From Eremomyces bilateralis CBS 781.70 (Eukaryota): DNA of 64,000 nt. Positions within the stretch are counted from its first letter, which is position 1, and every line of letters begins with the position of its first letter. The notes under the pieces were generated by a model that worked only from the letters and a program-made list of their open reading frames with translations, had not been told where the DNA came from and ran no database searches. The position numbers were made by a program, and so were the translations under genes. Where the stretch lies: NCBI GenBank assembly GCA_010015585.1, contig ML975180.1, one strand, 5' to 3'. Positions 1 to 64,000 of this stretch are shown one piece after another.

Positions 1-29
1 CGCCGCCACCACCCAACATCTCCCAAATC

Positions 30-2928
30 CTACTCCGGCTGATTCTCTCCAACGTCCGGAGCACTGGACGGCTCTGTGGCCGGTATCGATGCTGATTCAG
101 AGGCACCACACCCCTTGAGCGGCACGCCGCCGTCCTCCTCGTCTTCTGACAGGGCGCCACCTTTGGCGTCGGCGTTCTTCTCATCGGCTCCTACGTCCGT
201 GGCAGGGTCGGCCGCATCCACATCAATTGGCGACGGCGAATCCTCCGGCTTGTTGATTTGATTGTAGCGTTCCTTCGAGAGATCGATGAGGGGGGAGTCG
301 TCGTTGTAGAGTCGGAGAAGCATCGCTCTGTGACACCATAATGTTAGCAACGGTTGAAAATCAAACGGTTAGACACGGTATCCAAACTTACTTTCGGTCC
401 TCTTTCGGCAACATCAGATTGATACTGTTAATGCTCCGCCACAGCGGAATCGCCATCCGCTCTTGAAACCCATCCTCCTCCTCACTCTGCTCCACCCGCA
501 GCACGAAGCACCCCATGCTCATATCCCGCGCCTTCTCCCCGATCTCCCCCAACTCCCGCCACTTCTCCCCGCCTAGCGTCGGGAACATCTCCTTCAGCAA
601 CTTCCGCAGCGTCTCCCGATGATACAGCCGCACCACCCTCTCCTCGCCCACCCACGCATCGATAATCGGCAGGCCCTCGCTCTGGATCCGCCACCGGCAC
701 ACGTCCCGTCCCTGCGCGTCCTGCTTCTGGAACATTTTCACCCCGCAATGCACGAACTTCATCCCGCGCCCCTGGTTCTCCGACAGGATGTCCTTGGCGA
801 GTTGCGAGGTGTAGTAGATGGACTTGGCCGGCTCGCCTGTGGCGTTGCGGACCATAAAGCGCGTGCGCGGGAAGCGGGCGGCGATGTGGTAGAATTCGTA
901 GACCTCGTCAACCACCGCGTGGTGAGGGGAGATGTAGATGAACGGCTCTTCGAAGGGTTGGTTGGATTTTCGGGGGGGTCGGGTGTCTTGGGACTTGAGG
1001 ATTGCGGATGCCGTTCCGGTCAGGCCGGCGGGTGTGGGCTTGGAATCTTCGGGCGCAGCGTGGCCATTTGTCGAGGCAGCCGGCGCTTTGATTGGCGCTT
1101 CGGTGGCCACAGTTGGCTGCTCCTCGGTCTTCTCAGTCCTGACATCTGAAGGCTCTTCCTCGACCCGCTGCTTTTTCGGTGGCGTCTCGTCTTGCACCGT
1201 TTCGGATGGGTCTTCGAGAGTACGCTTGGTTGAAGCACGATCCCCATTCAACGGACTAGTGGCAGCACCGTTGGCTGGCTCTTCTTCTTTTACCGCTTTC
1301 TCAGACGCGGTACCGTCAATGGCCTTCTTCTTCTGCTGTTCAAGCAGGGCCACGCGGTTGTGCCTTCCTTCCGGAAGCGCACGAATCTCCGATTTCTTCT
1401 CCAAGACGGCAACGAAGAAGCCTCCGGTATCTTGCAGATGCGGATAAAGGCGCACGCACCGCTCGAGCGGGACTTTGTCTTCGGGCGACGAATCGACCGG
1501 TGGGAATACTTCGGGAATAACCTTGTTCTTGGTGTCTTTGGTAGTAGAAACGTCGTCTCCCTTCTCATACTCCTCCCATGAACCCCAGAACTCGCCGTTC
1601 CGATCCATAACTTTCCAATCCGTCAGACCGGGACGTCGTTTCAACTCCGGCAGCTGGTCCGAGCAATCCACCAGTTCAACCTTCTGCAACCCTCCGCACC
1701 GCTCGATCGCGTGCGCTACCACCGCCTCGTTCTCCACGGGGTTCATGCTGCAGGTAGAATAAACCACCCGACCGCCCACCTTCAGCATCTGCAGCGCCCG
1801 CACAAGGATGCGCGCCTGCATCGTGTGGAGCCCGAGCCCGTTCGCGGGGATCCAGTCGCGCCAGACGCCCGGGTTCTTTCGCGCGGTCCCGTCGCCGGAG
1901 CAGGGGACGTCCGCGAGGATGCGGTCGTATTTGAGGTAGCGCTGCGATTGGCCGGGCGCGCTTGGGAGTTGGATGGATGGGAACATGGTGGCGTCGTGGT
2001 TCGTGACGATGAGGTTCGCGGAGTTCAGTCGCTTGGCTTGGTGGATCAACATGTGCGCGCGTTTGTAGTCGACGTCGTTGGCGATCAGCAGGCCCGTTGG
2101 TCGGCCATCGTCGGACCAGTCGTCTTCTTTCTCGAGTTGTGACTGCTCCAATGCCGCCTCGATGCCATCTGGGCTCGCTTCCCGTCCCTCTTCCTTCGCG
2201 ATATCCTTCATGACTTTCCTAACCCGCGCTTCTTCACCCCCATGGATCATCTCGATCAGTTGCGCGGACTTGCTTCCCGGCGCAGCGCAAAGGTCTAAAA
2301 CCGTCATCCCGGGTCGCACGTCGAGCAGCAACGGCGGGATCATGCTGACGACTTCCTGTCGCGAGATGTTGCCGACCGAGGTTTCAGAGACCAGGAACTT
2401 CTGGAAGGATGCGAACGGGGCATATCGGCGGACGACGTTCTTCGGGGTCTTCATCTCCCAAGCGAGATTTTCCGGATACCATGGTAGCTGCTTCGGAGGC
2501 TCGGCGAGTTGGCCGTCGAGCTCGACGGTCTTGATCTCCGGGATGTAGTGCGAGACAAGACGTTCTTGGACGGTCAAAGCATGACTAGACTAGTTAGCGA
2601 CGTTCTTGTAGCAGAGACATGCAGATTCGCACCCTTTCGATCCAGCAAAGCGAAAGCTGTTTGGCAATTCTCGGCGGAGCGCAGTCCAGAATGCCTCGAC
2701 GTCTTCCGGGCCATCAAATAAGCCCAGTTCGCCATAGTATTTCTCGAAAAGTTCGTTCTTCTTCTCGATGGGGTCGTAGTTGGCGGCTCGTTGTCCTCCA
2801 CCGCCGCCGCCGCGCCTTCCTTTACCTCCCCAGTTCTATAAATCAACCGTCAGCCTCATGCTAGCGCATATATTCGTCGCATTTGAAGGATGGATACATA
2901 CGCCTCGTTTTCCGCCTCGTCGCCCCAT
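30..2928 (-). CDS. NCL1: tRNA (cytosine-5)-methyltransferase NCL1/TRM4 (NSUN2 family), 4 exons
   Basis: Start MGRRGGKRG at 2928, followed by a GTATGT intron (2901-2836). Exon 2 reads ...ALRRELPNSFRFAGSKG. The main ORF (388-2577) has VLDLCAAPGSKS, ANDVD, DRILADVPCSGDG and YSTCSMNPVENE. The last exon (AMLLRLYNDD...) ends at the TAG at 30. Confidence 0.95.
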
Positions 2929-3870
2929 AGTGCAAAGTTTTGGACTGGAATATCTCGAATGTGGTGGAGATATCGGCTTCCAGATTCGATGGCGGAGCTT
3001 GAAATTTTCAATTGGTGTAGGTATTGGAATTGGGAGTCCCCTCAATGAATAGGCGTTGGGCGTTACAATTCAGCGGGACGACTTTTTTCTGGGACTAGCG
3101 GCGGAGATATCCTGGTCCCAATGATGACAATGAATGATGTCGCGTTATCGAAACAACAATAATATTCACCTTGTTTTTCATCTCAATTCACAGCTGCGAG
3201 CTGGCTGCTCAATGCTCATCCATCAGTCGGCGCGAATGGCGAATTCCAGACCGTTTCGAATCGTGCAGGAGAGCAAGGATGGCTACCATACAGCAATCCA
3301 TCTCCTCCACTTCTTTCAATCGAATCGAACAAGTGGGGCCAACTGAAGCTTTGGGATTTGGCCGAATTCACATGTTGAAATCACTAGGAATGATGCAAAC
3401 TCAGTTCTGCACCAAGTTCTCAAATGACTCAATTGCCGTTAGTAACGTATCAATTGACGTAATCTAGAGTATAGACGCACCCAAACAAGGCGAAGATTCC
3501 CGTACCAAATACCCTAAGTGCCCATCAGATCAGATCCGCCTTAACCCTACTTTAGGATCGTGAAAGAATCTGAGAGTCGGGATCTGTAGATAGTACGGGA
3601 TTGAGACTAGTTACCGACTGCCTGCGATTGAACCCTACGTCTAGACACACAATCTGAGTCGTCACCAGACAAGAATTGATGAAACCAGGTCTTCCTGCGT
3701 CTCGGTCTTGACCTTATAAAGTCGGTCACCTGAACACAATTGATTTATACCTACAGCATACCACCCTCAAATTGCTCTACATCACCTCTCCCCATTACAT
3801 CTCACTTGGGATCGAATCCATCGACATCACAACCTTTTAAGTTCAACTGCCTCTCGAGCACTCGTCCACC

Positions 3871-4875
3871 ATGGGAAGCATCATCAGCCTGATGAGGGCC
3901 TTCCTCGACCAATCTTACTGCATCCCCAACCCAACCTTCACCCTCAAAGACCTCCCCGACCAATCCGACAAAGTCCACATCGTCACCGGCGGCTACGGCG
4001 GCGTGGGCCTCGAGCTCGTCCAGCTCCTCGTCCAACGCAACGCCACCGTCTACATCGCCGGCCGCACCCAGTCCAAATACGACGCCGCCCTCCCATCCCT
4101 CCGCGCCGCCTTCCCCGCCTCTACCTCCCGCATCGAGTTCCTCCCCCTCGACCTCGCCGATCTCCCTTCCATCCCCGCCGCCGCCAACCGCTTCCTCGCC
4201 GCCGAATCCCGCCTCGACGTCCTCACCAACAACGCCGGGGTCATGGTGCCCCCACGTGGCAGCGTCACCGCCCAAGACTACGAGCTCCAAATGGGGACGA
4301 ACTGCCTCGGCCCCTACCTTTTCACTCAATGCCTCCTCCCCCTCCTCCAACGCACCGCTGCTACCGCCCCCCGGCACTCCGTCCGTGTCACCTGGGCCGC
4401 CTCCATCGTCATCGAGCAAGCGCCGACGGGCGGGATCGCGTGGAACGCCGCGACGGGGGGCCCGACGGTGCTGGGCGGGCTAAACGGGGTGCGGCGGAAC
4501 TACGCGCAGAGCAAGGCGGGGAACGTGATGCTGGCGACGGAGTTCGCGCGGCGGTATGGGAAGGACGGGATCGTGAGCGTGTCGTGGAACCCGGGGAACT
4601 TGGCGTCGGAGCTGATGCGCGATGTGCCGAGCGTGGCGCGGTGGCTGGCGAGGTGGGTGTTTTTGCATCCGGTGAGGTTGGGGGCGTTTACGGAGTTGTT
4701 TGCGGGGTGGAGTCCGGAGATTGGGGAAGGGAGGAATGGGGCGCATGTGATTCCGTGGGGGAGGCTGGGGGGGTATCGAGAGGATTTGGTGAGGGCGACG
4801 AGAGATGGGACGGCGGAGAGGTTTGTGGAGTGGTGTGAGAGGGAGACGAGCAAGTATGCGAAGGTGAAGCTATGA
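3871..4875 (+). CDS. Short-chain dehydrogenase/reductase (retinol-DH/WWOX-like), intronless
   Basis: TGGYGGVG Rossmann motif, LDLADL, NNAGVM, YAQSK catalytic motif, NPGNL. Confidence 0.93.
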   Translation: MGSIISLMRAFLDQSYCIPNPTFTLKDLPDQSDKVHIVTGGYGGVGLELVQLLVQRNATVYIAGRTQSKYDAALPSLRAAFPASTSRIEFLPLDLADLPSIPAAANRFLAAESRLDVLTNNAGVMVPPRGSVTAQDYELQMGTNCLGPYLFTQCLLPLLQRTAATAPRHSVRVTWAASIVIEQAPTGGIAWNAATGGPTVLGGLNGVRRNYAQSKAGNVMLATEFARRYGKDGIVSVSWNPGNLASELMRDVPSVARWLARWVFLHPVRLGAFTELFAGWSPEIGEGRNGAHVIPWGRLGGYREDLVRATRDGTAERFVEWCERETSKYAKVKL

Positions 4876-4961
4876 TTGATACCCGGGTGTATTCTCTGTA
4901 CGATTTTCGACTTGACTACGACTTCTCTCTACCAATGCCACGCATGGGCCATTCCATCTCG

Positions 4962-5863
4962 TTACATGGAAGCTTTGAGAACGGACCACGACTCATCCTG
5001 TCCCCCCAGATACCGCTTCTCCGCCGTCCTCCAGTTGATGATATTCCAAATGTTCTTCACATATGCCGCCTTCCCATTCTGATACTGCAGATAGTACGCA
5101 TGCTCCCACATATCCACCCCCAACACCGGCACCTCCCCCTTCCCCACCACCGGATCCTGATCCTTCGTCGTCACGATCGCCAACCGCCCGCGCTCCCCCG
5201 TGTGGTTCTCCACCTTCACCAACCACCCCCACCCGCTCCCCTGGATCCCCAGCAACGCCGTCTCGAACGCCTCCTTAAACTGTGCCTCCCCGCCCCACGT
5301 CCGCTTGATCGCGTCCCCGAGCTTCGGCGCCGCGGCGAGCGTCGCGTCGGGGGATGAGGCGGGGCAGAGGTTCGCCCAGAAGAGGGAGTGGTTGATGTGC
5401 CCGCCGCCGTTGAATTTGATGGCTTGCTGGAGGGAGATCTGCGCGGGAACGTTGCCGGTGGAGAGCGCGGAGGTGTAGGACGACAGCGCGTTGTTCAGGT
5501 TGGTGACGTAGGTTTGGTGGTGCTTCGAATGGTGAAGCGTCATGATCTGCTCGGAGATATGCGGTTCCAGCGCCTGGGGCATATTAGCTTCGTTCATTTG
5601 CAATGGGAGGCACCCACGTTGTAGGCGTATGGCAACTTCGGCAGCGAATACTGATGAGCCATGTTGGGCAGAACGGGTGCCGGTATCACGGTTTCTGTCA
5701 AGGTTGTGGGAGTGGGTGATAACAAGTACCTCGCGAGCAAGGCAGTCAGTAGCAGAAGCGGAACGAAAGCGAAGCGTTTGAGCAAGTCTTGCACGTCGTT
5801 TCTCGATTCTTTCGAGTGTCGACGCGGCTCTGTACGTGTTTGTGTGTGGTGTTTGTTGGCCAT
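4962..5863 (-). CDS. SOD2: Manganese superoxide dismutase; core start at 5662, in-frame upstream ATG at 5863; one intron (5617-5574)
   Basis: YSLPKLPYAYN|ALEPHISEQIMTLHHSKHH, NGGGHINH (Mn-type), GIQGSGWGW, DMWEHAYY. Confidence 0.93.
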
Positions 5864-7521
5864 TTTGCTGCCGGTTCCTGTTACGGTGATGTCCCGTGTG
5901 GACGATGGCGTGGATCTCTCCGGACCAACGTGGATGGAGTGCGGGATTCTGATGTCATCTACCAGTCATCATGCGCACATCTTCTATCATGATCCATCGT
6001 TCCGGCCATCATGGTGTTTGGGATGCTCTGTTCGGAAGTCGCGGAAGTCACATCTAGCTCAAACATGCTCAGGGGGGCAATGCAGGGAAGGAGCGGGATG
6101 ATCCGCTGACCTAGACGGAGATCCTGTTGAACCTTGATGTCTGCTCAGCAACAAATCATGATACTGTACGTGCAACTTCTTAAGCCGAATTCCAATAGCT
6201 CCGGACTCCGGAGACGGTGGACTGGGCATCACCATAGAAATTGAGAATACGGCAGTGAAGTACACAATGCAGTACGGAGCTAGGCGATATATTGATATAT
6301 CCACTGACTTCACTGAGCAGTGTAGGCGGGCCACACTTCCCGATCCTACCATCGCAATATCAGGATGAAACTTGCTCATACAGACCCATCATCCGACAAT
6401 AGTAGGCCCACTAGGTCCTATCCATATGGTCACTTCCCATCGGAGCCGTCAATGCTTTTCTTCATGTGGAAGTCTTGAAGAGAGGTATATCGAGAGATCG
6501 TTTGCCTTGTCCATGTACTCTATATCAGTGTGCTCGGGTTTGCCATCCATAACGGTGATAGCTTCGTGTCATTATTCCTTTACTTCATGGACATGACTTA
6601 CGGTCGATGATTCCCTTCTTCTATTTCTGATCCTCCTTTTTAATGAAGTATTCTTGCTGTCGCTTCGTACCATTTGGGCTGCTCTCGGATTATTCTGGTT
6701 ACCTTCCCTTGAATTCCTGAACAGACATCTGAACCAGAACGGTTCCCCTTCATCTACAACATGTGCGGTCCATCCCGGCCTTCTCTCGGTGGTGCGATTG
6801 CAATCCTCCACCCTGCCCGTCATCTCGACGACTCCTTTCCTCAGTCCTCTCCTCTCCCACCCTCCCTCGAACAACCATTCCGCCTCCTCTTCCATCCCCC
6901 TCTAACGACTGGTCCCCCATCCCCTCGTCTTTGCCTCCACTTCTCCTCGCGTGATCCATTCATGAAAGACGCGTCGGACGCTGTCTGGCTTGTCATATAG
7001 TAAGAGGGTTCCCTGCCTTCCATCTTCGGGACTAATCCGGCTATAGCTCTGACGGTGATCTCGCCTCAAAACACCAACGGCCTCCGCTCTGGCGATTCCC
7101 CGTTTCCGCCTGCAATGGCATTGGAGAGCTGGACGGAGCGGAGGACATGCAGCTCGCCGTGGGGAGCCGAGGGGTTATCGGAAGACGGGTCGAGTTGCTG
7201 CAAGGGCGGAGGACGGTTGCCGAAGGTGTCGTAGGGTGGAACTGAAGTCAGTGATTTTGTCTTCGAGCCGATTTCCTCGGTCCTCATGGCGTCATGTAGT
7301 CGGTATGGTATCCATGGCACGGTAACGACGGTAAAGACCAACGGAAAAATTCGCAATTTGTTGTCGCTAAATGCACTATCAGAATACTTTTGAGCCCTAT
7401 TCCAACACCCTGCTCGCTGAATACACCTGTTCCTGTCACTGTGTCAATTGAAATCAAATTTAACTGTCCTTTTCCATCTCCACTTCGAAACCAGGGCGCG
7501 GCTAAGGTCTATTTACACCCA

Positions 7522-9114
7522 TCATGCCGTTTGATCCGAATCGACCCGATTCTCCTGCATGCTCTTCTTCGTCTGGAAGCCCATCTTCGCCTTGCTGGAG
7601 AGCGCCTCACGGACCGCCTTCTCTCCCCGAGCGTTCCACGCAGCGAAGCTAGAATTGCTGATTGGATACAGCACCTTGTTTTCAGGAACCTTCATCCATT
7701 CGTTGGGGGTCGGCATCTTGATGCTCATGATGGTGTCGATCTCCTCGCTCAGGACGTCGCAGAACTGATCGAGAGGCAGATCGTTAACGTCCCGTCCGAA
7801 TGGATTCTCGATCTCGCGTCCGATAAGGGCAAGGCCGAGGATAATGTAGGCGGCGACGAGAGATCCGGGGATGGCGATCCAGTTGAGCGTCCCGACTAGC
7901 TGGAAGGGAAGGATTATGATGTAGAGCCAGGTGATCTGCGCGATGGCGATGGTATATGCCGTGGGGAGAGGGGTGTTCAAGACACGCTCACACCCGACCA
8001 GGACCTCGTTGAAGGTGGAAATTGAGTTGGCTTCAGTCTGTCAGGCCACATTCAAGAAGTCTTCCAAGATTACTTACCAGCATGGACCTGGAACATCGAG
8101 GTCCGCAACATCTCATCCCTCATGCTCGTCTCGATGTAGATCGACAGGTACGAGAGGATCTCCAGCGGTAGGTTTCCGAGCGGCTTCGTCGCCTTCTTCA
8201 TCACCTTTCGAGGGTTGGACTCTGCGAATGACACCCCAAGGTACTGGCCGGTCGCCTTCAACAGGCCGTGTCGCTTCTCATTGCCACCATCGATGTCCGA
8301 GGCGTCTCGCGCAAAGGTATCGAGGTGATCAACCAGGCCGCATATGTCATCGTAGTGGATGAAAGGTTCGAACCGCAGACGATGTTTAAGGGCAATGCAA
8401 AATGCGACGATGAGGTTCAAGGCAGTGCTTCGACTGATCAGCAGCGGAACATTTACATCAAGGAATCACTTACACTTTCCCCAAGAGGTCCTCAGTATAC
8501 GTCTCCTCGCGTTCATGGACATGGATCCAGATCGTCCTCGCCAGAGTCTGGGCCGTCTGAATGAGTTGACCCCAATATTTCCGGCCCTCGGCATACCTCT
8601 CGTACGCGGTCGAGCTGCGGAAGGACAGCGCCAAACCGACCACGAAACCCAGCACGGTCAGCAACACGTTCGAGATGCCGAGCGGCGTCACCAGCTCGCT
8701 GATCACTGTGATGGCAGTGGACCAGCATCCGACGACGATGAGGGGAAGGATCATCTCCGGTAGGATGCTGCCGTGAAGCCGCATGAATATCGGCCATTTC
8801 GAATGGCGGTCATACTCTTTCGGTCCGGCCTAGCACCAGTCAGAAAACGTCAACGATGGGAGAGTTCGTCGTACGAAATAATCCTCGATGTCGGTCGTGG
8901 ACCGTCGTCGGAACCGCGGACGCCCATCTAGCTTTAAGGGAGACATGGGCGGTTCCTCGACCTCTTCACGTGGCTCGGTCGGCTTCTCTTGCAGGTCCAA
9001 TGGCGGAGGGGCATGCGTTTCCTGCTGTCCGGCCATCGTGGACGCGCTGGACGGGAGGTCGGTATCGACCTTGATGTCCTCGACTGTCACCTTCTGGCGG
9101 GGTTGCTCTTCCAT
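7522..9114 (-). CDS. Bestrophin-like (UPF0187/YneE family) membrane channel protein, 4 exons
   Basis: RHSKWPIFMRLHGS, LSFRSSTAYERYAEGRKYWG, ALKHRLRFEP, ERVLNTPLP.AY, GREIENPFGRDVNDLPLD. GT-AG introns join the ORF pieces. Confidence 0.9.
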
Positions 9115-10151
9115 CGTGAAGCTCAAATCTCAACTACTTACCCGATGTCGCTAACAAAGGAAATGGGGATGGATCAGCGAGTGAAAATGTGATCAAAACT
9201 GGATCTCATCGGTTCTGGGCCATGCGACGGTTTTGAACGTGAATTGCGCATGGACCGACGTGACCAAAATAAACGAAAAACACCCCCTTTCTCCTGCGCG
9301 AGAAAGCTTGTTACCGACAAGTGCGAGTCCAGGATGGCATGTCAAACTCCAGCCAGTCCCCTCGAAAACGTCAATAATAATTATTGCCCACATGCCCTGG
9401 GCCCAAAGCATCCCCAGAGCGGCAGCGCCCCGAGCGACAAGCCGCTTTCCCAGGACTGGTGAAACCGACAAACTGTCAGCTGCGTTTCATGAGAATGGGC
9501 GAATCATGAAGATTAGCCCTGATTCCGCCCCTGAATTGAGAACCCATGGCATGGGGGATTGAAACAAGGGCACTCTGTAGCAGCCGCACAAAGCGGTGGC
9601 CCTGATGACTGATGGGTTCAATTCGGAGGTGGTGGTCGACACTCGACAATTCCGTCGACATGGCTCCTGGAACCTGATTACTGGCATCGGTCATTCAATT
9701 TCATTGAACGCGTTTTACCAGCTAATTACTACTAGTAGTAGACCGGATTTCCGCCATTGTTGCTACTTCATCACCGGAGGAGTTGAAGGACATCAGAATC
9801 AGGGACGGAATCGCTATAAAGGATCAACAGCGAGTCGCGTCGCGCCGAGGAGCCAACGCATCCAACCATTCCGCTTCAGGTTTTAGGCCCGGGTCTTCAC
9901 GCGTTTTCGCTTTTTGCTCAACGGCTCAATGTCAGCATCCACGCCACTAGCTAGAGTCTAGACCATCAGCCCGATGGAAAAGGCTCTGTTTGGCCGTCGA
10001 TGCGATTCAGGTAGTTGAACCTCTCATTCTCAAAATACCCATCAAGAGCCAACCAAAATACGACATCAACCATCTCGACATCAGCAGAGTGCTGATCATG
10101 AGACACGAAGACCATTACGATAATATTAATTACTTGCAGCTTGCTGACCGA

Positions 10152-11649
10152 TCACCTCATATTGAGCCCTCGGAACCATTTGCCTGCTCCCTCTCCCTTG
10201 TTTCCCTTCTCCCGGAGTCTCTCAGCCTCACGCCTGGCCTGCGCCTTGAGGAGCATTCGCTCTATCAACGCCCTTTCTAGATTGTCCACCTCTGCCTGGC
10301 TGATCTGCCCTCGTCCTCCATCTCTCGCGGTATCCGCCTCATTGGGCACCCATCCCTCCGTCACGGGCGCAATCCCCACGCATCCAGCCAAGTTCATCGA
10401 CTTGCGCAGCAGCCAATTCCCATGAACCAGTCCGGTCCTCCAGTTTTCCGGCAGCGCGGCATACCCAAACCAGGCTCCCAGCAACGCTCCCGCGATGCAG
10501 GCGTTCGTATCCGCGTCGCCGCCGTGCATGACGAGGGAGGAAATGATGGCTTCGAACCCGTTTCCACCAGATCGGGCGTCCTCGGGAGCGGAATTAGTCG
10601 TAAGTTCGCCGCGCATGGCAAATCGTAATGATAGGATGGCCGATCCAAGCGCCTTATACACGTACCCCATCTTCTGCGAATCATCCAGCTCGAGAGCGGT
10701 GAACGAGTCTGCGTGGGTATGCCGGTCAAACTCCTCGCGGAGCCACCAACTCGACGCCTCTGCATGACGCTTGGCCTCACCCTCGACCTGGACTGTCGGG
10801 TCTTTTCGAGGATCGTTGAGCGTTTCCCTCTCGTCGACCCACCTCCAGGCCCGATGGAGCGCGGCGTCGATATCCTGCTCGACGAGCACTTCCCCGCGCA
10901 CAATCCCCCTGACCAAGGCAACGAGGACGCAGCACGAGACGACGCATCGTGGGTCGACGTGCGTCGTCCTTCCGATGTCCGTTGCCGTTTCGAAAGCCTC
11001 GTCTTCGCTCTTTCCAACGCACATGATGCCTACGGGGTGAGTCCGCATGAGTGAGCCATTGGCGGCGGGTTTCCGATCCTTTGGTGCGATCTTCCACTGC
11101 CGTAGTGCGACCGCATAGAGCTTGTCGGACGAACCGAACTCGGGATCAAGGGCGACTCGTCCAACGGTCTGCCCGATCCCTAGTGGCAACCGATCTAATG
11201 CACGTAGCCCTTGCCGAACCCATATTTTGAGCCTCTGGGCGAACTCAAAGGGTACGAAGGTTGGGTCTCCTTTGCAGTCTAGGAAGGCCAGGAGGATGAG
11301 CAGTGCTTGATCGGTGTCGTCTGTCCATGAACCCTAATGTCGTCCATCAGTCGGTGACATCATGTCGTGCTAGTACGTGGACCTACTAATTCGAACTTAT
11401 CTGATAGGGTCAGCAAACATAGGGAGAGACATGGAAAACAAGTTTCATACCACGATGGCTATCCTCTCGAAACGGCGTAGGTGGATGTAGAGAGAATCTC
11501 CCATCTGGATACGACCGATCACATTCTGTCGCCGGAAGGAACTCGGTATATAAACCAACCACGTCGCCTAAAGCAGATCCAATGATGGTGCCATTGCATT
11601 TGTCAATGGCAGTGCTACGGACAAAGGGGTGGAGAAATATGAAGTCCAT
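10152..11649 (-). CDS. ADP-ribosylglycohydrolase (ARH/DraG family), 3 exons including a 14-nt microexon (11387-11400)
   Basis: GSALGDVVG, spliced GSWTDDTDQA, AANGSLMR, TTHVDP and GGDADTNACIAGALLGA: the Mg-binding TDD and DxDT motifs of the family. Confidence 0.92.
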
Positions 11650-12574
11650 CTGCGCGACTCAATTTCAGAACTCAACAGACACGATTAAACAAAGCCGGAA
11701 CGCATTACAGTTCGCCGACATAAATTGAACGAAACAAAATATTACAGGACCTCATTTACGAGGCCAAGCTGGCACTTGTAGAAATGTCGCTGCCTGGTGC
11801 TCACCAGAGGAGCTCTTAATTACACAGTACAGAGTTGTGGTTGATTCAAGGATAAATACGAGGTCGATGTCGTGTCAAGAGCCCAAGCTGAGCCCTCGCT
11901 CGCGTTCAATGCCCTGGAGAACAATTTTATTGCGGCCTCTTCAAATCCCCCAAGTCGACGAGCAGTCCCATCTTGCAGCTCCCGATATGAATAAGTACCT
12001 ATACTTTTAAAGGTTCCTTTCCAAAATATCCGATATCATGTATTTTTTTAATATAAATCCCTATTTATTGTACTAAAGGTAAGGTTCTTTTGAGATACTT
12101 GATACGGGCTGTTTCGCTCATGGTAACTTTCAGACAATCACAAGGTTCCTTGTACTCGTAAATGTATTCTGCAGCCTTGAGCTGGATGGCTGCCTCCTCA
12201 TGATCTCAAAGAACCGGACAGGGCTCTGAAGATTGACTCATACCGGTTCGAGATGCGGACCAAAAGGGTTGGAAATCGAAATCTTACCAACCGATAAGTA
12301 ACTACTGTCCGCACTTTTCTATTTCTGATGAAGGAGTCGAACACCTTCAGCATATTACGGGATAGAGCCACCTGGTTTCATACATTCTTCGCAGAAAACT
12401 TCATCACAAAAAACGGTAGCTAAGATCTCGCATCTCATCAACGGGTGGAATTACTTGCTTTGTTACCTTCCAGGCACCGACCATAAAGCCTACGTCACTC
12501 CAAGAACGGGTTAGACCAGCTTTGACGTATACGTATTACAATCCACCTCGAGCTCTGAACAGATTGCAACCAAA

Positions 12575-13141
12575 ATGTCTGAAATGGAACCGAAACCCCA
12601 GGCAACCTTCCCATTCAAAAGGCACCCTTCCACCTCCCCATTCATCCTGACTGTGCGGGACTTCTTAGCCGAGCGTCCCAACGCAGGATACAAATTAATC
12701 GGCACCGACGCCCTCGTCTTCGACCGCTCGACCCCTGATCCCCGAATCCTCCTCGTGCAACGCGCCGGGCACGACAGCATGCCGAACCGATGGGAAGCCC
12801 CCGGCGGCGGGTGCGATGCGGAAGACGAGAGCATCCTGCACGGGGTGGCGCGGGAACTGTGGGAGGAAACGGGGCTCCGGGCTACGGAGATCGGGCCGGT
12901 GGTGGGCGAACCCAATGTGTTTACCAGCCGGTCGGGTAAGGAGATCGGCAAGTTTCACTTCATGGTGCAGGTGGAAAAGGGGGAAGGGCCGTTGGAGGTG
13001 AAGTTGGACCCGGAGGAGCATCAGCAGTGGGTGTGGGCGAGCGAGGAGGAGGTAAAGGCGAAGAAGGTGGGAGGTATAGAGCTGGAGTTCACGACGGAGA
13101 ACATGGAGAATATGGTGCTAGAGTCATTTAAACAAGTCTGA
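12575..13141 (+). CDS. Nudix hydrolase, intronless
   Basis: Nudix box WEAPGGGCDAEDESILHGVARELWEETG, plus ILLVQRA and LDPEEHQQWVW. Confidence 0.92.
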   Translation: MSEMEPKPQATFPFKRHPSTSPFILTVRDFLAERPNAGYKLIGTDALVFDRSTPDPRILLVQRAGHDSMPNRWEAPGGGCDAEDESILHGVARELWEETGLRATEIGPVVGEPNVFTSRSGKEIGKFHFMVQVEKGEGPLEVKLDPEEHQQWVWASEEEVKAKKVGGIELEFTTENMENMVLESFKQV

Positions 13142-15568
13142 AGAAGAAGACGGATGCTTCCATACGTACATTTACGCCTCTCGAAACTTAGCGCCGAGGC
13201 GTTAGGGCATACATATATAATGACCTCTAGACTCCAGTCTCGTTTATAGCTCCTACTGTGTTGAAAAATGTGAGCTCTGAGTGAAAGTTGTGAGCGAAGG
13301 TAAGTTTCAAAGGTCCCTCAATTACCACTTTCTCCGTTGCTAGCGGTATGGAAACAGCCGCTCAAAGAGAGGTCCTTACCCGCTCGATAGTCCACCAGCC
13401 ATTGAAGAGCTCGCGCTGGTGTTAGTCGGTTAGGTTGAGGAGCTTCACAAAAGGCACTGAATTTAGCTGCTCGCTCTGTGTATCTTCCGGTCCCGAGGTA
13501 CTCCTCAGGGGTTATATAAAACAAGAACGGGAGGTAGACTCGTATCTGATTAGGCACATAAGTGAGTACGCCACTGATGGATCCGACCCGGACTCCACGT
13601 CCTGTTGCCATTTCCGTCACGATGTAGCCCCGGCAGATCTAGTCGAGATTTTTCGGTCACTGCTCGTGAAGTGCCGACTTTCTAGGAGCTAAAATGCCTC
13701 CTGTCTCCGAATCCCCAGGTTCTAGGATTCCTCCATCGCATGTACTTTTCGCCACCTTCCTCTTTGTCTCGACTGAGGAAATCGTTCGGGAAGCCTTTGG
13801 TGTTGCCGGTGGGGATTGCATGGCCAACTGGAAACGGCTGAGAAACTATCCGTCGCTTATAATTGTTGTAACAATAGCGGCTTGGACTCTCGACACTCAA
13901 AATCCATTGGATCGGCTTCAGAGTTTTCTTCCTGGGGTTTCACAAGATGCTGTCCGCCACATTCCAAAACGGATCGAACCAAGGCAATATTGCCCAGGTA
14001 AATCGTACCCGCTTAAATTCGAATTCAGCACTAGGCTTACTGCCTAAAGCCCGCTGGGAAGGATGAAGGATACAAAGGTAGTATTAATCTGACTGGAGAA
14101 GATCGTCATAGTTGGGAGGCATAACGCATTGACGATCCCGCGAACGAGCAGTCTCACAGAAGGGGTGTGAGACCAATTCCATTCTCGGTCGTGCGTTATA
14201 TATCCGTTGGAAGAGTTGTAGGCAACGAATAGTCGAATACACAGGCACGTACATCATTGTTGTGCCTCCGTCCCACTCGAAAATCCTATGTATTAGGAGA
14301 GTATTAGCACCTTCTGACTAAACTAGTCAGGTTATGCAGGGTGGTTGATGATGATTGTCTGATTTAATGATATGCCACTCAAAACGGAACCCATCAGGTT
14401 CTGACGACATCCATAAGTATATTCAACATGTAAGGTAAGAAAACAGGAAAACTCCGGGGTGGAATCAAGTGATGCTCCCTCACCATAGACGTCCACCTCC
14501 ACCTGACGTAAATTAAGACTCGCAATTATCGACTTATTCAGAAAGGGCATGTAAAACGACCCTTCTACATTTAGAGGCAAACGTGATGATAATTGAAAGA
14601 ACGACTACGAGGTTTTGACCCCCTGGGGGAATACTTGAGGACCATCAATTGTGTCTACCTCGAGGTGGTATAGACAATAATTAGTGAGAACAAGTGCTGG
14701 ATGTGGTAGTAATAGCTGCCACCGTTCAGCAGATGCATGTTGCGATGCATGGTGTTGTTTTCGTGATTGGGTAATGGATATGATTCCATTTTGGCGACGG
14801 ATCGAATAACTGTACCATTTGATACGTGACTGGATTATAACTGAACGTCGACATGAAACTGGGTTGACGAATATCTATATTAGAACAATTTCTTAATCCC
14901 TACGTTGGAAAATACATGATCCAGTCTATTCACTTATAGGAAAGTTGAGTCCTGAAAAGCCTAATACACCATGATTGATCTTGAGGATGTATGTAAGAGG
15001 ATTAAATTACTACAGAAAAATGAGCTGGAGATTTGGAGTTGTGGACTGACGTCAGGTGGTCTCAAGGGGCAACGGTGGCTGGCACCAGCCTGGGTCTCTG
15101 AGGCTGCAGGAAATGCCCGTGTATGGCAAGGGGGGTGGCTGGGCGCCACTCCAGCTGTGTCTGTCACTGCACCTCCAAATCTTCCTATCACCAACCTCTC
15201 CTCAACAAAGCTTCTCTTGTCTATTGAGGGCTCCAATACGGAATATATGGATCTGGTAAGCATTCGGATAGTAGAGGGTAGTACGCATTATCTACCCCAA
15301 CATCCCGCCTTCCTTATTGTTCCTAGGAAATGGACGGCTGGGCGTTATCATCCACAAGTATCAGTATAATATCCATACCCGTACAGTGGCTCGTTCTCGT
15401 CGCACAATTTACTCTTGTTCCAGTTTTTTCAAGTCATTAATACCTGTGTAATTGCAGTCGGTTCTATGCTTGGAGCTCGTATTGTACAAAGCATCACTCA
15501 ATCTGTCTCAAATTATCCTTGCCTGGAGTTTCCTGTCTCTTATAGAAGTCGAGCGTACATTGTCGAAA

Positions 15569-16339
15569 ATGCAGCGAAGAAACCTCATCTTTCTTGCGCT
15601 ATCAGCGCTCTGCCGCGCCCAAGTCTTCTAGTACGTCCCCACGTCCCTCTCCTATCCAGTAGTATGCCATCTTACTGAAACCTCCCATAGCAACAAGACG
15701 TCCGGCGCATTCGTCTGCACCAAGGCCAACGCCAACTTCTGCGCCGGCGACAGCCTCCAAACAGATGTCATATTCCGCTGCAACGCCTCCGCCCTGGCCA
15801 TCCCCGACCTCTGTTCTAACAACCTCGCCGACGTGCCCGAGGTAGGCACGAAACCCGCCGCCCTCTGCTACCAGGGCGACCCCACCTCGGGAACCGCGAC
15901 ATGCGAGTACCACGGCATCGCCTATCCCGAGGACGGGAGCGACCCGTACTCGATCCCAGCAGGCGACGGCACAGCGCTTCCCCCTCCAACGAACAGCGCC
16001 CCTCCGCCGCCGGCCACGAACTCCACGGCGCCGCCGGCCGATTGCCCGACCACGGTCGTCCCTCCGCACAACTATACCCGCACGCCCTCGTTCACCTTGT
16101 CCTCGCCGATCGGGACGGGTACGGGAGGTCCCAGGCCGCCGTACGATGGAAATAACACGTCCAAGCCGGGTCCCCCGGGCACCACCATCACCCCCTCTTA
16201 CCGTACGCCGGTGGGTCCATCAGGCACGACTGGCGGCACGCGCCCGCCGAGCTTTACAGGCGGAGCGACTTCGGTGCTGTGGTCAAATGCTGGAATGGGT
16301 GCGGTGGTGGGGTTAATCTTGGCGGCCGTTGGGTTATGA
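15569..16339 (+). CDS. Secreted, probably GPI-anchored Cys-rich protein with Pro/Thr stalk; intron 15631-15690
   Basis: Signal peptide MQRRNLIFLALSALCRAQ. After the GTACGT..CATAG intron comes a 6-Cys domain (FVCTKANANFCAGDSLQTDVIFRC...), a P/T/S-rich region and a hydrophobic C-terminus (FTGGATSVLWSNAGMGAVVGLILAAVGL). Confidence 0.8.
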
Positions 16340-16995
16340 TGGCCGGTGATTGCGAAATGTTTATGAGGAAGCGACTCTAATGATATATATGTAATACGAC
16401 CTCCTAGATGGTTACGTGGGATGTTGGGACGAGGAATACACGGTAATCTTAATGTAATGAATGGGTAGCCGGTACATAGGGTGGGCGCGGGATTGGATCA
16501 ATGGCGTGGAAAAGGTCAGCTATGAGCGGATTGAATTTGATACATTTTATTGCATTATCGGCAGCAGCATTCCGAAACATGGAAAAGGTTTTTCACTGCT
16601 TGCTGAATGACATATGTAGTAATCCGTGTATGTGCAGGACCATCTGAGGCGCCTTGAATGCCAACTTACGCCAATCCCAAGCACCCCTTCATAGCCCGAC
16701 CATAGGCGCCCGTCGTTCCAACCGAAATCATTCCCAATTTCATCTCCATGGGTAACGCAACGATGCTCATACTCTGATCGTGGTGGAGAATCCAAATATC
16801 CGAACCTGGGTCTCAAAATCCCTCGTCGAACCGACCAGAACGTAGGAAGGAGTAGCTTGACCAGCTGGATCGAGGGCAGGAACTCAAGTGCTTTGCACGA
16901 GCTCAACCGCACTCAGAATCCATCCGGAAAGCACACTCGTATTCCAACTCCGAAGTCCGGCTTCAATGCGTTCAATCTCTCCCGAGCCACCCCAC

Positions 16996-19900
16996 TCACG
17001 GATTCTGATGAAAACTCCACCCCCCCTCCTTCACCAACTTCTCCCTCGCCTCCCGATCCTTCCTCCGCTCCTCCTCCGTTAGCCGATCGTTCCCGCTCCA
17101 ATTCGCGCTGCTCGTGCGGTCGCGGAACCGTTTGTGCCGATCTTTGTTCTTGAAGATCTCCTCCATCTGCAGCGGCGCGATCGGCCCGAAGATCTGCTCC
17201 GGGTCCACCAGCTGCTGCTGTTGCAGTAGGGAGTTGAGCGCGGGCGAGTTCACCCAGGATGGGGCGACAAATTCGTTCTCGGAGTCCTCGTCTTCGCTGT
17301 CGGTGGCGATCTCGGGGAGTGCGATGGATTCTCCGGGCGGGAGAGCCGGGGAGGATTTGCTGGTGGTCGCGACTGCGGTGGAGGCGGCCGGTCGACCAGG
17401 CGTCTTGAACTGCTGTGGGGCGTGCGATGGGTTGGAAGGCCCGGCAGGGGGATTTGGCGCATCGGCAAAGGGGATGCGTCCGCTTGCAAACTTGGCGTTA
17501 TCAGGAATTTTCCCGTGCTGCAGATTATGCTGTGCCGTAACCGCCGATTTGAACATGGACGGAGCATGTGCTGGAGCCTGAGTAGCGGGGACATATCCAT
17601 GCGTGAATTTGCTTGGTTCCTGCTTATTGTTAGTGCGATTGAAACAATGGATGGATGGAGGAATGGGTCATTACCTTGCGAATGTTGGATTGGCGAATCG
17701 GTGGCGCCATGACCGACCGTCGGTTCTCAACGTCTTCGTCCTCAATGTCTTCGGTCTTTCGGCGCTTGGTATCGAGTTGCTGGAATGGCGGCCCTTGTCG
17801 TGGGACTGGTCGAGGAGCGGACTCATCCTCCGCATCTTGTTGATACAGACGCTTGGGAGGCTTCGCCGGGTTTACATGGGGAACGACGCCGCCGCCGGGC
17901 TTAGTGGACATTGGCCTTGGCCCCGTCAAATCGGATCGAGGATGGGGTGGATGACCATGAGATTTCTCTTGCTGCAAAGCGGACGCAAGATCATTGCCGG
18001 GCCGACTTGGGGGACGCATCGCATCCTTCCGCTGCTGTTCCTGGCGCCTTCGAGCCTCTTCGGCCTTTTTCTGTGCTGCTTGTCGTGCCTGTTGAGCGCG
18101 CTCGGCTTCCGCTGCTTTCCGCTGCTGCTCGAGTCGACGGTCCTCTTCGGCCTTGGCCTGGCGCCGTTGCTCCAGCTCCCGCTTCTGTTCCGCCTTTCGT
18201 TGTGCGGCCTTTTCGTCCTGCTCTTTCTTCTTCATTGCTGCTTCAAGTGCTCGGGGTCGGCCCTTGATGCTGCCAGTGGATGAGGCGGAGTGCAGAGACG
18301 GATTGCTCGCCTTGGTGGATATTCCCGGTTGCTTTGATGGTGGAGCAGGACCCAAGGAATCTTGCAATGATGCCGACAGTGCTGCCGTGCTCGGTTGGAG
18401 TTGGCCGATACGCTGCGAGGCAAGTTTGATCGAGACCGGCGCCGGTCGGGTCTTCAAATTCTCACGGCTGGGCTTAAATAATTTGCGTGGTTCCCGGGAC
18501 TTTGATTGTGAGGTTGGGAGCAGACTCTTCGGGGGCGGAGGAGGTGGCATCTCATCCGCCACCTTGTTTCGTTCGGTGTCGGACCCGGCCTGACTCGTTG
18601 CTCCAGAGCGAATGCTGCTGGCCGCCTGTTTGGCCTTCGCTGTAGTCTTTGACTGCTGCATTTTCTGAGCGGTCGCTCTCTGGCTTTCCTTCTCCCGCGC
18701 CTTCTGGAGCCCCGCCTCCATCTTCCGATGTTCTTTGGCCTCCTTTTCCTTTCGCTTCTCCTCTCTCTCGCGTTCCGAAGAGCTCCGCAACCGACGCCCT
18801 TCATATTCACGGCTGGGACTCTTGGAGGACGGTCCCGACGCAATGGATTCGCCGAGGTTGGGATACAATGCATATGTCGGCTGAACATTGGGATTGGGAC
18901 TGAGAGGGCCGTTCTCCATGATGGTTCGCTCTCGCCGCGGACTTGGCATTGGAGACAACGCTTCCATCTTGGCCTGTGCGCTGATTCCCGCGCTGCTTGC
19001 AAATATTCCTTTGGCAGACTTTAGCACAGAGTAAAGTTTGGCTTTGGATGCACTTAAGGGGCCGTCGCCGAACCGCTTACCAGTGGGAGACCCGGCCGGA
19101 GTGGTGGACTCGAGGCCGGCTCGCAGGTCAGGATTCGAGACGGAGAATGCTTTCTTGTGCGACGCTTCTAGCGCCATAGCCGGTCGAAGTGGCGACGGGA
19201 CAGCCGACGAGGAAACCGATTTGCCATGCCCAAAAAGGAACCCTGGGCGAGAAGGAGATGTGGGATTGGTCGAGGCCTTGACAATAGGCATTTGGGTTGA
19301 AGGATGTTCCTCGTCCACCACAGTCTTGATCGTCTCCTGCGAGCGCGTCTTGAAGACCTGGGGTCGTTGCATCTCCTCAGCAAGGGGTTTATATTGCACC
19401 GGTGCGATCCAGTCATCTTCGTCATCTAAAGAATTGACCAGTTCACGCTCGGCTGCTACATCTTTGGGTGGGACTGGTGGTGGTGATGGCTCAGAATGAA
19501 CCTTGTCCGAGTTCGATGAAATGTTGGGATACTGAGGCTGCGGATTGACCGTGATCGACTTGGACGCCCTTGGTTCCTTCGACTTCCCAAGCATGTTGAT
19601 CTTGTCGGCGAGTCTCTGAGTGGAAGTTTTGTGATGCATTCGAGTCGTTTCCGACTCTTCACGAGGGAGAGACGGAGGCATGGTATCATCGTCCACGTCC
19701 ATATGATCCGAGGTCGGTGCATTGGAGGTGCGTGCCAGTTGTGGACCGCCCAAACTCTTACCTCCAGTAAACCGTCCCAGTTGACTGCTCCTGCCATTGA
19801 AGGGGTTGGTTCCCGACGTCCTCCCGCCGATGCTCTTCATATGCGGCTCGCGACCCGGCAGCGCTGCGAAAGTCATGCTGCTTTTGCGAAGCAGCGGCTT

Positions 19901-20834
19901 CACAGGGCTTGAACCATCAGAGGGCGAGTGCGTACCATCGACGTCCATAGTTTCGTTTTCATCCCCAGTTCCCCCCATTTCAATATCCTGGTCTTCCGGA
20001 GCCGTTGCTGGCTCGGCTTGAGGACGGGGACTCGCGCGTGGAAGATTCTCTTTGTCGACAAATACATCATCGGATGCTGCTTTAATTGCGGCCTCCCTGG
20101 CGACCAAATCCTCTTTTGCAGACACAAACGAATCATCCGTTACGTCGCGATCTTGTATGTTTTGGGGTGTGTTCGTTAGTACGGGAGACTTAATGGCCGA
20201 CTGTTGCGAGGTACACAATGTCGAGGATTGGCTCAGTGTTGCTGGTGGAGCCGGGTCGACGTGCATTTCATAATGCGAGGGCTCATGGTATCCTGAGTCG
20301 ACATTTTCTTTGCCCGCGCCGATAGCTTTGTTTGGGCTCTTGCGTGCGGATGTGGGCGGTCGGTTCTCAATATCCTCCGCCACTTGGAATATAGGATTCT
20401 TTGTGGCCAATGATTTATGTAGCGGGCTAGGATTAGCTTGTGGATTCGGTGCAAATAGATCGCTGAGCGGCTGCAAGCAGTTAGATATCGCCCAAGCCAA
20501 GAGGTACGCAAACATACTGCTCTCTTTTCAAGCGCATTGCGCTTCCTCGCAGTACGAGGAGTCTTCCCTCGAAGTTTTCCTGGTGTCTTGAAAACATCGG
20601 TAACGTTTCTGTGGTTGAGATCAGTCTTGATGGAGCGTAAACAACATCGCGTTGAGCCTACATGTTCCTCCCCGAGAAGACATCGTTCATATGCTCATTC
20701 AACCACTCCAAATCATTTCGCACGGAGTAGCTGAACTCTTCCACTTCCTGGTCAATGAGTTCCTGAGCCTGCTCATTCTCGTTGAGCAGCCATTGGGCCG
20801 ACCCGATCGAGGCTTTCGATCGTAGCATCGTCAT
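16996..20834 (-). CDS. Inner centromere protein INCENP/Sli15/Pic1 (chromosomal passenger complex), 4 exons
   Basis: N-terminal EVEEFSYSVRNDLEWLNEHM helix, long S/P-rich disordered middle, charged coiled coil, and C-terminal IN-box (LPEIATDSEDED...WVNSP...IFG...MEEIF...RFRDRTSSANW). Confidence 0.87.
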
Positions 20835-21516
20835 TGTCAACAAAGCACGCGTCGCGCGGCGAGAGGTGTAAACAGAGAGTCGCAACAAAGAATTGCGGAT
20901 GATTTATAGGGAGAGCATGATGATTTCAAGAGAGTCGATAACCAAAAGCCACTTGGATCAAAAAGCTAGAAGCAAGAAGCTGTTGTGAAGATGTGCACGA
21001 GGTGATGATGGTGCAAGATTACCGGCGAGGACGAGGGTGTTGTTTGGATGTGGTGCTCTACGTACCACAGATGGTGACAGGGGTACTCCTTAGTAAGCAA
21101 TTTTAAGCTGTGCCACACTACTGCGCCATTGAACAAAACACGTGATGCTTAAGATTCGAAGGCCACAAGGCATCAAGACTCACAACTGCCAACCGAACCA
21201 ATGAAATCCAGCCAATGGAGGTAGTCGGTTGACAGGCCAACCCCCCGAGGCCGGCAACGTAACGGCACCCGGACCGATTGACGGCAATCCTCGGGAATAG
21301 CGTGGGGATATTGAAATGCTCCTTTACTTTCATTCATGATCCTGGATTCCATTTGCATATCTACTATAGCTTTAACAAGAAGGTTTTATATATTCGCGGA
21401 CTTAATTGGGCTTTTCACGGACCATCTCCTGTATCTTGTTCGGTTCTATAAAGCTTCGTTGCACGACTCTTGTATGGGTGCCGATATCCTTGATTCCTTT
21501 CAGCCATAAGCACAGA

Positions 21517-23001
21517 ATGTCTTTCTCCTCGCGGACTCTTTTTTCCTTATCAAGATCGGGGACACGAATAGCCTCCAAGGCAACCCCGCAATGTATTGCA
21601 CGTCAGGCACGTTGCTTTTCAGCGACGTCTCCGTCTCGGATCATGGAGCTGTCCGGCTTCTCCGAAGAGCAGCTGGCAGTCCGAGATGCCATCACTAAAA
21701 TCTGCTCGGATTTTCCGGACGAGTACTGGGCCAAGCATGATGAATCGGGTGAGTACCCTCACGGTCTCCACGCAGCGCTGGCCCGAGACGGTTGGATCGG
21801 AATTGCATTGCCGGAAGAGCTGGGAGGCGCGGGACTCGGCATTTCGGAGGCGACGATGATGCTCCATACCATCTCGGAGAGCGGAGGTGGCATCGCTGGC
21901 GCGCAATCAATACACGCCAATGTCTACGCGACGCAACCGGTGGCTAAGTTTGCCTCCGCAGAGCAACGGCAACGATGGCTGCCGGAGTTGATTAGAGGGG
22001 AGAGGAGGGTATGCTTTGGCGTCACGGAGCCGAACACGGGGCTCGAGACGCTGAAGCTGCAAACGACGGCCAAGAAAGATGGGGATTCGTACAGTGTCAC
22101 GGGGCAGAAGATTTGGATCTCGTCCGCGCAGGTAGCGACTAATATGATTCTGCTGGCGCGTACGACGCCGCTGGACCAGGTGAAAAAACCGTCGGAAGGA
22201 CTGTCGTTGTTCTTCATTCCCCTCGATAAATCTCAACCGGGTCTTGAAATGACTAAAATCAAGAAGATGGGTGGTCGAGCGATCGATGCCAACCAAATCT
22301 TCTTCGACAACTATCGGATACCTGCCGATTCACTGATTGGTGAAGAAGGCCAAGGCTTCAAGATCGTATGTTCCCATCTTCAGCTAATTTTGGAACTTAA
22401 GTTAACACTGCGGCTGCTCAGGTTCTTCATGGCATGAATGCCGAACGTTGTCTCCTCGCCGGAGAAGCATTGGGACTCGGCTACGCCGCCCTTCAAAAGG
22501 CGGCCACCTACTCGCGCAACCGAGTGGTGTTTGGTCGACCGATTGGGCAGAATCAAAGTATTCAACATCCGTTGGCATCGGCATACATGCATCTGGAAGC
22601 CGCGAAACTGGCCACGTATCATGCTGCCAGATTGTACGACAGGAGCAAAGAAGACAAAAGCATCACGGCGAAAGCTGTCGGTGTTGCCGCAAACAGCGCG
22701 AAGTACTTGGCAGCCGAGGCAGCCTTCACGGCGTGTGAGAGGGCGGTGAGTGTTGCCCCAGCTTTACACTACAGGAGTCATACTGACGACGAATAGGTCA
22801 TGACCCATGGAGGAATGGGTTATGCGCAAGAATTCCATGTCGAGAGATACCTGCGGGAATGCTTTGTTCCGAGAATTGCCCCCGTCAGCCGGGTAAGTGG
22901 TCAATACGGATCATAAGGAGACAAATCACTGACTTTCATTGTAGGAGATGATCATGAGTTTCGTGGCTGAAAAGGTGCTTGATCTCCCCCGCAGCTACTA
23001 A
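21517..23001 (+). CDS. Acyl-CoA dehydrogenase with mitochondrial presequence, 4 exons
   Basis: LPEELGGAG, CFGVTEPNTG, GQKIWIS, GMNAER, RVVFGRPIGQNQSIQH, HGGMGYAQEFHVERYLRE. The N-terminus is Arg/Ser-rich. Introns start near 22366, 22746 and 22893. Confidence 0.92.
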
Positions 23002-23054
23002 TTGTCATCCCGTCGTGGCCAATCCAAACGCTCGTCGTCCATCAGGAGACACTG

Positions 23055-25565
23055 CTAGTCGAGATACCGTACCTCCTTAGAAATGACATTGCAAAGCTCA
23101 ACTTTTACGCCCGCACCCGTCATTACGTGTATCCAAAGCCTCTGGTTATCGCTTAATCGATCGTTCTCGCTTTTGACTTCGACGAACATGACTTCCTTTC
23201 GGCCCATGCGCCACAGAAACAGGTCCGGCACTCCGCTTCCTCTCTGCGCGTACTCCTGGGCCATCACTTTGCATATCGTAGCCAAGGCCTCGCCATCGAA
23301 GCACACCGCGATTTCTAGCACGTCGTCAATATCAAAATTCCAATCCAATCCCACGACGCACGTCCGCTTCTCGTGGTGCTCATCGTACACGTTGCGAATC
23401 AGCCGTTCCGTGCCACCGTTCGCAATCTGCGCCAACCGCCCATTGATCTCGCTCATCCGCGCCGCATAAAACGCATCGGTGTGCAGGTCCAACGGGCATG
23501 TCTGAAAGGACGTTTGGAATACGTGAGGGACATACGCGAATAGGACATCGTAGAACAGATAGGCGAACAAGGTGCGGAGGATCCCACCTTCGGTGTGGAA
23601 GCCCTTCCATCCTTCCGAGCGATAGTGTGACAGACATAGGGACTCAACTCGGCAGAGACCGTCGTCCTCCAGGGGGTCAAGCCAGACGGTTGCGGACCCC
23701 CGCTTGCCTTCGTTATTTGGCCGGCTCGTCGACTTCTCCACACGGATCCCTGATATCGTGTTTTCGGTCGGCTTCGCGAGACGGACATGCGCAAAGTCAT
23801 GCTGTGCTCGCTTCGCGATCTTGAGTTGGCGCTCCAGTTTCGTGATCCGCTTCTGTAGGTCGTAGTGGTGGACAATGTGAACGAGAGGGTCCTGTAACCC
23901 TTCTTCGCAAGTACGCAATGCAACTCGCGTCCAGTGCTTCTTCTGCGCCGCTTCGTTGCGGCCTTCGTCTGGCATCAGATTTCGCATGTAGTGCTCCTCG
24001 AGCAACGCCTTGCGCTGATACCAAGCGCCTCGCCGCGAGGCGTGGAACAACCGCTGCTGAAGCAGGTCAGACAGAACGGCGTGCTCTCGGAGGTGCTGCT
24101 TCTGCTTCCCAAGGACGTGCACCGCTTTGTGGATGATCCGGGTATACACCCACGCCGGCGAGAGGCGCCGCAGATACGCACCCTCACCGCTGTGAAATAT
24201 GCTGTCCTCTTTCCGTTGCTCTTCCGCGAGCAACGTCTTCCATCGCGGATAGACCGCTTCGAAGGCATCTATGATATCCTGCAGAGCCTCCTCAGTCGGT
24301 CGTCCGTTGAATTCCAGAAGGTTATCGACGCGGAATTGCGCCCGAAGAGCGCTCTCGTATTCGATCAGCAACGCCCGGGAGTCGAATATGGAGGCGGACC
24401 GGGAAACAATGTAGTCCGGGAAATTGCGGCGCGAGATCCGGGAGAGAATGATGGCGGTCAGCGATTTCTCGGTCCATTCCGTAGACCGATAGAAGACCAG
24501 ATGTACCCGTTCAAACAACTTTAGAACTGGAAGGCTCAGCCGGATGCATGGACCGGTTTCTTTAAGGATCTTGTCAAGGAAATGCGCGTCGAGGTTCATA
24601 TCATTCTCAACCTTGGGCGTATTACTACCGCTTCTCGACTCCGTCGTTTCTTCCGTATTGGATCTCTTCACCCACCCGAGACCAGCCTGTTTTCGACTGG
24701 TCTTGCGAAGTGCCTGCAACAATTCGGTTTTGTTCTTGCCCTGAACTTTTGCCTCTTTCGCAAACACTTTCAGCTCATCCAGCTTCAGTAACGAAGAAGC
24801 CTCTTCGAGCGTCTTTATCTCCTGTTCTGATCGGCCGGCAAAAGTAAAGCTGCAGCCTAGTGTCATCCCTTCAGGTAACTCAAGTCCGTTGGGATGTGAC
24901 TGCTCTTCGTTTTCTACGGTCGGGAGATCTCTCACGGTTTGTAAAGTCTCAAGCGCGGACTCCAGATCCGAAATATCGCTGAAATACCCGAGGCTCGATA
25001 CTCGATGCCATGCCGACGTTTTTCGGAGGAAGAGCCTGACATAGAGGTACTGTGCCTCATAACTTAAGCTTCTCCAGATATAAAATATCGCGCGTTCTGC
25101 CTCGTTGAACAAATGGCTTTCTTCCTCTAGGACCGTTTCAAGTGCAAGATTGAAGGCATCAACGTATATTGAGCTCTGTCCAATGATCCACTTCCGTTCT
25201 TTCAATCGTCCTTCCAGTGCCTTTCGGCCCTCTTGTGACGACCGGTATGATTCGTACTCGTCAATCGCCTGTTCATCCGTCTCTATAGGAGGAAGAGCGC
25301 TTTCCAGGTCGGTCGGCTGTCGTTCGTCGTCAGGATGCTTCCCCTCGGTCTCAATATCCGAAGTAGTCTCGTCCTGGCGCTCTTCAACTTCAGGGTGCAC
25401 AAGCTGGCATACACCATTTCCAGGCTTCTCGATCTCGATGTAGGCATCCAAAGTCCGTCTCTTCTTCGTCGGTGGCTCGGATTCTCCATTGGCAGTTCCC
25501 CCGACTTCATTGCTATGGCCTAGCATACGGTTGTGGGAGGACAAAGAATGCTCTTCGAGGGGCAT
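23055..25565 (-). CDS. FAN1: Fanconi-associated nuclease 1 (VRR-NUC), intronless ORF; start could be 25529
   Basis: YLYVRLFLRK, SAP-like region, RRGAWY, CRVESLCLSHY, GWKGFHTEG, and PD-(D/E)xK nuclease GVPDLFLW...FVEVKSENDRLSDNQRLW. Confidence 0.92.
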   Translation of the reverse strand: MPLEEHSLSSHNRMLGHSNEVGGTANGESEPPTKKRRTLDAYIEIEKPGNGVCQLVHPEVEERQDETTSDIETEGKHPDDERQPTDLESALPPIETDEQAIDEYESYRSSQEGRKALEGRLKERKWIIGQSSIYVDAFNLALETVLEEESHLFNEAERAIFYIWRSLSYEAQYLYVRLFLRKTSAWHRVSSLGYFSDISDLESALETLQTVRDLPTVENEEQSHPNGLELPEGMTLGCSFTFAGRSEQEIKTLEEASSLLKLDELKVFAKEAKVQGKNKTELLQALRKTSRKQAGLGWVKRSNTEETTESRSGSNTPKVENDMNLDAHFLDKILKETGPCIRLSLPVLKLFERVHLVFYRSTEWTEKSLTAIILSRISRRNFPDYIVSRSASIFDSRALLIEYESALRAQFRVDNLLEFNGRPTEEALQDIIDAFEAVYPRWKTLLAEEQRKEDSIFHSGEGAYLRRLSPAWVYTRIIHKAVHVLGKQKQHLREHAVLSDLLQQRLFHASRRGAWYQRKALLEEHYMRNLMPDEGRNEAAQKKHWTRVALRTCEEGLQDPLVHIVHHYDLQKRITKLERQLKIAKRAQHDFAHVRLAKPTENTISGIRVEKSTSRPNNEGKRGSATVWLDPLEDDGLCRVESLCLSHYRSEGWKGFHTEGGILRTLFAYLFYDVLFAYVPHVFQTSFQTCPLDLHTDAFYAARMSEINGRLAQIANGGTERLIRNVYDEHHEKRTCVVGLDWNFDIDDVLEIAVCFDGEALATICKVMAQEYAQRGSGVPDLFLWRMGRKEVMFVEVKSENDRLSDNQRLWIHVMTGAGVKVELCNVISKEVRYLD

Positions 25566-26072
25566 ATGAAGTGTGTCGAGTTAATCGTCCCATAAGTGCG
25601 GGATATATGACCACCTTCGGCAACGTGAGATGCACCGCACCTATGCACGACAGGAAAAACTCGATCGAAAGTTGCGTTTGGGATGACAAACGATCGTAGG
25701 CTGGTTACAACGCGACGGAAAGTTGTGACGCGCTAGGCACGCGTTCTCACGAGATCCAGCATCCATTCCGTTTCGATTGTAAGGCTGAGGCAACAATAAG
25801 GCATAAAGGCCAATATCGATTCACATCACGTGTTCATGTTGCTCTAAATAATATTGGCCTTAACGCCTGAGGCATTAATATCGATCACATCTCGATCGAT
25901 GACGTACATCGTCAAACCCCCGATCGCATATGCAACATTCTTTGCTCAGGTATTTTGCAGGCATTGAGAGCCGCAGAGTTTCACAACCTCTCTCAACCAC
26001 AAGCCCACCATTCCACTGCATTTCGTAACACTCCCCTCAACCTCCACTCGTACTATTGCTGTTGGAGACAAC

Positions 26073-27766
26073 ATGGTTTCATCCCGTATGCCCAAGTGGG
26101 GGGATTCAGAGGAAGAGCCTCGAGGAAGCGGGGAAGGGCATGATCAGGATCTGTCTGCACGAGAGCCAGATGAAAGGACACGGCTCCTTGCATCACATCC
26201 ACGTCCTCCGCGGTCAGATGGGTATCTGGACCCAGACGACCCAGCCGTCAGTATCACTACCATGCTTTCCCTCCCTTCTAACAGAAAGTAGGTCTCCCCG
26301 TACAATCTGTGGACCATTCGATTCCTGCGGTATTTGACGGTATTGTTCCTATTCATCACCCTCATCTGGTGGATCCTCCTCCTGGTGTCGGTTTTCGCCT
26401 CCCCACCGGGCTTCCAATCGCGCGGCTCCGGGTTCACGCACTTCTCGTTCACATGCCTGACCATTGGAAATATCCTGGTATCTCTTTTGTTTTTTGCTTC
26501 ACCGTCCCAGGCCATGCGAATCCTGGCCGCCGTGGTCAGCTTGTTCCTCCTTGTGGATATGATCCTCATCTTGGCAGTGTCAAAGCTTCGCATTGAGGAG
26601 GGCTGGGTTGGCATTGCGTCCGTTGTATGGGCATTCCTCATATCCGTCTGGTGCATAACAGTGGATCGGGTGGTCGCGTGGGGAAAGCAGGAGGAAGAGG
26701 AGAGGCTCACCGGGAGGCCCGAGACGCGGCGAACCGCCAGAGAATGGTTGTCAGTGTTGATATCCACAATAATTCTCAGCGTTTTTATAGCGATTGTCGT
26801 TCTCCTCACGGCTACCTTAAGTCTGAGAGCCAGAGATTCGTCGTTGAGGATGCAGGGACAAAAGATTTTGGTGGATGATGGCAAGTACGCCGTCCATCTT
26901 GCCTGCGTAGGAAATGCGACCAACGCAGATGGCAAACCGATGCCAACAATATTGCTCGAGGCTGGTGAAGGTACTGTCGAATATGGTCTGGAACCGTGGG
27001 CATATAACTGTCTGAAAAATGGCACCATCTCGCGATATTGTTATTGGGACCGACCAGGCTACGTATGGTTGATCCCATCCTGTAGTGTCAATATCCACAA
27101 GACTGACGGTCTGCTTAGGCTTGGTCAGATAATGCGCCATCACCGCACTCGGCGGGAATGACGGCTCGAGCTCTGATGGAGGCGCTTGCCATAGCGGGAG
27201 AGGACGGACCCTGGGTTCTTGTTTCGGCAGGCAAAGGTAGTATTGTCAGCCGGATCTTCTCAAGCAACAACGGACACCGGGTTTCCGGACTCATGTTGAT
27301 CGATCCACTGCACGAAGACTTACTTTACAGGTTCGCATCGCCAGGCACAGGATTCTGGCTCTGGGCGTGGGGTATCATCTCACCTCTCGGTATCGATCGG
27401 CTGGTGGGTGCCTTCTTCCGCGGCCGGACCAGGGAGGACCGTATCTATGGTCGCAGTGCATACCAAAGCGGCCGGTTCATCAAGGCGGAGCTGCAGGAGA
27501 GCCTTGTGGCTGATTCATTTACCAAGCAAGACATCTCCTCTGCACGCGTTATCCAAGACCGCTCGGCTCCACTGGTCGTCATGAGTTCAGGAGTCAGGGT
27601 CCGGAAGGATTCTGCGTGGGAGAAGAAGCAGAACGACCTCACGACCATCACCGACAACCTCGTCGTCTGGGATGTGGTTCCTAAGACTCCTCACGAGATA
27701 TGGACGACTTACGACGGAAGGAAAGCCATGGAGAAAGACCTGAAGAAGCTTCTACAAGCTATTTGA
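26073..27766 (+). CDS. Conserved fungal integral membrane protein with C-terminal alpha/beta-hydrolase-like domain, 3 exons
   Basis: DERTRLL...GYLDPDDPA|VSPYNLW, about 5 TM segments, then VHLACVG, TILLEAGE, YCYWDRPG, GPWVLVSAG, LMLIDPLHE. Confidence 0.82.
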
Positions 27767-28426
27767 AGCCGACAGGAAACACACTCCAAGATCCGCTCTT
27801 GGGTAAAGTGTCCCAACTCTCACTCCTCCTCAACCCATCCATAACTTGCGTCTCTTGGTTTTGTTCTGGCCGTGTCTGCATATAGCGTGGGTTGCAATTT
27901 TCGTTTCTTTGTTTCGTCATCGTGAATGTCTTCTGGTTCTCTGCGAGCGCGTTCTGGAGGAATCGGCGCAGGCCGGCGCTATATCATTCATGTGATCTCT
28001 TGGTTTGAGGCGTGATCTAAGTGTTGAGCATTGCTTTCCCGTTCCGTTGACATCGAGAACAGTTCCGCTGTTCATGTTCAGTTGATTCATTCTGTTCATG
28101 CATGAGACATGGACTGGATTGATGGATAAAGAGCGGCGTTGGCGCCTTGCGGCCTTCACGCTAGGAAATTTAGCACCGATGCAATTTAACATTCAACCAA
28201 TCATGTTTCAACTGTCCATCTCAGCATCATTTTGCTCGACTTCACATGATGGTCTGCTGAACAGAAATATCTCCGTTCGCAGTACTACCGAATCTCCGTT
28301 TGCAATGGTACTACATACCTATCTCGCAGTCAATGCAATTTACTGTATTTAAGTCCATCCTAATCACATAGATGGTTACTTGTAGCCCCTTTGTACGTAT
28401 CTTCATGGCTTTCTTCTAGCCTCAAC

Positions 28427-30016
28427 ATGGAGAACCTATCGCTTTACACTGGTTCAGCTCTCCTCCTGGGGGCTGTCGTGATCTATGAAATCCTCATCGA
28501 TCTATCGACCCGGAAAGTCGACCCTAGAGAACCTCCCGTCCTTCGCTCGAATATTCCCTGGATTGGCCATATCTTGGGCATGATCATTCATGGCGGACGT
28601 TACACTAAAACCGTCGGGACACGCCGCAAACTCCCTATATTCACGCTTCCCACGTTGAATTCCAGGACGTATGTGGTCACTGATGCAGCGCTAGCAGCGA
28701 CGGTACAACGATCGAAATCGCTTTCATTCACGCCTTTGATCCCTATCCTTACGCAGAGGGTCCTGGGGTTGGATGACGATACGGTCAAGATCATCAGAAA
28801 GAACATTAACCGCGAAGACGGCCCTGGTGGCTTCGTTCCTGAGATGCATGACCTAGTATATTCCTCTTTGGCCCTAGGGGAGAGCTTGAACGAGCTGAGT
28901 TTGAGCGCATCGGCCCAACTTGCAACGGAGCTCACCCAGCACCTCCAGGAATCTGCGAAGAGCACGGATGGTATGGTGGTCGACTTATTGCACTGGGTGC
29001 AGCAAGTCGTGACCTATTCGACGGCCCACTTCGTCTATGGAAAAGAGAATCCAATCGCGGTAGATCCCACACTCGTCCAAAGTTTCTGGGACTTCGACCA
29101 CAACTTGGGAGGCTTGCTCGTCAACCTCATGCCTTCGATTACGGCTCGTAAGGCGTATCGTGGACGGGAGAGGCTCGCAAAAGCATTTGAAGAGTATCTT
29201 GCCAACGGCCATCATCTTTCCGGGGCGAAGATTATCCAGAAGCGCATACAGATTGCGTCTCTAGCTGGCTGGACCTTGCCTCAGATTGCCCGATCGGAGC
29301 TATCATTCTTCTTTGCAGCAGTGGTCAACACCGCCATTACCAGCTTCTGGGTCATTCTCCATATTTATGCTCGTCCCGAAATGCTCCGTGAGATCCGAGA
29401 GGGGATCATGGGAAATGCCGTGACGGGACAAAACATCAGTATCGAGCGGTTACGAAACAACTTTCCGCTCCTCCTCGCTGTGTACCGGGAAGCCTTACGT
29501 TTGGGCTCGGACAACTTTTCTACCCGTCTAGTCTTGCAAGACACCATCCTTGCAGACCGATATTTTCTTCAATCTGGGTCAATCGTGCAGATATCCGCTG
29601 GTATCATGCATGGCGCGAAGGACATCTGGGGTGACGATGCTGACCAATTTAATCCATCCCGATTTCTGGACTCCTCTAATGGAACCCTTTCAGCCACGAC
29701 GTCGGAAAAACCGACTTCAAAAACCGGAGCCTCGACACCAATACCAAAAATCCATCCAGCGGCATTTCGAGCATTCGGTGGAGGCGCCACACTCTGCCCC
29801 GGCAGGCACTTTGCAACCAACGAGATTCTCAGCTTTGTCGCTCTCGTAATCCTCCAGTTCGACATATCCAGGTGTGGATCTGCTTCTGAGCCCCTTGCTA
29901 TTCCACCAAAGAAGGACAATGTATTGCCCGTCCACATCCTTGAGCCTGCAAAAGACGTTCGAGCAAGGATCAAACCGCGACAACTCATCGGACCACGGTT
30001 CAAAGTAGTCTTGTGA
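28427..30016 (+). CDS. Cytochrome P450 (CYP7/CYP8-like clan), intronless
   Basis: N-terminal TM anchor plus EPP..IPWIGH, I-helix AAVVNT, EALR (ExxR), FNPSRF and heme motif FGGGATLCPGRHF. Confidence 0.93.
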   Translation: MENLSLYTGSALLLGAVVIYEILIDLSTRKVDPREPPVLRSNIPWIGHILGMIIHGGRYTKTVGTRRKLPIFTLPTLNSRTYVVTDAALAATVQRSKSLSFTPLIPILTQRVLGLDDDTVKIIRKNINREDGPGGFVPEMHDLVYSSLALGESLNELSLSASAQLATELTQHLQESAKSTDGMVVDLLHWVQQVVTYSTAHFVYGKENPIAVDPTLVQSFWDFDHNLGGLLVNLMPSITARKAYRGRERLAKAFEEYLANGHHLSGAKIIQKRIQIASLAGWTLPQIARSELSFFFAAVVNTAITSFWVILHIYARPEMLREIREGIMGNAVTGQNISIERLRNNFPLLLAVYREALRLGSDNFSTRLVLQDTILADRYFLQSGSIVQISAGIMHGAKDIWGDDADQFNPSRFLDSSNGTLSATTSEKPTSKTGASTPIPKIHPAAFRAFGGGATLCPGRHFATNEILSFVALVILQFDISRCGSASEPLAIPPKKDNVLPVHILEPAKDVRARIKPRQLIGPRFKVVL

Positions 30017-30670
30017 TGTTGTTGGATACACTGTGGTTCCCAAAACTCTGGAATGTCTTTCGACGCCCACGACGACCATCCATTCCGTTCCTGCCTGAAT
30101 TTATCAGCCTGGGTGTAGTGGAGAATCGAACGATACATTGCCTATTTTGGCTATTGTTGATCTTGACAATGGTCACTTGGTTGAATAAGACTGAATGAGC
30201 ACTGATATTGTTGACTTGGCTATGCCTGCGATGGAGGTAATTGGAGTAAGTGAGAATATGGGAGTCATTCTCTTTTATTCCGAAGATGAACTCAAATCCA
30301 GCAAATTTGGAAGTCATGTTATTGATACTCGGACCTTACGTGTAAATGGCAGGCTGAATAGTCATCAGTGCGATAAGAGTTGCTCAGGGTCTCTTGTGTT
30401 GCAAATCATTGTGAATAACGCGGACAACAAACCACATGTCAAAGATGATCTTCAATTCACCCATTCACTTGGATTGCTATCACTTGCCGCACTGTCCGTT
30501 TCTTCTTCTACCCTCATCTTGCTAAATTTTCATACCTCATCCACCTCACACTCTTACCCTCACTTTTCCGAGGTCTCGTTGAAACCTCCATCCCTTTCTC
30601 ACCTATTATCCTCTCCGACCTCCTTGATCCAAGCTCATCGCGATCGATAACCTGCTCAGACGCCATCGCC

Positions 30671-32866
30671 ATGTCGTCTGGAGTAAACAGATCTGCTCCG
30701 AGCGTCAACCCACTTAACGGACCCAATCCTCGTCCTCCTCGAGCACCGACGATGCAATCGGCTGGGTTGCCCGGTGGAGGACAGCCCGAGAATCTCAAGG
30801 TCAAATACGTCCCGCCGATCACTCCAGCCGAGAAGGCACAGTTCGCGAAATATTTGAAGAGCCAGAGGATCTTTCCCAAACAACTGAAAATTACCGACTC
30901 CAAAAAGATCTATGCGAAACAGCTGTACCTTGGACCTTCGGCGTTCCCAGCTCAGGATTCCTCAGGCCGTTCGGTCCAAATGTATGCTGTCTTCATCTTC
31001 AGCAATGGGTTTCATGGCGCGATGGCCGCGGGGACTGTGCCCCCAGGTGGCATGGACAACTTCCACTATGGGTTGCTTTCGACCTTTCCGTGCAGTCTGC
31101 ACCCAGGCCAGAACCACTCTCACTTGGCCAATGTCCCCCTGTCACTGATCATGAGTGGGAATCCTCCTCCGCGGCACATCTACCTCTTCAACACCCAGGC
31201 GATCTCCCAAGTCAACGTCGCGGGGCCTGGCTTCGCGTATCAACAGCCCCATCTGTTCCGGATCATGAACAATCCCATGCAGCCGAACAACCACAACGCT
31301 CCGCCAGGAGCGGGTACTCTCGCCCTCACTGGCGGTCAGATGCAACTCAACTTACATGCGAATGTTCTAAATGGCAACCAACAAGTGATCAACCCGACGA
31401 TGAACCAGCTTCCGAATATCGCAAACCCTCCGCACCTTCTTCAGCCGCAGCCTGGGCCGTTCGCTGCTCTCTTGAATCAAAATGCCCCGAACCCGCTCCA
31501 GCAAGCCGCGACCATTGTCCAGAACCAAGCCGGCGGTGCGGTCCAGCAGCATGTCGGCACGGCAATGCAGCAGCAAGGTGGTGGACATGCTCCCCAGAAC
31601 CCAGGGCAGCCTACCCATGGTCACGTTGGTCAAGCTGCTGCTCATCACCAGGGGCATCCGGCGTATCACGCTGGCACCAACACTACTCATCAACAAGGGA
31701 CTACAGTTCCTCATAACTCGGAGCATCCTACCCATAGCAACACCCAACAGTCAGGATCGATTGCTTCGGCGCAGCGAGGCCGTGGTAGCGGAGTTGCTTC
31801 TTCGTCGCGGGGACGTGGTGGCGGAGTTGCTTCTTCGTCGAGGGGTCGTGGCGGCAGAGTTGCTTCCTCCAGGCGTCGTCCTCGTCCCAGCAATGCTGCA
31901 GGTGGACCACCTCGACCGACTCAGTCCAACCGCGCTTCGAATGCCATGGCAGCTCCACACTCGAATGTGGCGTCCTGTGCGTCGTCATCAACCCGGTTCA
32001 AGGCCATCAACCAATCTACAAACTCGCAATACGATGCGGAGAGCGACTCGCCTCTCTCGTCGGTCCCGGACACGGACGAAGACATGGCGGACAATGGAGA
32101 AGGTTCGGCGTACCCGGGTTCAAAATTCACTCCGATCAACAAGCCGGTGGTGGAACATGCTCCTCTCGGGGGGGGGGGACCGATTGATCCGGATAGGATG
32201 GAGGTTGATGAGTCGGTATCTTCTGAATATGACCCTGAATCCGATCAGGATGATTACCCGGATTGCATTATTCAACGTCGAGTCAGGGACGAGTACGGCA
32301 ACAAGGTCGTGGTTATCAAACGGGGCTCCACCAACCACTTGGAGAGCGCATCGGATACCGATGATCATCCTCTGTCGTCGATTTATGCAGCAAAGCGGAA
32401 GGCGGCGGAAGCGAAGACACCAGCGAGTCGGCGTACCATCCGCGCTCCATCCTCCGAGTTGTCGCCCACGGAGTCATCCGACGGGGAAAGCATGATTTCC
32501 GCTGGACCCCGAATGACGGAGGGAGGGGCAACTATGGCATCCCTTCGCGACGAATTCGAACTCAAACACGGTGACCAGGTTACGGGACCCGGGTTCCGTG
32601 CGATCACTGGCAATGGACCCACCGCAACAGGTCAGCGTGACAAGGCCATGTCGGCGAAGAGGGGAGGAAAGAAGCCGGTGGTTTCGTGGAGAGATGAGGT
32701 GGAGGAGGAGCTCGATACGGCCTTTAGCATGTTCTCGATGTCGAAAACTGAGAGGCAGAAGACTGTTGACAGCGGCAAGGGAGGGGAAGCCGAGCCCCCG
32801 ACACCGATGGTGTCGCGATCGTTTCGTGATCGAAAAGCAGGCCGTGCCCGTAGCAAGCGCGTGTGA
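30671..32866 (+). CDS. Hypothetical 731-aa low-complexity protein (Q/N/H-rich, RG repeats, acidic tracts)
   Basis: Long uninterrupted ORF with a good start context (gccATGt) and a pyrimidine-rich upstream region. No recognisable domain. Confidence 0.65.
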   Translation: MSSGVNRSAPSVNPLNGPNPRPPRAPTMQSAGLPGGGQPENLKVKYVPPITPAEKAQFAKYLKSQRIFPKQLKITDSKKIYAKQLYLGPSAFPAQDSSGRSVQMYAVFIFSNGFHGAMAAGTVPPGGMDNFHYGLLSTFPCSLHPGQNHSHLANVPLSLIMSGNPPPRHIYLFNTQAISQVNVAGPGFAYQQPHLFRIMNNPMQPNNHNAPPGAGTLALTGGQMQLNLHANVLNGNQQVINPTMNQLPNIANPPHLLQPQPGPFAALLNQNAPNPLQQAATIVQNQAGGAVQQHVGTAMQQQGGGHAPQNPGQPTHGHVGQAAAHHQGHPAYHAGTNTTHQQGTTVPHNSEHPTHSNTQQSGSIASAQRGRGSGVASSSRGRGGGVASSSRGRGGRVASSRRRPRPSNAAGGPPRPTQSNRASNAMAAPHSNVASCASSSTRFKAINQSTNSQYDAESDSPLSSVPDTDEDMADNGEGSAYPGSKFTPINKPVVEHAPLGGGGPIDPDRMEVDESVSSEYDPESDQDDYPDCIIQRRVRDEYGNKVVVIKRGSTNHLESASDTDDHPLSSIYAAKRKAAEAKTPASRRTIRAPSSELSPTESSDGESMISAGPRMTEGGATMASLRDEFELKHGDQVTGPGFRAITGNGPTATGQRDKAMSAKRGGKKPVVSWRDEVEEELDTAFSMFSMSKTERQKTVDSGKGGEAEPPTPMVSRSFRDRKAGRARSKRV
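31775..31873 (+). repeat. 33-bp coding tandem repeat x3 (RGRG[S/G][G/R]VASS[S/R])
   Basis: Units start at 31775, 31808 and 31841 and share the core GAGTTGCTTC. Confidence 0.85.
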
Positions 32867-33168
32867 TGTAATTGGAGAGTCAATTGAATGCAAAGGCGAG
32901 TGAGGGAGACGGCGTAGTTCCTATTGGGAGTTCGGGCAAGATGATGGGATTGGGGGTGTTGAGCGATACACCTTAGGGTCGTTGGAGGAGCAAATCGATT
33001 CAAGCACAAAACTGGAACATAGCACCAGGAACTTCTTGTACCTAATTAGGTACCTACTTTGTTGCAAGGTCGGTTTTACCTGACTCTGCTCTCCTCCGTA
33101 GATGAAAATGAAACTCGTTCCAATATTCTAGCAGTCTATGGCATATTGCGATCCGAGGAGGGCGCATA

Positions 33169-34190
33169 TCATGAGTCTAGCCGTCCTTGGAATCCATTGT
33201 CCAGAATGTCGATGAGTTCATCCAATCTACTCGCAAAAATCCATGAGCAAAGCGCTTGTTTCAGGGGAACTACCGAGAAGAAGCTTACCTGCGTATCGTT
33301 AAATCCGTATGCTCATGATCCGCCAGCACCTGATTCGTCTCGTTCATTAGGAGTACCGTCGCCGCACCAGCCCGATAACCGGCCGTCATATCATCCAAGC
33401 TGTCTCCGACCATTATCACGCTTGCTGCACCATCGAGGCCCCATTCCGACGCGATATGAAGGATACCTGCAGGATCCGGCTTTGCCGGTCTGAATTCTCG
33501 TGTCACTATTGGATGAAAGTGGTGCTCGGTGAGGTATCGTCCAAGCAGATGGTTGACCGGGCCGCTATGGAAATTAGTGATTGCTGTAGCCGCTTCCTCG
33601 TCGAATGCTCGTACTCAAAGTTCCGGGTGCAAATCGCTTTGGGGATGCCCTTCGATTCGATATACGCCATCAGCATTATAAGTCCAGCTTGCGGTTTCTG
33701 TAGCGTCATCGCTTGCCGTTCGATTGCACGGATCTTCTCCATGGCAATTTCCTGTTCTTCGTCGGGTAGCGAGTAGATATGGTCGAGGATATCGGTCGGT
33801 TTCTCGATTCCAAGAGCATTCCTAGGCCACCCTCAGCTTTAACCCTATATAACAATGGCCATTGTTCATACCGCATCTCGCCGAACATGTAGTTCTGTGG
33901 CTCGCCTGGATCAGAAGCACATTAGAGGAGAGCAATGACGGATATATGATTGGGCAGCACGGAATTTTCAAAAACCAATCGACTGAAAATCTAATAAATA
34001 AGACAGACTGAATACGAATAATAAATGCGGCTTATTATATACGCTTCAAAGAGGAATCCGACATACAGAGTGTCCCGTCCATGTCAAATATTATGCCTCT
34101 CAAAGGTTTGAACTCCGTCCCTCCCGCATGAGCTTCAGCTGGCTGCTCGAGCGGAGCAAAGCGCCTCGGCCGAGAATGAGCTTGTGCCAT
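33169..34190 (-). CDS. HAD-superfamily hydrolase (YOR131C-like), multi-exon
   Basis: IIFDMDGTLC motif I, AICTRN motif II, FRPAKPDPAG motif III, MVGDSLDDM motif IV. Last exon is LDELIDILDNGFQGRLDS*. Confidence 0.9.
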
Positions 34191-34496
34191 AGTAGCGAAT
34201 CTTCTCAAGAAGAGCATACAGCAGCAGAGTATGAGTCTTATCGTGTTATGCTCTGGAGGGGGGATGAAGACATCAAGTTCACCAATCACAGATGGTGTGT
34301 GAGTTGATGTGATACGGCGGACGAAGCGGCAATTCGCGCACTCCGAGTTCCTATTTATCAACATCAGCGGTTTTCCGGTTTGATGGCCAACTCGCCACTG
34401 TCGTTCCTCCCAACTCTCAAGCTATTTCTCTTGCCAAACCTATACGGAACCCTGGCTTAAATGCACTGAAGACAATTGAAGATTCATATGTTACGC

Positions 34497-35033
34497 ATGG
34501 CGGCCAATGGAGCACAGCCGAGCATATGGGTTTCTATGAATTATGTTCCACCTCGAGGGTCATGCCAACACAAGTCTGGAATGATGGCCTCAAAATGTCC
34601 TTGCATGAGGTTTATGATACATCCCTTGAAGGTGAGTCGAGATCCGGAAGCCAAGTCTTCTTAGTACGCTAATCCCCCTCTCCAGGTCGCCACATCTTTC
34701 GAATGCGATGGCTGCAACCACCACGCATCCTTCCACAGCATGGAGAACAAGGAGGAGGACGAAATCGTGAAGCGGTGGCGCGTGCAGGAGGCGGATGAAG
34801 CATCGCAAGCCACCGGGAATAAACGAAAGCGACCGCGCAATCAGATCGAGTTTCAGAGCGCTTCGGGGGCGCTCAACGACAAGATGGACCTCGGGGGCGA
34901 CACCCAAGTACGCGAGTTTGTTCCCGCTCCTAGCACGCGACGGACGAGAGGCAAAGCTGCGAAGCGGACGGCGCCGGTACCGGGTAGTGGCGATGCTGGC
35001 TACAAGGTTTATGAAATCTTGGACGAAGAATAA
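34497..35033 (+). CDS. Small hypothetical protein with Cys/His zinc-finger-like motif; intron 34632-34685
   Basis: Splicing GTGAGT..CTAAT..TCCAG joins ...RGSCQHKSGMMASKCPCMRFMIHPLK to VATSFECDGCNHHASFHSMENKEE... in frame. KRKRPR is NLS-like. The start could be 34488. Confidence 0.72.
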
Positions 35034-36091
35034 GGACATTAGCGAAGCAGTACGCGGTAGTAGAAAAGGGATGTCGCCTAGGCAAAGCTGGGGAGGTAGT
35101 TGATGGCGAAGACGGGTCAAGGGTTTGGCATTGCAACTAATCGAAGCCTCCTACTTATTGATAACAGATAAAGGGATAAGATTGTAAGATATCGATGGGA
35201 ATAGAGGAGTAAGCCACCCTCAACCAGTAACTAGCAGTTATTGACGTTCAGTTAGGGTCTCGCAGCAGAATTCGACAACACAATGTGGGACTGATGGAGA
35301 GATGACAAGTATGTATGAGAAGATCGGCAAGAACTCGATCTGCCTTGATTCAAAGTTACTGTATGATCCGATATGGAAGAGTTTCTCTGCCATTTTGTTG
35401 GTGGTCAGCTCCGGCGAGGTGGGAGCAGCCCTCAGGAGGCGAAAGGATTGAGAAGACCTTGTCTCGGACTAGCACATAGGCGATAAATCTACCATAGCTA
35501 TTCCAACGAAATACAAATGTTAAACGGACTCCATTGCAATCAGGAGCCTTCGCCATTAGTCTCGTCAGCTGCAGTCTCAGATTCAACTCGCATACGCGAA
35601 CTGCCAGCATCTATGCGCGATCGTACGGACGTCTAGCATCCATCTAAGGGATATTAGTCCACACGAAATCGTCTATATCTTCAGAGTAACAACCTCAGCC
35701 GTCAACGCCAATATCCCAAGCAACCGGCGGTCCACAATCGTCCGTCATAGCGAACGACCCGTCGTCAGATATCTCTTCAGCCATTCGAGCGGATGCTAAC
35801 AACCGACTAGGTGCATTCGTTTTTGAAACCGACTCGTGAAACCAAGCGAAGAGTTCGGTGTCCCACTGGTATTCCGGAGCTAGATGCACTGCTATAATCC
35901 TCCAGTCGAATCGCTTCCGCTGCATACTGGAGTTCGGGGTAGGCCTTCCTTCGTATCACATATTTCATGGATTCGAACCCACTCTCCACCAGTTGCATAT
36001 GCTCTTGAGGCTGACGGTCAGACCAGATTAGGCGACAGAGTAGGGTAAGCTACTATACGGTTGCTTTATTCTGCAAGAACTGTTGACCACC

Positions 36092-36776
36092 TCAATCCAA
36101 ATCCATCGCATCGGGGTCGTCTCCTGCTTGCTCTGCTTGCTCTGCTTGCGAAGAGGTCCCTAAGTCCTGTGGCGCCATGTCGTTGCTGGCTGCCTCCTCC
36201 TTCTTCGCTTGTTCCTCGTGGATCCGCCGTCGTGCCTCGAGGATCGCCTTCCTCACGCTATCCGTCTCCTGCGGCACCGACAGCGATCGAGGGATGGTAT
36301 AAGGTATCAATTGATTATTCGCATTGCTTTGGAGCTCCGCACCTTTCAGCAGATGCCGGGGGAGTTTGGAGAGGTGTTTCTCGATGTCGGGGATGAAGAT
36401 GCGGCGGTCCTCGTCGGGCTCGGGCTCGGGCTCGGCAAGTTCGGCGTCAAGATCGTAGATGTAGACTTTATGCTTTGTGTCCTCTACCTGCATCCGATCA
36501 TCGTCGGGTCGAGACCGGGTTGGTTTCTTTGGGGAGAGGTTGTTTGGGGAGACATCGTTCTGTCGGACGCCATCGGCACTGGCCGGAATGTATAGCTTGC
36601 TATTGGGATCTAGAGGCGGAATTAGATTCGAACCAGGAGAGACATGATTGATATATCGGGAACAACCTACCAATATCCAGTAGATTGAATCTTTTGACAA
36701 AGCGTTGCTCATCCTCAATAGAGTTGTCGCCACGCCTCTTGGTGCCATGCGGGGCCTCCATCGTCATCGTCAACAT
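36092..36776 (-). CDS. Conserved fungal hypothetical protein, 2 exons
   Basis: Exon 1 (MEAPHGTKRR...KRFNLLDI) is followed by a GTAGGT intron, then DPNSKLYIP...MQVEDTKHKVYIYDLDAEL...IFIPDIEK...SLSVP..DSVRKAILEARRR...DAMDLD. Confidence 0.72.
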
Positions 36777-36985
36777 TGCCACCCATGCAAAATCTCAACT
36801 GTCCAGAAACATAACTCGAGATAGGTAAAGCTCTTATCAATCGAAGCAATTGACCAGTGTCGTGTGTTCGCGTCGCAAGGAAACGCCTTTTGAGAGCCAA
36901 TCCCTGGTGGCGACTGGGGGAGCTGAGCTTATTTGAATGTGTTCCAGAGGCCTCCAAGTTCTCCATCGACGGTTCGACCAAATTC

Positions 36986-36992
36986 TGAGTCA
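36986..36992. promoter_or_regulatory. Putative Gcn4/CPC-1 (CpcA) binding site TGAGTCA upstream of ALA1
   Basis: Exact TGA(C/G)TCA about 160 bp upstream of the cytosolic ATG. Aminoacyl-tRNA synthetases are typical cross-pathway-control targets, but a 7-mer can occur by chance. Confidence 0.45.
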
Positions 36993-37149
36993 CGACGGCG
37001 CATTTCTAGGCCTTTCTACTCCAAATTTCCGCCGCCTATCTCCATTATCGGCTCGGCGCGATTTGTTTATTTCGTCAACACCGCTGACACATCGCCCTCG
37101 TTCGACAAGAATTCATTCTGCCCCACGGTTGCCGTGCATTCCGCGCAGT

Positions 37150-40100
37150 ATGGCTTCAATAGTCGATGAGCAGCCAAAATGGTCTGCACCCCATGTGCGG
37201 AACACATTCCTGGAGTTTTTCAAGAAGAGGGGACATACATTCGGTACGTGATCAAGAAGTCATTCATTGTCAGGCTATAGCTAACTCGAGTCAGTTCCCT
37301 CTTCGTCGGTTGTCCCTCTATCGGATCCAACACTCCTCTTCACCAATGCGGGAATGAACCAGTACAAGTCAATATTCCTTGGCACAGTCGATCCGCAATC
37401 CGATTTCGCCCAATTGAAAAGCGCGGTCAACTCGCAGAAGGTACGCTCGTTTTGGATGGTGGAAGACTTTGAACTGACCAGATCCATAGTGCATTCGTGC
37501 GGGTGGCAAGCACAATGTGAGTGATAGATGAGCGAAGGGGAGGCGGAGGCGAAGGCTAACGTGCAAAGGATCTCGACGATGTTGGGAAAGACAGCTACCA
37601 TCATGTATGTGATCCTTACTAGGCCAAGATCATCTACTTACCGTGATAGACGTTCTTCGAGATGATGGGCAATTGGAGTTTCGGGGACTACTTCAAGAAG
37701 GAAACTATCCAATACTCCTGGGAGCTCCTGACCAAGGAATTCGGTCTGGATCCCGACCGAATATACGTGACCTACTTCGAGGGAGACCCTGAAAGTGGCC
37801 TCGAACCGGACCTGGAGGCTCGAGACCTGTGGAAAGCCGTTGGCGTTTCCGACGACCATATCCTCCCCGGAGACATGAAGGACAACTTCTGGGAGATGGG
37901 CGACCAAGGCCCTTGCGGGCCCTGCAGTGAGCTACACTACGACCGACTAGGCGGTCGAAACGCTGCCCATCTCGTCAACCAGGATGACCCGAACGTGCTC
38001 GAGATCTGGAACAACGTGTTCATTCAGTACAATCGTGAGGCAGATAAGTCCCTGCGACCGCTACCAAATAAGCATATCGACACGGGCTTGGGTTTCGAGC
38101 GCCTGGTATCCATATTGCAGAACAAAATGTCAAATTACGACACCGACGTTTTCACCCCGATCTTCAAGGCCATCCAAGAGGTTACCGGGGCGAGGGAATA
38201 CCGTGGCAAGTTTGCGGAGGAGGATCCAGACGGAATTGACACCGCATACCGAGTCGTCGCTGACCATCTGCGGCTGCTTACCTTCGCCATTTCCGATGGT
38301 GGCGTTCCGAACAACGTCGGCCGTGGCTATGTGGTTCGACGCGTCCTTCGCCGCGGAGCTCGATACGCTCGCAAGTACTTCGACGTCGAGATCGGCAGCT
38401 TCTTCTCCAAGCTCGTCCCTAAGCTCGTGGAGCAAATGGGAGACATGTTCCCGGAGATCCGGAAGAAGCAGCAGGAGGTCATGGAGATCCTGGACGAGGA
38501 GGAGGAATCGTTCTCACGGAGCTTGGATCGCGGCGAGCACATGTTCGAGAAATACGCGCAAGATTGCAAGCTGAGGGACACCAAGAACCTTCCCGGTACG
38601 GACGTGTGGCGCTTGTACGATACGTACGGGTTCCCGGTGGACCTAACGAGGATCATGGCCGAGGAGCGGGGCTTGATCATCAATGACAAAGAGGTCGAAG
38701 AAGCCCAGGCCAAAGCCAAGGAGGCAAGCAAGAGCGAGAAGAAGGCGGCGGTCGGTCTGGTGAAGCTCGATGTGCACGATCTCGGGGCGCTAGAAATGAT
38801 GAACGACGTTCCCAAGACCGATGACTCTGCCAAATTCGCCAAAGGCAACATCACCTCGGAAATCAAGGCACTCTACCACTCGAAGCTATTCGTGAAATCC
38901 ACTGGCGAAATTCCCGAAGGCGATCAATTCGGAATTTTGCTGGACCGGACGAACTTCTATGCGGAGCAAGGTGGACAGGAGTATGACACCGGAAGCATTA
39001 TCATCGACGGCGTGGCCGAGATGGAGGTGCAGAATGTCCAGGTGTACGCCGGCTACGTCCTCCACACGGGCTACCTGAAATATGGTACCCTCTCCGTCGG
39101 CGACGCGGTCATCTCCATGTACAACGAAGAACGTCGTCACCCAATCAAGAACAACCACACTGGCACCCACATCCTCAACTTCGCCCTGCGCGAGACCCTT
39201 GGCGGCGAGATCGACCAGAAGGGCTCGCTGGTGGCGCCGGAGAAACTCCGCTTCGACTTCTCATACAAGTCCGCCGTGACCGACCAGCAGCTCCGCGCGA
39301 TCGAGGACCTCTGCACGAAGTACATCCGCGCCAACAACCCCGTGTACTCCAAAGACGTACCCCTCGCCACCGCCCGCGAGATCAACGGCGTCCGCGCCGT
39401 GTTCGGCGAGACGTATCCCGATCCGGTGCGCGTGGTTAGCGTGGGCGTGTCGGTGGAGGAGCTGCTCCGGGACGTCAAGAACGAGAAATGGCACGAGGTC
39501 AGCGTCGAGTTCTGCGGCGGCACGCACGTCGACAAGACCGGCGATATCAAGGAGCTGATCATCCTCGAGGAGAGCGGCATCGCCAAGGGGATCCGCCGCA
39601 TCGTGGCAGTGACGGGCCAGGATGCGATCACCGTGCAAGAAGACGCGAAGGCGTTTGACGAGCGCCTCGCGCGCCTCGAGCGCACATCGTACAGCGCGGA
39701 GAAAGACGCCGAGATGAAGAAAGTACAGTTCGACCTCGGCGCGCTCGCGGTGAGCCTCCTGACCAAGCGAACCTTCGCCAAGCGCATCGAAACATTAGTC
39801 AAAGACGCGAACAAGGAGAAGACGAAGCTGGAGAAGGAACTGAGCACGAAGGTGCTCGAGGTGGTTAAGGCGCAGCTCGCGAAGGACACGAGCCCCTTCG
39901 CGGTGGTGAAGATCCCGTACAAGACCACGGCGAAGACGATCAGCGAGGCACTAAAGTTCCTGCAAAATAAGGAGAAGGGCCGTATGGTGTATCTCATCGG
40001 TGCGGATAGCGGGGAGGGGAGAGTCGCGCATGGGTCCTATGTGCCCGAGGTACGCATCGTGGTCGATCGCGGAGTCACATCGCTAACGGTCTACAGGCTT

Positions 40101-40270
40101 TCAGCTCCAAGGGCGCATCCGCGAGCGAGTGGTCGAATGCCGTTACGGCGGCGGTGGGAGGGAAGGCGGGCGGGAAAGGGGCTACGGCGTTTGGGCAGGG
40201 GACCAACGTTGACAAGATCGACGACGGCGTCGAGCTCGCCACCAAGTATTTGGAGAAGTTCAAGATCTGA
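37150..40270 (+). CDS. ALA1: Alanyl-tRNA synthetase, 6 exons; in-frame upstream ATG at 36937
   Basis: [67 protein letters not shown], editing motifs NHTGTH and EFCGGTH, and a C-terminal GGKAGG. Confidence 0.97.
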
Positions 40271-40350
40271 TGTATTCTATTCAGATGAGGGACTAGCTTC
40301 CCGTGTACGCAATATACTGCTTGATGCAGATTATGTCAAGAGCTGCAATG

Positions 40351-41125
40351 CTAACCGCTCTCTTGGCGTATGTCTACCGCCAGGAGTAGCCCGAAGAGCA
40401 TCACTGTAAGCTACCGCTCACGTTAGCATTGACCATTCCATCCGTCTCTCAAAACGTACCCCCATCACCAACGCCATGATGCTATACACTTCAAACCCGC
40501 CCGCATGAACCTTCCCCCTCGCCATCGCATGCTGCTGCCTGTAGAACCGCACCGCCCCAAGGAGCGTCACCACAATCGCTGCGGCGATGAAGATGGACGA
40601 GATCGGAATCGCTAGCCGGTAGTACCCCAACGATCGATCCGGATCGGGCGTGTTCTGCAACCGAAATAGCTGGGCTACGATCACCCCGATCATGGAGAGC
40701 AGGATGGCCGCCCGGACATAGCCCAGGAACGTGCGCTCGAGTGCTGTGTGTAGGATATTATCAGTCACTCAACGTGATATATCGTCGGCATGGTTTGGCC
40801 CCAAGTGCACTTAAACGCGCGGGAATGGACATGCTCGGCTTCCAGACGCCAATTTCTTACCTAGATGATCGCGCTTCGACGTCGCCGGCACCACCAGCGA
40901 GATCTGATGCCGCCAGAACTTTCGGACAGGCTCACCCCATCGTCGTTGCGAGCCGGTCGATCGGGTCCTCGATAAAGCGGGTGAATTGCTCGAGACGCCA
41001 TGCTCCTCAGTCGCAGGGGCCGTCCAGGAGACGCGGGAGGTTTGCCGCTGGAACGAGGAGGGGACAGTGGATAGGTGGATGGAAGGGGGAGACGAGGGAG
41101 TTTGGTCTGGTGGGGGGTCGGGCAT
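40351..41125 (-). CDS. DUF202 (YidH-like) membrane protein, 3 exons
   Basis: [11 protein letters not shown]...[15 protein letters not shown]...AQLFRL followed by three hydrophobic segments. Last exon is [19 protein letters not shown]. Confidence 0.82.
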
Positions 41126-41424
41126 GATTGCTTTTTATCGTGGATCATGCATGGCGGGGAGATGATGAAGAGTAAGGCAAGCGGCGGTTTTTGGCCTCAT
41201 AGTTTTTGAGCGGTTACCTTTTATAGGACTTGACCGAATTGAAGTGTAGGGCATTCACATTTTGTATGGTTCATATGGACCTAGCACTGCACGATGACCT
41301 GATGGTGGTGATGGATGTTGGAAGTTGGAAGTATCCGGTAATATTCAGTTCATTTGTTTGCTCAGTTCGGAATCGGAATGTGCTGCCTCGAAACCTGAGG
41401 CAGGCAACCAGTTTAGTACAGTAA

Positions 41425-41431
41425 TTAGTAA
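41425..41431. promoter_or_regulatory. Putative Yap1/AP-1 response element (TTAGTAA = reverse complement of TTACTAA) upstream of TRR1
   Basis: Exact motif about 0.8-0.95 kb upstream of thioredoxin reductase, a canonical Yap1 target. Single short motif only. Confidence 0.35.
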
Positions 41432-42387
41432 GACAAGGACAGGTGCAGATGCAGCCATGCAGGCTTCAGCAAGATATTATTACTGGACATTCATAATAAT
41501 ACCAAATATCTAATATCAAATATCAAATACCATTTGCTTAGATGACCAAGCCGATTCATTCTTCAATAACCGGCATGATAGGTAGATTATGGGGGGTTAG
41601 ACCGTGCAGGCAAAGAACCCGATCTAGGTCGCCGAGTTGGTCAGCCACCGACGAGAAAACTTACCGACGCAACTCCGCAACTCGGATGCTCAATTCGGGG
41701 TCTCGGGCATCAAGAATGAGCAATCAGATTGGCATTTCTCGTGGATGGCCCAGTTATCTTTTAGACGGCGTGGAGGTGGCCAGAAGCCGGCGCCTGGATT
41801 AAGAATTCGAGCAAGACGATCTGGATTCTGATACATCTGATGCCCAGGGAGTCGCCGAAGCTCCATACCTAGACCACAGTACAAGTGCATCTTAGAAATC
41901 ATCATTCCCACTGTTGCATCTGGATCATCTCAAATAGGTACTTAATTCTATGCATCGTCTCTCTTAGAACCTTCCAATCTGATCTGGTCTCAATCTTCGA
42001 CCTTACCATCTTACATCATCACCGAATCTAAGCCCACCTGCCCACGGTCCCGCCCATTAGTCTATCTCTCAATCTTCCGCGTCCCGCTTCCCACTGGGCA
42101 AAATCTCCCTCATCAACCCCCATCGACGTATATCTCGAGCCGCATAAGTTGAACCCATCGCCGATTTTCTTCTCCTGGACCCCCGACACATTGCCCACTC
42201 ACCCGATCCTCCCCGCGTCGCCAAACTGTTTTCCTTCACCTTCCGTCGAGCCTTCACCTCCCCGCTTCGCGCATCCATCTCCGTACCCATCGCCGCCGCC
42301 GCCCTCTCCCAACCGAAGCCAGCCCCCGCAGCTTTTTCGCCGGCGACCTCGACGTTTGGAAACTCGGCCGTCCGAGGAACGAGGAAC

Positions 42388-43742
42388 ATGCATTCGAAAC
42401 TCATCAGTAAGTCCTGCGGAAACCATATCGCCCCGCTGAAGCATCCATACTGACCCTGCTGTAGTCATCGGGTAAGCCTTTTTTGCGACCACCACTACAC
42501 CGTCGAGACATACTAACATGGACCTTGAAGCTCCGGCCCTGCTGGCCACACCGCAGCTATATACGCCGCTCGAGCAGACCTAAAACGTATGTCGCGCATG
42601 TCTCTGAAATTTTCGACGGTGGGGCTAACCTAGCGTCAGCGGTCATGTACGAGGGATTCATGGCCCTCGGGATCGCGGCCGGCGGGCAATTGACCACCAC
42701 CGACGAGGTTGAGAACTTCCCTGGGTTCCTGAAGATCGGCGGGGCGCAATTGATGGTAAGCGGGAATATGAGGGAGGTCAAGCGCGTGAACCTCATGCTG
42801 ACGGTGTCCCAGGACCAAATGCGCACCCAATCCGAAGAAGCCGGTACCGAAATCGTCTCCCAAACCGTCGCGAAGATCGACCTCAAGTCCAAACCCTTCC
42901 GCTACTGGCTCCACCCCATGGGGGACGACGACACGATCGAGGACGAAGAACACACCACTGACGCCGTCATCGTGGCTACCGGCGCTAAAGCCCGCCGCCT
43001 CGACCTCCCGGGCGAGGACAAATACTGGGGCTACGGCGTCAGCGCGTGCGCGGTGTGCGACGGCTCCCTCCCGATGTTCCGCGAGAAGCCTCTCGTCGTG
43101 ATTGGCGGCGGCGATTCCGCCGTCGAGGAGGCCATCTACCTGACGAAGAAGGCGAGCAAGGTGTACGTGCTGGTGCGGCGGGATCAGCTGCGGGCGTCGC
43201 GCGCGAACGCGCGCCGGCTGGCAGGAAACCCGAAGGTCGAGGTGCGGTATAACACGTCGGCCACGCGGATTGTGGGCGACGAGAAGACGAATGGGCTGAT
43301 GACGGGGCTGAGGGTGAGGAATAAGGAGACCGGGAAGGAGGAGGAGTTGACGGCGAGCGGACTGTTCTACGCCGTGGGACACGATCCGGCCACCGCGCTG
43401 TTCAAAGGGCAGTTGGACATGGATGAAGACGGGTATCTCACCACGCAGCCGGGGACAGGCCACACGAATGTGGAAGGCGTGTTCGCGGCCGGCGACGTGC
43501 AAGACAAAAAATATCGGCAAGCCGTGACAAGCGCGGGTGGGTTCCCTGACCTGATTTGAACCCTATGACGTGATGCTAACAGCTGCGCAATAGGTTCCGG
43601 CTGCATCGCCGCCCTCGAAGCCGAGAAATACCTCACCGAGATGGACGACACGGTGGAGAACGACCTCGACAAGGAGAACCAGGCCGAGAAGTCCCAGACC
43701 AACGGCGTCGTCCCGGAATACCGCTCGAACCCGTTGCTGTAG
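42388..43742 (+). CDS. TRR1: Thioredoxin reductase (low-MW type), 6 exons including a 7-nt microexon; probable CUG-initiated longer isoform from 42226
   Basis: Spliced [87 protein letters not shown]. Confidence 0.96.
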
Positions 43743-44193
43743 ATCGCGGATCCCCCCTGCGGATACACCCGCCCCTCAATCATCGGCCCGCTCCGCACGT
43801 CAAACCTGCATTATAGATAGATTTGGATTGGATCGGCATCGTTGAGCGCTCCGGGATAAATTAGGGACAATGTTCGAGTATTGCATGTGTCAAGCTTGGA
43901 TTTATTGACAGTGTGGCGGCGGACCCCGCCTGGTATAGAACTCCCGCGGCAAAGCTAGTCATACAATGTGAATTATACAGTGTCTTTGTTCTCGGCGCAG
44001 GTCACCGACCCATGCCAACCATTATGATCGTACACCTCATAAATCCCTAATCATGCTGCGAATGCTGCATTGAGCGACATTGGGCCCTTGTGAAGAGTCG
44101 AGTTCGCAATGGCATACCTCTCTTGGGAGGACGTACTCCACCGGATGGCTAGGGGTAACTTTTCGGTAGCTAAAGTAGCGGTATTCGGCAACT

Positions 44194-44884
44194 TCAAGAG
44201 CCTTCCAGGAGCTTAAGCGCGCTCTGAAACGCTTCGACAACGCGCAAGTCTAGCCGATGATGTTAGCAAGCCTCTCCCTTCATCATAACCTCGCAACGAC
44301 TGACAATGTTGCCTCTTCAGATCCAGGTTCTGCTCCGAATTTTGCACGTGATACACCCGAGTTTTCAACCTACGGTCATCAGTAAGCAAAACTCCCAGTG
44401 ATGGCGATCTCGCAGCGACGACAAACCGTTTGCTCGCCCTCTCCACTTCAGCGCCACTGCTGGTCCGCGCCCAAACCGCGAAGTACGCCATCAATCTCTC
44501 CCACTCCTCCTTCAACTGGCCCTCCCTCTGCTCGAACTCCTCCACCATGTCCAGATGTCGCCGCGCCAGGTCCTCCCACGGAAACGCCTCGATCGCCTCC
44601 CCCGGCTCGCCCATCGCCTTCGCGGGCAGAGGTGCCTCGCGCCGTTTCTGCGGCGTGATCCCCGATGCGTCGCCGGGGGTGTTCGCTTGGTTCGGGGAAA
44701 ACAATCCGGCGCGGATGATTGAGTTCAGCCCTTCGTGAGGTTGGCCGGGGATCGGTGGACTAGAGTGGATGCGACGTGGCTGGGGCGTCGATTGGACTTT
44801 GAGATGGGTGGACGCGCGGTTGCCGTCTCCGGAGCTTGGAGGACGGGAATCGGGCTTCTGGGAGTCGGAGCTTGTGGCGGGCAT
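44194..44884 (-). CDS. Conserved fungal hypothetical coiled-coil protein, 3 exons; start uncertain (ORF open to 45148)
   Basis: FPWEDLARRH...FAVWARTSSGAEVERASKR|LKTRVYHVQNSEQNLDLKRQH|..VVEAFQSALKLLEGS* after removing two GT-AG introns. Confidence 0.68.
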
Positions 44885-46162
44885 CGTGCTACGGTCGCGA
44901 TTGGGGGTACGGTCGGTCTCTGGGAGGTCGCGCTCCGGCGTAGGCGAGCGGTCGGGAGCGCTGGCGATGGAATCCGATGCGGCGGAGAACTGAGAGGGAC
45001 TTGAAGCATGCAGATCTGACGTTAATGGAAGAGAGGAGATGAGGTGGGGTTGATCGGTTAGTGCTGGAGAAGAAGGTTGAGCGGCTGGAGTAATGCTGAT
45101 TTGATTAGTTGAAAAGGTGATGGTATTATCGGGATGTGTCGAAAACATGGACTGGAGTTGAAGCTATTCACTTCGCTAGGGAGCTTTGAAGATTGAGCGT
45201 GCCGAATCCGACCATTTTCATGCTTGATCTACTCAGAGCAGAGTTTTACAATTTCTACATGCCCGTACACATGAGGTTACACGTATTATCGCATTCATTC
45301 TGGCATGAAGTTGGAGAGAAGATTTGGCAGTGACGATATGCTGCCATACGATCGCACTTGCCTCGTTGCCTTAGGCAACACCGTGCCGCAGCCGCCCAGC
45401 CACTCGCCGACCAGCAGGTACAACTTGTATGTACTGTGCGACTTACGAGGAGGAAGGTCCGGAGTTCGGCCCGGAAGTTTATCCGATGAGCCCTGATCCC
45501 GTCAGTTCTCAGGGGCTGGGGTTGGCACTTTGCACACGCATCGTTCACCCAACAACACCTCACTGCCACGGGCTGCCACCAGATTGCCTTCGTATTCTCT
45601 GCAGCTTATGGCAATATGATGATTCTACTCCCGATTGGACGCGGGATGTTAACCTGGCCTCTTGGGGTTTCGCTCGCATACGGAAGCCGGAAACCCCAAT
45701 TCCACCATGCGGCTCAGCAATGGGAAGACATATCTAGGCCATCAACTATCCTGGTCTCAGACGCCCCCGAAACACAGACGACATGCAGGCGGAATTGAAT
45801 GGAGGATGTGGTTGGGGGAATAACCACGGTACCCCGTCCAACAATTTGGTGGCGATTTCGCTCCATCTGCCTATTGGTAGCTTAGCACGTTGGGAAATCC
45901 AGTAAACCGGTACCGACTTGATTCTAGGATGCTTCACTCAAGAAAGGCCGTTGGGGCTTCGGAAGTACAGGTACCTATATGAAGTGTAAACAAAAGTTCA
46001 ACTCATCATGTGTGAGGTCGTTTACAATATGCATGGGTCTTCAGAACGGTAGCGCATTCAAGCCTTTCATCGTTATTGTCGTTTGGTCGGGTTTTGCTTT
46101 CATTATGTGGACAGGCCAAGTCCTGCCTTCTCCTGACCTCATCAGGCTCATCATGTCCCTTT

Positions 46163-48995
46163 TAGGGATGTGTAAAGTGCGAAAAGTAAGGACCTTACCG
46201 TAAACTAGCCCTAGATTTCTGGAAAGGTTATTTTTTACCTTACATGACGGTATTATGCGCTAGCTTAATATGGTTAGTGTATTTTTTTGTATCAATAGCA
46301 CGCTAGTCGTATATAGTTAGTAACAACGATTCTACCAAGGCCCCAAACTCCAAACCACCGTCATTTCTATCTACGATATCTTCACAAAACGACGTTTAAT
46401 CTTAATATACAATACATTTCTATAATGCCCTGATCAAAGGCTACAAAGCAATATTTATATCACATGAAAAAGTCTATGTTCTACTCACTTCAAACTGTCG
46501 CGTCTTCTTGTCAACTGTCGAGCCGAAAGATGATGCACGTTGCCTTGGGCAACGAGCTGGAATATTTGATGCATTTTCTGCCGCCGCCCATAGCCGTACG
46601 AAACCTAACTTATTATTATTATTATTTACATGAGCAGATTGCTCTCGATGAGCTGTATAATTTGATATGGATAAGACAATATCTAGACTAGGTTTTCGTT
46701 GGTTACGGGTATGCCATTGCGTTGAGCATGAAAGTGCTCAACTTCTTGAATAAGTTTGTGGCCACTTTATTCATCAACTACAGAACTCAAAATAATTTCA
46801 CCAAACATCGATCAATTCGTACTTTTTTTACATCAAATTATTCGTCTTGATAAGCTCTACTACTCCATCTATTCAAATGCCCCCTAAAGATCGTCTTGTC
46901 TGGAAATATTTCGAGGAGCGCCCTGAGCTTGGCATACCGAAGCAAAAGTATTGTACACTTTGCAATAGATACAGCTGTCAATCGAACACCACCAGAGAAC
47001 GCACACATCTCGTTACTATTTGCAAGGAAAATATGGAGGCAAAGGAATCAGAGAACAGAGGAAAGGATGAGATACAGAGAAAGAGGCCTCTTTCTCCAAA
47101 TGAAGATGCTTCGCCTATTGTCAAAATACCCAGGCAAACGACGCTGACAGCAAACGGTATTACCTACCGTACGCAGGGCGAGAGACTGCAGGAGAGAATC
47201 GAGGCTCTTCTAACGCGGTTCATCGTGATGTCTGGATCTCCATTTTCACTTGTTGAAAACAGCGATTTCCAGAGTTTTATCAAGATACTCGATCCTGCCT
47301 TCAAACTCCCTAATCGCGAACGCCTCAGTGGTGAGCTCCTCGCCGACCTATATCACAAAACATCGCTTCAAGTCCAACACGTTATCGACCATCGACGCGA
47401 CCATTTCAGCCTCAATTTCTGTCTGGACGAGTCGAATAACCAACAGAACGATCGCGTCTTGAACTTCTCCGTTGTCCATCCCGACTTTGGATCGCTTACA
47501 CTCCATACAAGACCTGTCGATGCGCAAGCCTCCTTGACTGGGGAATTCTATTACGAATACTTCCGCTCGGTGGTAAAACCGGTGGTGAAAGGAGATTACA
47601 AGCGGATCAACAGTATCTCGACGGATACCTGCAAGACAATGAGGAAGTTCTGGAAACTCTGTCAAAATGATGAAGAGCTATCGCATATCATCTGTGTACC
47701 TTGTCAATCTCACAGTTTAAACCTCCTCATTGGCGATATCATCAAGATGGACCATTTCCGCGATCATTTCACCACTTTCAAGAATCTCGTCCGCGACCTC
47801 TCGTCCTCAAACAAAACCATCGGTGAGATTAAAAAGATACAGCAAGAGAACGGACGGAAATATATCGCTTTTGCTTCAGCGGTAGAGACGCGATGGGGAA
47901 GTCATATCGCGATGCTGAAATCGCTGCAGGCGAACAGAGATCCTATACAAGAATTCTTTTTCTCGCGATTACCTCTGCTTACCGGTGATGCGATTAAGAA
48001 GCTGAAACCGTACCGCGATGAGATTCTGGCCCCTGGTCTGTGGAATGAGCTTGATCGGACTCTCCACGTCCTTGATCCTATCACCAAGGCTCTGAAAAAG
48101 ACGGAATCATCTCGATTAGACATTGGGCGTGTCGTAAAGCTCTGGAACGACCTTAGGAAAGAGGTTGAGTCTGCAGGAATCCGGTTTGGTATGGATGCCT
48201 TCGCAGCGAAGCTCCTCGCGGTGTTTGATAAGCGATATCAAGACCAGCTGGATGTCTCATTTCACCACCTCGCGTTTTATATCCATCCAGAGTTTAGGAA
48301 AGAGCCTCTCCAAGCTGATTCGCTCGATTACATCAAAAGCACGATCCAGGATCTATTTTTTCCAGAGGAGGAAGATGTCCAGGCCTGCCTTGATGAGATT
48401 ATGCTATTCAAGTCTTCATCGGGCATCTTTGCATCAAATAAGGACCTAGCGAAGCGAGTTGGTGATCCTGAGGGATACTGGAGGTTTGCGGAGGCTCTCC
48501 TTCATAGCAGTCGTATCGCTTCTATCGCTGCCCGCATCTTTTCAGCTCCAACGAGCTCAGTTCCATCTGAACGAGCGTTTTCTATTCAGAATCTCACGAT
48601 GAGTGCGAAGCGCTCACGATTGGATCCAGAGAGATGTAATAAAATGATGTATATCTATATGAATCGGCGATCGATGGACGCGATGAAGCAGGAGCGAAAA
48701 GAACGCGGTGTATCGCAGATTGAGATGGAGGATCTCCTCCTCCAAATTGAGGAGGAAATCGGGCTGCGATATCACGCATTTGACGATGTCTAAATAGCTT
48801 CATAACTTCCTACTTCAGCGTGTTTTGAGTCTGAGATCTCCATCACTTATGGTTGTCTGTGAACATCATCAACCCGAGGTCGTATTACAAATTTGTATGG
48901 TAATGTGGGCCGGTAAAGTAAAAAATCTATAATACCGCCAAGACCCGTAATTACGGGCAATCTATCTTTCATACATCTTACATTACACACCCCTA
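46163..48995 (+). mobile_element. Complete autonomous hAT DNA transposon (2833 bp)
   Basis: Left TIR TAGGGATGTGTAAAGT at 46163. Right TIR reverse complement TAGGGGTGTGTAATGT ends at 48995. An identical 8-bp TSD GTCCCTTT lies at 46155-46162 and 48996-49003. Encodes a hAT transposase. Confidence 0.93.
46877..48793 (+). CDS. hAT transposase (BED zinc finger, RNase H-like DDE core, hATC dimerisation domain)
   Basis: VWKYF..CTLC..HLVTIC (BED), PFSLVEN, CLDES, STDT, CQSHSLNL (CxxH), TRWGS, and YW...IAARIFSAPTSSVPSERAFS. Confidence 0.93.
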   Translation: MPPKDRLVWKYFEERPELGIPKQKYCTLCNRYSCQSNTTRERTHLVTICKENMEAKESENRGKDEIQRKRPLSPNEDASPIVKIPRQTTLTANGITYRTQGERLQERIEALLTRFIVMSGSPFSLVENSDFQSFIKILDPAFKLPNRERLSGELLADLYHKTSLQVQHVIDHRRDHFSLNFCLDESNNQQNDRVLNFSVVHPDFGSLTLHTRPVDAQASLTGEFYYEYFRSVVKPVVKGDYKRINSISTDTCKTMRKFWKLCQNDEELSHIICVPCQSHSLNLLIGDIIKMDHFRDHFTTFKNLVRDLSSSNKTIGEIKKIQQENGRKYIAFASAVETRWGSHIAMLKSLQANRDPIQEFFFSRLPLLTGDAIKKLKPYRDEILAPGLWNELDRTLHVLDPITKALKKTESSRLDIGRVVKLWNDLRKEVESAGIRFGMDAFAAKLLAVFDKRYQDQLDVSFHHLAFYIHPEFRKEPLQADSLDYIKSTIQDLFFPEEEDVQACLDEIMLFKSSSGIFASNKDLAKRVGDPEGYWRFAEALLHSSRIASIAARIFSAPTSSVPSERAFSIQNLTMSAKRSRLDPERCNKMMYIYMNRRSMDAMKQERKERGVSQIEMEDLLLQIEEEIGLRYHAFDDV

Positions 48996-49274
48996 GTCCC
49001 TTTCGTCCCATCGAAATCGTATCCGATGCATATCCTGACACGCCTCACGGATCTGCCGAGATGTAACGGGCTCACGTTCCAGTACTTGATCGCTCCCTCG
49101 CATGGATCGATTGATTACCGATGTTTTCTCCCAACCAGCGAGAAATCAAAGCCTATGAGCGTCAGTCCATGGAGCCCCAAGCCGATGAGGTGATATATAC
49201 TCTGCTTCTGTTCGCTGATCCACCATGTGGATGAATGGAATCGGTTTGCTAGACTCCCTCCAACCACAACCATC

Positions 49275-51264
49275 ATGCACATCCGCGATCAATTCTACAG
49301 CGCCACGGAGCTAAAAGGCTCAAAGGGGGTAATCGAAAAGGTTGAGCGGGTTGACAGCAATGAATCCGATGAGCAAGTTCTTGGGACCACCAACTTGTAC
49401 CAAGATGGAAAGCTTCAATGTGTGCCGATGCCAACGCCAGATCCGAAAGGTATGTTCATGTACTCTGAACGACGGCAATTCTAACGCGAGATAGACCCCC
49501 TAAACCTCCCAAGATGGCGAAGATGGATGGCGATTATATCGCTTTGTTTCTGTATGTGCTCTTCCATCGTCGTCGTCGCTCAATCCTGATGACGATATGT
49601 AGTTGGGGCGCTGGCTCTCTCCGCCGAGACCATTGTCGGTGCTCTGATTCCCGTCTTTGTCCTCGAGTATGCGGGACAAGACCCGAAAATCTTGGGCTCT
49701 CTCGCGGGATTCCCTCCAGACCCGTCTGGCATCGTGCCTTCAAGCGCCGTGGATCAGCTCGCCGGTCTCGGAGGGCCCCCCATCTGGAAGGTTTCGTTAC
49801 TGTCGTCCCTGCCGATCCTCACCAACGGGATCAGCAGTTATTTTCTGGTTCCCGCATCCATTGCCATTGGTCGACGTCCAGTCCTTCTCTTGTGTGGGGT
49901 AATGGCGTGGGCTGGTGGCGTTTGGGCCGGTCTCAGTCATTCGCTCGATAGCCATCTCGCGGCCAGGTGCTTTCAAGGGCTGGGCGCCGGCGCCGTGGAA
50001 GCCTTGATTCCACTTGTGGTGCAAGATTTGGTCTTCATTCATCATCGCAACCGCGCAATGGCTGGCATCTGGGCAGCACAGGTGAGTCAAGCACGCACCT
50101 GACTGACGAACAAGCACTGACTGATTACAGGGCGTCATCATTATTTGCCTAGGCATCGGGTCGCCGATCATAGTTGTAACCACAGGCTGGCGGCTGTTGT
50201 ATTTCCTTACTGCAGGCTTGACCGCCGGCGCATGGCTCATGGTGGCGGCGTTCGTCCCAGAATCTCGCTTCCCACGGAGTCCAGCCGAGCTCAGTATGAC
50301 ACCTATCAGACACTTTCCATGGTCCTCAATGCTGACCATCTGCAGGCGGCAAATCCCTTTATCCCCTCGCACCTGGCGAGCCGCGCCCTGCGTTGGACTA
50401 CAGCCAATTCGGTCCCCGGACTCTCGGAACCGACTTCGGTATCATGAATTTTGGATATCAATTCAAAGAAGCGGGACAATCGATGCTTGACACCGTTCGC
50501 ACTATGGTCTTCCCGAACATGATCTGGGCCATTCTAGTCAATAGCGCCATCATCTCCATCTACAATGCCGCAGCGCAAACCGGTTCCACCGTCTTGCTTG
50601 CTGCTGGGTGAGTCCCATGCCCTGGAATTCTCGGAACCCCAATTGACAAGTGCTAGCTGGGAGTTCCGGAAGATCGGTCTGGCGGTCATCCCCATCATGG
50701 TAGCGACCCCGTTCGTCTTCCTCATCAGCGGTTTCTTCGCCGACAAGGTCTCCAACTGGCATGCGAAGCGGAACGGCGGCCGCCGCGAGCCCGAGGCCCA
50801 TTTGCTGAGCCTCGTCCTCCCTCTGCTCAGCGGTGCGACCGGATGCATCGCGTTCGGGTACGCCGGCGAGCACATCTACACGTCGCATTGGTCGGTGCTT
50901 CTAATCGGTACCTTCTTGCTGGCGTTTAGCTTCCTCAGCGTGAACACTATCGCCGCCGTGTTCGTGGTGGAAAGCTACCCTCAATGGGCCGGGTGAGTTG
51001 TTCCCGAGAAAGACTGATCGCTCCGTCGCTAACGTTCCCAGCCCCGTGCTCGTCAACGTCTCCAGCTTCCGCTGCATCGTCGGCTTTGCCATGTCGTTCC
51101 GGGCTACCACTTGGATTCAGGCGCGCGGTTATTTGGGTTGCTTTGCGATCTATGCCGGCATTCTTGGCTTTCTGACGCTGGTTATGCCGCTCGTGTATAT
51201 TTATGGAAAACGGATTCGTGCATGGACGGCGGGTAACGTGCCAACAAGAGGTGTTAAGACCTGA
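49275..51264 (+). CDS. MFS transporter (fungal Hol1/DHA1-like), about 7 exons
   Basis: PMPTPDPK|DPLNLPRWRRW, IAIGRRPVLL, ARCFQGLGAGAVE, DLVFIHHRNRAM, NGGRREPEAHL, YIYGKRIRAWT. Confidence 0.88.
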
Positions 51265-51459
51265 GCCGACTTTCAGGTCGTGATGGAGTTTTGACGGGGC
51301 AACATCTAGACAGCTGGACATGTCGCGATAGATAGGTATGGATATCAGTCATCCAGGGGTAATATTAGCTCGGGGTGAATAGGTCCGGGAATTGATGTGT
51401 ATATCTGATATCCATATATTTATAAACGAGTCAACCATTATTACCACCTCCGGCGAGAC

Positions 51460-54242
51460 TCATAGCATCCAGGGTGCATAGTCGCGTTCGAACCGGCTTT
51501 CTTCAGCAATATCAAACGCCATGCTCCTCAATGAGTCCGCACCAATACTCCGCTTGTTCAGCAACGCCTTCCTCTTCAGCCTCAACATCATGCTATTCGC
51601 TCCACCCAGGCTCTTAAGGTTGTCCTTGCTCCTTCGGCGCAAATGCTTAACATTCACCGGACTTTTCCCCCGGGAGTCCTTGCGCATGTGTCGCCAGATC
51701 ACGCGTGCGCGGTCGGGAGTAAGACGCGTCGTTGAGCCCTCGTGGCTGCTCTTGTGAGAGATATTATGCACGATCGTGCAGCGTGATCCGCTTCTGCCTA
51801 CGGAGGGGACGGACTTGACACTGGGAGACAGACGAAGGAGCTCTTGCGAGTCGATCGAGAGCACTTCGGTATATGAAGGGACACTGTGAAGACTTCGCTC
51901 GTGGATGGATAACTCGGGAATCGGGAGCTTGTGTTCGACTCGATATCGATAATCGAGTTCATCGCGTAGACGACCCATGCTGTCGTTCGGCGATGAGTCG
52001 TAGTCCATCTCAATGAGTAGCTCATCAATATCAGACAGCGCCTTGCCCGGAGAGTAAGACTCTGCGAACAACGATGCAAGAGATTCAATGGCCTGTTTCC
52101 TTCCAATTCGGGCCGAGTTCGAATACGACAAGGCGGCAGCGTCCGAATTCGCCCAAAACGACGTATTGTCTGGTCTCCGGACTCTTGCGTCCTCACGAAT
52201 CACAACCCGACTCTTGTTGGGGAAAAGAGAATGTCGAAATGATACTTCGACATTCAAGACGTCGGTGTAGATATCTCCCAGCAACGTTTCTAAGTCGTGG
52301 AAAGCACCATCGGCGGGATTCTTTCGATGGTGCTCACGTGAATGAAGACAATGTTCCAACGCCGGCACTCGGATTTGCATAAACAGACGCGCAACTTGGC
52401 CCGGACGCAAGACACGAAGTGACGTGTTGCCAACCACACGTTGCTCCTGGCAGCCATCGCCCGCTCTCGCACAGATGGAGACGTCTGTGATTTTTTCCAA
52501 GGTGACACCCGCTCTCGCAAGACTCATTATATCCGAAATCCTCGAACCGGTTTCCGTGCATCCTGGCCCGCATGCATCCGTCAAACTCGCCATATCGGCG
52601 CACGTGGGAACGATGTTCCACCCGCTCGGACGGCTGTGGGGCACATCGCAAGGAGATCCGGGCGGCAGGACCACGTGGATTGCGGATGGCGCTAACCGTC
52701 TCATTGCGGACCAATATTTCATCGGAGTTCGACTGAAGATAAAGGCCTGAAATTGGGAGCTAGGCACCCTGGGTGGCACTGCAAGACATTCTGATACCTT
52801 TTTGACCGCGGAATTAAAATGCTCGCACGGGTCGTTCGGACAGTTGTTCGAGTAGCGCCGACATTGTGCGGGAGACGAAAGGATTTTCTTTAGGGCTGGA
52901 ACATTGGGATGATCGAGAGCGTACAAATCGCAGTCCCCGTCATTTTCGTCGGACTGTTCGAAGGAACAGGCAGAGTGAAGCACCGCGATCCTGTCCCCCA
53001 GCCTATTCAAATGGCCTGCGATGGAAATGGCGAGTTTTTGCACCATATTTAGCCATTGCTGTGACGATGCAAGTCTAATAGCGTCAGTCATGTGCCATCG
53101 CTGCTTTGTAGGGCCTTACGAGTCGTCAATAACCAGAACCACGTCGAGGTTAGCTCCACAGCGGATCAGGTCATCATGGTGCGTCAGAATCGCATGTAAT
53201 TCGACGCCCACCCATATTGATCGCCCTTGATCAGCATCAATTACATCGGCGGTTTGCAAAACCTCTAACTTTGCAGTGAGCGCTGGTTCAGGGCCTACGT
53301 CTGTTTGGTAGTGCCGTATGACAGATTTTGTGGAGGACACACTACATGGAAAAGGGGCGGAACCGGTACTTGGAGAGACTGCGTCCTCTGTCCGAAAGGT
53401 TTGGCTTTCAAGCTCGGCTTCCAGAGTCTCATAGGAATGGCGTTTCAGGGAGGCATATAGATCCTGGCTCGTATTAGGAGATGTGCTATTCAGTCAGCGC
53501 CGCCGTTAAGTTATTTAGGTCGAACATACTGCTTCGTGGCATCTTCCGGCGTATCGTTCCGAATGTTGAGAAGACCAGTCACACTGCCATCGGAGCAAGT
53601 AACCGAACCCCCCTCCTTGCCGTTCCTACTAGTGACTCCAAGATTTGAGCCCTCATTCATCATCGGTTCCGTGCTCGGATGTGTTTTCGGTTGACGGAAG
53701 CTTAGGAGTTTCGAGAACACCCGCCGTTTCACCGAGCCGCGTTTTCGAGAGTTCTCACTAGACAGACCGAATGACGAGAGGGGTAGACGTGCAAGTATTT
53801 CCGTCGAACTTCGCGCCAGATCCGCGCCTCGCGATGGCGTTACCCATGGTTGCCCGTGCCCCCCGAGACCACGAAGGCTGATATTATCCTCGGGAGGAAT
53901 TTCTCGCAACGGCTGAGGATCCGCTTTGAGGGCGGACGGTCTGCCCTCATTATGGCCTTGAAATATCTGAAGCCTTCGCAGTTTTGTGCTCGACTTTCCC
54001 ATGGGTCCAAGGCTTCCACCATGCTCCGCTTTTCGGGTTTTTCGGACATTAACACTGGACCACGCTGGTGTGCGATGGAGAGACTCCTTGGGTCTGGGTG
54101 AAATAGGCGACGTGGTGGTGTCTGTCAATATCGTCTGAGCCGACCCGGAAGCTCTGCTGTGATGCCAGGCCCCTGGTGTCTGCCTTGATGACTGTCGCCG
54201 CGGAATCGTGACGAGATGCGGATCAGTGTTCTCATCTCCCAT
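51460..54242 (-). CDS. Hypothetical fungal protein with central vWA-like region, 3 exons
   Basis: ORFs 53511-54242, 53116-53340 and 51460-53091 are joined by GTATGT and GTAAGG introns. LDVVLVIDDS and DRIAV resemble vWA beta-strands. C-terminus is ALLNKRSIGADSLRS...APWML. Confidence 0.62.
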
Positions 54243-54589
54243 GGTTGAACTTGCTCACTTGAAGCGTGATCGGCCGATTTGTCGACTTTGTATCGTTTTG
54301 TGCTCCCTGGCTTTTTAACCCGTGGCTCATTGAACGGCGATTCGTATCATCTGGCTTCGGCGAATCAACCATCACAAGCGCAGACACCCGCGACATCAAA
54401 CGAAAACTGAACGGAATCAAAAGCTTTAGCACGACACAGAGGATGACGTCCATCATTGTGTTTAGCAAGCAACGTTCGTGTTTCAGGTGCAGGTGGAAAT
54501 ATCCAGTGTTGTTGGTCTCCATCGATGGATGAAGGCAAGCACCAACTACTAGTGCCTCAGACTTCATGGTGTTTAACACTTCAGTGGAA

Positions 54590-55695
54590 TTACTCCGTCT
54601 GAATCGCCATTCCCGCCTTGGTGAAGTCCAAGAGTCGTTGAATATCCTCCGACAATTTCGCTGCCGTTTCTACATCCACTTCGCTAAATCGGATCTCGAA
54701 GGGGTTGGTATCATACTCATAACAGCAGGGCAATAGAGAATACTCACAATGTCATCTTGACCAGAGGCGCCGCCGAAAAGGGCAACGTCAGATACGCTGG
54801 TCTGAATCCCCTTCCTGACCCTTTCTTCCCACACTCCTTCCCAATTCCACTCGCCAGGCCTTCTTACCCTCGTAACTTCGGCATTTCCCATTTCTTTACT
54901 CTGCGGAGATCCATGAAGAGAGACTGCTCCAGTTTGGGTATATTTTTCCATACCCCCATCTTGATGTTCTTGTTGGGCATGGTGAGTTCGCCATGCATGG
55001 TATGCACTGGGATTAGCTACACAATCAAGTGGCAACGAGTCTAATACACTTTCGTCCGTGAATGCAGACTGGACATATCGCAACAGCTCGTACACGGTGA
55101 CAGGTCCTGCTTCTGCCGACCCTGTACGGTCATACCATTGCGGAAATCCGTAACGGAGACTGAACCCCCCGGGAGGGAGCCTCTCCGTATCCCCCGAGCT
55201 TACCGTGTCTGTATCCCTTGCCGAGTAGGTGTAGGTGGTCAAGGGGGTTAGCAGTGGGTGGAATACATCCGTAGAGAAGGTCAACAGCGGAGCCGAGCGG
55301 GGGAAGTCGGGAGGAAATGATATTTGGAACCGGAGAAGGGCAGGTGCATACGGTCCTGAATCGAAAGAGATGCCAATCAGAGGCTGTATTCCCATTACTC
55401 GGCCCAATTCAGCCCGTGGAGAGAGATTACCTTTTCGAACGAACATAACACCAGACCATAGGGCAACGTCCCCAGGGGATAGCGAGAGATAGACCCCATC
55501 AGGACGAGCGTGCTTGAGGCTTGCGCTGGTCGTTGCGGTTAGCTCGAACGATGGAAGAAGCACAGGAAGACACGAAACACGACAGCAGCGGGCAACGTCT
55601 CGTGACCACGATGCGTCAGGGTGTACTGCATTGGCTTACAATTCGAGCAACAGGTTCTGACGCGAGAAGGACGATAGATGTGAGAGATGCATCAT
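54590..55695 (-). CDS. ftsA: Catalytically inactive UBC-fold protein, AKTIP/FTS/Crossbronx-like, about 4 exons
   Basis: RQNLLLE|ASLKHARPDGVYLS...WSGVMFVRK|GPYAPALLRFQISFPPDFP...VFHPLL. The HPN motif is HPL and there is no Cys at the E2 catalytic position. WNWEGVWEERV is also present. Confidence 0.75.
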
Positions 55696-58600
55696 GAGAA
55701 AGGGCGCGATGCGACACACGACAGGCAACGAATGGGGCGAGCACGTTCTGATGGTGTGACGCTCAGGACCGATGAAGATGTCTGGTGCACTTCAAATCCG
55801 GATCCTATTGGATTATGATGAGGATATGACATGCATAGACAAGCGGACTCAATCAAATACGGAATGGAAATGGATTTGGAGCGGCACAAATTTGACGAAG
55901 CAGTGAATGAGAGAGGGTCAAACATTTGAACCGGTGAGCTGTTTTCCTGCAGATCCAGTGACATTTCAGTTTGTATATCGAGGCATCGAGGCATCAATAT
56001 TGGTATTTTTGACCCTATCATGGTGGACACGTCCACAACTTCACATGCAATATTATGCATAACACCGCCTCAGCATCTCGCATAGAATGGAGCTGTACTG
56101 TAACTGACACGGGCTGAATGCATGCGAATCGCAAATAGAACCGTGTCTGGCGTTAATCCTGCGGATAGTTTGCTCTTCTTCAACGACACATGGAGATTGG
56201 AGAGCCATAGACGCTTGACGCCCGGATGTTGTGTCTCACCGCTCACGTTGACTCGATGCTCTGGTCTGCCGTTGTCAGGTACACAACATGCTGCGGTTGC
56301 TGCCATGACGGAACGACACGCTTAGCATTCATGCTAATGCTAACTCTTGTAAGTTTGCAACCCAACCACCCAACGCTATGGAACCGAAATCTGAGGCTGA
56401 AGGTTAATTGAAAACGATGCCGCTAGGATCACTAGCTCCCTATGACGAGCACTGAAAACGGACGAAACTGGGCAACACTATGTAGGCGTCATACACAACC
56501 CTCTACCATCCAATAAAACGAGTGAATGGTTTGAGCAACCTCTTCATTATTATTGTTGCTCTGAGTTTATCCGTATTGTGCATTGCTGCATTTTGAAGGC
56601 ATTCCTTAGGTATCCAGGATTGTCCGAGAATTCATGCCGCGTGGTCACCTCCCAGCTCCTGGCTCCCATGAATACTTGCATGACTTGGGCTTCCCGGTGA
56701 AAGGGACACGAATGTTGAAGATCATGGATCATAAGCCCCAATCACGCCAGGACGAGTACAATTTCGCAATTTCCCGTCCACTCCCTTTGATTTCCATCCC
56801 GTCTTCTAGTGCCGTTCGCATCGCAGGTTGGCATTGGGCTTTAGGCTTCTGGTGACCGATCCCTTTGGATTGTGATAATCGTCCCGGGCTGCATGATCGT
56901 TCAGATGTGACGAGTGACAAATCGACGAGTCACAGTTTTGGCTTCGGGAAATCCAGAGGATTGCCGCCGCTATTGCTTTAATAGGGCGAGAACCGCCACG
57001 GCCCAAAGCACATGGCACGGTGGTACGGGATAATATCGTCTATTGACAACGGTGAACGATCGCTCCAAAATGTAACACAAGAATAGAGAACCAGGGGATT
57101 CTCAGTGAGCGACATCCAGGTTTCCTCGAGGGCGGCTGAACTTCGGGAATCGGGCGGTTCGACTTGCTGGTTCGATTGGGGGATCGACGGCGCTGGGACG
57201 GGGATCCATCCTCCTATCTTTCCTGGACCATGTTACTGGAACCCTCCCAGGTCACATGGATACTGGTTGATGCGAACAATCGACCTGAATCGCAGGGTCG
57301 CGAGGCCGCCTGGGCGTTCCGGTCGGCTGTTCCTCGCGTCGGATTGGCCGCCCGCTCATCCCATCAGGGCCGCGGGGAACGGCGTCCATTTCTCCCCGGC
57401 CAAGCGGATGTGATGCCGCTGAGCAAGTGGTGAGACGAAGACTCACCTTTGTCCGCCGGTCGCCTTGGGTTGCCTCATTTTGCCTGAAGACAAATTCGGT
57501 CTGATCCCGCACAGCAGCGAGGACGGGGAAGCCGAGTGGCCCAACGCCCCAACCGCCCAAGTCGTGGTAGCTCCAGAATGGACAGACAATGGAGGGGAAA
57601 TGACTCCCCCGTAGGCCGTAGAACTTCGTCACCAGTGTTTTGCACTACTGCCTACTGGCCCAGGTGGATAGTTGGGAAGGCGTTTGCTGTATTGTGAGTT
57701 AGTGCTGTGGAACCGAAAGTTCGTAATTTTAGCAAATCAGCAACGCGACTCCAACTGTAACTTGAATGCTTGATGGGTATCCCTGCAGAACGCGTGGGAA
57801 ACATGCCATGTTTGATGTTCGGCGACGCATGGATCTTCGATCGAAGATTGCTCATCGGCAGGAGACCTGGAGGCTGGAGTGCTGGGTAGGAACGGCCGAT
57901 GGATGCCACTTGTATGGTCCGGTGCTGGGTTTATGAGTGAAGCCAGAAGTGCCAGCTGCCACCATGCCACGAGTCCACGCGTGAGATCCGTCCACTTGCA
58001 AAGACCCTCTACTAACCTAACTAACCTTCTCTTTTTCTCTGCCATTGTCCACTGGTCATGGAGAGAACATCATGGCCCAAACATTTTACTTTCTATTTTC
58101 CTAATAGTAAATCCTGCCCAGTTAGCCGCGGCTGAAGGTCTAGCAGTTAACGGTTAGCAGTTGGCACTCACTGGGTCTACTCCTTTTACCCCCGCCGATC
58201 AAAAACAAGTTTGATGAGATTATTTCCCTCATTTAGCTGTCCTTCTGATTCTTCACGGCTGGCCTTCCGATTCGCTAGCTGACTCGTGCACGCAAAAAAC
58301 TGGCTTACTCCTATGGACTTTAGGGATGTCACGCGGAGTGGGGGTTAGAAGAGCGAGTTTGATCAAGGTGGCTTAGTAATCACATGAGATAATACCTCCG
58401 GATCCTTTGCTACCTGTGAATGACAATTTTTGGTTGTCGTTCGACACAACCGTCCGTTCCGATATTGTTGATGGCACAGCACACAGGGGACAAGAAAACC
58501 GCTTTCGAGTTTCGACGGCGCAAGGGTAACGATGACCGCGACGCCTATCAATCCACAGCCCCGTTTTGATCCCTGTCTGGTAAATTGGATAATTTTTTGG

Positions 58601-61600
58601 ACATTCCGCGTGGATGGCGCTCTGGCGCTCTCCCCAGCAGCCCAAGACCTTCGCGGCGTATCTCATCCATTCCATCGAGCGGTTTCCTTTCTCCAGGCTC
58701 CAGCGCGACCAATTGGTCCGAATGCCGAACGGACTCATGTCGTTTGATGTTGTGCCGTGAGCCAGCACGGGGCAACTTCATCCTGCCAGGAGCATACAAT
58801 ACCGACTGACCAGAGCTTGGTACTTGGTGGGACAGCAACTTTTGTCGTTCGCTGCCCATCAAACGGACGATCTGACTATCGTTTTTTACCGCTCCTTTTG
58901 CACAAAATCCGGTCTGACGAAAATGTGTTACATAGCGATTCGACGAATCACCAGGGCCTTTGAGAATTGATGGCATAAATTGTGCTCTCCGAAGCTACCA
59001 GGAGCCATAAGGATCTCATCAGTCGTCAGGGGCGAAGTACAAGCAGATTATAGATATTAGCGTGTAACTGACTCGCGGATGATCAACAGGAGCACCCTTG
59101 TCTCTTTGGCAACGAATTGTGGTATGGTTTGTGAGTTTATGACAGGGACGAGGACTTTGAGACTTGAGACCTTCACGAGTCACAGCCCAGGGAGTCAGAA
59201 ATATCGCATAACTCATATCGCTGTCCGTCTAATGGTGAAGTCAATAATATTATTACTATACTATGTACGGTAGCTGTGTAGCATGAGTGCAACGTTGTGG
59301 ACAATTGGTGAATTATGAAAGCTTCGAGGCTTGCCTGATCCTCTCCATCCCATAAAATAAGATCTATTCTTGAGCTGCATGAACCCGAGCCACAAACATC
59401 GAAAGCCAAACAGCGTCATAGTCCTAACAAATTGCTATGACCGCTATGACGTATTCCATCTAGTATCACAGCATGCAACAGGTCAAGTGGTCAAGCACAA
59501 CGACAAAGACCACAAGAGCGGTGAAGCCAGGCAAAAACCACTGGCCACTAGGCTCCCGAAGGAAGATCACATATTATTTAAGTCCTTATATGACTAGCAT
59601 TAAGCATTGCCAGGATTGTTGGGCATCAATCCGGCTCCGTTGAGAGGTACACTTTGCCCATTTGAACAGCTTAATATGATCAGGATTCAGGTCATCAGGA
59701 CCATCTGCGCACGGGGAGAACGGCACACGGAATACTGCTGGGCGCCTGGCAATCTAGCTACTAGTGGTCCGCTGCCTTGTGGAAAAATTTATAGAATGAA
59801 GCCCAATGATTGGCTAGATTGATAGTTGATAGGTCACTTGATAATATAGTTATGACGCAGCTGCACAGGCAACTAAACTTTAACAGGGCATTGAGTTGGA
59901 AATTGAAACGAGGGCTTATTCAAATTAGAATTAGGTACCTAGTTGGTATTTATGGTACTGCTGGGTATCGAGTCAGACAAGTCAATCTTCACTAAGATAC
60001 TCGGCAATACGATAGTCCGTACCTAATTGAGTTGGAGATAGGTTAAGGGGAAGGCTGGGGTGGTGATGGCCGATGGAGAGGTGATCAGGTGAAGTCATAG
60101 AGAGTGGAGAGTGGAGAGTGCCAAAGGGCCCCGGTCATGGCAGCATGGGGCGTCGATTGGCGTCTCCCAGCGCCACGGTAAGGGGAAGCTTCCCACCAGC
60201 CGACAGGCGGACATTGGTCCCTTTCCCTTGTTCTCGGTGCTGCCAGACGGCAAGGCTGTAAGGCTGCCACTCCACACCAGACCCTGACCATAACACTACA
60301 CACCTGCAACTCACCCACTAAACATGACATGACACTTCATCCTCCAGGCTACATATATCAGGATTCGGGAATACAAGATGCCTCGTTTGCCTTGTAGGCC
60401 TTTTTTTTAATATTTTTTTCCCTGGTGAGGAATTGGAGGCCGTATGGCGCATATGTACTGATGATTCATAGCGGAACATGTTGACCTGAGCTGCAGCTGC
60501 ATTCGGACCAGCCAGAGGTGAGGAAGCCCATCGCCTATCTGTATCATACATGAGAGGAACAAACTAACAACCCAATACTCACGCTACCGGAAGTGCGCAT
60601 CTTACGCTTAGCTAGGGGCAAAATTACGAACTTCCGATCTTCATCTGCTTCGTACTAACAAGGAGGATTACCACCATCGATGTTAGCGGCAGTGACAGTG
60701 TGACCGTGACAGTGACAGCGGCGCAGGCGGCGCGCAGCACTTGGCTCATGATGGCTGGGCTAGGCTGGGACACTGGTGTGGCTCTGGGTCCCAGTCTTTC
60801 TCTTCCAGCAGAATCACAGGACATCCGCAGTATCCATGCGGAACATTTCCAACCAATTTTTCATTTCGAGTTCTCAAACGGGCTATTACTACAAGTTACC
60901 GTATGGTACAAATTACAATTCGATATGTAGCGGTAATTATGGTAAGGCCCAGGCCATGCAAGTAGCAAGCCTCGTACGTTGCTCTTCATCCCCCTGGCCC
61001 TGGTCGACTTCTGCCGCAGCCGCCATAGCATTTGAACTTATCCAGCTAGAGTGAGTGATGACATTTCCCCCGACATTCCCATTCGTCACTGGCTACTTCA
61101 CCTTATTCCCCTTCTTCCCTCCAGGTCCCTCCATTAAAAGCCTCGCGTGGGAGTTGAGACCGTCTCCTCGTCCCGCCTTACCCGTCCCACTGGCTCCACC
61201 GGCCGCCTTGACTACGGCGACTGGAATGACTTGAATGGACCAAGATTCTGACATGGATCCCGAACGACGGCCCTTTTCCCTGGTCATGTCAGGGGTGCGT
61301 CGCCCGGGGAAGAAGGGAATGATCACCTGGAACCGTCCACGACATGTCGGGCTGTTGCCCACGGGCGACAATATGGAACGGTAATTACAGGCTAAATGCC
61401 GAAAGAGACGTGTGTTTGATTTGTATTTTGGCGCCGAGCGGAGCGCATTGGTGAACACCAAGCCCAGGTAATAAAATAAAAACTGGAGGATGGGGTCTTG
61501 CGGCTTGGTCTTGCCCTTCCCATGCCAACCGGACGGTACAGGTATGTTGTGCGCCTGCTCGCTATATCATGGCCACTATTCACCTTCACCGTATCGTCCT

Positions 61601-61826
61601 GCACCCCTACCCGACTGTCGTGCTTCCAATCCTTCTTTTAACACGATCCTTCTGTGTCCCATGACGGCTCTGACGTGGATTGCCTCTTTTGTCTTTAAAT
61701 TCCCTTTGTGACCCTCTCCCGCGTCATGAGTCCATAGAGTCGCCTTCATCGTTACCATTTTGGCTTGCGTCCACGGATAAATTTTTTCTGGGAGTCCCAT
61801 CCGATCTCTCGCTCTCGCCAGTCATC

Positions 61827-63788
61827 ATGTCGAGCGCAAGATTGGTCTTCTGGAGACCGGAGTCGCCAGCTACATCATCGGAGAAAGGGCACCAACCCTT
61901 CCCATGGAGGCAGTTGGGAGTACTGGGTGAGCGACCATTGTCCAACCTTTGCGCCGATTTACAGAACATTGGGCTAACCCGCTTCCCCAGCATTGTGTCG
62001 GTTATGCGAGCCCATCGCCTTCATGTCCATCTTCCCCTACATCTTCTTCATGGTCAAATGGTTCAGCATCACCGAGAATGAAAACGAGATCGCCACCTAC
62101 ACCGGTCTCGTCACCGCGGCGTTTGCGTTTGCCGAATTTGTCGCGGCCATGGTGTGGGGGCGGATGAGCGATCGCATCGGCCGGAAGCCGGTCCTGCTGA
62201 TGGGGATGTTTGGAACGGGGCTTAGCATGCTGCTGTTCGGATTAGCCCCATCGATATGGGTGGCATTGGTGGCGCGGATACTTGGTGGTCTCCTCAATGG
62301 GTAAGAATGCAGAACATTGTTGTATGACATCTGCCTAATTATATCAGGAACATCGGTGTGATCCAAACCACTGTCTCGGAGATTGTCACGGCTCCGGAGC
62401 ATATCGGTAGGTTCACTATCCAACAAATCCGGAAAGTTTGCTAACCGTTCATGATAGCCCTTGGGTATTCCATTATGCCGTCAGTGTGGTGCATTGGGTA
62501 AGGCAATATCCAAAAATGCCAACAGTTACATGAGCTGACTACTGTCAGGTCCATTATTGGAGGCATCATCGGAGGATCCTTGGCCGATCCAGGAAAGAAC
62601 CATCCGTCATGGTTCTCGGCCGACTCCATCTTCGTACGATTCCCTTACTTGCTACCTAATGTATTCTGCACTGGAGTGGTGCTCTTCTCGCTGTCGGTGG
62701 GATTTCTGTTCCTCGAGGAGACGCACGAGGAGAAGCGTCATGGACGGGACAGGGGTGTGGAGTGCGGCGATGCCCTTCTGCGGTGCTTCGGCCAAGGTCG
62801 CGAAATTCGGCTGAACGAGGAAGAGACGATGCGATTTTTGCAGGATGGAGCGCCGGCCTGCCCATCCACCGATTCGCTACCCACCCTGATTTCGCTGCCT
62901 TCTTCCCCGTCGGGACGAACCAGCCCGGAAAATTGCGAACCGCTGCGGCCGAAGACGCCCCCCTTACTTCGAGCTTTGACCAAACAGGTCCTTCTCAATA
63001 TCGCCGCGATCTTCATTCTCGCATTGTGAGTGCCTTGACGCGATATCCAGATACGAAGGCTAACAGACTACAGCCATACCATTTGCTTTGAGCAGCTTCT
63101 CCCGGTTCTGTTCGCCGAGCAACCCTCCCGAACTACACCGCAGCTTCCGTTCAAGTTCGACACGGGGTTCGGCCTGTCCGAGACATCGATCGGCTGGATC
63201 GTCTCCGCTCAGGGAGTACTCCAAATAATCGCCCAACTCGTCGCCTACCCGCGGTTAAGCAATCGATTCGGCTGCCTCCGCGTCTTCCAGGGCGCTGTCT
63301 TCTCCTACCCGATCCTGTACTTCGGCATCCCGTACCTGGCTCTCCTTCCATCCTTCCTCCACGGACCGGGTATCCTTCTCGTCCTCGTCTGGAAAGTGTG
63401 CGCCCAAGCATGCACGTTCCCCTCGCTCAACGTCATGCTTTCCGAAACGGGTGACCGCCGACTGCGGGGCACGCTCCTGGGCATCTCTATGTCCGCGGCC
63501 AGCCTCAGCCGCGGCATCGGGCCGATCGTGTCGGGCGTGGTGCACAGCGCGGGGTCGCGGTTGGGCTATTCGGGTCTGGCGTGGTGGCTGCTCGCGTTCA
63601 TCTCCATCTGCGGCGGAGTGGAGACGCTGTGGATGCGCCGAACGAAGGCCAGCACAGTGATGGACCGGCCGATGGAAGAGGATCCGGACATCGAACGACC
63701 ACTGTCGGCGCCGTTCCTTGGCTCGCACTCCTCTATTTCGCGATCCTCCCACCGTGTGTCGCCTGAGAAAGACGATGGACCTCGCTAA
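61827..63788 (+). CDS. MFS transporter (YCR023C/ZIFL-like), about 6 exons
   Basis: FPWRQLGVL|ALCRLCEPIAFMSIFPY, motif A WGRMSDRIGRKPVLL, GGLLNG|NIGVIQT, FPYLLPN, LFLEETH, RGIGP. Stop at 63788. Confidence 0.9.
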
Positions 63789-64000
63789 CCGGGGGAGGGC
63801 GACATCGACGATGGACATAGATCGGCGCAGGGAGGAGTATGGACGACCCACGAACTGGATTTCTATTGACGGACTTATTTCGCCGTTACACAACGGCATC
63901 TTTTCGATTCGGGGGACGGAGTTATTTCGTATAGAGGCGTCTTTTTTTTCACGGGTTTCGATACCACCCCAGCAGGCATGATTTTAGGGCGCAGAAAGGG

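Follow-up and report, generated by a model that had tools for sequence, protein, structure and literature searches.

A conserved leader with a candidate CUG start, predicted to encode a mitochondrial presequence, upstream of thioredoxin reductase in Eremomyces bilateralis and other filamentous ascomycetes

Results

The thioredoxin reductase locus

The window analysed here is a stretch of 64,000 nucleotides of contig ML975180.1 of Eremomyces bilateralis CBS 781.70. A gene of six exons encodes a protein of 356 residues whose translation is identical to database protein P0001, the listed thioredoxin reductase of this Dothideomycete (Table 1). The body of the protein matches Pyr_redox_2 (Pfam PF07992, E 5.5e-46) and the GGGDSA motif is, alongside CAVC, invariant in 33/33 aligned orthologues; by domain and motifs the enzyme is classed as a low-molecular-weight NADPH thioredoxin reductase (Trr1/TrxB). 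When the orthologue P0116 was used as query, the matches in the PDB were fungal low-molecular-weight thioredoxin reductases (6BPY, E 1.6e-143; 7YTV, 5W4C and 3ITJ), which share the catalytic body; the matches begin at query residue 50-53 and leave the N-terminal extension of P0116 unmatched. The reductase is a single-copy gene: all matches in the genome fall at one locus among the best four and the best five candidates scored. A set of contigs from one run (X1), whose RNA nature we guessed and which gives neither 5' ends nor levels, joins the exons as predicted. The 7-nt micro-exon at 42465-42471 (+) is backed by the letters between the joint in an RNA contig, and the region around it is mis-spliced in some database orthologue models (P0026, P0221). 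Dothideomycete-type reductases also carry an acidic insertion after a conserved HP motif (enzyme residues about 98-113, within 42813-43536 (+) of the window), and in a quick tree they are well separated from those of other Pezizomycotina classes.

Table 1. Features of the thioredoxin reductase gene and its leader in the window
Feature	Position	Strand	Evidence and remarks
Last in-frame stop upstream, TAA	42145..42147	+	Bounds the open frame, 26 open codons before CTG
Initiation context GCCAAA	42220..42225	+	A at -3; GCCAA[A/T] in 5/6 orthologue loci
CTG, putative near-cognate start of the long isoform	42226..42228	+	CTG 4, GTG 1, ATG 1 among 6 orthologue loci; Leu 50, Val 7, Met 7 of 72 protein rows
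54-codon N-terminal extension, putative cleavable mitochondrial presequence	42226..42387	+	Composition, conservation, RNA contig coverage without intron
Basic amphipathic segment, extension residues 6-16	42241..42273	+	Hydrophobic moment 0.76; Arg8 in 70/81 rows, Arg15 in 65/78
Short hydrophobic Ala-rich segment, residues 17-27	42274..42306	+	Conserved: Ala in 69-87% of rows at residues 23-26
Arg codon 2 residues before the canonical Met, candidate R-2 processing site	42382..42384	+	Arg 56/68, Lys 6/68 non-redundant proteins
Canonical ATG, 356-aa cytosolic enzyme	42388..42390	+	A at -3
Thioredoxin reductase coding region	42388..43742	+	Exons 42388-42406, 42465-42471, 42531-42586, 42640-42755, 42813-43536, 43594-43742; translation identical to P0001; joints in RNA contigs
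CAVC redox-active site	43047..43058	+	Invariant, 33/33 aligned orthologues

The CTG codon and the open leader

An initial annotation of this DNA proposed that a CUG-initiated mitochondrial presequence is hidden upstream of the reductase ATG. The arrangement it described is present: the CTG at 42226 and the ATG at 42388 share a frame exactly 54 codons apart, and there is no other ATG in any frame in 41953-42387. The extension so defined is rich in Arg, Ser and Ala and free of acidic residues, as had been claimed (11 Ala, 8 Ser, 5 Arg, 1 Lys and 0 Asp/Glu in 54 residues); it contains no Pfam family and is missed by standard annotation, since the database protein begins at the ATG. Two details of the description need amending. 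The context of the CTG was called strong, which holds for the A at -3 but not for +4, where there is a T rather than the optimal G (PMC5487733). Acidic residues do occur upstream of the CTG but do not directly adjoin it, the nearest being an Asp seven codons before. The frame also contains other near-cognate codons, three upstream (42157, 42175, 42190) and six downstream of the CTG. That one of the three, or 42277, 42289 or 42352 downstream, might be the true start is allowed by their being in frame, but the upstream codons add acidic residues and sit in unconserved sequence, the downstream ones lose the basic segment, and a purine at -3 is found only for 42289 and for AGG at 42382; we regard initiation at any of them as extremely improbable.

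One RNA contig is continuous from 41600 to 42406, with no joint in between. As this contig is spliced yet unbroken over the CTG, the CTG region belongs to spliced RNA and not to an intron. RNA contig coverage extends about 750 nt above the CTG, to about 41475, and this stretch holds eight ATGs, which may represent minor upstream starts or an overlap with a divergent gene. If most mRNAs start this far above the CTG, upstream open reading frames would complicate simple scanning. The divergent gene encodes a DUF202 protein (about 40300-41125, (-)), and the RNA contig covers several short upstream open reading frames in the intergenic region that it shares with the reductase.

How far could one genome show this pattern by chance? 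All three frames are stop-free over 42226-42387. An open, ATG-free leader arose in 60% of 20000 Markov samples with the leader's own composition; requiring in addition no Asp or Glu and at least six Arg or Lys residues lowered the share to 2.6%, and to 0.2% when another 20000 samples took their composition from the 400 nt upstream. As both other frames are open and the leader is C-rich, the open frame by itself means little. The 10-mer of the initiation context is not rare either, with 53 occurrences in the genome vs 43 for the control. Among the 30 of its 52 other sites that were looked at, one passed a filter for an acid-free, basic frame of 30 codons, so that these 30 gave no family of like CTG sites. 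The sole passing site (L121, G000:C7:1160879-1163888) has the same context and a CTG opening an acid-free basic frame with a Met after 50 codons; a stop lies two codons past this Met, and the site is probably due to chance. Taken alone, the pattern in the window is modest and could be chance as well; it is conservation that decides.

Conservation of the leader in orthologous DNA

A metagenome scan kept 80 loci, seven at 69-81% identity (L002-L008) and 73 at 47-56%. Fifteen of the 80 were examined for a fungal-type start, which six had, L008 being without a 5' end; the remaining 65 were set aside by identity. A quick tree, used only for placement, puts the loci in several Dothideomycete-type groups. 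The start pattern for the leader comparison was chosen after a first look at those leaders, and in each of the six fungal loci that have a leader an in-frame extension, 45-60 codons long, precedes the main ATG. Its first codon is CTG in L002, L004, L006 and L007 and GTG in L003, each preceded by GCCAA[A/T]; in L005 it is an ATG in weak context (T at -3). In-frame stops lie 7-35 codons above the start in the six loci, and in the five with a near-cognate codon no ATG occurs in the 150 nt above it or between it and the main ATG. Counting the window, the near-cognate cases have A at -3 in 6/6, with T at +4 in five and G in one. Leu, Val and Met thus vary while an xTG codon stays, as expected of a start. 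Frame, start position, context and presequence-like make-up are kept in 6/6 loci with a leader, which is the outcome that the comparison of leaders suggested in the initial annotation would give for a functional start. The matches of L002 and L003 span residues 1-356 uninterrupted by introns, and the two sequences reach 232 and 138 nt 5' of the codon; as L007 has an intron at the position of the window's first intron, where L002 has none, L002 at least is probably a transcript.

Is the leader translated, or is it a conserved non-coding sequence or a chance open frame? The openness of all three frames over the extension in the window, likely a product of composition, would suit an untranslated leader. 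The orthologues speak otherwise. Over the first 30 columns the mismatch by codon position is 0.50/0.23/0.58, so that second positions are the most conserved, in an alignment that was built on peptides and somewhat favours a low second-position mismatch. Extension lengths differ by whole codons, stops occur in the other frames in 3/6 orthologue loci, and at columns where Arg or Ala is invariant several synonymous codons are in use. The Arg codon at -2 is AGG, CGC or CGG in 6/7 DNA sequences, with Gly in L003. A search of the leader for a conserved RNA structure returned two pairs, no covariation and a z-score of +0.79, and the peptide motifs persist across classes, as described below. An untranslated leader is, on this evidence, very unlikely.

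The upstream start is near-cognate or weak in 7/7 sequences (the window and six loci). This bears on a further alternative, in which the extension is mitochondrial, yet it is chiefly the choice of transcription start that sets the isoform ratio, with a long mRNA that includes the CUG and a short one that starts between the CTG and the ATG. Alternative transcription starts are reported to back up start-codon choice in some fungal tRNA synthetases (PMC7049704), and the RNA contigs cannot reveal 5' ends. However, a strong AUG would be good enough if the choice of isoform lay with transcription alone, and the persistence of near-cognate or weak starts points to leak-through. We consider alternative transcription starts an unlikely main source of the isoform ratio.

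Conservation of the extension in orthologous proteins

The codons compared above cover seven Dothideomycete-type sequences; for other classes the comparison is made on translations only. The same peptide is exposed by gene models that run upstream in Aureobasidium, Stagonosporopsis, Boeremia and Friedmanniomyces, and also in Parathielavia, Neurospora intermedia (the whole extension), Hypoxylon, Claviceps, Ustilaginoidea, Lachnellula, Monilinia and Teloschistes. The second (3') half alone is found in Myotisia and in an N. crassa record, at least some of the extension is present in Fusarium records, and P0184 (Alyxoria) has unlike upstream sequence. The extension is present in database proteins of Dothideomycetes, Sordariomycetes, Leotiomycetes and Lecanoromycetes and partly in one Eurotiomycete, a span of four to five Pezizomycotina classes in which the lineages were looked up for Sordariomycetes, Leotiomycetes, Lecanoromycetes and Eurotiomycetes and the other species are presumably of the classes to which we assign them. 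These protein sets were gathered by similarity to extension-bearing queries and so show breadth, not frequency. In chytrid and basidiomycete orthologues the annotated N-terminus is presequence-like and starts with an ATG.

From 146 proteins with at least 30 upstream residues, 89 non-redundant sequences were retained. Among these Pezizomycotina proteins, Neurospora included, conservation begins at the column of the CTG codon: the share of the commonest residue is 13-31% at -14 to -4, 40/51/72% at -3 to -1 and 57-89% at seven of the first eight positions. The Thr-Ala-Lys at -3 to -1 is the translation of the start context ACC GCC AAA. The start column is mostly Leu, with some Val and Met (Table 1), and the next residue is Phe in 66/74. 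The Met rows are starts set by gene callers and may be GTG or TTG, since two members of one cluster differ here, P0129 with Val and P0277 with Met. The conserved Arg8 is followed by Leu14 (62/78) and Arg15, and then by the Ala run. An earlier set of 68 contained 44 rows whose start could be recognised; over their first 20 residues, 880 in all, there are 138 Arg/Lys and not one Asp/Glu. The Arg two residues before the canonical Met is also found in 27/45 of a mixed set that includes non-Pezizomycotina rows.

Many of the upstream-running models raise the question of whether the extension could be an exon in the interior of a longer gene, joined either to an AUG exon further upstream or, in a real fusion, to the neighbouring upstream gene. 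Such an arrangement is suggested by 29 and 10 of 120 listed proteins in which the extension is fused with a zinc-dehydrogenase-like domain and with Vps53, respectively, counts taken from the Pfam column in a search whose query was itself a fusion and whose length filter favours fusions. But the partner changes with lineage, the junction falls at varying places in the extension, and in the window the neighbouring DUF202 gene points away. There is no acceptor-like YAG in 42100-42319 and no donor consensus in 41700-42390, and the RNA contig shows no joint before 42406. We give an internal exon of either kind almost no weight. The fusions are probably mis-joined gene models, in which predictors attached an ATG-less coding leader to the upstream gene, and many of the reductase-upstream gene 'fusions' in databases would then be annotation errors. 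Examples are P0176, P0289, P0317 and P0323; the zinc-dehydrogenase-like partner is seen in Sordariales and Vps53 in Hypocreales and Phlyctema.

Presequence character of the extension

Judged by the features of matrix presequences and by the R-2 processing rule, the extension has a net positive, acid-free N-terminus rich in Ser, Thr and Ala, the potential for an amphipathic helix and an Arg at -2. The hydrophobic moment of residues 6-16 is reached by 2.4% of 5000 shuffles, and its median over 44 rows is 0.78. In an AlphaFold2 model of P0116 (29 rows) the extension is coil with pLDDT <50, which neither supports nor excludes a helix on binding. A bipartite signal for the intermembrane space has a hydrophobic segment of transmembrane length after the presequence, and no such segment is present in the window extension. 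Its Ala-rich block is about 11 residues long, with a mean hydropathy of 1.91 over 11 residues and 1.24 over 19, and a stop-transfer helix is longer than this. Matched against the PTS2 consensus, the window's extension contains no PTS2 nonapeptide. The interpretation of the CUG extension as a mitochondrial presequence is supported by these sequence properties.

An extension translated from the CUG could also send the enzyme elsewhere than to the matrix, either into the intermembrane space by a bipartite or Gpx3-like route or nowhere, if import failed. The hydrophobic Ala-rich block that follows the basic segment is more conserved than is usual for presequences, which would suit sorting to the intermembrane space. 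Yeast Gpx3 is reported to get there via a non-AUG extension (PMC5368413). On the other hand, the block is short for a stop-transfer helix, the conserved Arg at -2 fits matrix processing and there is no PTS2 match. We therefore hold a destination other than the matrix to be rather improbable.

Discussion

Based on these comparisons, we propose a model in which a single gene gives rise to two isoforms, the CUG at 42226 yielding by leaky initiation a cleaved precursor imported into the matrix and the AUG yielding the cytosolic enzyme; we consider this model probable. A scanning ribosome would meet the CUG in what may be a favourable context, and a minority would initiate there with Met, producing a precursor of 410 residues whose first ~16 residues would form a positively charged, amphipathic presequence. 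After import into the matrix the precursor would be cleaved behind the residue that follows Arg53, so that the mature mitochondrial enzyme would start at or next to the canonical Met and be nearly identical to the cytosolic form. Most ribosomes would bypass the CUG, encounter no AUG before the one at 42388 and start there, yielding the cytosolic enzyme, and the inefficient start codon would set a small mitochondrial share. We infer initiation at the CUG, leaky scanning, import, the cleavage site and the partner from sequence comparison. The proposal of the initial annotation that one gene supplies the cytosolic as well as the mitochondrial reductase gains support from the conserved leaders, the single copy and a presequence-bearing thioredoxin in the genome. 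Weighing against the model are the T at +4 and the cytoplasmic appearance of a Fusarium reductase: a TRR-GFP fusion under its own promoter in Fusarium graminearum is described as uniformly cytoplasmic (PMC6416177). A minor organellar pool is reported to be hard to see beneath a large cytosolic one (PMC6582344).

The mechanism is already established elsewhere. In Saccharomyces cerevisiae, ALA1 and GRS1 have isoforms initiated at ACG and UUG, and CUG and GUG are described as generally the most efficient near-cognate starts (PMC5666671). As in these genes, one gene carries an in-frame upstream near-cognate codon, with no AUG or stop before the main AUG, and encodes a putative N-terminal extension and a short AUG form; the start and frame of the reductase extension are conserved, and the genome matches scored show no dedicated paralogue. 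ALA1 and GRS1, however, encode tRNA synthetases and their isoforms are experimentally shown, whereas here we are dealing with a redox enzyme and CUG or GUG, known from comparison alone. Yeast Trr1, of the same enzyme family, is among 18 candidates for near-cognate, mitochondria-targeted N-terminal extensions and was detected in the mitochondrial fraction (PMC6582344); yeast has a separate mitochondrial TRR2, while E. bilateralis has a single reductase gene. The thioredoxin reductase of Plasmodium falciparum belongs to a different, high-molecular-weight class. It is likewise single copy and reported to reach cytosol and mitochondrion through alternative initiation (PMC3009606), closing the same kind of gap, but with two ATGs. 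Fungal 6-phosphogluconate dehydrogenase, also a redox enzyme, carries a conserved targeting signal within what is annotated as 5' UTR, in this case a non-AUG extension with a peroxisomal PTS2 (PMC7214817). The near-cognate starts of Neurospora cpc-1 and their context are conserved across Pezizomycotina (PMC5487733), as in our case, but that extension makes a regulatory isoform of a transcription factor and is not an organelle-targeting signal. Swaps between weak AUG and near-cognate starts, in fungal tRNA synthetases, have been reported as well (PMC7049704).

What does the extension mean for filamentous ascomycetes? They are credited with a single thioredoxin reductase that is cytosolic (PMC6416177), and the enzyme is listed among cytosolic antioxidants (PMC13253075). 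A 2025 Neurospora preprint reports a mitochondrial thioredoxin, states no N-terminal signal and notes an apparent absence of a mitochondrial reductase (10.1101/2025.04.24.650474). We found no literature report of the reductase extension in filamentous ascomycetes, in a search that was thin on subscription papers and on supplements, which may list the gene; the main text of a Kluyveromyces marxianus proteoform preprint makes no mention of the reductase. The conserved instance in the thioredoxin reductase of filamentous ascomycetes thus appears new; judged on sequence, we take the arrangement to be real and its scope wide. The CUG start most likely adds a mitochondrial address tag, which would explain how mitochondria are supplied in filamentous fungi with one reductase. 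If this is true, the leader supplies the missing mitochondrial reductase of these fungi, one-base changes make the question testable, and deletion or promoter-replacement phenotypes of the reductase mix cytosolic and mitochondrial loss.

The mitochondrial form of the reductase would reduce a presequence-bearing thioredoxin encoded elsewhere in the genome. This thioredoxin (L083) has two ATGs, the first in weak and the second in strong context; the 47 residues that separate them form a leader free of acidic residues, with much Arg, Ser and Thr. The protein is likely a mitochondrial substrate of the reductase, itself dual-started. More speculatively, and with considerable doubt, the CUG presequence might be ancestral to most filamentous ascomycetes and be the unrecognised mitochondrial reductase of Neurospora and its relatives. 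The partner thioredoxin might be dual-targeted by leaky initiation, so that the stringency of start-codon choice would adjust all of the mitochondrial thioredoxin system together, and the Ala-rich block, with its unusual conservation, might have a sorting or regulatory role that an ordinary presequence lacks. The L083 locus lies at G000:C5:242574-245858 (-), with its two in-frame ATGs about 1270 and 1411 nt from the far end of the locus and a TATA-like box about 50 nt above the first.

Two other genes in the window may be noted. An alanyl-tRNA synthetase gene (36937-37152 (+)) has two in-frame ATGs 71 codons apart, an upstream one at 36937 (T at -3) and another at 37150, and an Arg/Ser-rich leader; the dual-AUG arrangement is as described for N. 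crassa AlaRS (PMC7049704). Downstream of the reductase, a long open frame at 46796-48793 (+) encodes DUF659 and hAT dimerisation domains and resembles an hAT-type transposase gene.
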